Assembly: GCA_038496445.1 (NCBI GenBank)
Contig: JALMLS010000418.1
Location: forward strand, 224,264-288,263
Source: Trichosphaerium sp. ATCC 40318
Lineage: Eukaryota > Protista > Tubulinea
Direction of reading: 5' to 3'
Length of the DNA stretch: 64,000 bases
The translations under genes and the position numbers were made by a program. Every line of letters begins with the position of its first letter. Positions within the stretch are counted from its first letter, which is position 1. Below are positions 1 to 64,000 of this stretch, in pieces. The notes beneath the pieces are model-generated. The model saw nothing but the letters and a program-made list of their open reading frames with translations, was not told where the DNA came from and ran no database searches.

Positions 1-501
1 TTTTTTAAATCAAAGGTCTGAAGGTGTTACCTAGAGGTTCTTTGAGTAGAAATAGCTCTGGAAGTAAGTTGATAAATGCTATGCCAAGGAATACACCGCC
101 ACCGAAGGTCTGTTTGAGATGTCAACAAGTCAAAAAAACCTAACAAAAAAGGTACAAAAAAAACGTGTGAAAAAAAATAAAAAAGGATGTTGATGAAAAC
201 TCTCCAATCCATTTGAAATTGCAAGTGAAAGGTCGAGGTGTATTATATGATATGAGTATACTCGTGTACGTTACCTTAGCAAGGCCCAACCAATTGTAGA
301 ACCGTGGTTGTTTTAGAATAAACGGAATACCTGTAAAAAGACCTGCAATCGCTAGAGTGAGGAATAGAAAGCCAATTTTCCATGGTAAAACGCCGTCTTC
401 TCTTTAATTTTGTTTTATTAAACAGTTATGCGTTAAATAGCGTACACAACGTTATCTGTAGGCGCCCCTGTTGTATTTGTAGGGTCGTGTGCTTCCATCA
501 T
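1..501 (-). CDS. ZIP-family (Zrt/Irt-like) metal transporter, 5' part only (continues beyond the window)
   Basis: Spliced translation MMEAHDPT...LPWKIGFLFLTLAIAGLFTGIPFILKQPRFYNWLGLAK|TFGGGVFLGIAFINLLPE matches the ZIP TM2 motif F.GGV.L...F.HLLP. GT-AG introns. Confidence 0.75.
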
Positions 502-1038
502 TGTGTTTTGTTCGCGAGTTGATTTGACAGCGGAAGAAAAAGCGCCCGTGTTATCTTATTGTTCTGAATCATTCTAATAGCAAGACATGTGTCACCTAAG
601 GAAAATTCCGTCGTTACAGCGGTAATAACCGAGGTCAGTGTACATTACGCGTAGAAATCACGTTTTGAGCGAATAACACTATGTTCCGTTCTTCCGTGTT
701 GTTTATGGCGTGCCCTGCTAGAACCCTGGAAAATTACACATAGCTTTCGTTCGGTTTACAATATTGTTCTCCCAGTAGGCGATAAGGTTCTATTGGCATC
801 ACTGCGTACGTTCTAGCGTAAACAAAGGTATTTGAAGACTTTAATCGCTTCAAATTTCTGTCGATTCGGCTTTACTTGCGTAGCTGAAATGCTAAAGGTG
901 TATCGAAATTTACTTTATTTTGCAAAGTCTGCTTTGGGGAGAATCTCAAAGAGTGAGTTTCTCCTTCTATTTTACATGAACGTTAGTTACAGTACGCTAA
1001 ACTAAACCCCTACAGAGAGAGGTTGAAGTCTAAGTATT

Positions 1039-4000
1039 TTAAACGAATTTAGATGGTGTAGTGACATGTGGTTGTCTCAAAAAAGACTTCCTTCTACGGC
1101 CTTCGCGAAGTTTCGCAATCAACTCTTCATCAGGTGGACCACTTGCACTCACAGAGCTAGGTGGTCTAAACTGAGGTCTGACAGTATTGTTGACAGAGTT
1201 CTCCTTGTCTTGAGGCGATGGGGATGTTTTAACTTTCCATACTTTCGTCCTGAACGCGCCGGTAAGTTTGAAGAAAGATTGATAACTCAGAAGAGTTTTT
1301 GTCTTACTTTGGTGTCTTCCTGCCTGGCGTGTATTTTCCTGGGGTGTGCTTCTTTGGTGTTCTATACCTTCTCTCAGGCGTACGCATATTAGAAAGTGCG
1401 GTGGATTTCCTGTAGGTACGAGACTTTGGCGTCCTTGGAGATGACACTATAGAAAAAAAAGTAAGCGTAAATGTACCAAGCCAAATCGCTTTGTACCAGC
1501 AGCCGAACTATAGCGACCACGACGAACAGGAGTTTTTGGACCTTCTGTTCTAGAAGATTGTGTCCTAGGTGCATATCGCGATATAGTATTGCGTTGCTTT
1601 GGAGACCTACGAGTCAACGGTTTACGAACTGATTGAGACCTGCTTGGTAAATTGCTTCTTGTTCTAAGCAGAAACTCCAGTTAATAAAGAGCCTGGGCAA
1701 GTTATATGGATAAAGCGTACGCTGGTCTACCCTTTCGCATACGTCCAGGTGTGCCACGAGAAGAGCCATATCTTTGTAGAGGGCGAGTGGTTTTGACACG
1801 TTGAGTATGTGGTCTCTGAATTGCAGGCCTGCGAGCGATAGTGCGAGGCTTTGTGCGTTGTACACGTTGTACTGTGCGACGCTTTGGTGTTAGGTGTGTA
1901 GATCTCTGGCTGCGCAATGGGGAATCAATTGGGCGCGCAGTACGGGGTTTAGGGATCTACAAGATGGTTAGACCGAAAGGAAACAATCAAAAAAAAAAAA
2001 AAGAGATATCGTACGGAAGCTCTCTTTGGCGTGCGGATAACAGGCATTGGCTTTTTGAATGAAGAAAAGTTCTCCTTGTCACCTGCATCGAGGCCATCCA
2101 ATAAAAATGGTGCACCATGCTTATCAGCAAGTGGAGCACTTAGCAAATAGTTTTCTGTAATATAAAAGGTAAGTACAAAACAACTCGACAAATAATAAAA
2201 AACAGTCAAAAGATGGTTCCCTTTGACAGTTATGAACAGATTTTTTAGCGTTCGCTTATCCAAAGTACTATGGTGATTTGTAGAAGGCTCGAAATTCGGT
2301 TTTGTTTACGAAAAGGGTCTCAGAACCACGTGTACCTTTAAGGAGTAAAAGAAGTTCAAAGGTTTCAATTTGTAGTTGTTGTACAGAGATATCTCCACAG
2401 AGAGTATGTATTGTACTAGTATGCTCGAAAATTTCATCAATAAGAACTTGTCTATGTGTTGCTCCCGAAACAGTATTCGCTTCTTGCAGGATAGATGCCA
2501 GATTTTGTTCTGCGAAAAAAATAAGAATTTGACTGGGTTTGACACTTGACATGTTGAGGTTTTCTTGGCGTACCGTATTGACCAAGTTTGTTGTTTATAG
2601 TATGAAGTTTGCGCACAATAGTCTTTTGCTCGTTTTCCAATGCAGAAGCCTAAAAATAAGCAGTTAAAGCCAGAGATACATAAACAAAAGATAAAACATA
2701 CCAAAGCTTGTTCTCTCTTCATCTTTGAAGGTGTCCTTGCATTTGCGCGTGTATTGATGCCACTAAAAAAATTTGTCAGACAATGGAGTAATTATAAAGC
2801 AGGTAAGACATTACATTGTGTTACACTGAGACATTTTTTGCTTCAGTGATTCGATAGAATTCGATAAGTCATCAAGGCTTTCTTCCGTTGTTTCGATCTC
2901 TTGTGCAATGTCGTCAATCTTCTTTCTGACGCGTCTAACAACTAGCCAAATGTGAGCAACGATCAAATGATGTGAAATATTCCTACTTCCTGCGTCTTTA
3001 CTCGCTTGAGCCTTGTTTTCTTTGCCTAAGAGATTATGTTAAACACGTGATAAATACACGTTTTTTTTTGGCTTTCTTACTTTTTGTATGCCATTCTTGT
3101 TCCTTAGATTCCAAGTCTGCTACCTTGGCTTGAAGAGCTTTTATAATCTTAACATAATCTGCTATGTGTGTTTCTACGGATAAGACATTCTTCGATACCT
3201 AACAAAACTTAAAAAAAATCACTTTTTTTTTTATAACTAACCTTGCAACGAATGTTCTTTGCTCTATTTGCGTAAACAAGCGTATTTTGTGTATCTTCAT
3301 ATGTAACAGATGTTGGTGCTACAGCAGCAATCATAACAGTCTTACAGTTACCACCCAAAGAATCCTTTTGTAAAGTCAACAAAAGTGTTTTTTTTGGTTT
3401 GCATTAAAAATTGTTGGTGCAACTAAGTACCTTCAGCAGACGCGTTAATTTTGAGTCACGATATGGCACATATTTTCCTTCCTTGTAATCTTGACCCAAG
3501 GCGTTGATACAGTTACCCAAAGCCAATAACGATCGGTTAATATTAGCTCCTTCAATGAGCCTTTTGCCGGTATTCTACAAGACGCAACAATCAATAAAAA
3601 GCTTTCTGCGTAAGTTGCATCTACTCATACGTACCTTTGTGCGCTTTGCACGTTCTGATCCAGCAAGATCGATTAAACTTAGTGTAGCTGTTTTAATATC
3701 AGTCTGTAGACCGCGAGCGCGTGGTTTCTGACGGATTTCAATACGGAATACAGCGTGAGATCGAGAGGATTGCTTATTAACATCAGTAGGCGATTGTGAG
3801 CGACGTTCATTTCCTTCTTGAAGTAACTCGAGAACCTAAAAACGAATGAGTCTACAAATCGCTATTACTGGCCTAAAAGAAGGTACATACGCTTTCAGCT
3901 GACTCTGGAGTATGAGAAGATAGTCCTGAGATGACTGAACCTTTAACTGAGTCTTCTCTCAAAGCTAAGTTCGCCGAATCTGAAAAGGAAAAAAAGTCAG

Positions 4001-4706
4001 ACAGATTTGTTGGTACAAGTCATTTATAACACCCACCTGGTACTAGTAAGTCGCGAATGGTTTCATTGTAGACCTCTAAATAAGACATTTTCCAAGTCAA
4101 TTCGACATCTTCTTGTAGAGCTTCGATTTTGGTAAAGAGATCGCGCATTGCTAATACCATTACGCCAGGTTGTTCTTTGGATCCAATCATTGTGTGGGTT
4201 TTACCGGCACCTGTCAAATAACGGTTATTTCGTAGATATCAGGCTTGTAGTGTGCCTGTTGCTCCGTATGCAAAACAAGTGCAGTTAAAGCCCGCTAGTA
4301 CTTCATCGATAAGAATCTTTGTTGTATGCGTGTATACTTCGTCTTGAGTTGAAGTAGCGCCAAACACGCGATCGTACGCAAAATGTTTATTAGATTCTCG
4401 ACGAGACGATCCAATAGTTTTAGGAGCGCTACGTAATGTTAACAGACATTGTACTAACAACGCTTACGCTGATTCCAATGTTGTTGGATTCAAAATCAAC
4501 ATGTGCTCGTCTACGACGCGTAATATCGGTGTCCTAGCGCCTTGTTTTTCTCTCGTTGTCTCAGGGCGCACTCTAACCACTACTGTTACAAAACGACTTT
4601 TTTAAAAAACCCGCGCTAGGTTTACAGGCGTATGTGCGTACCTGACGCATACAATCAAGTTTGGATTGTTGCCTTTTGATTTTCTATCATTTGCAGCTCC
4701 AGACAT
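1039..4706 (-). CDS. Kinesin-8 family (KIF18/KIF19/Kip3-like) motor with long basic S/TP-rich tail
   Basis: Motifs [80 protein letters not shown]. Multi-exon model from MSGAANDRK to ...TTPSKFV*. Confidence 0.9.
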
Positions 4707-5059
4707 TGTTGAGGTATGTAGCAGTACCTATAGTGGAGCGTGAAAGCAGACGTGCTGTCTTTAGTGTGGTTTGTTAGATTACCGTTAAACGTAACAACAA
4801 AAATTTGGCGGTATGTCGTGACAAGCTTAAAGCAAGTGTGAACAACATTAACTAGTCTCAAACAACTACACTATGTACTAAAGGCCATACGAGATTGTCA
4901 CGTGCCAAGTGTATGTCAGTTCACTGTTTTTTTCAGTACACTGAAGCAAATCTTGAGTACGTAATAATATGGAATACCTTTGTGAAATGCGTGTAAAATT
5001 GTGGTGTTTTAAGTCAGTTTTCTGCTGTAAAAGTAATTTAACACAACCGTATTACCGCA

Positions 5060-5699
5060 ATGGTACGTAAATTGTCTATTAATATTACCACTGATTACGT
5101 ACAGCAAGGACAAGCACAACAAAGACAACAAGCCGAAAAACAGCGGTATGATGTTTAATATCGTACTAGAATAATGAATAACGCGTGTACAATAGAAAGG
5201 AACAAGAAATGCGTAAAAAGCAGATTCTTGAACAAATTCTTGATGCTGGGGCTCGTGAACGATGTAAAAAAATCACTGCGATTATTATAAACTAATTTTA
5301 AAAATAGTGGACCGCATTGGGTTAGTACGAAAAGAAAAAGCAAAAGCCGTTGGTGATATGATTATTAACGTACGTAATTTCCATCTAAACGATCAGTTAA
5401 GGGAAAATCTCGTACTATAAATTTGTCACTCATTAACGCTTATTTAGGCTTTCCAAACGAAGAGGTACGTAGTATAGGTATTCAAAAGGAATACGCTAAC
5501 ATAACATGGGTTAACTGGGAAAGTAAATGAACAAATGGTAATCCAAATGCTTCAACAGCTCGATGGACAGACACAAAAAACGTCTGTAAAGGTACCTACC
5601 ATCAGTGTCATAAGTAACACCATGTTGACAAGAAAAAACTTGTAGATACAATCCCGTAGTATGATGGATGATGACGACTTTGATCCTGATGATTTTTAA
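5060..5699 (+). CDS. PDCD5: Programmed cell death protein 5 homolog
   Basis: Spliced: ...KQILEQILDAGARERLDRIGLVRKEKAKAVGDMIIN...KVNEQMVIQMLQQL...SRSMMDDDDFDPDDF*. The first exon is ATG only. Confidence 0.85.
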
Positions 5700-5844
5700 A
5701 ATCTACAAGTAAAAAAAGTATTATACGCGTAGATGACGCGTGTATGTATCAAATATAGTATTTGAGCATATGAAGTTTCTTGAACTGTATGCAAGACTAT
5801 CTATTTGTTAGTTTATTTGGTGAGCTAAAAGGATAGCTACAAGG

Positions 5845-5930
5845 CTCATGCTTCGCTACCCTACGGCGTCCTTGCCTTTGTCGTTTCTGAGCGTGTTTGT
5901 TTTTGAGCTTATTGGCACGATCTCTGTACA
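5845..5930 (-). pseudogene. Orphan third copy of the C-terminal segment of the duplicated UBA-like gene
   Basis: Encodes RDRANKLKNKHAQKRQRQGRRR, similar to RHANKFKNKHAQKRQ at about 6080-6130 and RHANKFKNKHAQKRM at about 19865-19910. Confidence 0.55.
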
Positions 5931-6055
5931 TCAAGTTGACGATAATCTACCGTACTACTTTTTCGGCTTAAACCAAGAAATCTAAATTATGTGCAGTTGG
6001 TGTTTATTTTTTTGTCAGAAATACATGTTACAAGGTTGTTGTATCCGAGATTTTG

Positions 6056-6738
6056 TTATCCTTGATTACTCTTAACAGCACGTTCTTGTCGTTTTTGAGC
6101 GTGCTTGTTTTTGAATTTGTTTGCATGTCTTTGAGGCCTACCCCTTTTAGCACATTGGCTTCGTTTTGAATCCCTCTGTTCTTTACGTTCTTGTCTTTTT
6201 TTGATACGAAATGCCTTTTGTTCCTCCATTGCATTGATCACTTGTTGAACGTCACCTGAGAAGCCGACTTTGATCATTGTGTTGAAGCAAGGTCTCCATC
6301 TCTTGTATCCTTCAGATTGAAGTTGTAGTATTGCTTTGATCCACTGTTCTTGTTGATCCAACGGGACACGTTTCAAGAATCTCGGACATTTCTTGATTGT
6401 GTTGACAAGACCCGCGTTGTCTTCAGAATCCACGTTTTCGCTAGAATCTGTGTCGATGTCGCTTGATTCTGTACTGTTATTCTCCATGCTTTCGCTTGAT
6501 TCTATGTCGTCTTGTTGTTCAGTTGAAGGTTTATCCGATGCCTGTGTATGTGTTAGAGATCTCATTGTTACAATAGGTAATGTGGTTTAGGGTGTACGTT
6601 TTGTATTGATACTGGACCGACTTGAACACCACAATTGAGAATGTTGTTGAGTGTTGATGAAATTTGTTCTTGTTCAATGTCAAACTGGATTGTGACACGG
6701 ACTGGTGAAGTAGTTGATGTTTGTGGTTGTTGAGTCAT
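6056..6738 (-). CDS. Unknown 2-exon protein (copy 1): acidic linker, UBA-like three-helix segment, basic tail
   Basis: Intact ORF after removing the gtacacc...cacag intron (about 6543-6597). Close paralog at 19244-19950. The UBA-like call rests on LQSEGY..W..C...M..VG..GDVQQVIN and is tentative. Confidence 0.7.
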
Positions 6739-7004
6739 TGTTGTTTCTTTATTCGCGTTTAGGTAAGCCACGTTGTTATGTGTGTTGGTTGTTATGAAAT
6801 ATGATTTCATGTTGAACAAAAACAGTTCAGTGAATACAATTAATATTCTTTACTCACTTTTAAACAACCACCAACCAAGTTTCTACACTGGCTCTATCAT
6901 TAATGCGTACGTTTTCCGGATAGGAGATTCTTTCGAGCTCATAATAATGGGATCACTGTGGGGTGAGATTCAACAAACTTAAATAACGACTCAACAGAAA
7001 TCCA
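6056..7004 (-). repeat. About 0.95 kb dispersed duplication, inverted relative to 18981-19950
   Basis: Near-identical blocks include about 260 bp upstream of the ATG (gagtcgttatttaagtttgttgaatctc.ccccacagtgatcccatta...). Confidence 0.9.
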
Positions 7005-7553
7005 TACTGGCTTGCTATAAATCTCTTTGATTGTAAAGAGCCAGGCTGAAATGTTAAAACTGCGCCTGAGATTCAGGCCTTTGCGGCAGACTGCAACCGA
7101 GAAATTAACACGCGCGACTCTACTGTTAATTCAACTTGGCTAGACGCCGTATAATTCTAGTTGGTGATTGGAAAACCAGGAACCAGTTAACTAAAAAACA
7201 AGTCGAGCTTACCAAGCAGGGAGAAAGGTAGTATCAACTTTTTTAAATGCATTTTAAAGTAGAGTGTACAAATAGAACTAGCTCATTTTATAGCTGGATA
7301 CTCACTCCTACAAAAACAGAATCAACTTTAACGCAGTATATACTTATCACGTGATATCCCGTTAGTGATATAAAGCGTGTCTTTGTCAATGCATTCAAAT
7401 TTTTTATAGTTCACTATGTTAGCCTGTAGGTTGTTTACTAACCTCTTTAAAACGGACGGTTACGCTTGGATAAAACGACCTGGTGTGACTTATTTACTCT
7501 ATAAGTGATGGTCGTTTTACGTTAAGTTTTAAAGTACTAACGACTACGACACC

Positions 7554-9148
7554 ATGTCCACTAATCGATTGCGTGTTGAAATGACGAACAGCACTAAACA
7601 GAAACGTAAATCAGCAAAACAAACAGGAGCTAAAAGCGAAGAAAAGAAAAAAAAATCAGCAAAGCAAGCTCAGAAGAAAGAACTCAATGCAAGGGTAAAA
7701 AAGTTTGAAAATACGCGTATGCGGAGATCAGCTTACATGTGCGGTTTATTTTCTTCTATTTGTGAGAGAATCGTTGCAGGTGAGTCGGAGTGTTATTTCG
7801 GGGAGCGTAAAGGCCCCTATTTGGTTTAATTAATTAACATTTGTTTACTCCTGATAGAGTGGAACATATGGGTCTATTCTACTTCACCAGAGATTAACGA
7901 TTGTTTTATTCAAGCGGTATTTCCAAGGCACGTGATTTCGAAGAGGTTTTTTTTTATTTGCGTGGTTACATTGTTTAACGTGTATTTAGATCTTATAAGC
8001 CGACTTGGGGAGAGGTACGTTGTTTTCTGTAAACACGATTGGTAAAAAAAGACTACCATTCAATTGCTGTGATGAGTGGTTTCATGAATGAACCTTACCC
8101 GTACCCGTTAGTTATTTCAAGCATTAGCACATCAAACGATAGCTACTTATGACAGCGAATACGATGCAGAGGCTGACTGCTTCTACTGGAAAGTACGACA
8201 AAAATCATCATCGAAATTGCGCTAATAGATGATTTTTTACTAGTTTGAACCTTTAGGTATCGACTCGTAACACGTGCTATTATTATTCAGTTTTTTTAAC
8301 AAATGTTATTAATAGCCGACGATGTCATGAGAGTACCTTACGGATTTAATTTTCTTCCTGAGGTACGTACAGAATAGGTTAAAGAAACAAGTTATTTGAC
8401 AAACACCTTAGGATTGGTCTGTAATTGATGCAGTACGATTTGACTTTCGAGAGGCTTTGTAACACTGTTTGTTAAGGGTATAGCATTGAGTTATAAACCG
8501 CCATCCGACGTTTATCCTGTTGGGATTGATATATATTATTTTGGGACTTACAGCTTTGATACAAGTGGGTGTTTCTTGCTTTTGTTGTCGATGTGTTAAA
8601 TTTGTTTTAGCTGACGAGAAAAAAAGAATTGAAAAATTTGAAGAGATACGCAATGACTTGGCAGGTAATACATAGTTTATGTCTTGACATGTTTACTAAT
8701 AAATCACATAGAATGTTTTGCGAGATCAGTGGTAAAGTACACAAAAATAAATCCTCCAACGGCTCAGGAGATGGTAACTGTATGACACAATTTTCTTCAA
8801 AATGAGGTTTTTAAAGAAAAACAAAACTTCTTACGAACTACTCTTGTAGAAAAAAATTGGAAGAGCTGGTATTCCTGCATTATATTTTGAATCACCTTGT
8901 TCGCTATCAAATGCAAAATGGCGTCAATGGGTATTTGTTTCAGAAGGTATGGCTAGTTTGTTTTGTATCAAATGATTGTTTTTGGTAAAAAAAGACACAT
9001 AGGTTATTGCCTTGGTATTGGCACGTGTTTAGAGGCAGATGTTGAGAAAATTGTATTACCTGAAATGGAGCAAATGGTATTATCCTTTAGTACGAAATGT
9101 TACGTAGGACCAGACAAAGATGACGTAGACGACGAGAACACTATTTAG
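7554..9148 (+). CDS. Hypothetical multi-exon protein with Lys-rich N-terminus and acidic C-terminus
   Basis: Chain of short exons separated by GT-AG introns (EWNIWVYSTSPE; LFQALAHQTIATYDSEYDAEADCFYWK; ...CYVGPDKDDVDDENTI*). No family recognised. Confidence 0.5.
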
Positions 9149-9202
9149 TTATACAAAGAAAGTCATTCCATCTTTACTGAATAAAATAAATAGACGTTAA
9201 CC

Positions 9203-10010
9203 ATGGAATATACCCTACTTATGATTAACAATACCTTCAGATACTTATTTGTTCCTATTTCATTGTGTTATGAACCAGTCATTCTGGTAACCTCAAAAAT
9301 GAGGCAAATTTCTTGCCTACAAAAAAGATAGAAAATTCACAAGTGGTTCAGCGAACTTGTCATGTCTAGACTCCTGTTTACACTTTGATATTATAGTGTA
9401 TGTACCAGTATTTCTAATTGTTCTAGGTGAAGGTTTAGAATTACACTTTGTAAAACAACGAGAGTTCTTGTAGAGCTTGTTTATAGCTCTGTGCTGCATC
9501 CACAATAATTTCTATTTGCATTTTATACCTTTCTTAACTTGTTTGCGCGTGTCTTATTACTGGATGAGTAACATGGTGCATCAAACAACATTGATTCTAT
9601 TTCAGCTACAGATGTGGTATGCTTTGGATCCATCACTTCGACGGAATCTGAGGAAACCCACTAAAAAACTAAGAAAAATACAAAAAAATACAAGGGATAA
9701 TCCACGGATGTGCTGCATTGTCACTGTTGTTGGTAAGTTACGTTGGTACATCGGAAATCAACTTTACCTTCAACATGCCTTTGACTCTAAGCAACGCGCA
9801 TACAAAGAGAAACCCCTAAAATAACACAATTGTACTTCGGCCTGCATAGGCACCTTGAGAAAGTCTTGATGAATGTCACCAAGATGGACTTACCCACCCT
9901 CCTCTGTGCAAATGCACAGACTTCAACACCAACTGACGCTACCACCAACTCATCATTTTTGTTGTCAACACTGTGAAGAACTATGTTTATGAGCCAGTAC
10001 TAGCTGTAAG
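9203..10010 (+). pseudogene. Decayed tandem RING-finger-like modules
   Basis: Two related segments, ..LCYEPVIL|gtaa (about 9262-9290) and FCCQHCEELC[+T]YEPVLA|gtaag (about 9958-10010), both appear frameshifted and share a donor position. Confidence 0.35.
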
Positions 10011-10405
10011 AATCCTTGGAGTAGCTGCAACTTTGTTGATAGTAAGTTAAAAGCTGTTATGAAGTACAAGTTAGGATTCAAGGCACGTGATCATCGAGAA
10101 ATACATCTAAATCGTTACCTAGTAACCTAAAGAAAATTATCCCTGTCTAGGAAGCCCTATGGAAGTGCACTACATATCTGCTTGAATCACATTGCGTGTC
10201 AAGCTGAAGCCAATCAAAATCTCACTTAACTTTTCGCTTAAGCTACTAAAAAAACCTCAACGGCCTGTCAAACTCTCTTAGTATTCTCCAAGCTCAACCA
10301 CCTTTTGGTTATAGCATCTTACTATTTATAGCAATCAAGAATGTTGCAACAAGGTAAGCAAGAAAACGGAATTTCAGTTTTCGGGTACTGTTATCCTACA
10401 GCGCA

Positions 10406-11061
10406 TTGTATGTCTATTTCTTGAGTTACCTAATTGCAAAAATAGTTCCTACAAATACTCCCCTTCCAGCACGCTTACCAAACGCTATACCAACCTATGT
10501 GACCCTACCACCTTCTATAGCGCCTCCAGCTCCTTTAACAACACCACCTCCACCACAATTGGTTCCACCACCTATTTATTCAATGCCTGCTCCAAGAACG
10601 AAGGACAGGTGTAAAAGTACACCATGTGTACCTCGTAATGGAGTCGTAAAGAAGAATAAGAATAAAAGGAAATCACTAAAACAGTTTGCCGGCAAAAAAC
10701 ATAGCAAGCTTAGAAAAGACGAGAGTGAGGTTAGTACAACATTTTAATACATAAACACGCGTCGTTTCGACTCATATGTTGTTTTTGTAGATTAGGGCTA
10801 AAACGGCAAAATGCGCGTAAGTTTGAACAAAACGCTCTCGTTTAGGTTATTCTTACGATTTTTAGCGCTGAAAACAAGACTCTACAACAGGAAATAGATT
10901 TTATCAAGTTTCAGCTTAAACAACGTCAAGCAGTAATAGAAGGAGCTAAAAAGAAGTTTTCTGATGCTATGACGCATGTTAATGCGTTGACAGCAGAACT
11001 AGAGCGTACACCAAAGTCAAAGAAAGGAAAAAAGCGACGAGCTTCGATAGTCAGATTTTAG
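10406..11061 (+). CDS. Pro-rich protein with basic region + coiled coil (degenerate bZIP-like); start uncertain
   Basis: PPAPLTTPPPPQLVPPP...KKNKNKRKSLKQFAGKKHSKLRKDESE|IRAKTAKCA|AENKTLQQEIDFIKFQLKQRQ...KKRRASIVRF*. Confidence 0.5.
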
Positions 11062-11242
11062 AACGAGAAAATCGACAAGTCTAATTGTAAATACAACTTT
11101 TCAAAAAAAAAAAACGAACCAGAATGTCATTGCAATTGGTGATCAACAGATGACCCCATTACCTCGTTATTTATCTTGTTCTGGTTTAAAGTTTATACGT
11201 GTATAGATGTAGATACTATTTGATGAGGTGCCATGAGATGTT

Positions 11243-13151
11243 CTACAAAAAACTAAGTTTTAACGAAATGTGCTTTTTTGGTTTTTTTTGTTCATTGAAA
11301 TTAATACCTTGGTTGCTTGCAAAGTTCGTTTTTTGTTTTGTGAGGATATTTGTACTTGGATCAATATTAATATTTACATGTGGACAATAATATTTGATAG
11401 TTGCAGCAATACTGGCTTTATCACCTTTCCACCAGTACGGTATTGGAATATAAACAATACCTTAAACATATTAGTCAGTTTTTGTTCCAAAGAAGTTTTT
11501 GTGCTACCGTTGTCCTCGCAGTACTGCATCTTTTCTATATCGCGTGATTCACGTGATGTAACAGATAAACCTTCGTGGAAAATATGGTCCTTATAATGCT
11601 GTTCTCCTTCAGAAAGAGTGAGAAAAAACTATTATTGTACTCGTTACCTTGATATTCTATTGCGATATTATATTTTGGCACAAAAATATCAACAGTTATG
11701 TTTGTCTGTGAGTGAGCATTTCTTATATCTATCACATGCTCTTCTAGTACCAAAACATCTTCAAAAATACTTTTTACACAGTAAAGGAGGATTCTGTATT
11801 AAAGGAGGTGAGTATTTTAGCATCTTAGAATTACCAAACCTTTGTTCAGATTTTTTTGAGGTGTTTACAAACTTACTCCAATCCCAAGAATATATAGGAT
11901 CAAGCAACTGCAAAGAACGTGGAAAATAGTGCATTGCTCCTCCTCCTAATCGAGCTACATCTTTTTTAGATACTCGATACCTTAATACTATTAGTGTGTC
12001 AAAAGTTGATTTTAGTACCATTGCGAATTTGAGTCTATGTTCAATTCATCCCTAACTTTCCTCAAAAAGTCAATATGGCTTCTTTCTTGTTGCCAATGGC
12101 CATAAGGACTGTAAGAATTTTTAGGAGGCGTATAAGGTGCGTATAAAGCTGCAAGGCTCTTTGATAGAGAACCAAACCTAAGACAATGTAAGGTAAACAG
12201 GAATGTTAGTTTTGTTTTTGTGTACTTTGAAAAAATATCTCCTGCGCCATATCTCTCAACTTCAGACCGACTAAAGTTATGCCAATCATTCAATGACTTT
12301 ATGGACAGCTTTTTGGCTATAGAATCCAATCTAGCTCTTTGATTTTGTGCCCAAAAAGCGCGTTTCATCTCTTCTCTTTCTTGTTGCACAATGACATTTC
12401 TTGGTGCTGGAGTGGAATACTCTGTTTTGAGCGGTTTTGTTTCTTTCCAACTGTGTTCAGGATAAATACCTCTAAGGGCTGAAAGTAGGCAAAATCCGTA
12501 TCTAAGAGCGATATTACAAAGAATACCATACCCACGTGACAGATTTCAAAACTTACTTTTTTAGAATGCCATCACCTCCACTTTTAGATATATCGTATCG
12601 GTGTACCTTTAGCCAACCGTTGAGGTGTGTTACACCAAGAACTTCAGCAATTTTGTTAAATCTATTCCGTTGAGTTTGAGTATCGTTAAGGTGATGCCTT
12701 GGAGCTGTACTAGATTGTTTTAATGGGTTGTTGTGAAAGTTAAACCGTACTTAAATTTTGAGTCCCGCCAAGCGTATTTTGGATATAACGCGCGTAAGGC
12801 ACTCGAAATAGAGGAGTTATACCTAATATAGAGTTAAACATCATATAATTGACTATGGGAGCATGCTTTGGCATTATACTGGCTATTCCAAGATGCCTCA
12901 TGTCTTTATTTACATTATACCACCCTTCAAGATCTTTAATGTTCAGTTGGCGCGCAATGTCATCAAATCGCTGACGTTGATGCCTTACATTATTCCAGTA
13001 GCCTTTTGGAGTAGAACTACTCAATTAGCAACACCTTGAAACTAAATACATACCTCCTATACGTGAGGGGATACTCACGCGCTCCGCCAACTACATAACG
13101 CATAATATACACATTTTGCGTCTTTCATAGAAGTCAAACAAATACAAACAT
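11243..13151 (-). CDS. Helical-repeat protein (about 4 x 70-aa repeats) with C-terminal RAP/PD-(D/E)XK-like nuclease-fold domain
   Basis: Repeats of type P.GYW....QR..FD.IA..L.I.....WY.V...D....G...I......L..AL...YP...W. C-terminus VDIFVPKYNIAIEYQGEQHY...RDIEKMQYCEDNGIVYIPIPYWW. Confidence 0.75.
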
Positions 13152-13275
13152 TGGCCAACTTTCCAGCTGTAAAAAATTAACACACAACGTTTTCTACAAC
13201 ATTTTGGTGTAAAACAATCGTGTTTACCGTATTTTCAACAACTTCGCGACTGTCAAAAAGGTAACTCACCTCCAA

Positions 13276-14712
<1,437 letters not shown>

Positions 14713-14927
14713 ATAAAACTTAGTGCTGAAATACCTTTTTGGTAATCAATTTCATTTTAGTAAAGTTCATTAATCGTTTACAATGCTGCGTTTACAATAA
14801 ATCATAGCATGTCTACATTTATTCTCGTCAAAATGTATGGTGACATGTGCCATTGTTTTTGTCGCTTAAACTGTTTAAGGCGCACTCCGAATCATTTAAA
14901 GAGGCGTACGAACTAACTGGGGCAAGT

Positions 14928-17900
14928 ATGAAGATATTAACTGGCTTTGCACTGCTCAGCTTGCTTTTTATTGTTGTTGCAACGGTATGACTAAAAAGTA
15001 ACCCAAAAGTACTCATAACATTACAGGTAGACCTAACTATAAGTAAATTTGATAGCTCAGTCAAAAATGTCGTTACAACAAGCGAGGTTCGTCCGTAGAC
15101 TCCTAAAAATCCACGCTTACGCCGTTAGATGTCGCTCGTACTATTACATAGCGGTAAAGTTTACAAAAGTGAAAACACCACAAGCTGGACTCAGGTAACG
15201 TAGAAATGTGTTATATGCATTTAATAATAACCTTAGGTCAATGTTACAACCAAAATAACCCAAATATTAACCGATAATGAAGACGTGTTACTTGTAGGTA
15301 CGATTTATTGCTGCGATTATCGTAAAATGACAACCACGCGATTAATCTGAAAAAATCAGCATCTCTACAGTTTTCTTCGTCTGGTAGGCACTAACAGCTT
15401 TAAAGGCAACGCGACAATGTATCGGTCTACAGTATGCACAAATTGCAGCGGTTGGACGGATGTAAAAACTGGTTGGACACCGCTGAAGGTAAAGAAATCA
15501 AGTTTTTCACATAAAAGTGAAATTCCCCAATCTTTGCTAAAACCTATTGTTAGATAACTCCCCACCCAGAAAACGCAAATTGGTTGTTAGCTGTAGGAGA
15601 GACTAAGGATTGTTCTAAACTAGCATCAGACAAAACATGTTTTGCACGTGTAAGTAGAAACTAAATGAATCATTTTTGAAATTAAACTCCTTTTCTAGGC
15701 CTACAAATCTAAGGACTTGGGTCTCACGTGGCTGACTATAGATGCAGAATATGTAGTAAAAGCGTACTGGCAGAAATCAGACTACACTAATGTTATTGTG
15801 CAAGAAACAGCTGAAAAGCTTGGAAATTGGTATCAGCAGCGTAACTTCATTGTGCGCCTTGTGTACGTTCTTTAAATATTTTTTGAAGCTGACACTAATT
15901 GTAATTTTGTAGTGCACAAGGAGGATCTTCTAAAAATCCTGGTAAGATTATAATCACAGATGTCCTTGGCGCAGATTATGACTTTGATTCCAAGGTCTTA
16001 TTGGTGTACAAAAAGGCACGTGCACCATTCGCTCTAACCAAGGAATATTACTTACATTTTCTTAGAATACTGATGGCACTGTTTCTATTCACGTTAGCGG
16101 TGTTAAATATGCTGCACACCGATTCGAACCAGCGGATTGGCTAGTAGCTAACGTTACTGCAAACATAAAGCCTGACAATTTCAAAGTCATTCACCCAGGA
16201 AAAGACTTTATACTTGGTGTTTACGGTGATAAAGGTGGTGAGATTTTCATTGGTGATTACCACTTCCAAAAGTATTATTTCTTGCCAATGCTTCAAAATG
16301 TCAGTTGTAAAGCTTCTGGATCGTGTCGTATTATACCTATGGCTGGAATGAAGGGTGTTTATGCCGTAAATCAAGTCCTTGATAAAGAGGTAAAGTCTTT
16401 TTTTTTGCAATGTTTTTCGTCTTTTTTTTTCCCTTCTGCTTTGATTTGAAAGCTTGTGCTTGTTTATTTTAATGTTAATTTAGACCTCCACTGTATTAAC
16501 TACAAATGGTGGTGGTTTATGGGATAAAACAAAGATAACAGGAGAAGGTTGTTTTACAACACTTCATACAGCTTGTGATTGCAGCTATGATGGTATACTA
16601 ACTCGTGAGGATGCTCCTGGTATTGCATTAGCTAATGGAAAGAATACTTGCCCAAAAGAGGAATCAGATGAAATGAAAACGCTTATATCAACGTACGAGC
16701 TTCCTCTAGCATTTTTTTTTTTTGATGAAAACCATTTGATCAATAACAAGAAAAAATCAAGAAAATCTTGCTTTGCGTTTATCGTTTGCAGTTTGTTTTA
16801 ACTGTTTTGATACAGGGAGAACGGTGTATCTTGGAAAACACTTTTTGATTATGGATCCCGTTTCGCTATGTCAAGGTTTGGTGAACTTATTGTTGCATCT
16901 GCTGCAAAGAACAACTCTGGAATTATATCGTAAGAAAAAACACATCCAAATTGAAAGAAATGCTAACATCAATTATAGTTGGTCTTGGAGTCGAGGTGCA
17001 GACTGGAGGACTGTAGAATCCCCTATTCTAGTTGGTGCTTCTACTTCTAAGATTTTAGCCATCAAAGAAACAGCAGACTACTATCAATACGTAGTTTATG
17101 GTACCCTGTAAGCTCGGTTTTCTTTTTTTTTTTGAATTAAACGATCTATGATTTACAAGTATCTTAGAAAGAATGGTACTGGTTTCACTACATTCCTTAA
17201 CATATCTACACCATCACCATGTAAAATGCCACCAGCTTGGCCTGTATATATGAGTATTGAGAGTGATAATGTACGTTGAATTATAATTTGTAAGCTGCGT
17301 AGCTAACAGTTGTAGTGTATCTCTGGAGCACATAGGTACTGGAAACGGCGTAGAAATGAAGAGGTTTGTTTTACTCCTATTGGACAAGAGTTGAATACCC
17401 TACCACCAAGCTTATGTAAATGTGAGCAACATGATTACCTATGGTGTGTTTTTTGTGAGTTTTTTTCGAAAAACTTTATTAATTGATTATCACTCAGCGA
17501 TACTTGCTTTGAAATGGATGGAAACAGGACATGTATTCTAAACAAGTCTATTCCTGGATGTGAACATATCTTACAAGAGCCTCCAGCTCTTTGTAATGAC
17601 ACGTGGACACTCCATTCAGGTACTTACTTATTTTTGTTTTGCTTAAACAACAAACGCTTGTTAACTTTTCTTTCTTTTTTTAGGTTATGTCCCAGCTCCA
17701 CGTTCTGATTGCTCTGGCGGTGTAAAGTATTCTACTGAACAAGTTATTGTATGCCCTATCACACCTACTACTGGTATACAGCTGCAACTTTTAAGTTATC
17801 TTGTATTAACTTTGTTATTTAGCGCCTACATTTAACTTATCAACTTCTTGCGCAACTGCACTTCAATTGCTTAACTCAAGTGCTACGTTCCGCTCACTCC

Positions 17901-18832
17901 AGGCATCTTACAATGCTTCTATGGAAGCTTGTATTGCTGAAGCGCCAACCACCTACTCTTCGTCTGGTAAGCATTGAAACCCTCCGTGGTTTTTTTTTTG
18001 GGATTTGAGAAAGAAGTTTTTTGCTTTGTCCCTTCTTGGTTTTTGAGGCTTGTTTTATTTAATTCACAATCACGTTAATTGCTGTTAGGAACACATAATG
18101 TCCATTGTAAAATGTCAACAAAGGATTATGAAAAATCTTGCGCTGGAAAGGAGTCTCCTATTGATGCTACTTTTTGTGAGCAAAGATTTAGCATAAATAG
18201 TTTTATGGATGTTCGTGGACATAGAGAGTCTGTTACATATGATATTAGTACATACATATGTTTACCAAAAGCTTGCAGAGTACGTAGATAGTCTGTTTTT
18301 CCTCCTTTCTCCAAGTGGAGCCTTTTTTTTTCTGAAGCAAAGATATTTACCTGGTTTGCCTTTTTTACTGTTCTTGTTCTGATCCACCTTGGTTAGGGCG
18401 ATCAAGATGAGGGATTGCTAAAGACATACTTCATTGAAAAATATAAGAATGAGAATGCAACAGCTGAAGCAGAGCAGCGTACGCGACATAAGGCTGGAAT
18501 TGATTGATTTTTTATACTTTTTGTTGTTGGTTTTTTTTTTCTGGAATTCTTTCTTTGTGTTTTCTGCTCTTAACTTCTTTTATTAGTTTGTTTCCCGCCG
18601 AATTCGTGTAGTATTAAATATGTTTGTTCAAAGTTAAATACTTCTCTTGGTCTATGGATAGGTACTGACGAGAAACAAATAAAAACCTTATTCTGTTTTC
18701 TTCTTTTTTTTTTGCTGAACTAATTTTTCAGGTTTGCCTATTATGATTTTGGTTGTATTCGCTATTGGAGGTGGTTTATTATACTGGAAGTATAAAACAA
18801 CTAGTGAATCAAATGATATCGAGTTCGCCTAA
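14928..18832 (+). CDS. VPS10/sortilin-like type I receptor with extra Cys-rich juxtamembrane domain
   Basis: Signal peptide MKILTGFALLSLLFIVVAT; Asp-box/BNR-like repeats (YKSKDLGLTW, TTNGGGLW, WSRGADW); 10CC module CISGAHRYWKRRRNEEVC...CKCEQHDYLCDTCF...SDCSGG; TM followed by short tail ...SNDIEFA*. Confidence 0.8.
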
Positions 18833-18980
18833 AAAAAAACAAGTGTAAACAAAGTATTGTTGTATGTAATATACTTGGCTTTTGAAAAATACAAAGGAAG
18901 AGCTTTTTTTTCACTTTCCAATATTTACGCTACTAACATTTACGTAACACCCTACAAGAACAGATTTATACACCAGAATC

Positions 18981-19950
18981 TGGATTTTTGCTGAGTCGTT
19001 ATTTAAGTTTGTTGAATCTCGCCCCACAGTGATCCCATTATTTATTATGAGCTCGAAAGAACCTCCTATCCGTTAAGTGTATGCGCCAGAACCAGTGTAG
19101 AAACTTGGTCGGGGTTGTTTAAAAGTGAGTAAAGAATATTAATTGTATTCACTGAACTGTTTTTGGTCAACATGAAATCATATTCATAACAACCAACACA
19201 CATAACAACGTGGCTTACCTAAACACGAACAAAAAAACCAACAATGACTCAACAACCACAAACATCTACTACTTCACCAGTCCGTGTCACAATCCAGTTT
19301 GACATTGAACAAGAACAAATTTCATCTACACTCAACAAAGTTCTCACTTGTGGTGTTCAAGTCGGTCCAATATCAATACAAAACGTACACCCTATATCCG
19401 TAAAAAACGTACGTCAACCATCCAGGGTTTAAAATAATATCTCACTCCTAATTAGTTATCGGATAAACCCTCGACTAAACAAGAAAACGATATAGAAGCA
19501 TGTGACGATCAAGAGTTCGATAGCACAGAATCAAGCGACACCGACGATAGTGAATCGAGCGACAATCTGCATTCTGAAAACAACTTTGATCTTATCAGTA
19601 AAATTAGTAAGTGCCCTAGATTCCTCAAACGTGTCCCAGAGGATAAGCGAGAACAATGGATCAAAGCAATACTACAACTCCAATCTGAAGGATACAAGAG
19701 ATGGAGACAATGTCTCAACACAATGATCAAAGTCGGCTTCTCAGGTGACGTTCAACAAGTGATCAATGCAATGGAGGAACAGAAAGCATTTCGCATCCAT
19801 AAAAGACAAGAACGCTCAGAACACAGAGCTTCTAAACGTAAACAATTTGCCAACAAGCGTCCTCAAAGACATGCCAACAAATTCAAAAACAAGCATGCTC
19901 AGAAGAGAATGAGGCAAGCACGTGATAACAAACGTGATCAACTTCCTTAG
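18981..19950 (+). repeat. Second (inverted) copy of the about 0.95 kb duplication
   Basis: Direct sequence match to the reverse complement of 6056-7004. Confidence 0.9.
19244..19950 (+). CDS. Unknown 2-exon protein (copy 2), paralog of 6056-6738
   Basis: MTQQPQTSTTSPVRVTIQFDIEQEQ...|LSDKPSTKQENDIE...KCPRFLKRVPEDKREQWIKAILQLQSEGYKRW...; intact ORF. Confidence 0.7.
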
Positions 19951-20813
19951 TCCTAAAGTTTAGTATTGCTCTCTTGTACAAAAAAATAAAACAAAATTGA
20001 TCTACACATGTGGCGTTTTCTTTAGTGACCATTTGCGCTGTTGTACTTGACGTATCTAAGCAATTGATTTAAGACGCGTTAGCTTATGATAACTTCCATA
20101 TTCCTCAAATTTTCGCGCAACAAAAATAGTGGCCTTAACAAAAAAGTGTACACTCATCACTTTGTATCACAAAAATAATACCACCAGAAACAAGCATGTG
20201 CCAGTAGTTTTATTAGTTTAACACCCAGTGTATATACGTAGCAAACTCCGGTGTAAAGTTAAAGCTATAGCTATAGGTTTGGCTGCGCGTGTCTTTTACC
20301 AGTTGTACAATTAAATATCCCGCTATTCCTCCTTTTTTGCGAGTTTTGAGCATATTGGGAAGTACCCAAGGAGTTAAGAAGGTAACTGTTATACATTGGT
20401 TTGACCAAAAAACGTTTGTTTTACAAAATCCGTATGTGAAACCAAAATAGTAAGATATGTACACTCACACCATTCTGAGATGGGTAAGTGTTTTTTACCC
20501 AAATAACATACACACTCCGGTTCTTTTCTAGTTGCGCAAATACGAGGTCACTATAAACCCAAAAACAAACAGTTTGAGGTGCAAACAGTTGGTATTTATT
20601 TTCTTGCTTAATTATTCAATACAATTCTTTAGATTCTTTTTTCTTCGCCTTTGGCGACTTCATACTGCATGATCTTTCGAGTCTCGAAGTTCATCCCGAA
20701 GAGTGGCGCTTCTCCACCCATTAACCCGTCAAAAGTTGTTTTCGGTTTCCCGAAAAAAAACACGTGATTTTTTCGTGGATCTTCTATTTTCAGATAAAGC
20801 ACTTCCGTAAAAC

Positions 20814-21555
20814 TTATGGTTTTGAAAGGCGCCTTCGTTTGCTAGATAGTGCTCTTACTGCTCTTTTCGCTCTCTTCCATCGGCTTGGTGCAGTGGGAGC
20901 TGCTCTAACTCTGTTGTGACGCATTGTCTGCATTCTTGGGGTGTAAAGGTTCGGGTAAACGCAAAGAGTACTGTGCTCCGGTAATACATCACTGAGTAAC
21001 GAACTTTCGTTTACTGGCCCATTACTGCTTAAGACATATCGTGAGTTTCTAGGAGGATACTAGGAGCAAATGTTAGTACTTGAAGAGATGCAAAACAAAA
21101 AAAACAGTGAAAGGTAATACGTACTTTGATGAGACGGATAGATATTACCAAGTCCATACAATCCATGTTTCTTAGGTTTTCTTCTATCACATCATAGAGC
21201 ACGCGTTGGTCATTGTTACCAACCTTTATTTTAAAAGGTGTCTTACTGAGTAGTTTACCATGCTCATTGGCGTAGTAGATGTACATTTTTCTTTGTTGTG
21301 AAGGCATTGCGAGTGAGATGTTGCTTGCTTTGTACTACTTACAGAATATGTCTTACTTTTGGTAAGTTTTCTTGGCACGTTGCACAACCCCGAGGAGTAG
21401 ATGTGTGATTTGCTATCGGGTAATTGAACGACGAAAGAAGTTTTCATATGTGACGTATCTGCGCTTTCTAATAAACCTTGCTTGAACCTGTTTTTAGAAC
21501 TGACTCGAAAGAAAATAATGGCGAGATTTTTTTCTATACGGTATTTCCCCGCCAT
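20814..21555 (-). CDS. Hypothetical basic protein (start uncertain: 21555 or 21307)
   Basis: ORFs joinable by a GT-AG intron: MPSQQRKMYIYYANEHG...ISIRLIK|YPPRNSRYVLSSNGPVNESSLLSDVLPEHSTLCVYP...KRRRLSKP*. Confidence 0.4.
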
Positions 21556-21995
21556 GCTTCGGGGAGGTAGCCAATGAGCTATTTTGAGAGGGAAGGTAAC
21601 GCTTGCTGCCGCTAGTTCCTTGTACGTCCATCGTTTGCAGTAGTAGGCGTTTGTGAAAAGAACGCAGATACTTCCATTCAGCCTTTCGAGATTACGATAC
21701 CATGGCGTTACCTACGCTCGTTATAAGCCTAAAACGATTTTTTGGAAAACTTCAAAGCATGCGTACACGAACTGCGTCGGTTTTAGCGCTAGCGTACTAG
21801 AAAAAGCCCAGAACGACGTGTCAATACAAAAACTAAAGGCTTTAGTAGCAGCCAATAGCGCTAGCTTTTATGCACATTACTTTACGCTAATACGTATTCG
21901 TAGTACAGAAAAAATTATGTTAACGGTTCTTGATTCAACCAAACAATATTTCGTACTGTATTGTTCTACATTAGTCAAACTACCTTAGAGCTATA

Positions 21996-22874
21996 ATGAG
22001 TTGGGGTATGTGACTCTAATTAACTAATACACAACCGTTTTGTTAAAAAAAACTGTAGACGACGATGATTTTAATCCTATTACGCCTTTCGGTGCGCAAC
22101 CTGGTATAGCTGTTCAAGAAGACACTGTTCCTTCAAACTGGGACGATGAAGAGGAAGAAGAAGTCGATTGGGAAGCAAAAGCTGCGCCAGTAGTTGTAAG
22201 AGCGCCTGGTGAGAAAGCAGCAAAGCTAGCAGCGAAAAATGCCGCAAAAGAGAAAGCAAGACAAGAGAAAGAAAGAATAAAAGCTGAAGAGTCGAGGGTT
22301 CTATCGGCCGCCGAACGCGCTGAAGCAGCTGAAAAGGCTGATTACGAATTATTGGAAGAAGCATTCCTTGGTGAAACCAGCGCACCTAGTGAAGTCGCAG
22401 CAGTGCCAAAAGCCAAGAAAACACTTGAAACAAAAGCTGATTTTGAACAATACGCAACAGAAATCGCTGAAACGGCGCGAGTCATTGACGTACAACACTA
22501 AAACACCAAATACATTATACTGACGCGTAATTTAGGCAAAATTTTATTACAAAGACTTTGTAAAAACACTCATCAAAGAATTACTAGTAGATATGCGCTC
22601 AACTGATATAAAAGAAATTAATACAGCACTTACAGTGTTAATGAACGAAAAAATGAAAAAAGAAAAAGGGAAAAAAGGACGGTGTACGCACAACAAATTG
22701 AATCAATTATGCTTTTTTTCGCCTCTTCATTGATTTAAACACTTACTAACGCATTAAATAGCAAAAAAGAAGATTGACAAGCGTGAAATTAAACAAGCTG
22801 ATGATGACATGGATGGAGATATGGTAAAAGGAGAGTTCTCTAGATATGAGGATGATTTTGCCGATTTCATGTAG
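21996..22874 (+). CDS. EIF3J: Eukaryotic translation initiation factor 3 subunit J
   Basis: MSWDDDDF, NWDDEEEEEVDWE, EKADYELLEEAF, TKADFEQYA, DIKEINTALTVLMNEKMKKEK, and terminal YEDDFADFM*. Confidence 0.9.
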
Positions 22875-23120
22875 ATGATATTTACAATGTGTCACTTTTA
22901 AACAAAATGTCATTTTTTTGAGTACAACGTGTTGTTAACCTCTTTTCCTTTCCTTGGATATTATAAAATCGCCTTTATTTGTTGTTTATGCTCTGTTTTG
23001 TTGATAGTGTCAAAGCCAATTTGTGAACAAGCCTTTCGAGAAACGCCAAATTGTTAAGTGCGAAGTCTACTTTTCTTAGCTCAATTGATCGCAAAGTAAC
23101 GCCAGTTATACCTTTGGTGC

Positions 23121-26100
23121 ATGGCTAGGCGATCAGCCGGCGACGTAGTGCGAAATGTTAGAGAAGCTGTTGAAGGCACCTAGTTTGCAGAGTTCTTGCG
23201 TCTGATTAATGTGTAGATCTCTGCGAGGAGTACAAAGAAAATACAGTCGCTTTTACAGACGGTGTAGCCATAAATCGCCTCTGCTATTATCTAGAGCAGA
23301 TACTCAATGATGGGCTTAAAGGTAAGCAAAGTAGATTGTGCACAATAATGACAGCCGACAGCGAAGGGCTTATTTGGGCGTACACTTGCTTGGCAATGGT
23401 TAAAACGACTTCCGTCATGCCTACCAGGTCTGTTTTCTACTTTTGCTTATAAATAGCCACTGATAGCTCAATAGGCACTAACAAGTTTGTCGAAAAATGC
23501 AAGAGAGCTCAATCAAACGATTTAGGTACGTTTTAAATAATGTTTTATTATTTTTTTGTAACAATCATATCCCAGGTCGTGGTAGAGCGTTTATTCGCTT
23601 AGCATTAAACGATAAGGTACATACAAATCAAATCCTTCCATAATTATCGAAGTTCTATTGTACCAGCGTTCTAATTCGCTCATATTTTTTTCTAGGCTCT
23701 AAGTGAATATATTGGTGCGTAGAAGAGTGAATGGCAGCAATCAACAACAAAAAAAAATTTCTTGACACTTTGCCATGACCATTCTGACGCACTTGTAGAA
23801 GCGATGTGTTGGTCTTCTACTCTACCAAATTTTTATGTACCAGATAGTGTCATTAGAGACGAAGAACACTCTCCAACACTTCTTTCAGTTCTAGAGAAGA
23901 CCAAACATATGGAATTTAATTTAGACGGTTCTGATCCTAAGCTAAGCAGAGAGGACTATTGGAGTCACAAAATATTACATGGCCCAGGGCAAGTACAAAG
24001 AAACTACACCATTAATTTCCAAACACATTTTTTTTTACATCCAAGCGTTTTAACATTTGTTTTAGGTCTTCACGCAAGTTGATTTCTCTTGCTGCCGCTC
24101 AGAAGCTAGTAGATGCAGAGAATGAAGCAAAACTAAACAGATCACAAAGTGCTAATAGGCAGATTCCTCAAACTGGCTTTATGATAACACCAGCATCTTC
24201 TGTAGCGAACTCTGCATCAACAGGACCAAATTCTCCAGTGCCAATGCCACCAACTGATAGTGAAGCGCCAGAGGACTTGGAAGCACTCAAAGCTCAACTA
24301 GAACAGGCACAACGCGCTTTAGTTGATATACAGGACTCAAAGGATGGCGTTGAAGGATCAGAAGAAGCACAACGTGCTTTAAAGTCTATTAAAGCTGAAG
24401 GAGATGATTTACCGCAGCCTAAGAAGTTAGAATCCCTTATCAAAGTTAACGATGTACCTCCTATGGATGAAACCCTTCCTGACGAATTGCGTCTTTTGTA
24501 TGATATGCTTGTAGAAGCTACAAGTGGAGAACACTTACCTTCACCTGATCAAGGCCTCACTGTTTATGAGAATAGCAGTAAAGCCTTAGAGATTGCGCTA
24601 GACGATATTTTTCACCATCAACTTCGTGGTACGATTGTTTAGCCATGTTACCTCATTTTATTTGTTAATTTATTTGCTCCTTAGATAGCTTTTTCGCACT
24701 TCCATCGCTTTGGACAGTAATTTCTGCTGTGTCTGCTACACTACCTGTACTAAGAGAGCTTAAAGATCAACTAAAGAAGTCTTATAGTTTGGAAACACCA
24801 AACGGAAAGTACGCAACACTTTATTTTTTACGAGTCCTTTCTTCTTTTATCTCACTATGAATTCTATAAAGATTGCGTGGTTTAGTGAGAATGATGCTAA
24901 ATAATGGAAATCTTGAGGTTGTATTGAGTCACGTGCTCAAACATACAGATCTGTTAAAGTAAGTCGAACGAAGCTTTATTTTTGCTCAGCGGAGCTCTTT
25001 TTTTTGTCCGCTAACACGTAGCAAAGGAAGGAATATAAGGACACAGCGTTTTTATTATCGTCTTTGGCATGTAAAAAAATGTTGGAGGTTTTAAGACCTC
25101 TTTCTCGCTTGAAATTTCAGTTGAAGATTTTTTCAGGGTGAGTTGGTTTTTTTTTACGTTTCTGCTTACTTGGTAGATTGTAATGTGTTTTTCGTAGACT
25201 AGATAAGGTCAATGCTTTCCTAACTGAGGCTGAAGTGAAAGCAAAACATATTGTAGATAAAGAAACACTTGCGAAGCGTAAGAGCAGGAGGAGAAGGAAA
25301 AAAAAATCTGTAATGATTTTGGATGAAAATGGAGACAACCCACAGGACATGTTCTCACCACAGAAACCTTCACCGTATATATACAACAGTCACGATACAC
25401 CACCAAAATCTCTGGACCCTGTGGAAGAATCACCTGCCACACCATCCCCAGAGATTGAGAACAGTGTTCGTACTCCAACAGAGTACGAGGCGCCAAGCAA
25501 AAACCCATTTGGTACTGCGACTAAAAGACCGAAACAAACCTAATTCTATTTTGTTTCAGATGACGATTTTGGTGAGCCAGAAGAACCTACATTTGAAGCT
25601 AATACTGTGAATGGATTTGCACCTGAACGTATAGACAATGAAGTCCGTGAAGTAAACAAGAGTGATGAAGGTGAAGAAGATGATTGTGAAAATACTCAAC
25701 CACTTGAGATTCCAAGAAATACATTTAGATACGATATAACTCCAAACCGCCGACCAAATAGCGTTACACTTGATTTAACACCAGAGGAAGAAGAAGAAAT
25801 AAATGATATTGTATCGTCTCTTGGAGACGTACATAATACCCCAAGCATTCTTGATAATCAGTTACCAGAAGTTTATATAAACGATGAACCAGAAAATAAA
25901 GAGCAACATCTGGGTACAAGTTCAACGAAGGAAAACGGACACAAAAGCTCTGAGATGCCAAAAGAGCTGTTGACAGCCAATTTTTCTGATACAGCATCTT
26001 ACTCATCTGATGCACCTCAAGAGGTATGTTTAAAAGGGAAAGTCGCGAATAATAAAGCACGTGACTTAATTATTTGTATTAGAATGGAAGAATGGACTAT

Positions 26101-27520
26101 GAATTCAACGATAATCCTCAGAACCCTGAAGGCTCATTATGCCAAGGATTAGCTAAGTATATTTCAAACTATGAACCTGAGGAAGAATATGTTTTCAACC
26201 TTGTCCAAGATGTCATGGATGATGACAATGTACTTACAGTAAAGGTGCGTTTCTTCTTTTTTTTCAACACGCTGATGCCTTCTAAGGAGCCACGAGGTAG
26301 AACACCTTCAAGTGAAGATTTCAAGTTTATTTTGAGGCCAATGAAGCGTAGTAGTATACGTTCAGCTAGGAATTGCGCTGGGTGTGGTATCATGTTCGAC
26401 CATGGTGTCTTTAAAAGAGCTCCAAGGTTTTGTAACTATTTTTATAAATACTATTGCAATCAATGTCATCAAAATAGAACAAGTATTATTCCAGCGTTTA
26501 TTGTACAAACATGGGACTTTAAACAGTACGTAACAGGTTTCTTCTTTTATTATCACGTGATAACCTCATCGATGAGGGGAGTTTTTTTGGGTTGTTTTAT
26601 TTAACTTATTGCTTAGGTACAAAGTTTGCAATCAAGCAAAGTCATTCATAGAAGCAAATTTTAGAAATCCTGCTCTTGATATTTTTGTTATAAACCCAAA
26701 GCTATACGAGTGGTCTCCTGATTTGAATAGATTAAAGAGGTTACGAGCCCAGCTAACAGTGATGGGTAACTTTATAGCTACTTGCAGGTGAGCATACTTT
26801 ATATCGGTAATGTTAAGTATCTAACTGAAACAAAAGGAACAAAGATTTACTTCTTGCTCCAATCAACCATCGCCTACACTTTTTGACATCTGTTCATGTC
26901 TATTCATGTGAGGACTTGGTCGAACTTAAAGTGAATAATCTTGTGGGTACAATAGTGAAGGTGCGTAAACACTCATTTCTTTCAAACTTAACCTTTTTTT
27001 TTTATAGTTGTTGGAGACATACCTACATCACATTGTTTCTTGTCCAGTAAGTTATATTTTTTTGTGAAATCACGTGATTTATGGTATTATATTATAGACA
27101 TGCAGTGGTAAAGGATCATTTTGTGAAGTATGTACTGGGAACAAAGATAAAAGAGCAAATCAACTTTTATTCCCTTTTAACTTTGATCGCGTCAAGTAAG
27201 TTGTTTTGGGATTGTTTTCTTCTCAATTTTGTTGACATGCTTGAATTTAGGGCTTGCACACACTGTGCTACGTTATTCCATAAGGAATGCTACGAAGAGA
27301 TGCACGAATGCCCAAAATGTACGTTGTTTTTTCATCTTCTTTCAAAGTTACTGTAAGTCACTCTATATGATAGGTTTACGCATAGAAGAGCGTCAAAGAC
27401 AGTTTTTAAACAGAGTTCAGGAAGAAGAGCGTCAAAATTGGGCAGAGTACGGAAAAAAAAAAAAATTGATTTCACAGTAAAAAGAGAAAACTGACTTTTT
27501 ATCGCCATATAGTAGTTAGA
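23121..27520 (+). CDS. RUN-domain + Rubicon-homology (RH/zf-RING_9) protein, PLEKHM1/Rubicon/DEF8-like
   Basis: RUN1: LCYYLEQILNDGLK...GRGRAFIRLALNDKAL. RUN2: ALDDIFHHQL...LRGLVRMMLNNGNL. RH: CAGCG...RFCNYFYKYYCNQCH...IPAFIVQTWDFKQYKVC...CSGKGSFCEVC...CATLFHKECY...CPKC. End approximate. Confidence 0.85.
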
Positions 27521-27768
27521 TCTTAAAAGTATGGGTTTCCGCTGTTGCCGCAGAGAGAATTGTATTATTAAATAACTAGAATAGCATGTAATGGCGAGTT
27601 TTAGTGCTGCCAGTTTGCTTTGTACAAATAAATGTAACAACAGACTACACACAATGTCGTATATAAGATAAAATACATGTTTGATAGTTTTTCAAGTTTG
27701 TTTTTTTTGTTTTGCACCCGTTGATGTTTTTTTTGATTTTCTGTTCTTTATGATCGTTTCGCAATGTA

Positions 27769-28199
27769 TCATTGATTCGTTAGCCACCATCTGAACGGCA
27801 ATAAGCAAATGGCAGCATAATAACATTTTTTCATGGTTGTGTTACCCACCATCGTCGTTGTTTAGGAGAGACATCAGTATTAGTGTAGATATGGTAGATA
27901 CGCCAAGAATAAAGCTATAAAAACGCAATTAGTGATCAAAGCCTTTCAAACGAAGATTAACCTCACCTATTGTTTAAACTGAATCGTATTGTGGAGAAAG
28001 CTGTTCTGGCGCCCCATGCAGCGTTATTCGCAAATGATTTTGCTGAGTACGCGAAACCACTGTTCTGAGACCCATTTTGCAATACATTAGCAACATTAGC
28101 ACGCACAACGCTAGATTTTACTGTAGCGTTATGTTTGCGTGTGCTAACTCGCTTTGTTGTTGTTTTTCTGGTAGTGAATGCGCCGAATCGCCTACTCAT
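27769..28199 (-). CDS. Small putative mitochondrial membrane microprotein (about 90 aa)
   Basis: MSRRFGAFTTRKTTTKRVSTRK... (basic, acid-free, presequence-like); two GT-AG introns; hydrophobic FILGVSTISTLILMSLL followed by NNDDG. Confidence 0.55.
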
Positions 28200-28293
28200 G
28201 AACGCTGTTATTACTTTGGTGGTTGGCAAAAAAAGCAGCAAGAAAAGTCAAAACGAATCATCTTCCGCATTAAAGTCCACTCACGTTTCCAAC

Positions 28294-30365
28294 ATGGATG
28301 TCAAAGCGCAATTAGATGTTCTTCAGCGTGAAGTAACATCATGGGCAGTAGGGAATGGTCTTGTTATGGGAGAAGCGACAGAAAACCCTGAAGTAGACAG
28401 TTTTGGCGTTGTAGCGGTTACGTTGTACCCTTTTAGCTTCCCAAAGACAGTTTACGATAAAGCGGTGGAATTATCTCCACTTTTCAACACGCTTGTCGAC
28501 AATGTAGCTCAGGATCCGGCGTTTTTAGCGCAAGCTCTCGCCAAGTACGAATTATAACGTCTTTTATGTAAAAATGATTGTTGACGCGACCACAAGAGTC
28601 TCAGATGGCTTCACAGAGAAGCTGCTTGAAATCATGGACAAAATCTACATTAATGGTGACGGTCCAGCACAAAAGGTACGATTTAACATCCCTACCTTAT
28701 TACTTCGCTAAATACACATGTCTAGGCTAGATTTGGCCTTCACAGATCAGACTACATGTTACACCATCCAGGCGATCTTCTGAGACAAGTTGAGATCAAC
28801 ACGATATCCTCCTCTTTTGGTTGTCTAGCATACAAAACTGCTGAGATGCATCGATACATCATAGACAGATTTACGGACGAATTACCTATGCTTGAAAAAT
28901 ACAAGCTCGAAAATGTTGTACAGAATGACACATTGAAAGGTTTACCTGAGGCTCTAGCTACAGCGCATAAAGTATACGGCGAGCCAAGGTATGAACAAAA
29001 AAAAGTTACATCACAGTACTTTTCTCCACAAATTTCTTTTTTGGAACAGCACGTGGTTCCCTGTTTTCCTTACTATGGATAAATTATCCACATGTTTCGA
29101 AGCAATTTTCTGTGAACGAACTCTTACTTTGTTAGTATCCAAGCTAATCGTCTTATTTTTTATCGTAGTGCGTACGTGATGATGCTTGTTTTACCTGATG
29201 AGAAGAACACATCAGACCAGAGGTTTTTAGAAGAGCAACTGTGGATACAACATAGAGTTAAAATGATAAGAAGGAGTTTATTGGATATTTACAATGACGG
29301 AAAGATTGACGGGAAATCAAAGGCTCTGTGGATTGACGGTCAAGAAGTATCAGTTGTTTATATGCGTTCAGGGTAGGTTCCTTTGAACGTTGTCTTGTTG
29401 TTGGGTTTTTTTTGGCGTGTGTTTATTTTTTCTCTTTAGGTATAGTCCTGAGCATCATCCTACTCAGAAAGAGTGGGATGCAAGGTTAATTGTTGAAGAA
29501 AGTCTTGCTATTAAGTGTCCTAATATTATGTATCATTTGGTTGGTACAAAGAAAGTTCAGCAGATTCTTGGTGATCCAGATGTTCTAAAGAAATTTGTAC
29601 CAAAGGAAGAAGCAATCCTACTTCGTTCCAGCTTCGCTGGTCTATACAGTTTAGGTACGTAACAATAGTATTTTTATTTGACGCACAATCAGTTGATGAT
29701 TGACACCTTTGTGTATTCTTTGTTTGATATTAACAACACGTTGATTTCTAGATAGCACTGAAGTCGGTCAATCCGCTGAAAAAGTTAAAGCAATAATAGA
29801 TAAAGTTATCTCAAATCCAGGCGCTTATGTAATGAAACCTCAAAGAGAAGGTGGTGGTACGAGATAAATCAACAATTACCTTTCTTTTACAGTTACATTT
29901 TGTGCATATTTATAAACAATATGTAGGTAATTTATTGCATGGTGATGAAATGGTAAAAGCTTTAAAGACTCTTTCTCCTTCTGAGTTAGCTGCGTATATC
30001 CTCATGGATAGAATAACACCAAAGCCTGTTGACACTCATATTCTTCGTAAAAACCCAAAGACAAAGATTGTTGCTTATGGTCGCGTTGAAGCCATTTGGT
30101 ATGAACTCTTTTTTCATTCTTTCTTTCTTTTTTCTTATTTTATTTCTAGTGAGATGGGTACTTTTGGTTTATTTGTTCATGATGGTACTAAAGTTGTATT
30201 GAATAAATGCGGAGGTACACTTGTACGTACAAAGAGCGCCAAAACAGAAGATGGAGGTGTTTACTCTGGTGTACGTATTTTTGAAAGCGTCTTACTTAAA
30301 TAATTCTACTTGATGTCCTAACATTATTCTAGGTGGCCGCATTGGATTCTTTGCATCTTGTTTAA
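28294..30365 (+). CDS. GSS: Glutathione synthetase (eukaryotic type)
   Basis: RFGLHRSDYML, QVEINTISSSFG, VVYMRSGYSP, AIKCPNIMYHLVGTKKVQQ, YVMKPQREGGGN, AYILMDRI, LVRTK...EDGGVYSGVAALDSLHLV*. Confidence 0.95.
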
Positions 30366-30596
30366 GCAGCAGAAAGATGAGTAATAAGCGCAATTATAAA
30401 TAAACTAAAAAATTTGTACAACTGTGCACGAAAGTTATTCTATGTGACTAGATTCCCTTGTGCAACCTTCTAACCTTGAGTGCGGTTTTGTAGGCAAATG
30501 GTTTCATAGCAAAGAAGTAGATTGTCAAATTTATTAAGTCCGCCAAGCAAGGAAGATTTGCACTCATGTAACGATTCCTTACCACATTACATTGAT

Positions 30597-30890
30597 TCAA
30601 TAGTCCACAAAGAGTTGTACAACAATAACACCGGTTGCACTAGGCTGTGAAACAGAGACGCCATTTCGTACAACAGACTGCTTTACCATTTTTAAAATAA
30701 TGGCAACCCTACTGGTTGTTTTTGTGATTGGTTGCCACCGAGTAAGTAGTATTAGTGTTTGTTTGTTCAGTTGAAAGTACTGGTTAAACAACTGAGAACA
30801 TTTTAATGTAAAGGTACCATAACAATACAGCGTGTACCGTACTCTGGCATGAACTCGATTCTACTTGCATCAGTTTTTCCTTCTTTTGGT
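30597..30890 (-). pseudogene. Diverged duplicate of the C-terminal module of the adjacent BTB gene
   Basis: GKTDAS.../WYLYIKMF.../QLFVDY* parallels GKTDAG.../WYIHLWEL.../HLFVDY* at 31309-31690. Confidence 0.5.
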
Positions 30891-31308
30891 GGGCTAATGT
30901 ACTCAAAAAACTAAAGATAAATACCAACGTAACAAATATGTTTTGGTCATTTTTCTTAATTGTTGTAATCACTCTTTGCCCTAAGGCAAAGCAAAAACTT
31001 GATGTAAAGGAAGATATGGAAGCTAAGATACCACAGCGTTAACACTTGTGCAAGTACTGATGTCTAGCCTGACAAAAAAGTTTGACTTAGAACGACCTAA
31101 TTATTAAGCTCGTAACACAAAACGTGATAATTATTTTTGATTCAAAGTAACTGCTAATCATGTTGCAAACAGTGCTTGTAGGTACACGCAATTGCTCGGC
31201 GTTTTGATAAAGTCCATGTTAAATAAATGTACATTGTGTCAAGTACTACTGTGAATATGTTTATTGCTATTCTTACAATGCTTGAAGCGTACTTTATTGA
31301 TCTTGATT

Positions 31309-32907
31309 CTAGTAGTCTACAAAAAGGTGGACTTCAAGGGTTTGTGGTTTATGGTCACAAGTGAAGCCGTTTTGTGTACAATTAGCTGCCTCACCATTAT
31401 GATATTTATGATAAAAGCCTATTGCTTTTTTTTGTGTTTGAAAACAATTATCCAAAATGGATCTCACATAGTATGGAATACGCAAGAGATCATCACTGTG
31501 GCATGAAAATAAAGCAATCCGTATTTTATTGTTGCTATTATTTTGAAAGTTAAACATCCTAAAAAATGGTTATGTTAGTTCCCACAAGTGAATGTACCAC
31601 ATCAAACCAGTGCTGTAAAATTTGACCTTTTTCTTATCTTTTGGTATAGTAAGTGATACACCTCCTGCATCAGTTTTTCCTTTACACGGTGGTTTTTTTA
31701 ATGCTGGGCTAAGTACAAATGTCAAAATAAGAAGAAGAAAAGTATACATAACCAATCTGCCTTTGTTATTTTGGATAACTCTGGCTCTTCAATATCAGAT
31801 TGCGCTCGCATAGCAAGGGTCATCAAGCCAGGGAAGTAGGTTCCACACAGTTTACCCCAGTTAAGTACCCACCAACAGTTATCTTCAGATTGATGTCTCC
31901 ACAAATATGCAGCAAAAACACAAGGTAAACTCTTTTCTATCTTGTAAGCCAACGCAAAATAGCCAGCCATACCTTGATGCAGTAAAAAAACCAAGTATTA
32001 GTAATTGCACATACATGAAAGTATCCATATATCTGCTGATGAATCAATGTATGGAGTGCTGTAACCTTCTTCATAATGTTTCCACATAAGATCTAATAGG
32101 TTGTGTTTAAAAGAGATTTGTCTTTTTTCATTAATGCAGTATTGGATCACTGCTGTGGTGTTTTTGTGGAGTCTTATTATTCCTTCTACTATTGAAAGGT
32201 AGCTATCTGCATCATCTGGTACATCAAGATCAAGCAGTTCCTCAAAGGAACACAGAGAAGATATATGTTTGCAAAGGTGTCTAGCATACATTTTGTCATC
32301 AACCTAGTATGTTATTATTTTTTTAGGTTACATTGGCGTACTTCTACTAGTGTCATAAGAACTTTAGAGAAGGTTGATATGTTATCTGCTGTTACTAGTT
32401 CTTGTTTAATAATCTGATCACAGGAAGACAGCATGTTGAGAAGTGCTATAGCTGACTCTTCAGTTTCGTGGTCACTGAGATGGTACTTATACTCTCCTGA
32501 TGTTACATCCTTTAATTCGTCATTGAAGTACCTACGACCATGTTTAGTATCTACATTAAATTCATTAAGGTCTATGTGACAAAACAGCATGTATTTTTTT
32601 GAAACACAAGTACTCTGAGTTGATAGACAACATCGTTCTTGATGCTTTCACACGAACAAGATTTTCTCCATCCAAATCCACGATTGTGATATCCAAGTCA
32701 CATAAATGCTTGTAATCAGCTAAGCTTTCGAGAGAGACACAACGTGTTATGCTTAAAATCGCTCAGTCGGTTCTTTTTATCATTAGCACAGTCAACTACC
32801 TTATTTTTCTTTTCTTGGCGTTCATAGCTTCCTTTACATCAAGTTTTCGCTTTGACCTACAATAATGGGTAATTACCGCGTTTCCCGACCCTGTACCTTG
32901 TACACAT
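31309..32907 (-). CDS. BTB/POZ-domain protein with beta-rich (possibly MATH-like) C-terminus
   Basis: CDLDITIVDLDGENLVRVKASRTMLSINSE|YFNDEL matches the BTB pattern D..I.V......AHR.vL...S.YF. Multi-exon; start approximate. Confidence 0.6.
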
Positions 32908-33064
32908 TGTACTGGCTTTCAAATATCTACGCGAGCGACTATGTGTTGTTGTAATCGCGGTGATCAGTTCTTCTTTCAATAATGTCCGCACTATTTTCTC
33001 TATGTTGACTTTGAATGAAATTGAACCATTTATGATCGAATTCGTATTGTTAGTATTGAAGACC

Positions 33065-33190
33065 ATGGCTCTAACAATCACTTGCTTGCCGACAGAGTTA
33101 CTTGAGTATGTGTTATTATATAGAATGTCATTTCTAGATGCCAGCTCTTTAATCATGTCATAAACGGCAGTCCTTAATACTGCAAGGTAC
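33065..33190 (+). pseudogene. F-box motif remnant
   Basis: MALTITCLPTELLEYVLLYRMSFLDASSLIMS* has the LP.ELL..IL pattern, with a stop where the F-box V/TCK segment is expected. Confidence 0.45.
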
Positions 33191-33541
33191 GCTCACACGT
33201 CAAACCCAAAAGACAATCTTTGCATTTTCTAACTTAGTGGCTTTGTCCTAACCAACTATAAGCTAGGCTCATGCAGCTTTTCAACTATCTGACTGCTTGG
33301 CAAACAACGTTTTCAAGTAAATAAACAGCAAGTTTTCTTTTTTATGTCACGTGTCAAACCACGGCTGAATGCTGGGTACGTATATTTTATGCTGTGCAGC
33401 TGGTCAGTGCATATTACAACATGGTTGGGAATGTAACACCACTGGTATAAAATTTATTTTTCTGGTAAAATCATCACGTGATCAAAAGGTTATGTATAGT
33501 TATGAAGAGTGAAAGTACAAAAATTAGTTAGTTAGCTTCTC

Positions 33542-35572
33542 TTAAATTACGATAGCAGGTTCTAACTCTTTGTCGAGTAATTCCTGAGCGTAAGGGAGCC
33601 AATATTGGCTTGTGCGAAGCTCTACAAAAATATTAGTAAAAGAAAAAGGAGATCTCATATTCGTACCAAGTCCGAAAGCGTTGCCCATACCACGCATGAG
33701 CACTGATACTCTAGCGGCCATTACATATTCTTCTGCCAAATGTACTATAGGATCTGTTTCCTCTGCCCAATCGAGAAATTGTTGTACATTGCGGTTACCA
33801 AGAACATCTTCTGAAAATCTATCGTTCCAAAAGCAAGCAAGCTTGTATAAAATTTCTGGCTTGTTACGCTTTGTTTCTGCTCCTAAGTCCTCATGGAATA
33901 CTCTTACAACTTCTTCTTTATCATCTTTAGCCAAAGCAACCATAAGTTTAGCAAACTTCACACGTGTCACTTTGTCAATCGTCTTAACTTGACCATAATC
34001 TATGTAAAAAATTAGCCAAATGTTTAGCCACACTCGCCTATTAGCCCAATTCTACCATCCTCCAGTAGCTATATTATACCCATTAAATAACCGCGCATGT
34101 GATGAGCATTATATAAACGTACCATGATATTGCCAGGGTGAGGATCACCATTAAACTCTCCATCTACAAAAATTTCATGACCATGAACATCCATAAGAAG
34201 TTCTATCATCTCGCCCAAGTTAGGTGGTAAAACAGACTCTTTGTATTCCATATTTGGCGCTAACCAACCAATACTCCAGTTGTATATAAACCTTAGAGTA
34301 TTTAATGTATAATCATAAGTGTGTATCATCTGATGATATCTCTTCATGTCAGCATTTGCTTCAGCTGCATTTTTAAATTGACGGTTTCTTATTTTTTCTT
34401 TTTGTTCAGCTTCAAGTTCTTCAACTGTTGTTCCTTGTTGCTCAGCGTATGCCTTGAAATTATCACGAAGACCATCAACGAGTTTAACACCTTTAAGCAA
34501 ATCCATAACGAGTACTTCTTTGTACATAATTCGAGTACTGGTTTAGGTACTACAACTTTATCTCCCCATTTAGGTGTTATATTCTCCGCTATACTCTCCA
34601 AGTTACTAGCCTCTCCAACGTAATCAAATTCTGTCAAGAATTGCTACATGGAAAAGAGAGGTATAAGCACAAGAAAAGAGGATTGATGAAGAAAAGTGAG
34701 GTGAAAGATTCGTTACCTTTTCAATCTCTTCCAAAGGTTTTACATGTTGAGGCATTGCAAACGAACAAAATGTTTTCATTGTTTTTAAATCTGAACGGAA
34801 CCTTTGTTCTATATTTGGAAACATAACTTTAACAGCAACTTCCTTTCCGCTTCCCAATAACCTAGCACGATGAACCTATACAACAACAATCAAATCAAAG
34901 AAAAAAAAGTTGTCACGTAAAAAAAATCCTGTCACACGTGACAAGTACTTACTTGACCGATACTAGCTGCACCAATTGGCTCATCATCCCAATACTCAAA
35001 TACCTCGGAGATGGGTTTACCCAAAGACTTTTCTACAATAGCTCTAGCTTGTCCTTCTTCAAACTCAGTCGGTACCTCATCTTGTAGTTTCTTACACCAC
35101 TACGAACACGTGTTAATACAAAAAAAACACGTGATTTTCGTACAGCTAAATACTGGCCAGGCACAAAAAAGTCTAGAACGCTTAGGAGTTGTGCTTGCTT
35201 TAAATAAAAGCCTCGAAGTCTTAAACAAAGCTTTTCTACTACTGGAGCGTATCTAACATGTGGTGAATTCACTGATGCGTAGAATAGCGTAGAATAGCGT
35301 AAAAGACGCCTAGACATACATGTCATGCAGTTTATCAAACTCTGCGAGTGTTTCCTAAGTCGTTTAGCTATATTTTTGTTATTTGATAGTACTTTTTCTG
35401 AAAGGTCTTTTGTTTGGTACTGTAGGTATCTATAGTGAACGTAGATTGGAAAAACTTTACTCCAAAAGGTCATTGAACGCCTAGATCCTTCATCAAAGCT
35501 ATAAGCAGCTCCGCCGCCTGCTACAACTGTTCCTGCCGCGCCTAGAGCTATTCTACTCAACAAGAAGGCCAT
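33542..35572 (-). CDS. ABC1/ADCK (UbiB-family) atypical kinase, probably mitochondrial
   Basis: LRGFYLKQAQLLS, PIGAASIGQVHRA, VAVKV, EFDYVGEASN, FNGDPHPGNI, IDYGQVK. Confidence 0.92.
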
Positions 35573-35886
35573 TCTCGTTTCGGCGTAATAAACTAGCCGT
35601 AAGTTTAGGCAAGTTTTTCTCTTTTGTGTAACTTTCTTTCGCAAGAAAAGAGTTGATAATTCTAGCACAAAAAGACGTTAACACAAACACTTCTGAACAG
35701 TAAGAATGGAACCTTATATAAGCATACAACACGACTGGCATGCTATTTCAGTTTCTGATACATTCTACTGTAACTTTACAAACTTTCCGGGTAACTCAAA
35801 GTAAGAATAGGCGTAATACGTTCTCATACGCTCTAGGTACTAATAAAGAGTTGTATGGTAAAGTTACACGTATAAATAACAGTACA

Positions 35887-37412
35887 ATGTCACTCGATAA
35901 AGCAACAGCCTCAAGCATTGGCAAAAACGTTCAAATACAGGCTAATTTTCGCCTACAGTCCATTTCTGTTACCGTAGGTACAGTAATCATGTGTCACACC
36001 AATTCCACCTGCTAAAATACGTAGACAAGCGTTTATACAGCTTTATTTCTCCAAAAGCGGAGTATGGGATGACTTGTGGCGCGTCATCGCTTGCATCAAA
36101 TGATGGCAATCTAGTAAGCACCTACGACGCTAAAACATTGGTTCTAATTAATAATAATAGGTTATAACCGCTCACGACGATGCAACACTTCAAGCATGGG
36201 AATTCAAAGGTCAACAGCCATTGCCATACGTAAAACGCTCTAACATCAATCACAAACTGTTTAATAACGATTGGTATCTAGGGTACAATGAAAGGACATG
36301 TGGGTGACGTTTACACATGTCAACTTTTTCCAAGCGGTAAAGTTGTACTGAGTTCTGGTACTCATAAAGTTTTTGTTTTTTCTTATCCAAATTAACCAAG
36401 TTTTTACTTTAAGGTGCTGATACACAAATCAAGATTTGGTCTTTAATTTATGACTGTGAGTGTGTAGCTACACTTACAGGTCATAAACAAGCTGTATTTG
36501 GAACTGATATTATTGGTCAAGGACGGGAAATTGTCTGTAAGAAAATTGTGTTCTCGTAATCGAAAAAACTGATTTGATTTTTTTAGCATGCTCTAGAGAC
36601 ACCACAATAAAGTTATGGAGTGTTCCTACTAAAGAATGTGAAGCTACATTAAATACATCCAGTACGTCATAAATAAGCTCCGAAAATAGAGCAAAACACG
36701 TGATAGATGGATTTTTTTTCTGATAACAAAAATAGGTGCTGTAAATCAATGTCGCATTCTTTCACATCCCAATTCTGGAAGTACGTTCGCTTTAAAAATA
36801 AGTAGATGTATTTGAATTAATCACATTATATTATAGATGAAGGAAACAATATTGTTATGGCTGTAACAGAAAATGGAGCGTTGCACGCATTCGATCTTAC
36901 TTCACAAAAAAAGGTTAAAAAAATAAGTTAACCTGTTTTCTGTTCTTACTGTTAACCTCAGGTTTTTTCTCCAATAACTCATAAATCTGCTTTGAACTGT
37001 TGCTCTGCTACAAGTAATCCACATGTTATATCCGCTGGATCACAGAACGGCATAGTCTATTTTTATGATACTAGAAAGCCGTACGTAAATTTTTTTCTTC
37101 ATAAAAATACTTATACCAATCAGGACTGAAAACCTATATCAACATCAACGAAGTCAAGCACCTATAAGATCTCTACATCCACAAGCAAACGATAGGATAT
37201 GGGTAGGAACAGGTATGAAGAGAAAGAAAAAAAAGTGAAACTAAAAAAAAGCCACAGGAGACGGAATGCTTTTTAAACTCAATGTCAAAGAAAAGAGAAC
37301 AGAACTTGATTGTATTGGCAGCGATCTTGAAAGTATTACTTCAGTACATAGCTCAGGTGGTAGCTTATTCACTACTTCAAATGATAAAGTACTGAGAAAG
37401 TACAAACTGTAA
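35887..37412 (+). CDS. PAAF1: Proteasomal ATPase-associated factor 1 / Rpn14-like WD40 protein
   Basis: GHVGDVYTCQLFPSGKVVLSSGADTQIKIWS...CVATLTGHKQAVFGTDIIGQGREIVSCSRDTTIKLW closely follows the PAAF1 repeats. Confidence 0.8.
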
Positions 37413-37648
37413 ACTTGTCCACCAAGAAAAAACCAAGAAAAAAATAAAAAAGCCAATGAACTTTTCGGTTGTCTTCAACAACAAGCATATCACTTAATTA
37501 CTTGAAAGGTCCAAATCTACGTACACATTTCACAAAATATAGTGTACCAAAAATAATCAGTTGACCAGTGTCAAACAAAGTGTTTTATTTTCGTGTTTTT
37601 TTCTTTTTGTTGGTAATATGTACACTTTTTTTTTGGTTTTAACTTCTT

Positions 37649-40600
37649 TTAACTTTGCTCACTGTCATCACTTTCCTCTTCACTACTAAAGCTCTCATTT
37701 TGCTCAGCAAACTGTCGTCGTTTCCTCTCTCGGATACTACTAGTTCTAAGAGCTCTTGGTTTTGGAATACGCTTTTTCTTTGTGTCAGGAGGTCCTGTAG
37801 GTGCTGCTTTCTTTCTTGCACTCAACGAACTAAACAGAGATAAATAAGTAAAATAAGACACGACAACAATGAGAACAACACTTTCTCGTATTTTACAAAG
37901 GACCACTAATAACGTTTTCATGGGCATACCAAAATTTTTACAAAAAAAAATCAATGGACATACCTTTTTTGTTTATAATGTACTAGATGCTCTGTAGAAT
38001 TCCTTCGTTGTGCTGCATCAAAATTCTTTATCATTCTTTTCTTTTCAGGTGTACTTGTAGAACTTATTGTTTCAGGCGTGGATCCAACAGTCTTTGATTT
38101 ACCTGAGAAAAAACAGTTAAAACAAGTCACTGAAAAAAGAAAATATCTCATACGTTTTGTAGTTCTTGGACTGTTTGAGTCATCAGTCATTACTAGAGAA
38201 GAAGAGCTACCGCTCCCTTGAAGGGAGGTTTCTACTTCATGACCAGAAAACACATCATCAGTTGGTTCTGATTGAGATGGGCTTGATTTACCAGTACGAG
38301 CTGCACGCCTTGTTTTTCCCTTAAGGGTACGTTTAGACTTTGATCTTGAAGGTTTCTTCTCCTCAGCTCCCATAGATGGACTAGCTGGTCCATTCCTTCC
38401 TTCTAATGTTTGCCCTTTTCCATGGATATTAAGAACATTATCACGTGGTGTTTTTGTTGGATTTTCACCAGAATGTTCTGAAATGGATATTTTATCTCCA
38501 TCTTCTTCTTGAGTTGACTCAGTAGCTGATTCGTTAGCCTCTGGGATATCTTCAACTGAAGTTGCTTTCCTTGGGTGTTGCGAGAAGAACTGTGATAAAA
38601 CTTCTACATCAAAGCCTTCAGGTAGACTAGCAAAAAGAGGATGCTTAAACAAACCATCAGCAAAGCCAAGTGTATCATATTGCATACCTTTAAGAGATCA
38701 ATAGACTCCGGTCTATCTGCTGCGTTTCTTGTCATACACTGCTCTACAAAACTTACAAACTCAGGTTTATAGAGTCCAGGTTCTTGCAATCGAGCTGGTT
38801 CCTAGGTTGTGGATAAATAAATGATCGAAATATGTCGAAAGATAATTTTGGTAGGTCAAATGGGATACAAGCGTACTTGTGAAGATATCTTAAAGAGCGC
38901 AGATATTGGTGGACGATCGTGATAAGGTGGTTTTGTCTCTGCTAGCTCAATACATGTAACACCTAAAGACCACACATCTACCTTTTGAGTATGGCCATCT
39001 TCCATAACAATCTCTGGTGCCATCCTACAACAAAATTAAAAAACGAACATTCCATCGCTCATGAAGTGATTAAAACATACCAATGAGGTGATCCTACACT
39101 AGTATAACGTTCTATCATATTATTCACCTGTGCAGATATCGAAAAATCGGCTAAATAGAACAGGTAAGTTACTTTCTTTGATTAAGTTGCATTTTTTTGT
39201 AAAGTTGACTTACTGAGTTTACAAACACCACCAGTTTTAGCTAAAACATTAGCAGCTTTAATGTTTCTGTGTATACGATTATGCTTATGAATAAAAGAAA
39301 GAGATTTGACTAGTTGTAACATAATAGCTACAATACACTCTTCAGGTATAGGACCACCAATACGGTCCATAAGGTCTACTAAAGACCCTATATCACAATA
39401 CTCCATGACAACCTAAATCTCCGATTTAGCTTTTTTTCGAAGCGAGAGGCACGAAGACAAAAAATCAAAGTTGAGGTTTTGAAGGTAAAAGGCTTAGATG
39501 GTAAACATCTGGTTTCGTGTACCCATGGTTTCTTGTTCCTCATGTAAACTCCATGATATTTTACAATATTAACATGTTGTAAATCATTCAATGCACGTAA
39601 TTCTGCTTCTAATGACTTGCAGTTGATATTTTCATTAAATATCTTAATAGCTACTTTATCTGTAGAGTCTATCTGATGTGCACAATAAACAGTACCAAAT
39701 GCACCTTTACCAAGAATCTCGCCTGAACAAAAAAAACCAATAAATAATTTGCATTCAAGTACGAACAACAAGAGCTCATGTTATAGAGTGCAACTCAAAT
39801 TTAAAAAATCCTTCTTACAAAGAAGGCGCACGTACCTCTTTGAAATATTTTGGCAGGATTATTCTTATAGTAAATATCCTCTGGAGAACTCCTACAAACA
39901 ACTTGTTAGCACCACAACAACAATAAAAATAAATGAAACATTTAGTGTTCGTACTGTGTCACTTCATATTTTAGAAGAGAATTTTGAGTCCTTAGAGCAT
40001 CTCGCTCTTCTCTCAGCTCAGTCAATTGCGCTCTATGAACAAGTCATTACATTGGCTGTTTTTAAAACCATTAAAGAGATTTAACACGAACCTGACTCTT
40101 GTGAGCTCTTCTGTGTTCATAACTGCTCCGTTACGATCTTTCTTGCTTAATTTCCTTTCAAGAGCTTCTATAGACTCACTAGAAAGGAAAGATGTCTCAC
40201 TCAACGCCATAGATGATGTAGCATCTTTAAAAACAAATATGTCAAAAAAAATAGTTTAGAAGTTGATTTATAAACATACCTATAATACCAGGCGCTGCAG
40301 CACCTGTCCGTCTAAACTGAGCGACATAATTATTACCCATTTGGGATAGAGACATTTGCAAGAACATCTTTTAAGAAAAATCGGTTAGAAAAACGCTAAA
40401 AAGAGCCAAAACGCTATCAAATATAGCCACAAGAGTGTCAACTAAAACGTTTAACGTACTTTTGATCCATTTCTGTGTTTAGCTTCAATAGTCCTTGATG
40501 TATTCATCATTTTCTGTATTTTGCTCTGTTTGTATGATTTTAAATACTGTTCATGCTTTTTAGGGCTTAAAAACATTAACATCTGCAAAAAAAAGGTATC

Positions 40601-41284
40601 AGGACCTAAGAATCTATATCAACTTCTATGATACTTACTGTCACGTTATGTCCTAGAGCCTCACGCTCATCCCATCCAAACATTTCTTGTGCTGCTTTGT
40701 TAAAGCATACAATACGCCCATCATCGTTGGTGACTACTATTGCGTCTGGTAGGATAGCAAACGCGCTAAAGAACAGGATCAGTACCGAAATTGATTGTGA
40801 TGGTTTTTTTTGTCTGCAACGTTAATTGTTACGCTTGTTTGTTGCAAATAGAGTAGTGTAGAGTAATACCTAAACGGTTCCACATCGGTGGCAGCCACTA
40901 TTAATACCGCAATCCATTGGTCCTATTTCTTTTTAGTTTCAGTACTGGTGGTTGTAGTATGTACCATGTCTGATTTAGAGCGCGTTTGAAGGAATAATAA
41001 TTTACGCTTGTTTATTACAACGAAGCAATGGTCGTGTGCGGCTAGATCTGCTGCTTGGATTAACGCTCCTTCAAGCTTGATCTTTTTCCATGGTCGCTTT
41101 GAAGTAGCCTAAGGTGAAGCTTCAGAGCCTGAACTAGTTGATACGCTTATATAGCACTTACCGCAACGTTGTTATACAATTCTAGGCGATCTGCAAGCAC
41201 TACACACCATTTTTTCTTCCATTTGCTCCCTGTTTTCTTACGAAGGAATCCTTGCTTTAGAATAGGGTCGCTGTTACTTGCCAT
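37649..41284 (-). CDS. PH + FixL-like PAS + STE20-like (pseudo)kinase with Ser-rich basic tail
   Basis: PH: ILKQGFLRKKTGSKWKKKWCVVL...DQWIAVL. PAS: LPDAIVVTNDDGRIVCFNKAAQEMFGWDEREALGHNVTMLM...KHEQYL...SRTIEAKHRNGS. Kinase: LGKGAFGTVY, VAIK, MEYCDIGSL, HRNIKAANVL, DFS, GSPHWMAPE, DVWSLGVTCIELAETKPPY. Last exon frame uncertain (stop at 37649 or 37639). Confidence 0.88.
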
Positions 41285-41807
41285 TTTATTTCTATTAGTT
41301 CATTCCGCGTTTTACGTCACAATGAGGTTTTGAATAAGTACTTTCACACGTATGTATGCGTCTGGAGTAAATAAAGGCCGATGTTACCTGACTTATCCCC
41401 TTGCCCAAAGTAGTTAATTTTCGGAATAAAACTGCTTCCAAAGGAGTAAAACGCATACGATTGCATTAACCCACTCAATGTGTTGTTTAGTTCGGTAGCT
41501 CATAAAGCGAGTAAGCTAAACTCCGTGCTTGCATCCGTAAAACAACATCCTGCATCACGGCACAACCAGTTAGACGCTAGATGCGACTCAGTAAGCTAGC
41601 AGCTAAGAAATTTAGTACATTTACATGTTATGTACTGTACAAAACAAAGGAGTCCTCTTTTCTCGTTCTCACTATTACGTTGTTTGTCAGAAAATACGAA
41701 TTCAAGCAAAAAATGTCTTACAAACCGGGCAATTTGCATCAACAAAAAAAAAATAACTCGAAAAGAATTTAAAATCTGAGTCAAACCATTTGGCAACAAT
41801 ACGCCAA

Positions 41808-43873
41808 ATGCGCCGCCGAAGATTCGGGTCAGTACAATAATACTATCTAAGCGCATTACAATGATCTAACATGCAATAGGGCCATTTTATGCTGTTTAAT
41901 ATGCCTAATAGGCATAACTGCTCTTATTAATGCTATACTATTCGCAGGTAATATCTTTTTTCGTTTTAGCTTTTTTTAATACTGTCCACGTGTTTTGTAA
42001 AAAAAAACTGATCTAAATCGATAAACTAACTCAAGAAAGGCCTTGGAGACGTAGAAACGAACGCATGGTTTGATTCATACAAAGCCATACGAGTATACTG
42101 ATTAGATCAAGGCTACAGTACTAAAAACGCGTAGGAATCAGTAAGACCAGCTGTAGGGATCGTTGTGAAGCACTTCAAACGCCAAACACACTGGAACAGA
42201 GAAGAAAAGCAGGAAAGCGAAGTAGTCAGTGAAGACGAGCTAAGAAGGGCTAAATCTACTGCTAAGCCGATTGTAACAAATAATGATAAAGACGCTGGTA
42301 TGAGAATTGACATTTTTTTTTCACTAATTGCAGCGAGTAGTCAAACCTACAGATGTACCTGCAGCGCAAAAAACCGCTGATAAACGAGATTTAGTATTAA
42401 AGCAACTCCTTGAGAAGAGACGACGCATCGCTGAAGGAAAAACTGTATTAAATACAGTCGTCCCAACTGCGCATGCGACTACACAGCATGTTGATATCAA
42501 GAAGACATCAGCTCCTACGCCAAAACCAAATATAGTCAAATCTACAATCTCAACTGATATTGACAAACACAAGACGGCTGTAACTCAAGCAGCGAAGAGT
42601 ACAACTACAAAACCAATGAACAGAGTGATTTACCTCGAAGACCTTAACAAGTACTCTACCTTAAAGAGACACCAAGCGGAATACTTCTGATTCTCTTGTA
42701 GAAATGAACACTTTGATGTCACTCTGTGTATACTAGTAACAGAAGGAGATAAGGTAATCACCAAGCTGTTACTGAGGCTTTTGATGTTTGTTCTCTTTTG
42801 ATAACTAATTGATCGTTAGCGCTTTGTTGAAGGTTTGTTGGATTCTATTAAGAAAGTTGGTTTATTAGAAGCTATGAATGGGACTGTAATATTGGCTGAC
42901 GAAATCACACCTGATCTTCAGAGTGTTGGTGACGCATATGAAGCACGTGTTATGCACTCAAATGGCATTGATGGTATCAGTATGAAAATTACAAAGATGA
43001 TAAAGTAAGAGAAAACTGAGACAACCTGTAACCAATTTGAGTTTAGGAGCTTGAAGACCAAGTACGTTATTCTATCTACACCTGGGTGGTATATACCACA
43101 ATACATAAGAGGTAAACTACGTAGTGTTGCTGTATACTAAATAATGCCCAAGGCTGGCCACACTTGCTTACAGAATCTATTGATATTCTTGCCAAAGTGC
43201 GTTTTGGTTTTATGAGTACTTTTCTACTCATGTCCTCATTTTAATATTAGAAAGAGGCATCGGTTGTTCGATTGTATAATCCAGAAGTGAACAGACCTCA
43301 CTCTAAGAACAGCTGTTAGTACCAATTTTTTATTAACTTTATTAAATTTTTGTTTAGATAGAAAGCGTTGTAGTACTCTTAACCCTGAGCGAGTACCGTA
43401 CGTGCCTATTTCGTATTAATGAGGTAGTGTATTCTAATGATACTTGACAATAGGTACTGGTTGTGTAATTGTTTTTTCTTGCCAGAGATAAACGTTGAAG
43501 ACATATATCCTGATGAGATTTGGCGTTGTGGTCCAGAAGAAGGAGATGCCAGTTTTTATTGTACAAAAGGAAACCACTGTAACCTATCAGTACGGATTTT
43601 ATCCTCTCTTTTATGTACAAATCAATTAATTTGTTCTTCATTATAGTTAAATCCTAGTATATTTCGGAAAGGCTTCTGGTACGATAACACTTATTCCTTT
43701 TTTTTTCTGATTTCTTTTCCTCGTCTTTTAGGCTTCAATATTTGAGTTGGTTTTCAAAGAATGATAAAAGTCAAAGTAGAAAAGAGTTCGAGCATGGATA
43801 CAGAAAAACATGGAAGAAACTTGATTTGACTATAGCTTCCAGTAGGAGTATATTCCATGTTAAAAAAAAGTAA
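41808..43873 (+). CDS. Type II membrane protein, divergent GT-A/GT2-like glycosyltransferase
   Basis: MRRRRF + signal anchor AILCCLICLIGITALINAILFA, Thr/Pro-rich stem, then KTKYVILSTPGW, VVRL and SLNPSIFRK motifs resembling protist GT2-like proteins. Confidence 0.45.
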
Positions 43874-44266
43874 ACAGAGTGACTAACTAAAAGTTCTGCC
43901 CTTGTACCAAAAATAATTAAAAAAACCAATAAAAACAAACCTAGCTTAAAGCTACCTGGTTGGCTGTTTAAACAGTTACTGATTATTGTTTATCATTCTT
44001 TTGGGGGTTGTGGGATGAGATTCAACAAACTCAACAAACTAACAAAAGACAGTAAAAATAAGAATTGTATTTGATACAGTACAGAGTCAATTGACTGTTT
44101 GTGGTTATAAATCGTTTTGCAACTTGAAACTGTTTTTTTTAAGCGCTTGCTCTTTGTAATATCACGTGGTATTCGAAATTCTACACTGCTTGATACAATG
44201 CACTCAATAGTCAGAGGTACCTCATAAAGAAAAGATACATGGGCAATTGATTGGATATAAATAATT

Positions 44267-46174
44267 TTATTTTACTTTTTGGTTGTTTGCTGTAGCTCTG
44301 TTCTCGTACATTTCCTCTATATTTATAATGAGAGTTAACAATGGCTTTGGATTATAAGGGAATAATCCTTTATCATTTAATCTTGCTATGGCATAACGTA
44401 ATCGTATAAGAGTACCAACAAATTTATCAATAGGTTCATCTTTTTTTTTAGTTCCTTCAATTGATATATTACCAAACTTGACCAAAATGTCTTCCTCGGG
44501 GATATCACCTTCATCAAAACCATCCAGAGATATCTCCAAATTAAAGTCTCTTTGTGTAATCTTAAGATACGTTACAAAGTATTGTAGAAAAGAAGTTTCG
44601 TTATCCATAAGTAAGTCAACAAGAACAGAATGATCAAAAGATATTTCACAAAAAAAACGAAAGAGTAAAGCATGTGGGTTGTATGCTTTGAATAAGTCAC
44701 TTATTTGATCATTATTAGCACAATGAACACTTAATCTTGTATGAATATTCAACAGAGAAGACAATACAGATACCATCATACCATCATCAGAGATAAATAA
44801 GGAAATAAGTTGAGAAGGATCGAACTGTTTGAAAAAAGCTAAAACGCAATGTTAGGTAAAAAGATTTTTTCTTTGCTTACCTGAGTTAACTTGGAGTTGT
44901 CCTAATAACCAAGAAATACCTTCTTTCGTATTAGCATATGTCACTTTATCCAAAAGATCAAGTAGAAGTATAATAAAAGGTCGATGAAGTATGCTTGAAT
45001 TATCAACTGGTTTTATGAATTGGCAAAAATCAAAATCATCAAAATACTCTTCATCTTGTTGCTTTGGAACCATTGATGGTATAGCCGATACTAAAGCTGT
45101 AACAATAACACCTATCTATTTAAAGTATAACAGTAAGCAATTAAGATAAATTAAGATATATACAGTACCTGATCGATATCTTCAATGTGAGGCATATACG
45201 TTTGTAAGATTTTAATACATCCCAACCTTAGTTCAACCCACCCTATAGAATCTTTACCAGATGATTTAATAATAAGCAGTAGCTATTTATGTGTTAGTGT
45301 ATCAGTTATGCAAGGTCGTAGCTACATACACGGAGCACTACTTTGTGAAATTGTGAAATCCGATCAACTGGGTCAACATTGCTTAATAGCGTTGCTATAT
45401 TGATGTATCTTTTAAACAATGCCAAGTGTTGTTGAAACCTTAGAGGATGCTCGATAATGGACTGAATAGATGCATCATTCAAGCGACAAATACTAACTGA
45501 AATAATCCCGTGAATATCAATCTGTGTCAAAAGAAGACGCAAAATATCATGACGTTCCTGAAAAAAGTAAGAAAACAAAACTATTATCGTGTACAACGCA
45601 CGTTGTCCAGCACGTGTTTTATGACACGGCATAACCACCAAAGTGACGTACTATGTTGTTCTGGTGTATAAAACGGAATGCGAGCGATGACTATAGTGAG
45701 TAAACGTTGATTGACGTTAATGTCGTTCCAATCAAGCATAACTAGATCTGCAAGAATGAGGCCTTTGCAATGCTTTAGCTATCGTTTTGAACACAAGAAA
45801 ATGTACCTGCGACGTGGCTCGTTACTCTGTTGCCTTGTTCCCACAGTTTTAAAACCGTTTCGTTTATGTCGTTTATACACGGTGAAATAATCTGCCTACA
45901 CATTACCCCTACGTGTTCTTCAAACTCTACGTCATCTTTTAGATATTGAATAGCCCTTTGAACGATATTTGCTGATAGTAGAGTTTTATCGATGCTGCTG
46001 TGTTCCTAGGCGTATGCGTAAGCGTAGAAAAGCCAATTAACGTACCCACAAAGGTCTAATAGCCAACGATAATTGTTCAGCGGTTATTTTAGCTTCACCG
46101 CATAATACAGCGCCTGTTGTAACTGCTGCGAATAAAGTTTCGAATTGCCCAAGAGTGTCAATACCAATTTCCAT
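44267..46174 (-). CDS. LINS1: Protein Lines homolog (LINES_N and LINES_C domains)
   Basis: FISDDDGMMVSVL...NPHALLFRFFCEISFDHSVLVDLLMDNETSFLQYFVTYLK...LIRLRYAIARLNDKGLFPYNPKPLL. Confidence 0.85.
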
Positions 46175-46294
46175 CGTATAAGGCTCAGACGCTAATATCA
46201 AGAGAAGGACAGCGAATGCAATGAACTAACCAAAGAACGACTTTAGCACACTTAATCAAACTGACTTTTAGCAGGCATCTCTTACATTGCTCGT

Positions 46295-48168
46295 ATGAGC
46301 AGCGGTAGGAACTCCATTGATAACATTGAAGGCCAAATAGATATTGTGGAGCCTAACAAAGAGGATAGAGAGCGAGACTTGCTAATAAAGCAATATGTGG
46401 AAACTTTACCGAGCTCCGAACAGTACTTGGACTATTTCTCTCAAAAAAAACTAACAACTTGTCAGTGTGCCTTTCTACGTATTTTGCCTCTTTTTATTGC
46501 TCGGTTTGGCGCCTTGGTTGGTTGTTAATGGCATTTATGTTCAAGTACGCTTAGTTCCTCCGTATAACGCTCATACAACATTGTAGATGATACCAAATAA
46601 CGCAGATCTACCTGAAGGTGAAGCAATAGCAGCGTATATAAGCGTAGCTATTCAACTCTCGAATATATTCACTGCTATCTATGTATTCACGCAGGCATAC
46701 ATACCTATACGGTACGGAGAAAAACAATACGTTATCCGCACATGAGAAACACGTTTTTTATTTATTTATTTGAATTGTAACTTTCGAACAGGCATGCCTT
46801 CTCCATGGGTTCACTTATCGTATTAAATTGTATCTGCGCTCTGCTGATAGCTTTCTTGTGGAGAGAGAGTGTTTTCATATTTGGAAGTGAACGTAGTGTA
46901 CCATTACTTATACTTTCATTCTTGAGTGGTGGTATTGGTACACTATCTGTTGTGATATTCTACCCTTTCGCATCACTCTACGGTATGTCCTCATTGTTGA
47001 AAACAATGTGATTGTGGAATAGAACTTGTTTCTGATATGTTATTAAAGGTACAACGCTCACAAGCGCATTGGCGGTTGGCATGGGTGCGTTTTTTGACAT
47101 TAACACAAATATACTTTTTTGTTTTAGACTTTCTTATTATTATCAGGTAGCTCGGGCCTTTTAACTTCTCTACTGGCACTTCTTCAGAGCGCTGGTAAAG
47201 GATTACTCTTTAACGTTGTGGACTACTTCCTTATCCTCGTTGCTGTGATTGTTATCAGCTTTATTTGCTTTGTATTAATTTATGCAGTGCCAGCTGCTCG
47301 CAATTTGAGGCTCCATGCCGAACAGGTACATTGCTTGGTTTCCCTAAAAGAATTAACGATATCAAAGGCAGAGGAGATTAGAACAAGAACTACAACAGAG
47401 GAAAACGTACCACTCCACACGTGGACTATTTTGAAAAAGTCAAAAACAGCAATATTAAGTACGGCGAAGAAGCAAATATAAAGTTGCTTACTACTTCATG
47501 TAGATCAGATGTATATTTCCATTCTGTATGGGTCTTTCCTTTCATTACTACCATACACACTATCTGCTTATAAAGGTGATCACAAAAACACACTGCTCAC
47601 GTGGTACGCAACATCAAAACAAACACAAAAAAACAAAAAAAAACTTCTGTGCAATCTGAAAAGACATTTTGTTGACATTTTGACAGGTCAACAAATATTG
47701 GTGTGGCTTTTGGCGCAATTGGGAGACTGGTGACAGCGAAGAGATCTTTTAGAACACGACGTCTGCCTTTGTTATCTCTTCTACTTGTACGCAACCTTTT
47801 GTTGGGCTTTACTCAAAAAATGCTTTTTAGACGCCACTGTGGATTTACTTGTTTGGTCTTTGCTTTGTAAACAAGGAATTTCCACCTTCTTATGACGCTG
47901 AAATGTCGTTGGCACCTGGTATTGTCTCCATTATTGTGCATGGACTTTTTCAGTTTTTGTACGGCTATGAAGACACCTTGGCATACCACCGCGTAGCTTA
48001 TGACCTAGACGGGACGGAAATCGAACTTGGTACAGTATTTGAAAACAAAAGTTTTAGTGACCTAACGCTTATAAAGGAACGCGCTACGTTGGACTATTTA
48101 ATCAAATAGGAAGCTTTTTAGGCGCCTTTTTTTCATTCGGCCTCACAATGGCGTATTTTGCCGCATAA
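46295..48168 (+). CDS. SLC52-like (riboflavin transporter-type) multi-pass membrane protein
   Basis: LLGLAPWLVVNGIYVQ|MIPNNADLPEGEAIAAYISVAIQLSNI and GGIGTLSVVIFYPFASLY resemble SLC52 motifs; about 11 hydrophobic segments. Confidence 0.7.
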
Positions 48169-48441
48169 CTAAATGTACAGTCTAAACTAATAAAACCTTT
48201 GTAAACATACCAAAAAACGGCGCATTGCTGTATCAAGAACCAAATAGTATCGTGTACTACAGCTAACATTTACTGTGTAACACGTACGAACTGTGGCACA
48301 AGCCAAACAGCACGGAGACAATAACAAAATTGAAATCATGTAACATTTTCTCACAAAAAAACGAAAGTCAATTGTAATCATAGTTTTTTTTTTCATCGCC
48401 TAGGGACCAGCTTTTCTGTAAAATACTAACTACAAAAAACT

Positions 48442-49587
48442 ATGGTACGTATAATGAAGAGTTTATAATCATAGTCGAGCGCCTATCGCACTTTTCTCTC
48501 AAGTTTTTCTTATTCGCGCTCGTTACCTTTCGGTAATTGCGGGTAACGCTGTAATATCACTTGGGTGGCAATAATACACTTTTTATTGACCTTTCAGTCG
48601 ATCTTACAGAATGTAGGGACGCTTATCTCTCAAACATAAAAAGTGCAACAGAAAGTTGGGTAGAACTAGCTATCCTCGTGAAGCTACCACTTCCGATCCA
48701 TACATGAAGTTGATGGTCAAGGTGTGTTTTCGTAATTATGGAGCTCAAGTCGCTACATTACGCGTCTAGAAACACGTTTGGGCATTTTTCTCACAATTTC
48801 GTAGCTTTACAGATTTTTGGACCGCCGCGCTCCTAGCAAGTTCAACAGACGTGTCTTGAGAAGACTCTGTACCACACACAGAAACAGACACCCTGTTTCT
48901 ATTAGCAAGTAAGTAATTGCGCATAATTCTCTATTACGCTACAATTATTGGCTGTACGCTCATTAATTACGTAGATTGGCTAAAGTTCAAGCTAATATGC
49001 GCACCATTGGTACCAAAGATGACCCAAACAAAAAGGTCAACGCCCACGACACACTCGTCGTTGTTTCCAAAGTTGTCAACGACCCAAGATTATATTTTGT
49101 CCCTGAAGGCCTTCGTATTGCTGCTCTTGGATTCTCTTCCACTGCTCGCGCACGTATTGAAGCTGTAAGTCTCTTTGGCGCTACATTGTTTATTCTCTTT
49201 ATTTTTTTCACGAGCTTATTCTGTTATTAGAAAGGTGGTAAATGTCTCACTCTTGAACAAGTTGCACAAGAGCGCCCACGCGGTGACAACTGTGCTTTGA
49301 TCCGCGCCAGCATGAAGGGTCTCGCCAAAAGGAAACACTTCTGGGGTGTCCGTGGACGTAAAGCTACGTACGTGATCGCTAATACGCTAGAATTTTATTG
49401 TACTTTTCTTCGCAAAGCGAAATTGCTGTTGTTTATTGTGTTTCTTCTTTTGTACTTACTTGTTTTTCTTAGTCCACATGTTGCTAAATGGAACATCACT
49501 GTCAAAGAAGGTGCTCGTGGTCGTCGTAAGGGTAAGGGCGGTAAAATGACAACTGGCAAAGCCAACTACCCTGTCAGCAGAAAATAA
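48442..49587 (+). CDS. RPL18: 60S ribosomal protein L18 (eL18)
   Basis: SDPYMKLMVK|LYRFLDRRAPSKFNRRVLRRL...NRHPVSISK...VVNDPRL...LRIAALGFSSTARARIEAKGGKCLTLEQ...EGARGRRKG. Confidence 0.93.
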
Positions 49588-49828
49588 ATTGTTCAAAATA
49601 AATACCAAAACTTGCTTACTATTATTGTATTATGCTTTTATTGTCGTGTTTCGTAGTAAAGTTTATGATATGTCTTAAATACCGTGTATGTTGGCCTAGT
49701 ATCTCTGTTGTGGGGTAGAATTTTGTAATTTGAAAAAAAACTTTTCTGAGCGAAAAACAAGCAGTTTTCTGTACCTAGTACCCTTTCGTTAACTCGCGTT
49801 ATCAACCATGTGGCGGGTAGTGTAGCTT

Positions 49829-52800
49829 ATGACTGATACAGGCATTACAAACCCAGAAAGGGATGACAAGGTGCAACAATTTCAGACAGTAACCGGGCTT
49901 GATGACGCAAGCGCACGTACGTATCTGAAGCAGTACCGATGGAATGTAGAGGTGCGTTTAACGTTTTGCGCGTTTCCGTTGTATTTTTATTAACATCCTT
50001 CAGTACGCTCTATCGCAGTATTTTGACTCGTACAACGACCCACCCTCCGAGTTACATCCTTTGGCAAGGTATTTAAACGTTTACGGTAAAAGACAACAAT
50101 AACGCGCGAAAAGGCCTGAAAACGCAGCACCACCTCTTGTTTCGAACGCAACACAAACTTTGCCCTTTGGTTTATTCAACAATACTGGCCTAGTTCCCCT
50201 ATGCGGTAACGTGTGTATAATATACGTAAACTGAAACGTTTTAGGGATGACTGTGGATGCGTCAGTGGTTAATTTTTGTGCAGACGTTACAATAGTTCAC
50301 GAGTACGTACAGCATAACCGCGTCAAGCCAACTGTTTTCATTTAAACAACGGTGTCAGTTTGTTAAATAAATCTATTTAGGTTCATAAACATGCGTAGTG
50401 CTCCCGTAGAAGCGAGGTACACTTTACAAAGTAGCTAAATCGGGTTATAACTCCCTAGTTACAGATTTGAATTTGACACAGACGAATGTACCATTTATGA
50501 TTTTATTATTACGACAAGGGATAAAACAATACGCGCCAAGTGTACAGCGACGCAAGACGCATTCGAGAGTAAACGCAAATTGCATTATTTTAAAAAAAAC
50601 TAACTCTTTATAGTCTATGATGATGCTTTGGCGAAGAGTAATGCTGCCTATATGGCCAACAATAGTATGCTTAACTTACAGCTATTTTAAACTCAAAATA
50701 TCCACTGTCACGCGTGAATTTCGTGAGCGTAATCCGGATTTTCAAAAACTGACATGTTTTTTTTTTAACCCGCTTAAGGCGAATCACCTGGTAAGGTTGT
50801 ATTTAATTTTGGGAACTTGCCACCAGGGGAAGTTTGTCACTTAACAGTAAAATATATAACAGAACTATCTCATGAAGGTGAGTCATTTTACAAAGGAGTT
50901 AGTCCTTCACAGAAGGAAACAGTAAAAAAAATTCATCATTAGATTGAATGTTAAATGTTTTTGATTAGATAATGTGCTCTCTTTCTCTATACCTGCAACT
51001 GTTGCGTCTATTCATCCACCTAAAGATAAAGGTAGCAGTAATAGCAGCAATTGATGATTAACGAAATTACTTATGTGTAGATTATGGATTGAGTATAAGA
51101 GTTGATGTTAGTATGTATACAAGTATAGAAGGATTGGAATGTAATTATAAAGAAGCTGATGTACAGTTAAAAGATACTACCGCAAGTTTTGCAGTAAATC
51201 ACGCCTCAGGAGGTACACGAGTTCTTTTTTTTTTTGCTTTGTTTTAGCTTATTGTTGTTTTTTTAAAGGCGAAGCCTTTTCATTGTCAATTGCGCTACAT
51301 GATGCTTATGGATCTCAAAGTGCTATAAGTATGTATGATCCAATGTTCGATGCACAACCACCAAGTACTGATACTGGTGTTGCTACAACTGAAGATTCAA
51401 GACCTGGTGCTGTATGTGAAGTCTATTTTACTTTCGTATATTGATTTTAATTTAGTTGATGTTGACTTTATTCCCTCAAGTGTCAACTGACGATGAACCT
51501 CTAACTGAAATGATATTTTTACTTGACAGGTACATTTCATTTTGTTTATTCTCTTTAATAATCCTCGTTAGGAGTGGTAGTATGGCTGGTAGCCGTATAA
51601 AGAGAGCTAAGAGTCTCTTACAGTTATTTCTTCGGTCGTTGCCTGTTGGAACACGCTTCAATGGTATGATGCTCTTTCAGCAGTTCTTATCATTTAGGAT
51701 TTTTTACTTATTTTTGTCAGTCTTTGGTTTCGGAAATACATACGAGAAGATGTTTTTCGAGAGTACTGAGTTTAATGATCAGACACTACAAGATGCTACC
51801 CTACAGATTCAAGGCATTCAAGGTGATATTTTTTTTTGCAAAAGTAGACAAGAGTTTAGTATGTTAATATTGTTCTTTTAGCAAACCTACAAGGGACTGA
51901 TATATTACCTCCTCTTAAAGATATTTTTAGTGTTCCTGCTGATCCTGAGTATCCACGACAAATATTTTGTCTTGTGCGAGGATAGTGGTGTTATTGTTTT
52001 ATTTATTGTACTCTTAGACTGATGGAGAAGTATCTAATACTAGTCAAGTTCTTCAGTTTGTTAGAGAAAACGCTGGGTTTGCTCGGATTTTCACATTTGG
52101 TATTGGATGTGATGCTTCTGTTCCTTTAGTCAGAGGTCTTGCACGTTGTAGTGGAGGAAAGTATGAATTAGTTAAATCAGACGCTGTCATGGAATCAGCA
52201 GTTATGAGGCAACTGAGTAGGAGTCTGCAACCTGTTTTAAAAAATGTACGCCGAGATCTCATTTTTTTTGTTGGATGTTTATTGATGGTACTAGGTATGT
52301 CTTGACTGGGGTAAAGTACCAGTATTAAAGAGACCAATACCGCTTTCTCTTGCACCAATATTTGGTAAAGAAAAGCTTGTAGTCCACGCGTTTTGTAAAG
52401 CTGAAGATATTCAAGAGACGAGCATTAATATTACTGGAACTACTGGTGCTGATGATCATAAATTTTCTATTCCTGGTAAGTAATATTGCTTGAAGTTTAA
52501 TCTCAGCTAACACTTTATTTGTTGTTAGTGTCTAAATCTTGCTCTGTTGTTTCTGGAGCTATGTTACATAGGTTGGCTGCATCATCTCTTATTACAGATT
52601 TAGAGAGTAAAGGAGAGCAATACAAACAACGTATTATTGATATTGCATTAAGGTACTACAAGAAGAAATTGACCGATTTTTTGTGACTAAGACGTTGCAT
52701 GGTCGTTGATTTTCCACTGCATGTGTTACCACAATCTGACTTCTATATCTTAGATGGAATATTCTGTCAAGGTATACTACCTTTGTTGCTATAGAGGAGC

Positions 52801-53901
52801 GACAAAGTGAATCTGCGGTAAGTACTTTTTTTTATTTTGAATTTTTTGTGCTTGAATGTACCTTTCTTACCTTTCCTTAGACTGGGGTATTAGAGACTGT
52901 TGATATAAATGATGATGCCAAGAAGTCTCGGATCTTACTTTCTGAACAGTTCCAAGCAAGGTTAATTCAAGAGCGTATGGAACTTAAACGCAAGGAGAAA
53001 ACAGTAAAGGATCGTATTGCTACAGGTATTGTTACAAGCGTTTATTGATATTCGCTGGTTGTCGTTTAGTTGATCTTCTATCTAGAGCGTGACTTACCTT
53101 ATAAACCGTTTATGTCCAACCATCAAAATAGACTAGAACCTCAAATGCTTGTAGTCAGGGAGTACGATTCTTTTTTTTTTTCTTTTTTTTTATTGAAACA
53201 AGAAGTTCGGTTTGTTTTTTGACATTATTTTTGTAGGAGTTCTAGTAGTGGTGTTACACAAGTAAAAAAATCTGCTTCGTTTACAAATATGATGCCTGAA
53301 TTACCACATACACCAGTGGCTGTATCACAGTCTGCTCATCTAGAGCAATTTGATACTTGTGAAAGTGATACAGATTCCGGCTGGAGTTCAGCTGGTACTA
53401 GTGACACGTTAAATGAAGATGTCTCTTCTAGTACTTCTATATTATCTAGAAGAGTATACAAGCTTATAGCAACACCAACAAGAGGTACATCAAGCATGAA
53501 AACCACCTGTTTACTGATTGTTTAAAGCGAGCACTCAAAGTCCATTTGACAACTTTGTTCTCCTTCAAAATGCTGATGGAAGTTTCTCTCTCTGTCTTGA
53601 GTTTGCACAGCAACTTGGGTGTGAAATTAGTACTATAAAGAGTGCAATGCCTAAGGAGTTGATGAAAGAAGAGCTTGGTATATCTATATGGGTTACTGTT
53701 CTTGGCATTGTGTTGTTGTCCTTAAAATTCTCAGAAAAAAAAGGGTTGTGGGATTTACTAAGTAGAAAGTCAGAGAAGTTTGTTACTAAGGCACTATTAA
53801 TATGCCCTAACGCTAACAAAGAGTCAATACTTGAGGAAGCAAGGACTTTTTTAAGTTCAAAATTTCCTTGTAAAAAAAGAAAGACTCAAGCAAAAGATTA
53901 A
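49829..53901 (+). CDS. VWA5A-like protein: N-terminal UBA-like (TAP-C/UBA_4) + VIT + vWA domains
   Basis: KVQQFQTVTGLDDASARTYLKQYRWNVEYALSQYF; VIT-like GNLPPG...VKYITEL; vWA EMIFLLDRSGSMAG with MIDAS DxSxS, GTDI and TDGEV; C-terminal LQNADGSF...IWVT. Confidence 0.85.
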
Positions 53902-54105
53902 CGTTGTTCACTAAAATAAACAAGTTCAAAATCTACTCATCATTAAAGACATCAAGCAAAAGACACAATATGTACATTAAATTATCATACCAGCACCAAA
54001 GAGCATTAAAATGAATTTCATTTTACTTTATGTCTGTCTTGCATTGGCTATGGCACTGTATTTTTTGTGATCTGATCAATGAGCTGAGTTAAGTATTTCT
54101 CACGG

Positions 54106-55181
54106 CTACTTGCTGTGTAGATTTGTTTTGCTTATTCTTGCCATAATTTTATAAGAGACCAATAACTCAAAGGCTTCTGTCACTACAAAATCAAATTATT
54201 AAACTAGTTCATGCATAGGTAACTTCATACCATTTGTTGAGTTTTTAGCTGATGTTTCTATGAACGACATCTCTAAACCGTCAGCTACCTCCTGAAAAAA
54301 GTTGGTATGAGTTTTAAGTAAGCAAGTTTTAAACAAATGAAAACACTATGTTGCCAATTATTAGACATTGTTTACCTTGGCAGTATCATAACCAATAACA
54401 CGGTTTGCTGTTAGATCGCATTTAGTTCCGACAAGTATAGTTTGTGCGTCTTCTCTCCCATATCTTTGAATCTCTTGCAGCCAATTCCACATACTGTAAT
54501 GAAAAGATTCACGGCGTGTTATGTCAAACAATAACAAAATGCCATGATAACCTCTATAGGGAGTGTGGGCGTTAATCATTTGGGATGGACGGCCTAAATA
54601 TACATTATGATAAAGGATAGTGTTGTAGAGAAGCATACTTTGATTCGCGCAAACATGTAGCCTAATCTTTTCACCCTTTATATTGATTTCTTTTATACTT
54701 ATCTAAATGTAGCAGTTAGCGATTGCATTAAAAATCAATTGATAGTTTTAACACGTGTTTTTTTGTCTGAGCAAACAGCAGTGGAAAGTTGTTTTGCGCT
54801 TGTCATTGCGTACTTTTTCTTCACCTTTGGAGTCATTGCGTACTTTTTCTTCACCTTCGGGGTACTGATTTGTATAGGTGTCATCAACGAACCTATGTAC
54901 AAGGCTACGTTTCCCAACACCACGATTTCCAATCAGTGCTATGTTGAAATCGCTTTGGCTAACAAGAAGTGGCAGTAAATAGAAATACACATGAAATGAG
55001 TGTCTTACTATTCTTTTAGAGGCTCTGTATGGTCGCGGGATACGTAACCTGTTATTTAATCAAAATCGACAGGTAACAACCGATCGTCAATAAACGAACA
55101 ATAGAAGAGAAGAGAAATTCAGTTTTAGCTACCTGGAGTTTTAGTTGTGGGTTTTGCTTCTTTACTGCTTTTATCGCCCAT
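54106..55181 (-). CDS. Degenerate Rab1-derived small GTPase (copy A; likely pseudo-GTPase)
   Basis: GNRGVGKRS P-loop; no recognisable switch I or DxxG; retains FDITRRESF, WLQEIQRY, LVGTKCDL, IETSAK; N-terminus MGDKSSK; no C-terminal Cys. Confidence 0.75.
54801..54857. repeat. 30-bp-period tandem duplication spanning an exon end and splice donor
   Basis: gtcattgcgtactttttcttcacctt occurs twice, 30 nt apart. Confidence 0.9.
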
Positions 55182-55273
55182 ATCTCTGCTAATTATAGGC
55201 AACGCAGTAGGTGTCTTTCAAGGGTAGGCTGAGAGAAGTGAGCAAACAAATAAAGCTTTTCGGGTTAGCGAAA

Positions 55274-55352
55274 TTTTTTTAAATGAACACGTGACGCGAT
55301 ACAAGCCCACACGAAATCCAATCAAATAAATGTGTATTTAGAGGTGGCGACA
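55274..55352 (-). promoter_or_regulatory. Conserved upstream blocks shared by both Rab-like paralogs (second copy about 57773-57854)
   Basis: tttttaaatgaacacgtgacg and agaggtggcgacaa are retained upstream of both ATGs while the flanks diverge; includes CACGTG. Confidence 0.6.
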
Positions 55353-56370
55353 AAAAGCTCCAAAACCCAAATCAAATTTGTGTTTATGACACCATGATCA
55401 TGTGCTTTTCAAATAAGCTGGGTAAACGATTAGCGAAAACCAGATACATGACAGGAAGCTCACAATAGATACGTACTCTAGCAAGGCACTTGGTATTAAC
55501 TCTCACAACATCAACTGGTGTTATAACATGAAAACCTCATAGAAAATATTGTCTGTGTCATTCAAGTTTTACTAATATTTTCTAGAAAGTAGCACTTTTA
55601 GCAGATCTAGCAAAAATTGACACTTCTGTCAAATGATGTAGATCTATCACAATGTGAACTATTTACGTTACTATGTTGTCCTTCATAGTGTGACTTACGT
55701 ACCTTAAGTAATAACAAACTTTTCGATGTCAGTTTCAATAGATGGAAGATGATCTCAGTATTTTACCTACGCAAACTGTACACGGTACGATCAAACCACA
55801 GAAGTGCTCATGAGCTAGAAATCGAATTAAAAAGGTATGATGTCCTACAAAGCTATCGCATTACTGCCAAACACGGTATGAATGCCTCAAACACTATTTG
55901 CAGTATGTTTTGCTTCAAAAAATCAACGTACATGTATAACTTACTAGCGCTACGCTAGCGCCTACCACGCTAACAGAAGTGCCATGGTAGCATCCAAATA
56001 GCAATGAAGGTTTAACAAAGTCAAAACCGCCCCAAAACACCACCTGTAGGCTTTGTAAATGCTGCTAGGTGTCAAAATATGTAAATAAAAAAGTTGCTAT
56101 GAGGTTTGTTAAATCACGTGGGTTTGAAACGGTTGGATTCACTCGACAGGGTAGCTCACATTTAAAAAATTACAATTTGCAAGATCTGCCAGAAGTGTCA
56201 AATCCGTCAGATCTGACAGATCGGGCAGGAACTGGATTTTTTTTGCTAAAAGTCAGTCTGTCTCAAAACTTGAATGAAACAGACAATAGTTCACAAAGTT
56301 GTAGGGTACCAGCTTTCAAACATCCGGTATTGAGGATGCTGTATAATACTTTATTTTTTAAGCTTGTTGT

Positions 56371-56490
56371 AAAGGAGAAGCTTTTTCATTGTCAATTGCG
56401 CCATGATGCTAATGAAAAAGTGCTATAAGTATGTATGATCCAATGTTCGATGCACAACCACCAAGTACTGATACTGGTGTTGCTACAACT
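56371..56490 (+). repeat. Copied fragment of a VWA-gene exon (source 51266-51390)
   Basis: aagtgctataagtatgtatgatccaatgttcgatgcacaaccaccaagtactgatactggtgttgctacaact is identical in both places; the 5' part has small indels. Confidence 0.9.
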
Positions 56491-56548
56491 AACCAAAAAA
56501 ACATGACTCCACAAGTGTATCTGAGTTTATTTTTATGTTGTTTATTGC

Positions 56549-57678
56549 TTACTGCTCTTTTTTTTTGTTTTTTTTTTTTTTTTTGGTACGATTGGATCCA
56601 CTTGTGCTTTGTTCCGACTCGTTATTCTGATTTTGCTCTTCTTGCTTTTTCACAATGTTTGCCATAATTTTAGATGACAATAATTCAATGGCTTCTGTCA
56701 CTACAAAATCAAATTATTAAACTAGTTCATGCGTAGATAAAGATCATACCATTTATTGAGTCCTTGGATGATGTCTCTAAGAACTCCATCTTGTGAGTAT
56801 CAGCGAACGCCTGAAACAGTTTGTGAGTGTTAAACAAAATGAAAACACAGATGATGCCAAGCATTACTGAGTTTGTTTACCTTGGCAGTATCAGTATCAA
56901 TAACACGGCGATCTGTTAGATCGCATTTAGTTCCCACAAGTATTTTTTGGAGGTCGTCTCCCGCATATCTTTCAAGCTCATTCATCCACTTGACCAAATC
57001 ATCAAAAGTCTCTTGGCGTGTTATGTCGTAAGTTATCATAACACCATGATAAACTCTATAGGGATTGCATCTGCCTAAAAAACGTCTTTCTTGGCCTTAA
57101 AAAAACGTGTGTTAAAGGGTAGTACAGTGCCATAGAGAAGCGTACCACAAATATCGTAAACATGTAGCCTAAGAATCTTTTCGTCTTCTATCTTGATATC
57201 TTTTATTTTCTAAACGTAGAAAGTTAAAGACAAACCATTGTCACGTGATTTAATTCAAACAAAAAAGTAGTTACACAAAGGGTAAAAACATGTTGGAGTT
57301 TTTGTCTTGTAAAACTGTGTACTTTTCCTTCTTCGCCAACGGAGGATATGAATGCTTCCGTAAATGTGTCATCAGCGAATCTAAGCACGAGACTACTTTT
57401 CCCAACACCAGAATCTCCAAGTGGTGCTATGTTGAATAAATAATCGCTTTGGTTAACAAGAAGTGTCAGTAAATAGATACACATGAAATGAGTGTCTTAC
57501 TATTCTTTTGGAGCCTCTTTGATAACATTGGTAGGTTTTGTAGGCGCTATGTGCGCTGTTAGTTAATCAAAATCGACAGCAACTGTGTTAAATAAAAGAG
57601 CAATAGAGAAGAAAAATCAGTTTAGCTACCTGGAGTGTTAGCTGTGGGCTTTACTTCTTTACTGCTTTTATGGCCCAT
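56549..57678 (-). CDS. Rab1-derived small GTPase (copy B) with N-myristoylation motif and polybasic, Cys-free tail
   Basis: DYLFNIAPLGDSGVGKSSLVLRFADDTFTEAFISSVG, YDICGQER, YDITRQETF, LVGTKCDL, LETSSK; MGHKSSK N-terminus; ends TKKKKKNKKKEQ*. Confidence 0.8.
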
Positions 57679-58455
57679 GGAACTGCAAATTATAGGCAGC
57701 GCTGTACACGGAAGGTAGGTATGTGGGGAGTGCACAAATAATTCATGCGTTTGAAAACCGTTTGCTTAACCTGTTTTTAAATGAACACGTGACGTAATAA
57801 CCACCCATACGATAGCCAAATCAAGTGAATGTTTCTATTAAGAGGTGGCGACAATATATGTTTTGGATAATTTGAAAAGTGGTCTTACTGTTCCACAAAT
57901 GCCTAATGAAAATAAGATACTTGGCACAATTACTTCGTTTTCGTCAGTATAAGCTGACATGACCTCCAAAAACCGAAATAAAATATGTTCGCCGCGCATC
58001 TAAAAAGAAATACGTGCGATGTTGGAAAGTCAACCATATTAACAAAACGACGTTGGTAATCGAAGACCTATTTTTTGAACACCAGCCAATTCTTTAACGC
58101 ATGTACCTGTTAATTCAAACATGAATATAACAATATTTCTTAAATGCTTGTTCCATTTTCACATGCAACCCAAATTTCAATTGGTATGAGTTGAAAGCGT
58201 GACTCAAAAACCCTTTCCAGGCGATTCTCACATCTAATTGCGATACAATGGTTTTTAATAGCTATTTATTTCACAGGATTGCAAGTCATAGTCAATAAGG
58301 TTGGTTTGTTTATTGGTAATCATGATGGCCGCCTCCTCTGCATTTTACTTGGTCAACTAAGGATGTCTTCAACCTTCTTAGCCATCCCATGAGTTTTGCA
58401 ACTTTAAGTCATCACTTAAGTAACAGTCCCAATTACAACTTACAATTCAACGCAA

Positions 58456-61114
58456 ATGGGTACTACATGGGCAAGCAGTGTTCGCACTCAAGAGTATGAC
58501 ATCGTAATAGATATTGATGATGTGTCAAAAGGTGACGTACCTTACGCTACCTTTTTGGCAGTTATTGTAGTTAAAACTGTGAAGGGCACCTTGGATGGCC
58601 AATATTTGTTTCTAAACGAATATTTGAGAAGCAACGTCAAATAATAACAGCAGAGTACACCGAAGAAGGCAAGCACAAATACAACACCTGAGCGTACTGT
58701 TTAACTGTAGATTGATTAACACTGTTAAAAGGTAGCGAACAGTTTCATGACGCTGTGGACCACATAGGCGAAGTACTAAAACAACTGGAAGACTCATTAG
58801 GATACCCTAACATGGTATGGACGCTACAGTTGGAGTTGACCCCTATTTTTATTTTAAAAAGATCAATTTTTAGTTCTTTCATAACTCGTACCCTAAACCA
58901 TTTCCATACCGCATATCCAAAATATTTCCAAGCCTCACACCAATGGCTACGGATTGATCTTTTTTGTTCTTAACACGGGCCAACTCCGTTGTCCCACGTG
59001 TGAACCGCTAGCCACAAAAAAAAAACACTCTATTTCAGAGTTTTGGGACCTTATGAGAAGTTAAATTATAATTCGAGCTGACGTGGCAAAGGTTTCTGTT
59101 TCAGGGCTCTTCAACAAAGGGAAAACGTTCCTTACGAACAAACTCGCGCAAGCAGACTTACCAGCAGACAGAAAGGTAAACACAAAAGGCCTGAGCTTTG
59201 TTATTGGTAAAGGAAAGCTAAAAGACACTCTGTTTATTGATACTGCCGGAACAAACTCGCCCTTACAAGACTGTACGGTTGTTATTTAGCTTTAAAAACG
59301 TCTCATTTATGTGTTTAACTTTCTTCTAGTTGCGTCTTCGGAGACTAAGCTTGTAAACAAGAAAGCTACTGAGATGTTTCTAAAAGACCTTGTCTTTTGT
59401 TTATCAGACGCAATAATGGTCGTAGTAAATGACCTAACTTGGATGGAACAGCAACATATTGAATTAATTTACCATCACGCAAGAATATCAGATTTAGTTG
59501 AAAAGCAGACGATGCCAATCTATGTAGTACATAACTACGTAAATGTCGAAACCGACTCTGACCTATTGGTTATGTGGAAGGTAATTTCTAATTTTGAAAA
59601 AAAAAATTTACCGTTTTCTCTTTTCTATTTGCTCTTTGCCAGCGTGTGAGGTAGACACTCTTTCCTCGCTAGTGCTCTGTATGCGGCCTTTGCTTTAGCA
59701 AAAAAAGCTCGAGGTTACGGCACGCCGTAAGCAGAAAAAAAACCAAATCACGTGATTTTGAAAAGATTGTAAAACCACAAAAACGAAACGTCAAGAAAAA
59801 TGTCAACAACCGGTAGTCGCGTTTCTTTACTGACATTTTTTTAAGAGCTTACTTCGAGCCTATGGACGGAATAATACTAGTATTTGTGAGTATCCAGTTG
59901 AAGGAAGGAAAACTCCTCTTCACTATTTGACTACACATAACAAAGGGGTTACACACGTTTTCCTCGCAAAAGAAGGATCTAAAGCAGGGGAATGGAATAA
60001 GTATGTTATAGAATTCCTTCGTAATAGATTAGAATCTGTAAAGAGAGATAAGAGAATGAAGTTGCTTGAGCAAATAACAAAGTACACGGAGGTAACCCTC
60101 AGAACATTCTGCAAAAACGTACGCAATAGACCTCTTATAGACTTGTTTAATTGATATCGATAAACTAATTAAGTACTAGGTATCAGGTGTAGAGATTATT
60201 CCAAGACCAGATGCGATGAAGGATGAATACAACAATAATCAAATAGTACAACTTTTTTTTACCAACTTGCAGCTAACCACTTTGTCAGGTGTCTCTTGCT
60301 AAAATTGCAAAGACGGCAGATGCTGAAATTGATCCTAACGATTGGAGGACCTACCCTGAGACTAGTGAAGTAGAACAAAAAGCGCTCAGAAAGGTGATTA
60401 AAATACTGCTGGATGTTGTATTTCTCGCAGCTAAACGTTCTTTAGAGTGCTAGCTTTCTACTGAAAGTCAAAAATAAACTCGAACTATCATCTTACGAAG
60501 TCAAGTTTGATGGATACAACATCACCCTAGCAGAGGGACCATGGATTCCAAAGGTAGGAGAAAAACACTTTAAACTAATCTTGTGCCAAAACTTCGTTCA
60601 GAGTACTATTAATAACATTGTTTTAGTGTACTGTTCTTCATGTCAATGGCGACACAACAACTACAGAACAAGTTCAAGGTGTTCCTAAGCAAATGGTGGT
60701 AGTTTTGGATCTACCAGGTGTTTCGCATGTAACAAATCTAAATGATGTACAACGCGGAGGAACTATCGAAGCAAAGATAGAAGTACAAAGCTCCTTACTT
60801 ACATACATCCTCACTTTCTTTGAATAGCTTAGAAACCATGGTCCTCAGCTTAAAATCACCGGTAACCGCCTTCTAAACTTTCGAGGCCACGCATCGGAAG
60901 GTAAACTGTTCCCGCCACGTGACTACAAATATACAACAAAGGAAGAACGTGGCCAGTCCGAGTTCGAAAGAATCTTTGATATTAACGGAGCTGAATATAC
61001 TACAAACAAGACCCCTTATGTATATCAGAGTAACGGACTTGCGTATGTATGCATAATGGGAAGGGAGCCAACAGAGTCATCAAAAACAACACAACTAGTA
61101 GATGATGCGTTCTG
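58456..61114 (+). CDS. TRAFAC-class GTPase with C-terminal HSP20/alpha-crystallin-like domain; possibly disrupted near the 5' end
   Basis: G1 GLFNKGKT, G2 NTKG, G3 DTAG, VVHN; C-terminal VVVLDLPGVS...LKITGNR...ERGQSEFERIFDI...SNGLAYV. Apparent frameshift at about 58640 and in-frame TAA at 59062. Confidence 0.65.
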
Positions 61115-61422
61115 AAAAACCTCAGCTACTTCGTTGCAAAGAGACCTACCCATTTCTACTTCCCTCTGTTGTTAAGATCACGTAAAAGTAATAAACCATG
61201 CTTTGCAAAGCGTAACTGTTAAGTGAATCGTAGTCAAAGGTTTTGATCCAATTCTATTCAAATTGTTCATTTTTCCTTTAGAAAACTCGCTTTTTTTCTC
61301 TAACCAAGTTGGAAGATTGCATATATTAGGTACACTGTACATTGGTACTTTCAAGGTAAAATAGACAATGTGAAACAAGGTCAACGTGACTCTTGTTTCA
61401 AAATTGATTTACACAGACACCA

Positions 61423-62160
61423 ATGGCAACTTGTAGACGTAAGACGGCGGGGTTAAAGCCTTCGCGTATGGCAACCATGTACAATGATATTGTGCCTGAA
61501 ATCTCTGCAAGGCGAATGCAAGAAATGCCCGCTGCTACAAGTGCCGTAAATCCTATATTCAACGGCCTTTCCGCACGTAAAATGCAGACGATACAGCAAA
61601 ACAACCCAGCAACAAATAGCCGCAGACGAAACAGCCCACAGGCGCCTAAGGCAACGAAATATGAACCTACCATTACTTCTTACATTTTAACGAACGAGTA
61701 CGTTTTACTTTAAAATCACTTTAGCGTTGGCTCTTGTATTCATATGATTATCGTCTCAGTTTAGAATTAATTAACGCTTGTACAGACAAACAAGGATAAA
61801 TCCTGCCGAATACGCGCCAGTTGATTTCACCAAGCAACAATCCGAGTATACAACTGCTTTTTAAGATACAGTTTCTTAACCTTATTGACACGTAATAGTT
61901 TCAGCCCTATTCTTATCGCAGATGATGAACAGATTACTAGAGAACTCAAAGGTTTGTCTAATTTGCTTGATGCTGGCTTTATAACACCAAACGAGTACAA
62001 CAAACGTAGAAAATGTTTGTTGGTGTCACAAAAGTTGACATCTGACCGTTTGTACATGGTATGACTAGACAACATTTGTTTTTTTATGTTTTAGAGTTCA
62101 ACAAACTAAATCCGTTTGTGACAAGGTTTTCCAACCTCGATGGGAATGGATGTGATTAGA
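61423..62160 (+). CDS. Small protein with C-terminal SHOCT-like motif
   Basis: Low-complexity N-terminus, then ELKGLSNLLDAGFITPNEYNKRRK (L..L.D.G.IT..EY...K). Exon structure uncertain. Confidence 0.45.
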
Positions 62161-62944
62161 GTGACAAAGAAATGTAGAATAAACTGATAACAAAATACAA
62201 ATTTGGAGTTACTGTTATTTTACACTGAGCGCAATAAGGAGGAGTATTAGATGGTAGTCACTGTCTGATAAATGCTGTGCAGTACAACAAGCTGTTATCA
62301 TGTATCCCATAATGAATTAGTACCTACACTTTTTGGAGGTGAAACAAGTAGTAGGACTATTGGGAGACCACTATACCCATAAGTGAATTGATTACTGTTG
62401 CAATCTATTTTCCCTTTGAATTTTTCGCCTCACGTAACATACTCTGGGAACAGAGCCAGTAGATGTTGCTCAACCAACAGCTTAAACTCAATTGAGTGGT
62501 TTATAGTATTGTTGTGAATCTTCAATCCAAACCAATATCTCTTACTACCAACCAATTCTGTGGAATCACCGGGAGATATACTTACTTTTTTCTTCACGTG
62601 GCAGGGGAGATATAACATATACTTGCTGTTGTTGATGATTTAGACACAAAGTGCACTGTGACGATTGAATGCTCGTATTGAGGCAGTGCTAAAATACACA
62701 ACAAGTGCGCTTGATATTCACTTGACACTTTTGCTGAATACAAGATATTGCAAACTTACACCAGAAAATTGTGAGAATCAAGTAGACAAACTCTTTTTTT
62801 ATTTTTTATGGCTATTTTGTAATTGGTTTAAGCTCACTACTGGACCCTTTGGATATTATACTATAATGAAACAAGTACAAACATACTAGAATAACTGTCC
62901 ATACAGCATTAAGCGCAAGTAATCCAATACCCTACTTTTGAGTA

Positions 62945-64000
62945 CAGGTCTAAAAATTAAAGTGGTATATACCAGTTTTTTTATGGTATATACCACTTTT
63001 TTCAACAAAATGGTATATGAACTGGTATATACCATTTTGAAATACCACTTTTTTTAGAAATTAAGTGAATAAAAAAGAGGTATATGGAAGTGGTATATAC
63101 CACTTTTCATTCACATAATGAGACCTTCTAAAAATGGTATATAAAGTGGTATATACCACTTTTTTATGGTATGTGGTATATACCACCTTTTTATTGGTAT
63201 ATACCACTTTTATGGTATGCTTCAAGAAGGTCATTAAGGAGCTTTTTGGTAATGGGTTTTCTTGTTGAATGATCATAGACGTCATACATTGAACGGTGTG
63301 TAGGGACCTTAGTATATCATAGAATCTAACCAAACCAAGCTCATTCGAACCGCAGGACCTGATTCCAGTACCAACATTAAGGAAACTATATTGCAGGTAT
63401 TATACAGACGTTCGTGGGTACCAGACAAAGTTTTATTTTATTTTCGTTTGATATACATTAACCGACCTCCGTAGACCTTAGTAATTGATGGATTCAGGTG
63501 GAACCACTTTCATTAGGTGCGCAGCATGTTTTTACAGTAGGTACAGCAAGATCATGGAGATGGACGAATTTTCCAGACGCCCATAGTAATGTAACTGTAG
63601 TGGACATTGTCCAAAACTTGTAACTCACAAACTGTGTATTAAATAAAGTGTATTTTCTGGAATTGCAGGTGTACCATAAGTAGACATAAAGTGGTATATA
63701 AGGGTGGTATATACCATGAAAAACTGGTATAAAAAAGTGGTATATAAGTGGTATATACCTAAAAAAGTGGTATAAAAAAGTGGTATATTTTTTTTTTTCT
63801 GGTGAAAAAAGTGGTATATTTTCTGTTTTTATACCTGTTTTTTTTGGTATATTGTTGGTATATTTGGTCAATATACACTTTTTTTGGTATATTTCAGTCA
63901 AAATATACCACTTTTTTGGTATATACCATAAAAAACTGGTATAAAAAAGTGGTATAAAAGTGGTATATACCAAAAAAACTGGTATATTTTTTTAGACCTG
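62945..64000. mobile_element. Non-autonomous DNA transposon (MITE/foldback-like), about 1.06 kb, with palindromic subterminal arrays
   Basis: Terminal inverted repeat CAGGTCTAAAAA (62945-62956) / TTTTTAGACCTG (63989-64000). Arrays of (A)nGTGGTATATACCAC(T)n and half-sites at about 62958-63215 and about 63670-63990. TA precedes the left end. Confidence 0.75.

Follow-up and report, generated by a model that had tools for sequence, protein, structure and literature searches.

In bacteria, sensors of the FixL/DosP type, which detect O2 directly through heme, are a textbook means of controlling histidine kinases or c-di-GMP enzymes; how microbial eukaryotes sense oxygen is poorly understood. A locus of the protist Trichosphaerium sp. 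ATCC 40318 raises the question of whether a sensor domain of this type has been built into a nuclear gene, ahead of a eukaryotic kinase fold. A preliminary description of the 64-kb window (the whole stretch of DNA that was analysed, 64,000 nucleotides) had proposed that a FixL-type heme-PAS domain, flanked by a PH and a STE20-fold domain, is a candidate sensor of O2 or of NO/CO. We consider it moderately probable, judging from sequence, that the whole reading is correct, i.e., that one nuclear gene encodes a PH domain, a FixL/DosP-class heme-b PAS domain, a coiled coil and a STE20 (pseudo)kinase, and that the product is regulated by gas.

The gene could be modelled as 17 exons and 16 GT-AG introns of 42-134 nt, all in frame, leading from an ATG at 41284-41282 to a TAA at 37651-37649 and encoding 821 aa. 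The parts of the protein follow one another in the order probable PH domain, single PAS domain, linker with a probable short coiled coil, STE20/GCK-like kinase domain and basic tail. The features are, in positions of the window:

37649..41284, minus strand: complete coding sequence of the PH-PAS-coiled coil-STE20-like protein (manual model, checked by script)
40870..41284, minus strand: predicted PH domain, exons 1-3 (41284-41162, 41108-40965, 40922-40870), residues ~1-105 (exon 1 by Pfam PH; exon 3 read from sequence)
40639..40765, minus strand: PAS exon 4, N-cap and Aβ to Eα (Pfam PAS, PDB matches)
40460..40582, minus strand: PAS exon 5, Fα helix, FG loop and start of Gβ, with the candidate proximal His and distal Arg (gapless BjFixL alignment, BLASTP, phmmer)
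40553..40555, minus strand: CAT codon of His159, equivalent to BjFixL His200, the proximal heme ligand (alignments)
40493..40495, minus strand: AGG codon of Arg179, equivalent to BjFixL Arg220 (alignments)
40280..40367, minus strand: PAS exon 6, Gβ to Iβ strands, then a Gly/Ala/Pro linker (FixL alignment, gene model)
39955..40224, minus strand: linker and candidate coiled coil, exons 7 and 8 (40224-40092, 40032-39955) (crude heptad scan; a spliced RNA contig has the 3' part of exon 8)
38560..39891, minus strand: STE20/GCK-like kinase domain, exons 9-15 (39891-39836, 39722-39523, 39412-39214, 39150-39081, 39024-38877, 38801-38688, 38643 onward) (Pfam Pkinase, PDB matches)
39263..39265, minus strand: AAC codon for Asn, which replaces the catalytic Asp (HRN, not HRD) (STK24 alignment and RNA contig)
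39140..39148, minus strand: DFS replacing the DFG motif (read from sequence; located by where the flanking exons fall on the Pfam profile)
37649..38559, minus strand: C-terminal tail of ~260 aa, rich in Ser/Lys/Arg, with two basic clusters near its end and two further introns (translation and spliced RNA contigs)

The three PAS exons that had been described earlier (minus strand 40765-40639, 40582-40460 and 40367-40280) were confirmed, with GT-AG borders, compatible phases and a spliced peptide exactly as claimed. Of the span assigned to the domain in that description, 40295-40765, the upper bound holds, and the lower bound is to be corrected, as 40295 lies inside exon 6, which reaches 40280. 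Since introns interrupt the PAS domain itself, the gene is genuinely nuclear, as had been proposed. The donor of intron 7 (GTTCGT) is the sole donor in the gene that does not begin with GTA. Exon 4 could also use a second in-frame acceptor, at 40813, and would then be longer by 16 residues, most of them hydrophobic; this longer exon was not taken as the main form because a 14-residue hydrophobic run would then precede the PAS N-cap, and it is kept as a possible form. Within the 64-kb window no paralog of the gene was found, and the neighbouring genes in the window gave no hint of a functional link to it.

How closely does the PAS domain resemble FixL? Exon 4 alone matched the Pfam PAS profile at E 2e-9, and when it was compared with PDB the best seven matches were all FixL heme-PAS chains (E ~9e-7), followed by DosP (matches 8-11). 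The spliced PAS domain (model residues 108-211) and Bradyrhizobium FixL are 31% identical across an alignment of 108 aa (66 bits), with just two short gaps, both outside the gapless block that holds the His and the Arg and both falling in what we take to be loops of the FixL fold. This block, encoded by exon 5 and aligned with BjFixL H200-M241, runs for 42 residues without a gap at a score of 59 (z = 7.8 versus shuffles), in a register that is unique along the whole of FixL (59, with the next best at 5). His159 is set on H200 by this block and likewise by BLASTP, by phmmer and by a profile alignment; the residue pairs that share a column are H159/H200, M152/M192, Y162/Y203, Y166/Y207, K173/H214 and R179/R220 (model/BjFixL). 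Arg179 lies exactly 20 residues past His159, the spacing seen in FixL, and the hydrophobic pocket positions 215, 216, 236 and 238 are kept as M174, M175, M195 and L197; R206 and H214 of BjFixL are replaced by Ser and Lys. The end-to-end alignment with the FixL heme-PAS domain and the retention of both the proximal His and the distal Arg, as previously asserted, are borne out by these alignments.

Similarity of this kind might reflect no more than what PAS domains share in general, with a coincidental match at the His and the Arg: the 'FG..xxEaiGxn' motif region is common to PAS domains, and exon 5, which carries both residues, gave no PDB match when compared on its own. However, a general PAS resemblance would not explain why the PDB ranking of exon 4 runs from FixL to DosP with no mix of PAS types, nor the z of 7.8 and the unique register of the gapless block, nor the retention here of all the signature residues that co-vary in the family. 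This explanation is already disfavoured, and we regard it as very improbable; the resemblance to FixL is far more than chance would give.

The signature itself was evaluated across the family, using the matches from a search of a 1.84-billion-protein representative library with PAS exon 4. Because the search was ranked by whole-protein score, all 150 listed matches were multi-PAS proteins; a Ser/Thr kinase or PH domain was found in none of these 150. A His occupies the proximal position in 62% of 1167 related PAS domains. In the His-bearing domains, Y/F203 is present in 79%, Y/F207 in 93%, R220 in 63% and M192 in 67%, whereas in the domains without His each of the four is present in 5-15%, and the combination of Y/F203, Y/F207 and R220 occurs in only one of 439. 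The Trichosphaerium domain has the full set of residues that co-vary with the His and scores 98 bits on a His-class HMM versus 86 bits on a non-His HMM (+12). His is present in all 20 of its 20 nearest PAS domains, and the closest relatives found are 30-36% identical. By sequence, the domain falls into the FixL/DosP class (cluster 3 of Xing et al. 2023), in that it has the fold and the relatives, the His on Fα and the co-varying pocket residues. These results suggest that the PAS domain most likely holds heme b.

An alternative keeps the same architecture and supposes that heme binding has been lost from the PAS domain, which would serve instead as a dimerisation module or as a receptor for another small ligand, in the manner of PASK PAS-A, with the FixL-like residues as an inherited remnant. 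The argument for heme is one of sequence, R206 and H214 are changed as described above, the domain is divergent (at most 36% identity to any relative found), the kinase domain is degenerate too, and PASK PAS domains, which adjoin the same cluster, have no heme ligand and bind other compounds (PMC10468136). A decaying site should, however, drop some of its residues, and here all four co-varying signature residues are kept, together with Met192 and the hydrophobic residues at 215, 216, 236 and 238; the rarity of the Y/F203, Y/F207 and R220 combination among the non-His domains likewise speaks for a retained site. Loss of heme binding is in our judgement unlikely, though by no means far-fetched. 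A separate observation counts against the heme-sensor reading and makes the coupling to the output less certain, namely that no D-I/L-T-E motif follows Iβ, where the PAS domain runs instead into a Gly/Ala/Pro stretch; in bacterial PAS kinases this motif and a continuous helical linker pass the signal on.

The regions on either side of the PAS domain were assessed exon by exon. Exon 1 alone matched Pfam PH at E 5e-5 and 24.2 bits (cut-off 25.1), over profile positions 2-35, i.e., one third of the profile; exon 2 alone had no Pfam or PDB match, and the C-terminal helix with the conserved Trp of PH domains can be seen by eye in exon 3. An N-terminal, lipid-binding PH domain is probable. In the linker, a crude heptad scan picks out a heptad-like helix at residues ~257-290, probably a short coiled coil that acts as a dimerisation element. 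Kinase exons 10, 11 and 13 match Pfam Pkinase, and the best PDB matches of the kinase region are MST3/STK24, STK25, MST4, MST1/2 (STK4/STK3), TAO and PAK; exon 10 alone had no PDB match up to E 1e-6, and the short exon 12, which carries the DFS, had no PDB match on its own. Judged by these matches, the kinase domain is a member of the STE20/GCK group, and the order of the exons sets the PAS domain between the probable PH domain and this STE20-fold domain, in agreement with the preliminary description.

The HRN of this kinase domain aligns to the HRD in 'ihrdikaanvl' of STK24. Since Asn here takes the place of the catalytic Asp, the domain would be a pseudokinase or a very weak kinase that has retained ATP-binding motifs; weak activity is possible because the domain still has its Gly loop and VAIK Lys, the DFG-motif Asp, the Thr of the activation loop and the APE.

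RNA over the gene comes from one low-depth set (X1), reaching from exon 8 to the 3' end; X2 and X3 contributed nothing. Of the 16 introns, spliced RNA contigs confirmed eight, all between the coiled coil and the 3' end: in the kinase region these are introns 8, 9 and 11-14, intron 10 having no RNA confirmation, and in the tail they are the introns at joints 38099/38151 and 37829/37964. A contig across 39214-39351 is identical to the genome, including the Asn codon of HRN. The 3' two thirds of the gene is transcribed. No RNA contig falls within 40112-41767, and neither the PH and PAS exons nor introns 6 and 7 are covered by RNA. Exon joins are thus confirmed by RNA from the coiled coil onward, apart from intron 10, and upstream of it the one-protein reading draws on the geometry of the splice sites, on the reading frame and on the absence of a start codon from exons 8-10.

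In this uncovered region intron 6 might be retained, in which case two products would be made, perhaps from a shared polycistronic transcript: a PH-PAS protein that stops at 40245, and a kinase that starts at the ATG at 40211 in exon 7, an in-frame Met 34 nt past the stop reached by reading through intron 6. Against this, intron 6 resembles its neighbours, being 55 nt long and bounded by a GTATGT donor and a pyrimidine-rich AG acceptor, and its removal keeps the frame open; exons 8-10 offer no usable start codon, and the reading frame of the kinase therefore extends back into exon 7 at least. A terminator and a promoter would not fit in the 34-nt gap, the true flanking intergenic gaps being ~250 and ~650 nt. 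We consider two products improbable and treat the 821 residues as one protein.

Set beside known systems, the PAS domain shares with FixL (BjFixL, PDB 1DRM/1LSW/1XJ2; RmFixL, 1D06) and E. coli DosP the PAS fold, the His on Fα, Tyr at +3 and +7, Arg at +20, Met192 and the hydrophobic distal positions, and its FG loop equals that of BjFixL in length. It would be FixL-like rather than DosP-like, since no Met stands two residues ahead of the Arg. Unlike FixL and DosP, whose outputs are a histidine kinase and a c-di-GMP phosphodiesterase, the protein ends in a eukaryotic STE20-like (pseudo)kinase; it is encoded by a nuclear gene with two introns inside the PAS domain, and past Iβ it has neither the D-I/L-T-E motif nor a continuous helical linker. 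As the output is a STE20-group Pkinase and not HisKA plus HATPase_c, the protein is no ortholog of FixL, and the likeness is confined to the sensor domain.

PASK of animals, fungi and some protists is similar in that a eukaryotic Ser/Thr kinase fold is preceded by an N-terminal PAS domain, and PASK is regulated by its PAS. Its kinase domain, however, is catalytically active and is of a CAMK/AMPK-like branch, outside STE20; PASK lacks a PH domain, and in the human protein PAS-A is without the heme His. The kinase pieces of the Trichosphaerium protein match STE20 members best and the catalytic Asp is absent, which sets it outside PASK. PASK PAS domains adjoin the FixL/DosP cluster, and those of Acanthamoeba, Thecamonas and Capsaspora lie inside it (PMC10468136). 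With STRAD-α and other STE20-group pseudokinases the protein shares a STE20 fold that lacks the catalytic Asp. HER3 is the textbook HRN case, with ATP binding kept, and pseudokinases of the STRAD-α/HER3 type signal through allostery or scaffolding; no PAS or PH domain is known in STRAD-α, in other STE20-group pseudokinases or in HER3.

A PAS domain N-terminal to a eukaryotic protein kinase is also found in the moss/plant PAS-Raf/CTR1-like kinases (PDB 5IU1) and in the oomycete PAS-MAPK PITG_01203 (PMC3019232). These differ in their kinase groups (TKL and CMGC, respectively), and no heme-type signature has been reported in them; the 5IU1 PAS domain was a marginal PDB match to exon 4 (E 0.96). 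Two further sets of eukaryotic proteins have signalling that is controlled, or proposed to be controlled, by heme: HRI (EIF2AK1), the heme-regulated eIF2-α kinase, in which heme is bound outside any PAS domain, and the Chlamydomonas FixL-like FXL proteins, whose PAS domains have reportedly been shown to bind heme and O2.

We infer the mechanism that follows, and with it heme and lipid binding, the identity of the ligand, the loss of catalysis and the direction in which regulation runs; it would operate in a cytosolic signalling protein that the PH domain probably places at phosphoinositide-containing membranes. His159 on the Fα helix would be the proximal iron ligand, and by its gapless homology to the solved FixL structures, the one basis for this orientation, it is predicted to point into the pocket. 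Arg179, at the start of Gβ, would make contacts to bound O2 and to the heme propionate, as Arg220 does in BjFixL. If O2 (or NO/CO) bound to the heme, or the heme changed its redox state, the FG loop would move. A flexible linker and the short coiled coil, probably the dimerisation element, lead from there to the kinase domain, and movement of the FG loop may alter the conformation or the partner binding of this dimeric kinase-like domain, with output by allostery, as with STRAD-type STE20 pseudokinases.

The preliminary description had named no known example of a PH-PAS-STE20 architecture, and we too found none: the literature yielded neither a heme-PAS domain joined to a STE20 or PH-bearing kinase nor a PH-PAS-STE20 protein, and no ortholog was found in searches based on exon 4, within which the search for the architecture was limited. 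For the 71-aa stop-free stretch around exon 4, no homologous protein was found in a length-filtered search, which leaves out full-length relatives. Scanning of metagenomes with a 58-aa stretch of exon 4 retrieved two loci of 44-45% identity, each with a PAS match, and neither locus had a kinase or PH match. The interpretation first offered for the locus is supported at the level of sequence.

If this interpretation is true, a bacterial gas sensor has been rewired into eukaryotic phospho-signalling, behind a PH domain and ahead of a STE20-type (pseudo)kinase, and the protein would be a candidate for the means by which a free-living, amoeba-like protist senses oxygen. That bacterial-type heme-PAS domains serve in this protist as direct O2/NO/CO receptors wired into Ser/Thr-kinase signalling, here via a membrane-recruited STE20 pseudokinase scaffold, is a wider proposal that we advance tentatively and with some doubt; it would amount to a eukaryotic route of gas sensing independent of prolyl-hydroxylase/HIF-type, globin-coupled and H-NOX/guanylate-cyclase systems. 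The case is tempered by the freedom with which protists shuffle domains and by the His-class PAS domains that other eukaryotes already have. The FixL-type His PAS domain is in itself less exotic in a eukaryote than the preliminary description had implied, as PAS domains of protist PASK fall into the same cluster (PMC10468136) and the His class is not rare in protists, where euglenozoan proteins carry whole PAS arrays with the His.

The gene for the PH-PAS-coiled coil-STE20-like protein was assembled by hand from the three-frame translation and the minus-strand sequence. The resulting model comprises 17 minus-strand exons, running in an unbroken frame from an ATG at 41284 to a TAA at 37651-37649 and encoding 821 residues, and all 16 introns (42-134 nt) have GT-AG boundaries. 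The PAS domain is encoded by three exons:

40765-40639, minus strand: PAS exon 4
40582-40460, minus strand: PAS exon 5
40367-40280, minus strand: PAS exon 6

These are the exons from which the preliminary description had proposed a FixL-type heme-PAS domain within a PH-kinase protein, and the spliced peptide was identical to the one proposed at every letter. An alternative in-frame acceptor for exon 4 at 40813 (AG at 40815-40814) would include 40766-40813 (minus strand) and add 16 mostly hydrophobic residues, 14 of them in one hydrophobic run, between the PH domain and the PAS domain. None of the contigs of the public RNA run X1 lies over this acceptor; the form of exon 4 without the extra residues is more likely and was preferred.

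The exon 4 piece matched PAS in Pfam (E 2e-9), and its best seven matches in the PDB were FixL heme-PAS domains, with 50% identity across 38 residues (E about 9e-7); DosP came next. Exon 5 alone gave zero PDB matches. A Bradyrhizobium fixL reference was found with a degenerate DNA pattern built from the exon 4-FixL alignment (ORF L002:5526-7232; BjFixL numbering is ORF position minus 63). Relative to this FixL, the spliced PAS domain showed 31% identity over 108 residues (BLASTP, 66 bits; phmmer, 51 bits), with one gap N-terminal to the His and one beyond the His-Arg block. Local alignment paired His159 with the proximal ligand His200 and Arg179 with the distal Arg220, so both residues are retained, as had been claimed; further aligned pairs were Tyr162/Tyr203, Tyr166/Tyr207, Met152/Met192 and Lys173/His214. 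From the His to +41 residues the alignment is free of gaps and scored 59 (BLOSUM62). Shuffled sequences scored -35 +/- 12 (z 7.8, 0/100,000), and the second-best register along FixL scored 5. DosP has a Met two residues before the Arg. Because the amoeba PAS lacks this Met, its putative heme site looks FixL-like, i.e., five-coordinate, rather than DosP-like. In contrast to FixL, Ser replaces R206; I-beta is followed neither by a D-I/L-T-E motif nor by the unbroken helical linker typical of bacterial sensor kinases; and the kinase fold that forms the output is eukaryotic and lacks the catalytic base. Thus, the protein is not a FixL, and its sensor domain alone belongs to that class.

To place the domain within its family, 150 representatives from a large HMMER search were used, giving 1167 alignable PAS domains. 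His occupied the FixL-200 column in 62% of these, in accord with the 60% that Xing et al. give for the FixL/DosP cluster. Domains with the His carried Y/F203 in 79%, Y/F207 in 93%, R220 in 63%, M192 in 67% and hydrophobic residues at 215/216 in 79%/93%, whereas these residues occurred in 5-36% of those without it. The amoeba PAS has the full signature and scored 98 bits with the HMM of the His class versus 86 bits for the rest. Since its 20 nearest domains all carry the His (20/20) yet are at most 36% identical to it, it is a divergent member of the His class. Alignment, signature residues and domain matches thus support the preliminary reading at the sequence level, and the protein is probably a PH-PAS-coiled coil-STE20 pseudokinase whose FixL-class PAS binds heme b and acts as a sensor. 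The main rival would take the conserved residues as ancestral ones kept by a PAS domain without heme, and we consider it less likely.

Pfam was run exon by exon and matched PH on the exon 1 piece (E 5e-5, a score just under the cut-off) and Pkinase on exons 10, 11 and 13. The top matches of the kinase pieces were to the STE20 group (STK24/MST3, STK25, MST4, STK3/4, TAO and PAK). HRN replaces HRD in the alignment with STK24, and the sequence reads DFS where DFG is expected; the Gly loop, VAIK Lys, DFG-motif Asp, activation-loop Thr and APE are kept on inspection of the sequence. An RNA contig over 39214-39351 matched the genome with zero differences, so the Asn codon AAC (39265-39263) of HRN occurs in RNA too. 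The PAS and kinase domains are separated by a linker that contains Gly, Ala and Pro and by ~30 residues (about 257-290) that a crude scan marked as a heptad-like helix. For the heme-binding sensor that we favor, we propose that movement of the FG loop triggered at the heme would rearrange the dimer or coiled coil, and that the output would be allosteric or scaffold signaling of the kind seen in STRAD and other STE20 pseudokinases. The C-terminal tail (~260 residues) is rich in Ser/Lys/Arg; the final exon encodes, at 37652-37830 (minus strand), two basic K/R clusters, which look like a bipartite nuclear localization signal, and then an acidic Ser-rich end.

Exon linkage was assessed with ~13 Mb of contigs from X1, the one public run containing this DNA, in which spliced contigs support introns 8, 9 and 11-16 through these joints:

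39954/39890, minus strand: intron joint
39835/39721, minus strand: intron joint
39214/39150, minus strand: intron joint
39080/39023, minus strand: intron joint
38876/38800, minus strand: intron joint
38688/38643, minus strand: intron joint
38151/38099, minus strand: intron joint
37964/37829, minus strand: intron joint

None of the X1 contigs covers 40112-41767, which takes in the PAS and PH exons, and none verifies introns 1-7. Because a usable start codon is absent from exons 8, 9 and 10, the kinase frame must extend back at least into exon 7, via the unusual GTTCGT donor of intron 7 (40091-40033, minus strand). The other 15 introns begin GTA, and this splice is the sole one that keeps the frame and supplies the kinase with an upstream start codon. 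Retention of intron 6 would bring a stop at 40245, with the first Met of exon 7 just 34 nt on, and the true intergenic gaps flanking the gene are ~250 and ~650 nt. Given the start codons, the intron 6 gap and the intergenic gaps, PH, PAS and kinase are very probably made as a single polypeptide.

His-class PAS domains are not rare among eukaryotes. Giant euglenozoan proteins of 2600-3400 aa contain tandem arrays of 10-13 PAS domains, with 10-12 His-class domains in succession in the Entosiphon protein and in the cluster of the Rhynchopus protein:

P0004: PAS-array protein of Entosiphon sulcatum (EukProt)
P0036: PAS-array cluster, including P0154, a Rhynchopus humris protein
P0002: PAS-array protein

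The FixL-type His is present in every aligned domain of the array proteins and the Tyr and Arg signature (M-H-Y/F-Y-x-R) in most; the arrays may be multi-heme sensors. In Pfam, two euglenozoan array proteins gave PAS-family matches and no recognized output domain; P0004 had weak TPR_TmcB and MLTR_LBD matches besides PAS. The PAS domains of protist PASK belong to the FixL/DosP cluster (PMC10468136), and a PAS-MAPK exists in oomycetes (PMC3019232). The combination of PH, heme-type PAS and STE20 was not found in the literature or sequences, in searches in which ortholog detection was hampered by the split gene, and may be new.

No paralog of the gene occurs in the 64-kb window, and its neighbors are functionally unrelated:

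44267-44779 and 34069-34527, minus strand: ORF pieces, one matching both Lines families of Pfam, N- and C-terminal (E 1e-14 and 2.5e-12), the other ABC1 atypical kinase-like (E 3e-4, a weak match under the cut-off)
36837-37350, plus strand: flanking transcribed gene, spliced RNA contigs
41945-42300, plus strand: flanking transcribed gene, spliced RNA contigs

The spliced contigs of the flanking genes define very short GT-AG introns (42-48 and 92 nt). Because both flanking genes lie on the opposite strand, the PH-PAS-kinase gene is convergent with one and divergent from the other.

Follow-up and report, generated by a model that had tools for sequence, protein, structure and literature searches.

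Gene structure and domain organization

In the window (the whole 64,000-nucleotide stretch of DNA that was analyzed), a 17-exon gene on the minus strand encodes a protein of 837 amino acids (aa) with the domain order PH, PAS, parallel-type coiled coil, STE20/MST3-like kinase domain, and disordered tail (Table 1). We refer to it as the PH-PAS-STE20 gene. All of its introns are of the GT..AG type, and the joined frame of 837 codons contains neither a stop nor a frameshift, in agreement with the first-pass annotation. The exon model is collinear, by alignment, with P0151 and P0162, two protist proteins from EukProt Trinity transcriptomes; across the databases searched, no other relative shared this domain order.

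Exon E1 aligns to the PH domains of these two relatives, whose own Pfam PH matches have E values of 6e-11 (P0151) and 3e-9 (P0162). The PAS domain contains His175 (positions 40555-40553) within the stretch KKHEQYLKSY. In the coiled-coil linker, the a/d heptad positions read from the sequence are L276, V279, L283, L286, R290, L293, N297, L300, and V304, with Asn297 occupying an "a" position; the alignment with P0151 and P0162 shows conserved L, T, N, S, and L residues in this segment. The kinase domain is spread across E10 to E14 and the start of E15. The junctions of E15 to E17 include a 51-nucleotide (nt) in-frame intron, which is spliced in transcript contigs. The C-terminal tail of approximately 255 aa, which is disordered, of low complexity, and Ser/Lys-rich, had no Pfam match.

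Table 1. Features of the PH-PAS-STE20 gene, in window positions
Feature	Position	Strand	Evidence
Whole coding region, 17 exons	37649..41284	-	GT..AG introns, open frame, 8 of 16 introns with spliced joints (X1/X2/X3)
E1-E3, PH domain	40870..41284	-	Pfam PH on E1, E 5e-5, just below gathering score
E4-E6, PAS domain	40280..40813	-	Pfam PAS on E4, E 3.9e-9
Coiled-coil linker, residues 274-306 (end of E7, E8, first base of E9)	39891..40111	-	Heptad spacing
E10, kinase N-lobe: GKGAFG, VAIK (K351), alphaC Glu (E365)	39523..39722	-	Pfam Pkinase E 1.1e-10
E11, hinge and catalytic loop HRNIKAAN	39214..39412	-	Pfam Pkinase E 3.8e-12; MST3 alignment; X1 contig
E12, T-DFS (D459, F460, S461) and activation loop with T474 (39103-39101)	39081..39150	-	X1 contig, spliced junctions
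E13, GSPHWMAPE (STE20 signature), DVWSLG, alphaF region	38877..39024	-	Pfam Pkinase E 1.4e-9; both flanks spliced
E14, C-lobe helices alphaH-alphaI, invariant Arg R560	38688..38801	-	Alignment of 39 STE20-type domains; both flanks spliced
E15-E17, kinase end (HPLF) and low-complexity tail of ~255 aa	37649..38643	-	Three spliced junctions

Catalytic and ATP-binding motifs

The first-pass annotation had described a STE20-like domain in which the catalytic loop reads HRN and the Mg-binding motif DFS. Both readings were upheld by the codons, the splicing, and the RNA-derived contig of run X1 (see below). On the minus strand, CAC AGA AAC ATT AAA GCT GCT AAT (39271-39248) encodes HRNIKAAN, with AAC at 39265-39263 specifying N441 in place of the HRD Asp. 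When E11 was aligned to MST3/STK24, N441 fell exactly on this Asp. The codons GAT TTT TCG (39148-39140) encode DFS, with TCG at 39142-39140 specifying S461 in place of the DFG Gly. In the spliced product, DFS is preceded by Thr (KLTDFS); an Ala arises only if the acceptor site is read through. To reach any Gly codon (GGN), TCG would need two or more base changes. Thus, a single-base error cannot explain DFS, and the S461 substitution is not brand new.

The Gly loop (GKGAFG, 39711-39694), the VAIK motif with its Lys (39654-39643), the alphaC Glu E365 (39603-39601), and APE (39020-39012) are intact, as had been annotated. Also retained are K443 and N446 of the catalytic loop, the DFG Asp D459, DVWSLG, R560, the His and Phe of the R-spine, and the activation-loop Thr T474. 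The residues required for the fold and for ATP and Mg binding are therefore all kept in the window kinase domain.

Transcription and splicing

The spliced, transcript-like contig of run X1 joins 39214-39351 to 39080-39150 with zero differences from the genome, and both AAC (N441) and TCG (S461) are present in this RNA-derived sequence. The E12 junctions 39150/39214 and 39024/39081 are spliced in a transcript contig, and spliced joints were seen in runs X1, X2, and X3 for eight of the 16 predicted introns. This agreement across both motifs, together with the spliced introns, indicates that the substitutions did not arise by misassembly and that the gene is not silent. A check of the sequence near 39263-39271, which the first-pass annotation had advised, thus gave agreement with AAC at the level of assembled contigs, which probably represent the same strain that was sequenced for the genome. 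Run X2 contains a variant copy with four synonymous changes, one nonsynonymous change, and one 3-nt in-frame deletion, all in the 3' tail, which is the only part that this copy spans in X2 and X3 (the positions of N441 and S461 lie outside it).

Kinase family assignment

E10, E11, and E13 each exceeded the gathering threshold of Pkinase (PF00069), with E values from 1e-9 to 4e-12, which places the domain in the eukaryotic protein kinase superfamily. Its GSPHWMAPE sequence, which follows the G(T/S)PxWMAPE signature, and its loop of the HRDIKAAN type (here HRNIKAAN) assign it to the STE20 group (GCK/MST-like). The best PDB matches of E11 were MST3/STK24, STK25, MST4, MST1/2, MINK, TNIK, and TAO2. 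As to placement in GCK-III, the PH-PAS clade stood apart from the animal STK24 clade in a tree whose backbone was unresolved.

By sequence, a domain counts as a pseudokinase when at least one of three residues is missing: the Lys of VAIK, the Asp of HRD, and the Asp of DFG (PMC4718504). The window domain falls under this definition through N441, with K351 and D459 present. At the level of sequence, the annotated look of a STE20-like pseudokinase was thus borne out: the HRD Asp and the DFG Gly are lost, and the other catalytic and ATP-binding residues are kept. The HRD Asp is required for catalysis and dispensable for ATP binding, and HRN is the mark of HER3, JAK2 JH2, and PSKH2 (PMC4718504; PMC7586955). 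The annotation had cited Asp-to-Asn as typical of HER3 and JAK JH2, which is correct and extends to PSKH2 (PMC7586955). The window domain carries the corresponding residue set (N441, K351, N446, D459, and an intact Gly loop), and it is predicted to be an ATP binder of this HER3/PSKH2 "HRN" type.

In a comparison of 39 STE20-type domains, 28 positions were invariant. The window protein keeps 26 of them, the two exceptions being D441N and G461S; among the positions conserved in at least 85% of these domains, it keeps 46 of 56.

We also considered that Asn at the catalytic base permits slow phosphotransfer, as regulated autophosphorylation or on a substrate held in a tight complex, so that the sensor would act through phosphorylation after all. 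None of the 39 STE20-type relatives in the comparison departs from the catalytic Asp, an Asn in its place usually eliminates catalysis or reduces it greatly (PMC7586955), and in the window protein the DFG Gly, itself invariant, is changed as well. On the other hand, the ATP/Mg side and the substrate side are intact (K351, E365, K443, N446, D459, GSPHWMAPE, and T474), and residual catalysis has been recorded for HER3 and JAK2 JH2 despite HRN/HGN (PMC7586955; PMC4718504). Moreover, HRD is combined with DFS in other kinase domains among the matches (P0023, P0058, and P0030), showing that DFS by itself is not disabling. We regard an atypical active kinase of low activity as unlikely, but with an appreciable chance of being correct.

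Relatives with intact motifs and rate of change

The kinase domains of the window protein, P0151, and P0162 form one clade (support 99/98). This monophyly and the collinear PH, PAS, coil, and kinase regions make the window protein a member of the PH-PAS-STE20 family, from whose HRD and DFG it departs by HRN and DFS. Identity to the two relatives is 47-49% in the kinase domain, 27-34% in PH and PAS, and only 36% overall. All three proteins have, in the same order, PH, PAS, a coil with the conserved Asn, and a STE20-type kinase domain, and share KLTDFxISAQ. In contrast, P0151 and P0162 contain HRDIKAAN and KLTDFGISAQ, have much shorter tails, and carry Asp where the window PAS has a FixL-type His; they may be orthologues or relatives of a paralogue. 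Because both of them carry HRD and DFG, HRN/DFS is, judging from the sequences compared, a derived variant in the family.

The two relatives were reached through E11. An exhaustive HMMER search of representatives with this exon gave no close orthologue, its best matches being proteins with multiple kinase domains and generic STE20 kinases of at most 51% identity. Its sole useful lead was the fragment P0076, in whose cluster P0151 sits. A word-index protein search with E11 returned zero candidates in the range of 36-115 aa. Searches with P0151 (whole, then residues 1-290) added one further family member, P0162; the other matches were STK24-type kinases, which were the best full-length matches of P0151 (approximately 48-49% identity), or bacterial and archaeal PAS proteins. 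Atlas look-alikes of P0151 were PASK and plant PAS-Raf kinases, and they were set aside, since their architecture differs from PH-PAS-STE20. A metagenome scan with the back-translated HRNIKAAN pattern gave 33 loci, only two of which encode kinases, both without PH or PAS: an OSR1/Fray-like domain with HRN and DYG (L006) and a MAP3K-like domain with HRN and DFG (L022). An orthologue with HRN/DFS was found neither in the protein searches nor in the metagenome scan.

In the tree, the end branch of the window kinase domain measures 1.19 changes per site, approximately three times the length of the relatives' branches. Tajima's relative-rate test with MST3 as outgroup gave 44 versus 11 unique changes (p about 1e-5), and with several protist outgroups the result was weak or not significant. 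Nevertheless, it is in the kinase domain that the window protein and its relatives are most alike, with a distance ratio of 3.95 that does not exceed the 4.2 of PAS. A relaxation specific to the kinase domain was rejected, as the ratios are alike for the two domains. The first-pass annotation had named, as evidence against its own reading, close orthologues with HRD and relaxed selection in this copy only. This picture is seen in part: the nearest relatives have HRD/DFG, and the window kinase branch is about threefold longer. However, the acceleration extends beyond the kinase domain and has spared the invariant residues.

The intact motifs of the relatives, the long branch, the Tajima test with some of the outgroups, and the outcome of the orthologue searches would also suit a disabled kinase remnant that drifts, with functionless HRN/DFS motifs, in a gene kept for PH and PAS or being lost. 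To this we give a small chance: the frame is open over all 17 exons, the gene is transcribed and correctly spliced, most of the invariant and highly conserved positions are kept, the kinase domain surpasses both PH and PAS in conservation and shows no acceleration of its own, and the variant copy in X2 has more synonymous than nonsynonymous changes and a deletion that keeps the frame (in the tail only). Even though the RNA evidence consists of contigs and X1 may share its strain with the assembly, false HRN/DFS motifs made by an assembly or sequencing error or by a wrong splice model have a negligible probability, given that X1 equals the genome at each base of both joined segments, that the flanking junctions are confirmed, that DFS is separated from DFG by more than one base change, and that tblastn of P0151 and P0162 gives no alternative exon in the window.

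Discussion

Our preferred reading, held with moderate confidence, is that the PH-PAS-STE20 gene encodes a real, expressed pseudokinase, which is derived from a catalytically intact family with PH, PAS, coiled coil, and STE20 (MST3-like) kinase domain and works as a nucleotide-binding switch or scaffold. Because the gene is transcribed and spliced and the ATP-binding residues are kept, use as a "dead"-kinase switch or scaffold is most likely. The absence of phosphotransfer, which the first pass had also assumed, is a point that we only infer, because weak activity persists in HER3 and JAK2 JH2 even though Asn stands in for the catalytic base (PMC7586955). Against the preferred reading, the retained invariant residues could be a legacy of selection that preceded a fairly recent loss of the Asp, and the longer branch and the rate asymmetry of the window protein form a pattern that relaxed constraint also gives. 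No HRN/DFS orthologue came out of the searches described above, so selection on the domain after its Asp was lost is putative.

Under the reading of a nucleotide-binding switch or scaffold, the PH domain would place the protein at a membrane, and the parallel coiled coil directly upstream of the kinase domain would allow dimer formation. The coiled coil could relay the state of the PAS sensor to the nucleotide-binding, catalytically crippled kinase domain and so affect how this domain is shaped or paired. The kinase domain would signal by binding an active kinase, as its allosteric partner, scaffold, decoy, or substrate, and not by phosphorylation of targets; the active kinase may be an intact paralogue, and the first pass had suggested one of the MST/Hippo type. 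Loss of catalysis, ATP binding, dimerization, and the existence and identity of the partner are what we infer in this scheme.

A bolder version is speculative, and we consider it rather improbable. It proposes that a heme-type PAS domain serves as a gas or ligand switch acting through the parallel coiled coil, and that the dead, ATP-binding STE20 domain pairs in the fashion of HER3-HER2 with a paralogue of the PH-PAS-STE20 type that has kept its motifs and lies in the same genome, which would be toggled at phosphoinositide membranes. If true, this switch would be a eukaryotic sensor with kinase-domain allostery, not phosphorylation, as its direct output.

Pseudokinases make up approximately one tenth of well-studied kinomes, and the finding of one is of a fairly ordinary kind. 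To our knowledge, few pseudokinases have a ligand-sensing domain directly attached to them. If the PAS domain binds heme, the gene would connect gas sensing with kinase-domain allostery; otherwise, it would be one more lineage-specific dead kinase. In this small and undescribed protist family, intact members can be set beside a dead one, and with only two invariant STE20 positions changed, the dead one offers a clean natural transition from kinase to pseudokinase, similar to that of PSKH2.

PAS domains N-terminal to a kinase output are also found in FixL, PASK, phototropins, plant PAS-Raf-like kinases, and the Phytophthora PAS-MAPK (PMC3019232). Their outputs are active histidine, CAMK-like, AGC, TKL, or MAPK kinases (in PASK, an active CAMK/AMPK-like kinase), whereas the window output is STE20-type; none of these proteins has a PH domain with a STE20-type domain, and none is a pseudokinase. 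MST3/STK24, STK25, and MST4 (GCK-III) and MST1/2, the best matches of E11 among solved structures, have the G(T/S)PxWMAPE signature and a Thr in the activation loop in common with the window domain. These kinases are active and lack both PH and PAS; the window domain shares only about 38% identity with them and, in the tree with the unresolved backbone, branches apart from animal MST3.

STRADalpha and STRADbeta have the STE20-group fold as well. STRAD binds ATP without catalysis and activates LKB1 through an active-like conformation (PMC4718504). However, it has GLR for DFG, His for the catalytic-loop Asn, and cation-independent ATP binding (PMC4718504), whereas the window protein has DFS with D459 and keeps N446; closeness to STRAD was not seen in the PDB and HMMER searches with E11. 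In PSKH2, a vertebrate member of the CAMK group, the HRD Asp is likewise replaced by Asn, the other catalytic and ATP-positioning residues are canonical, and an active relative, PSKH1, exists (PMC7586955). PSKH2 belongs to another kinase group, lacks PH and PAS, and has an intact DFG, and is an analogue that is homologous only in the kinase fold. HER3/ERBB3 and JAK2 JH2 also have Asn at the catalytic base, and both bind ATP and pair allosterically with an active kinase domain (PMC4718504). They are of the tyrosine-kinase group, and HER3 is also without the alphaC Glu, a residue that is present in the window protein.

The kinase domain has lost the catalytic Asp but keeps its nucleotide-binding residues

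The kinase domain of the PH-PAS protein is spread over five exons and the beginning of a sixth. Its catalytic loop reads HRNIKAAN, with N441 encoded by AAC, and its magnesium-binding motif reads DFS, with S461 encoded by TCG and preceded by Thr once spliced (KLTDFS). Retained are GKGAFG, VAIK (K351), the alphaC Glu (E365), K443, N446, D459, F460, GSPHWMAPE, DVWSLG, R560, and the activation-loop Thr T474. Exons were searched singly, and the joined translation was used only for local BLAST, MAFFT, and IQ-TREE against fetched proteins. In Pfam, exons E10, E11, and E13 each exceeded the gathering score for Pkinase; E1 matched PH, and E4 matched PAS. The best solved-structure alignments of E11 were to MST3/STK24, STK25, MST4, MST1/2, and other STE20-group kinases, and N441 sits opposite the HRD aspartate in them. 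The first-pass annotation had described a STE20-like domain with HRN and DFS, an intact Gly loop, VAIK, alphaC Glu, and APE, and neither frameshift nor stop; all of this was borne out, the joined frame being open over 837 codons.

Features of the PH-PAS-STE20 gene and its neighbors (window coordinates)
Feature	Position	Strand	Content
Upstream neighbor	44270-46225	-	194-aa exon, LINES_N and LINES_C
E1	41162-41284	-	beta1-beta2 region of PH
His175	40553-40555	-	PAS
Heptad stretch	39891-40111	-	residues 274-306
E10	39722-39523	-	kinase domain
E11	39412-39214	-	kinase domain
N441 codon	39265-39263	-	catalytic loop
E12	39150-39081	-	kinase domain
S461 codon	39142-39140	-	Mg-binding motif
E13	39024-38877	-	kinase domain
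E14	38801-38688	-	kinase domain
E15	start only	-	kinase domain end
51-nt intron	38103-38153		in frame, stop-free
Downstream neighbor	33545-35100	-	ABC1/ADCK-type atypical kinase gene

By the accepted sequence definition, a pseudokinase lacks the VAIK Lys, the HRD Asp, or the DFG Asp (PMC4718504). The domain is a pseudokinase in this sense because its HRD Asp is missing, as the first-pass annotation had suggested. Efficient catalysis requires the HRD Asp, which serves as catalytic base, whereas ATP binding does not (PMC4718504). We favor, with moderate confidence, a membrane-recruited dimeric PAS sensor that would signal through an ATP-binding, catalytically crippled kinase domain binding another protein. 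Weak atypical catalysis by the domain seems rather unlikely: some activity is kept in HER3 and JAK2 JH2 despite an HRN-type change, but HRD to HRN usually abolishes catalysis (PMC7586955).

HRN and DFS are derived losses in an otherwise constrained domain

An exhaustive E11 search of 1.8 billion representative proteins found no close orthologue, and the 150 best matches all lacked a PH, PAS, or tail resembling that of the window protein. The fragment with the highest similarity, P0076, falls into a 90% identity cluster with the 636-aa P0151 from a EukProt Trinity transcriptome. Searches with whole P0151, then with its N-terminal 290 residues, yielded a single further protein of the same build, P0162. 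Pfam confirmed PH, PAS, and Pkinase in both relatives. Their alignment with the window protein is collinear from PH through PAS and coiled coil to kinase, with identities of 36% overall and 47-49% between the kinase domains. A maximum-likelihood tree built from 41 STE20-type kinase domains places the window protein, P0151, and P0162 in one clade (99/98 support); PH-PAS-STE20 is apparently a new, undescribed small family. Both relatives have HRDIKAAN and KLTDFGISAQ, and every outgroup in the tree has Asp and Gly at these positions, showing that HRN and DFS are derived losses.

No HRN/DFS-bearing orthologue was found in the protein searches or in a metagenome scan with a back-translated HRNIKAAN pattern. 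The scan returned two unrelated STE-group kinase-like genes with HRN on environmental contigs: an OSR1/Fray-like domain with DYG (L006:875-1715) and a MAP3K-like domain with DFG (L022:2259-4040). The foraminiferan protein P0141 has HRNIKASN and DVG. Thus, the Asp-to-Asn change in the catalytic loop arose several times independently.

Across 39 STE20-type domains, 28 positions are invariant; the window kinase keeps 26 of them, D441N and G461S being the only alterations, along with 46 of the 56 positions conserved at ≥85%. Its end branch measures 1.19 changes per site, versus 0.33-0.39 for the two relatives from the same node. Tajima's relative-rate test with vertebrate MST3 as outgroup gave 44 versus 11 lineage-specific changes (p ~1e-5); several protist outgroups gave a weaker or non-significant result. 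Faster evolution is not confined to the kinase domain: dividing the window-to-relative distance by the distance between the relatives gives 3.95 for the kinase, 4.2 for PAS, and 2.1 for PH. Of all parts of the protein, the kinase domain is still the best conserved. This pattern fits strong structural and nucleotide-pocket constraint, kept while two catalytic-motif residues were lost. A drifting remnant is improbable, as free decay does not fit the 26 retained invariant positions in the best-conserved domain. The pattern is also compatible with a late Asp-to-Asn change, in which case some of the retained residues could stem from earlier selection.

Both substitutions are present in a spliced, RNA-derived contig

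The rebuilt model of this intron-rich, minus-strand gene has 17 exons (41284 to 37649). All introns are GT..AG and 42-134 nt long. Introns have a mean length of 70 nt and exons of 148 nt; these means and the window GC of 37.3% fit the published Trichosphaerium draft genome (37.69% GC, 75.4-bp introns, 154-bp exons; PMC10521059). Window positions 37600-41400 were compared with assembled contigs of public runs. Contigs of run X1, which behaves like a transcriptome, were 100% identical to the window and lacked eight predicted introns with exact boundaries (E8/9, E9/10, and E11/12 through E16/17). The gene is expressed. A single X1 contig links 39214-39351 to 39080-39150 with zero differences, so AAC and TCG are both present in RNA-derived sequence. 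Given this agreement, neither an error in the genome assembly nor a wrong splice model can account for the motifs; X1 probably represents the same strain, with which a strain-private change is compatible. Turning any Gly codon into TCG takes two or more base changes, which argues against a single-base error and against a very recent mutation. An artefact at HRN/DFS is thus extremely improbable.

The 51-nt intron, which would be read through without RNA data, was removed in X1 and X3 contigs. The copy in runs X2 and X3 differs slightly from the window over the tail exons; the kinase exons lie outside the coverage of these runs. In X2 (2023, different organism label), a spliced variant of 38151-38747 has five substitutions (38463, 38539, 38554, 38578, and 38584), four synonymous and one N629D, plus a 3-nt in-frame deletion at 38499. 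This variant could represent an allele, a near-identical paralogue, or a different isolate. Pfam ABC1 matched two exon-sized ORFs of the downstream neighbor. The exon of the upstream neighbor matches the Lines family, known mainly from animals.

A putative sensor module precedes the kinase domain

The PH beta1-beta2 region is very basic (LRKKTGSKWKKKWCVV), its KWKKKWC being identical in both relatives, and resembles phosphoinositide-binding PH motifs. The PAS domain has a FixL-like His175 within KKHEQYLKSY, followed by a 5-6 residue insert that both relatives lack. Both have Asp at this position (NKDSAFLKK); a putative heme-type PAS would thus be paired with the pseudokinase, the PAS of the intact kinases having no such His. 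A clean a/d heptad stretch of 33 residues lies some 15 residues ahead of the kinase domain and has Asn (N297), conserved in both relatives, at an 'a' position. Such an Asn is characteristic of parallel dimeric coiled coils and suggests a parallel dimer acting as signaling helix.

In the favored mechanism, PH would recruit the dimeric protein to the membrane, and the coiled coil would relay the PAS state to an ATP-binding, crippled kinase domain, altering its conformation or pairing. This domain would bind another protein, possibly an intact paralogue, and could itself be a substrate because T474 is retained. The allosteric or scaffolding role that the first-pass annotation had proposed, for example in controlling an active MST/Hippo-type kinase, is an inference.

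HER3 (Asn815) binds ATP tightly and acts through allosteric heterodimerization (PMC4718504), and in PSKH2 the change from HRD to HRN is the sole disabling feature (PMC7586955). These two are closest in logic to the window kinase, with Asn at the base and its ATP/Mg-binding residues intact.
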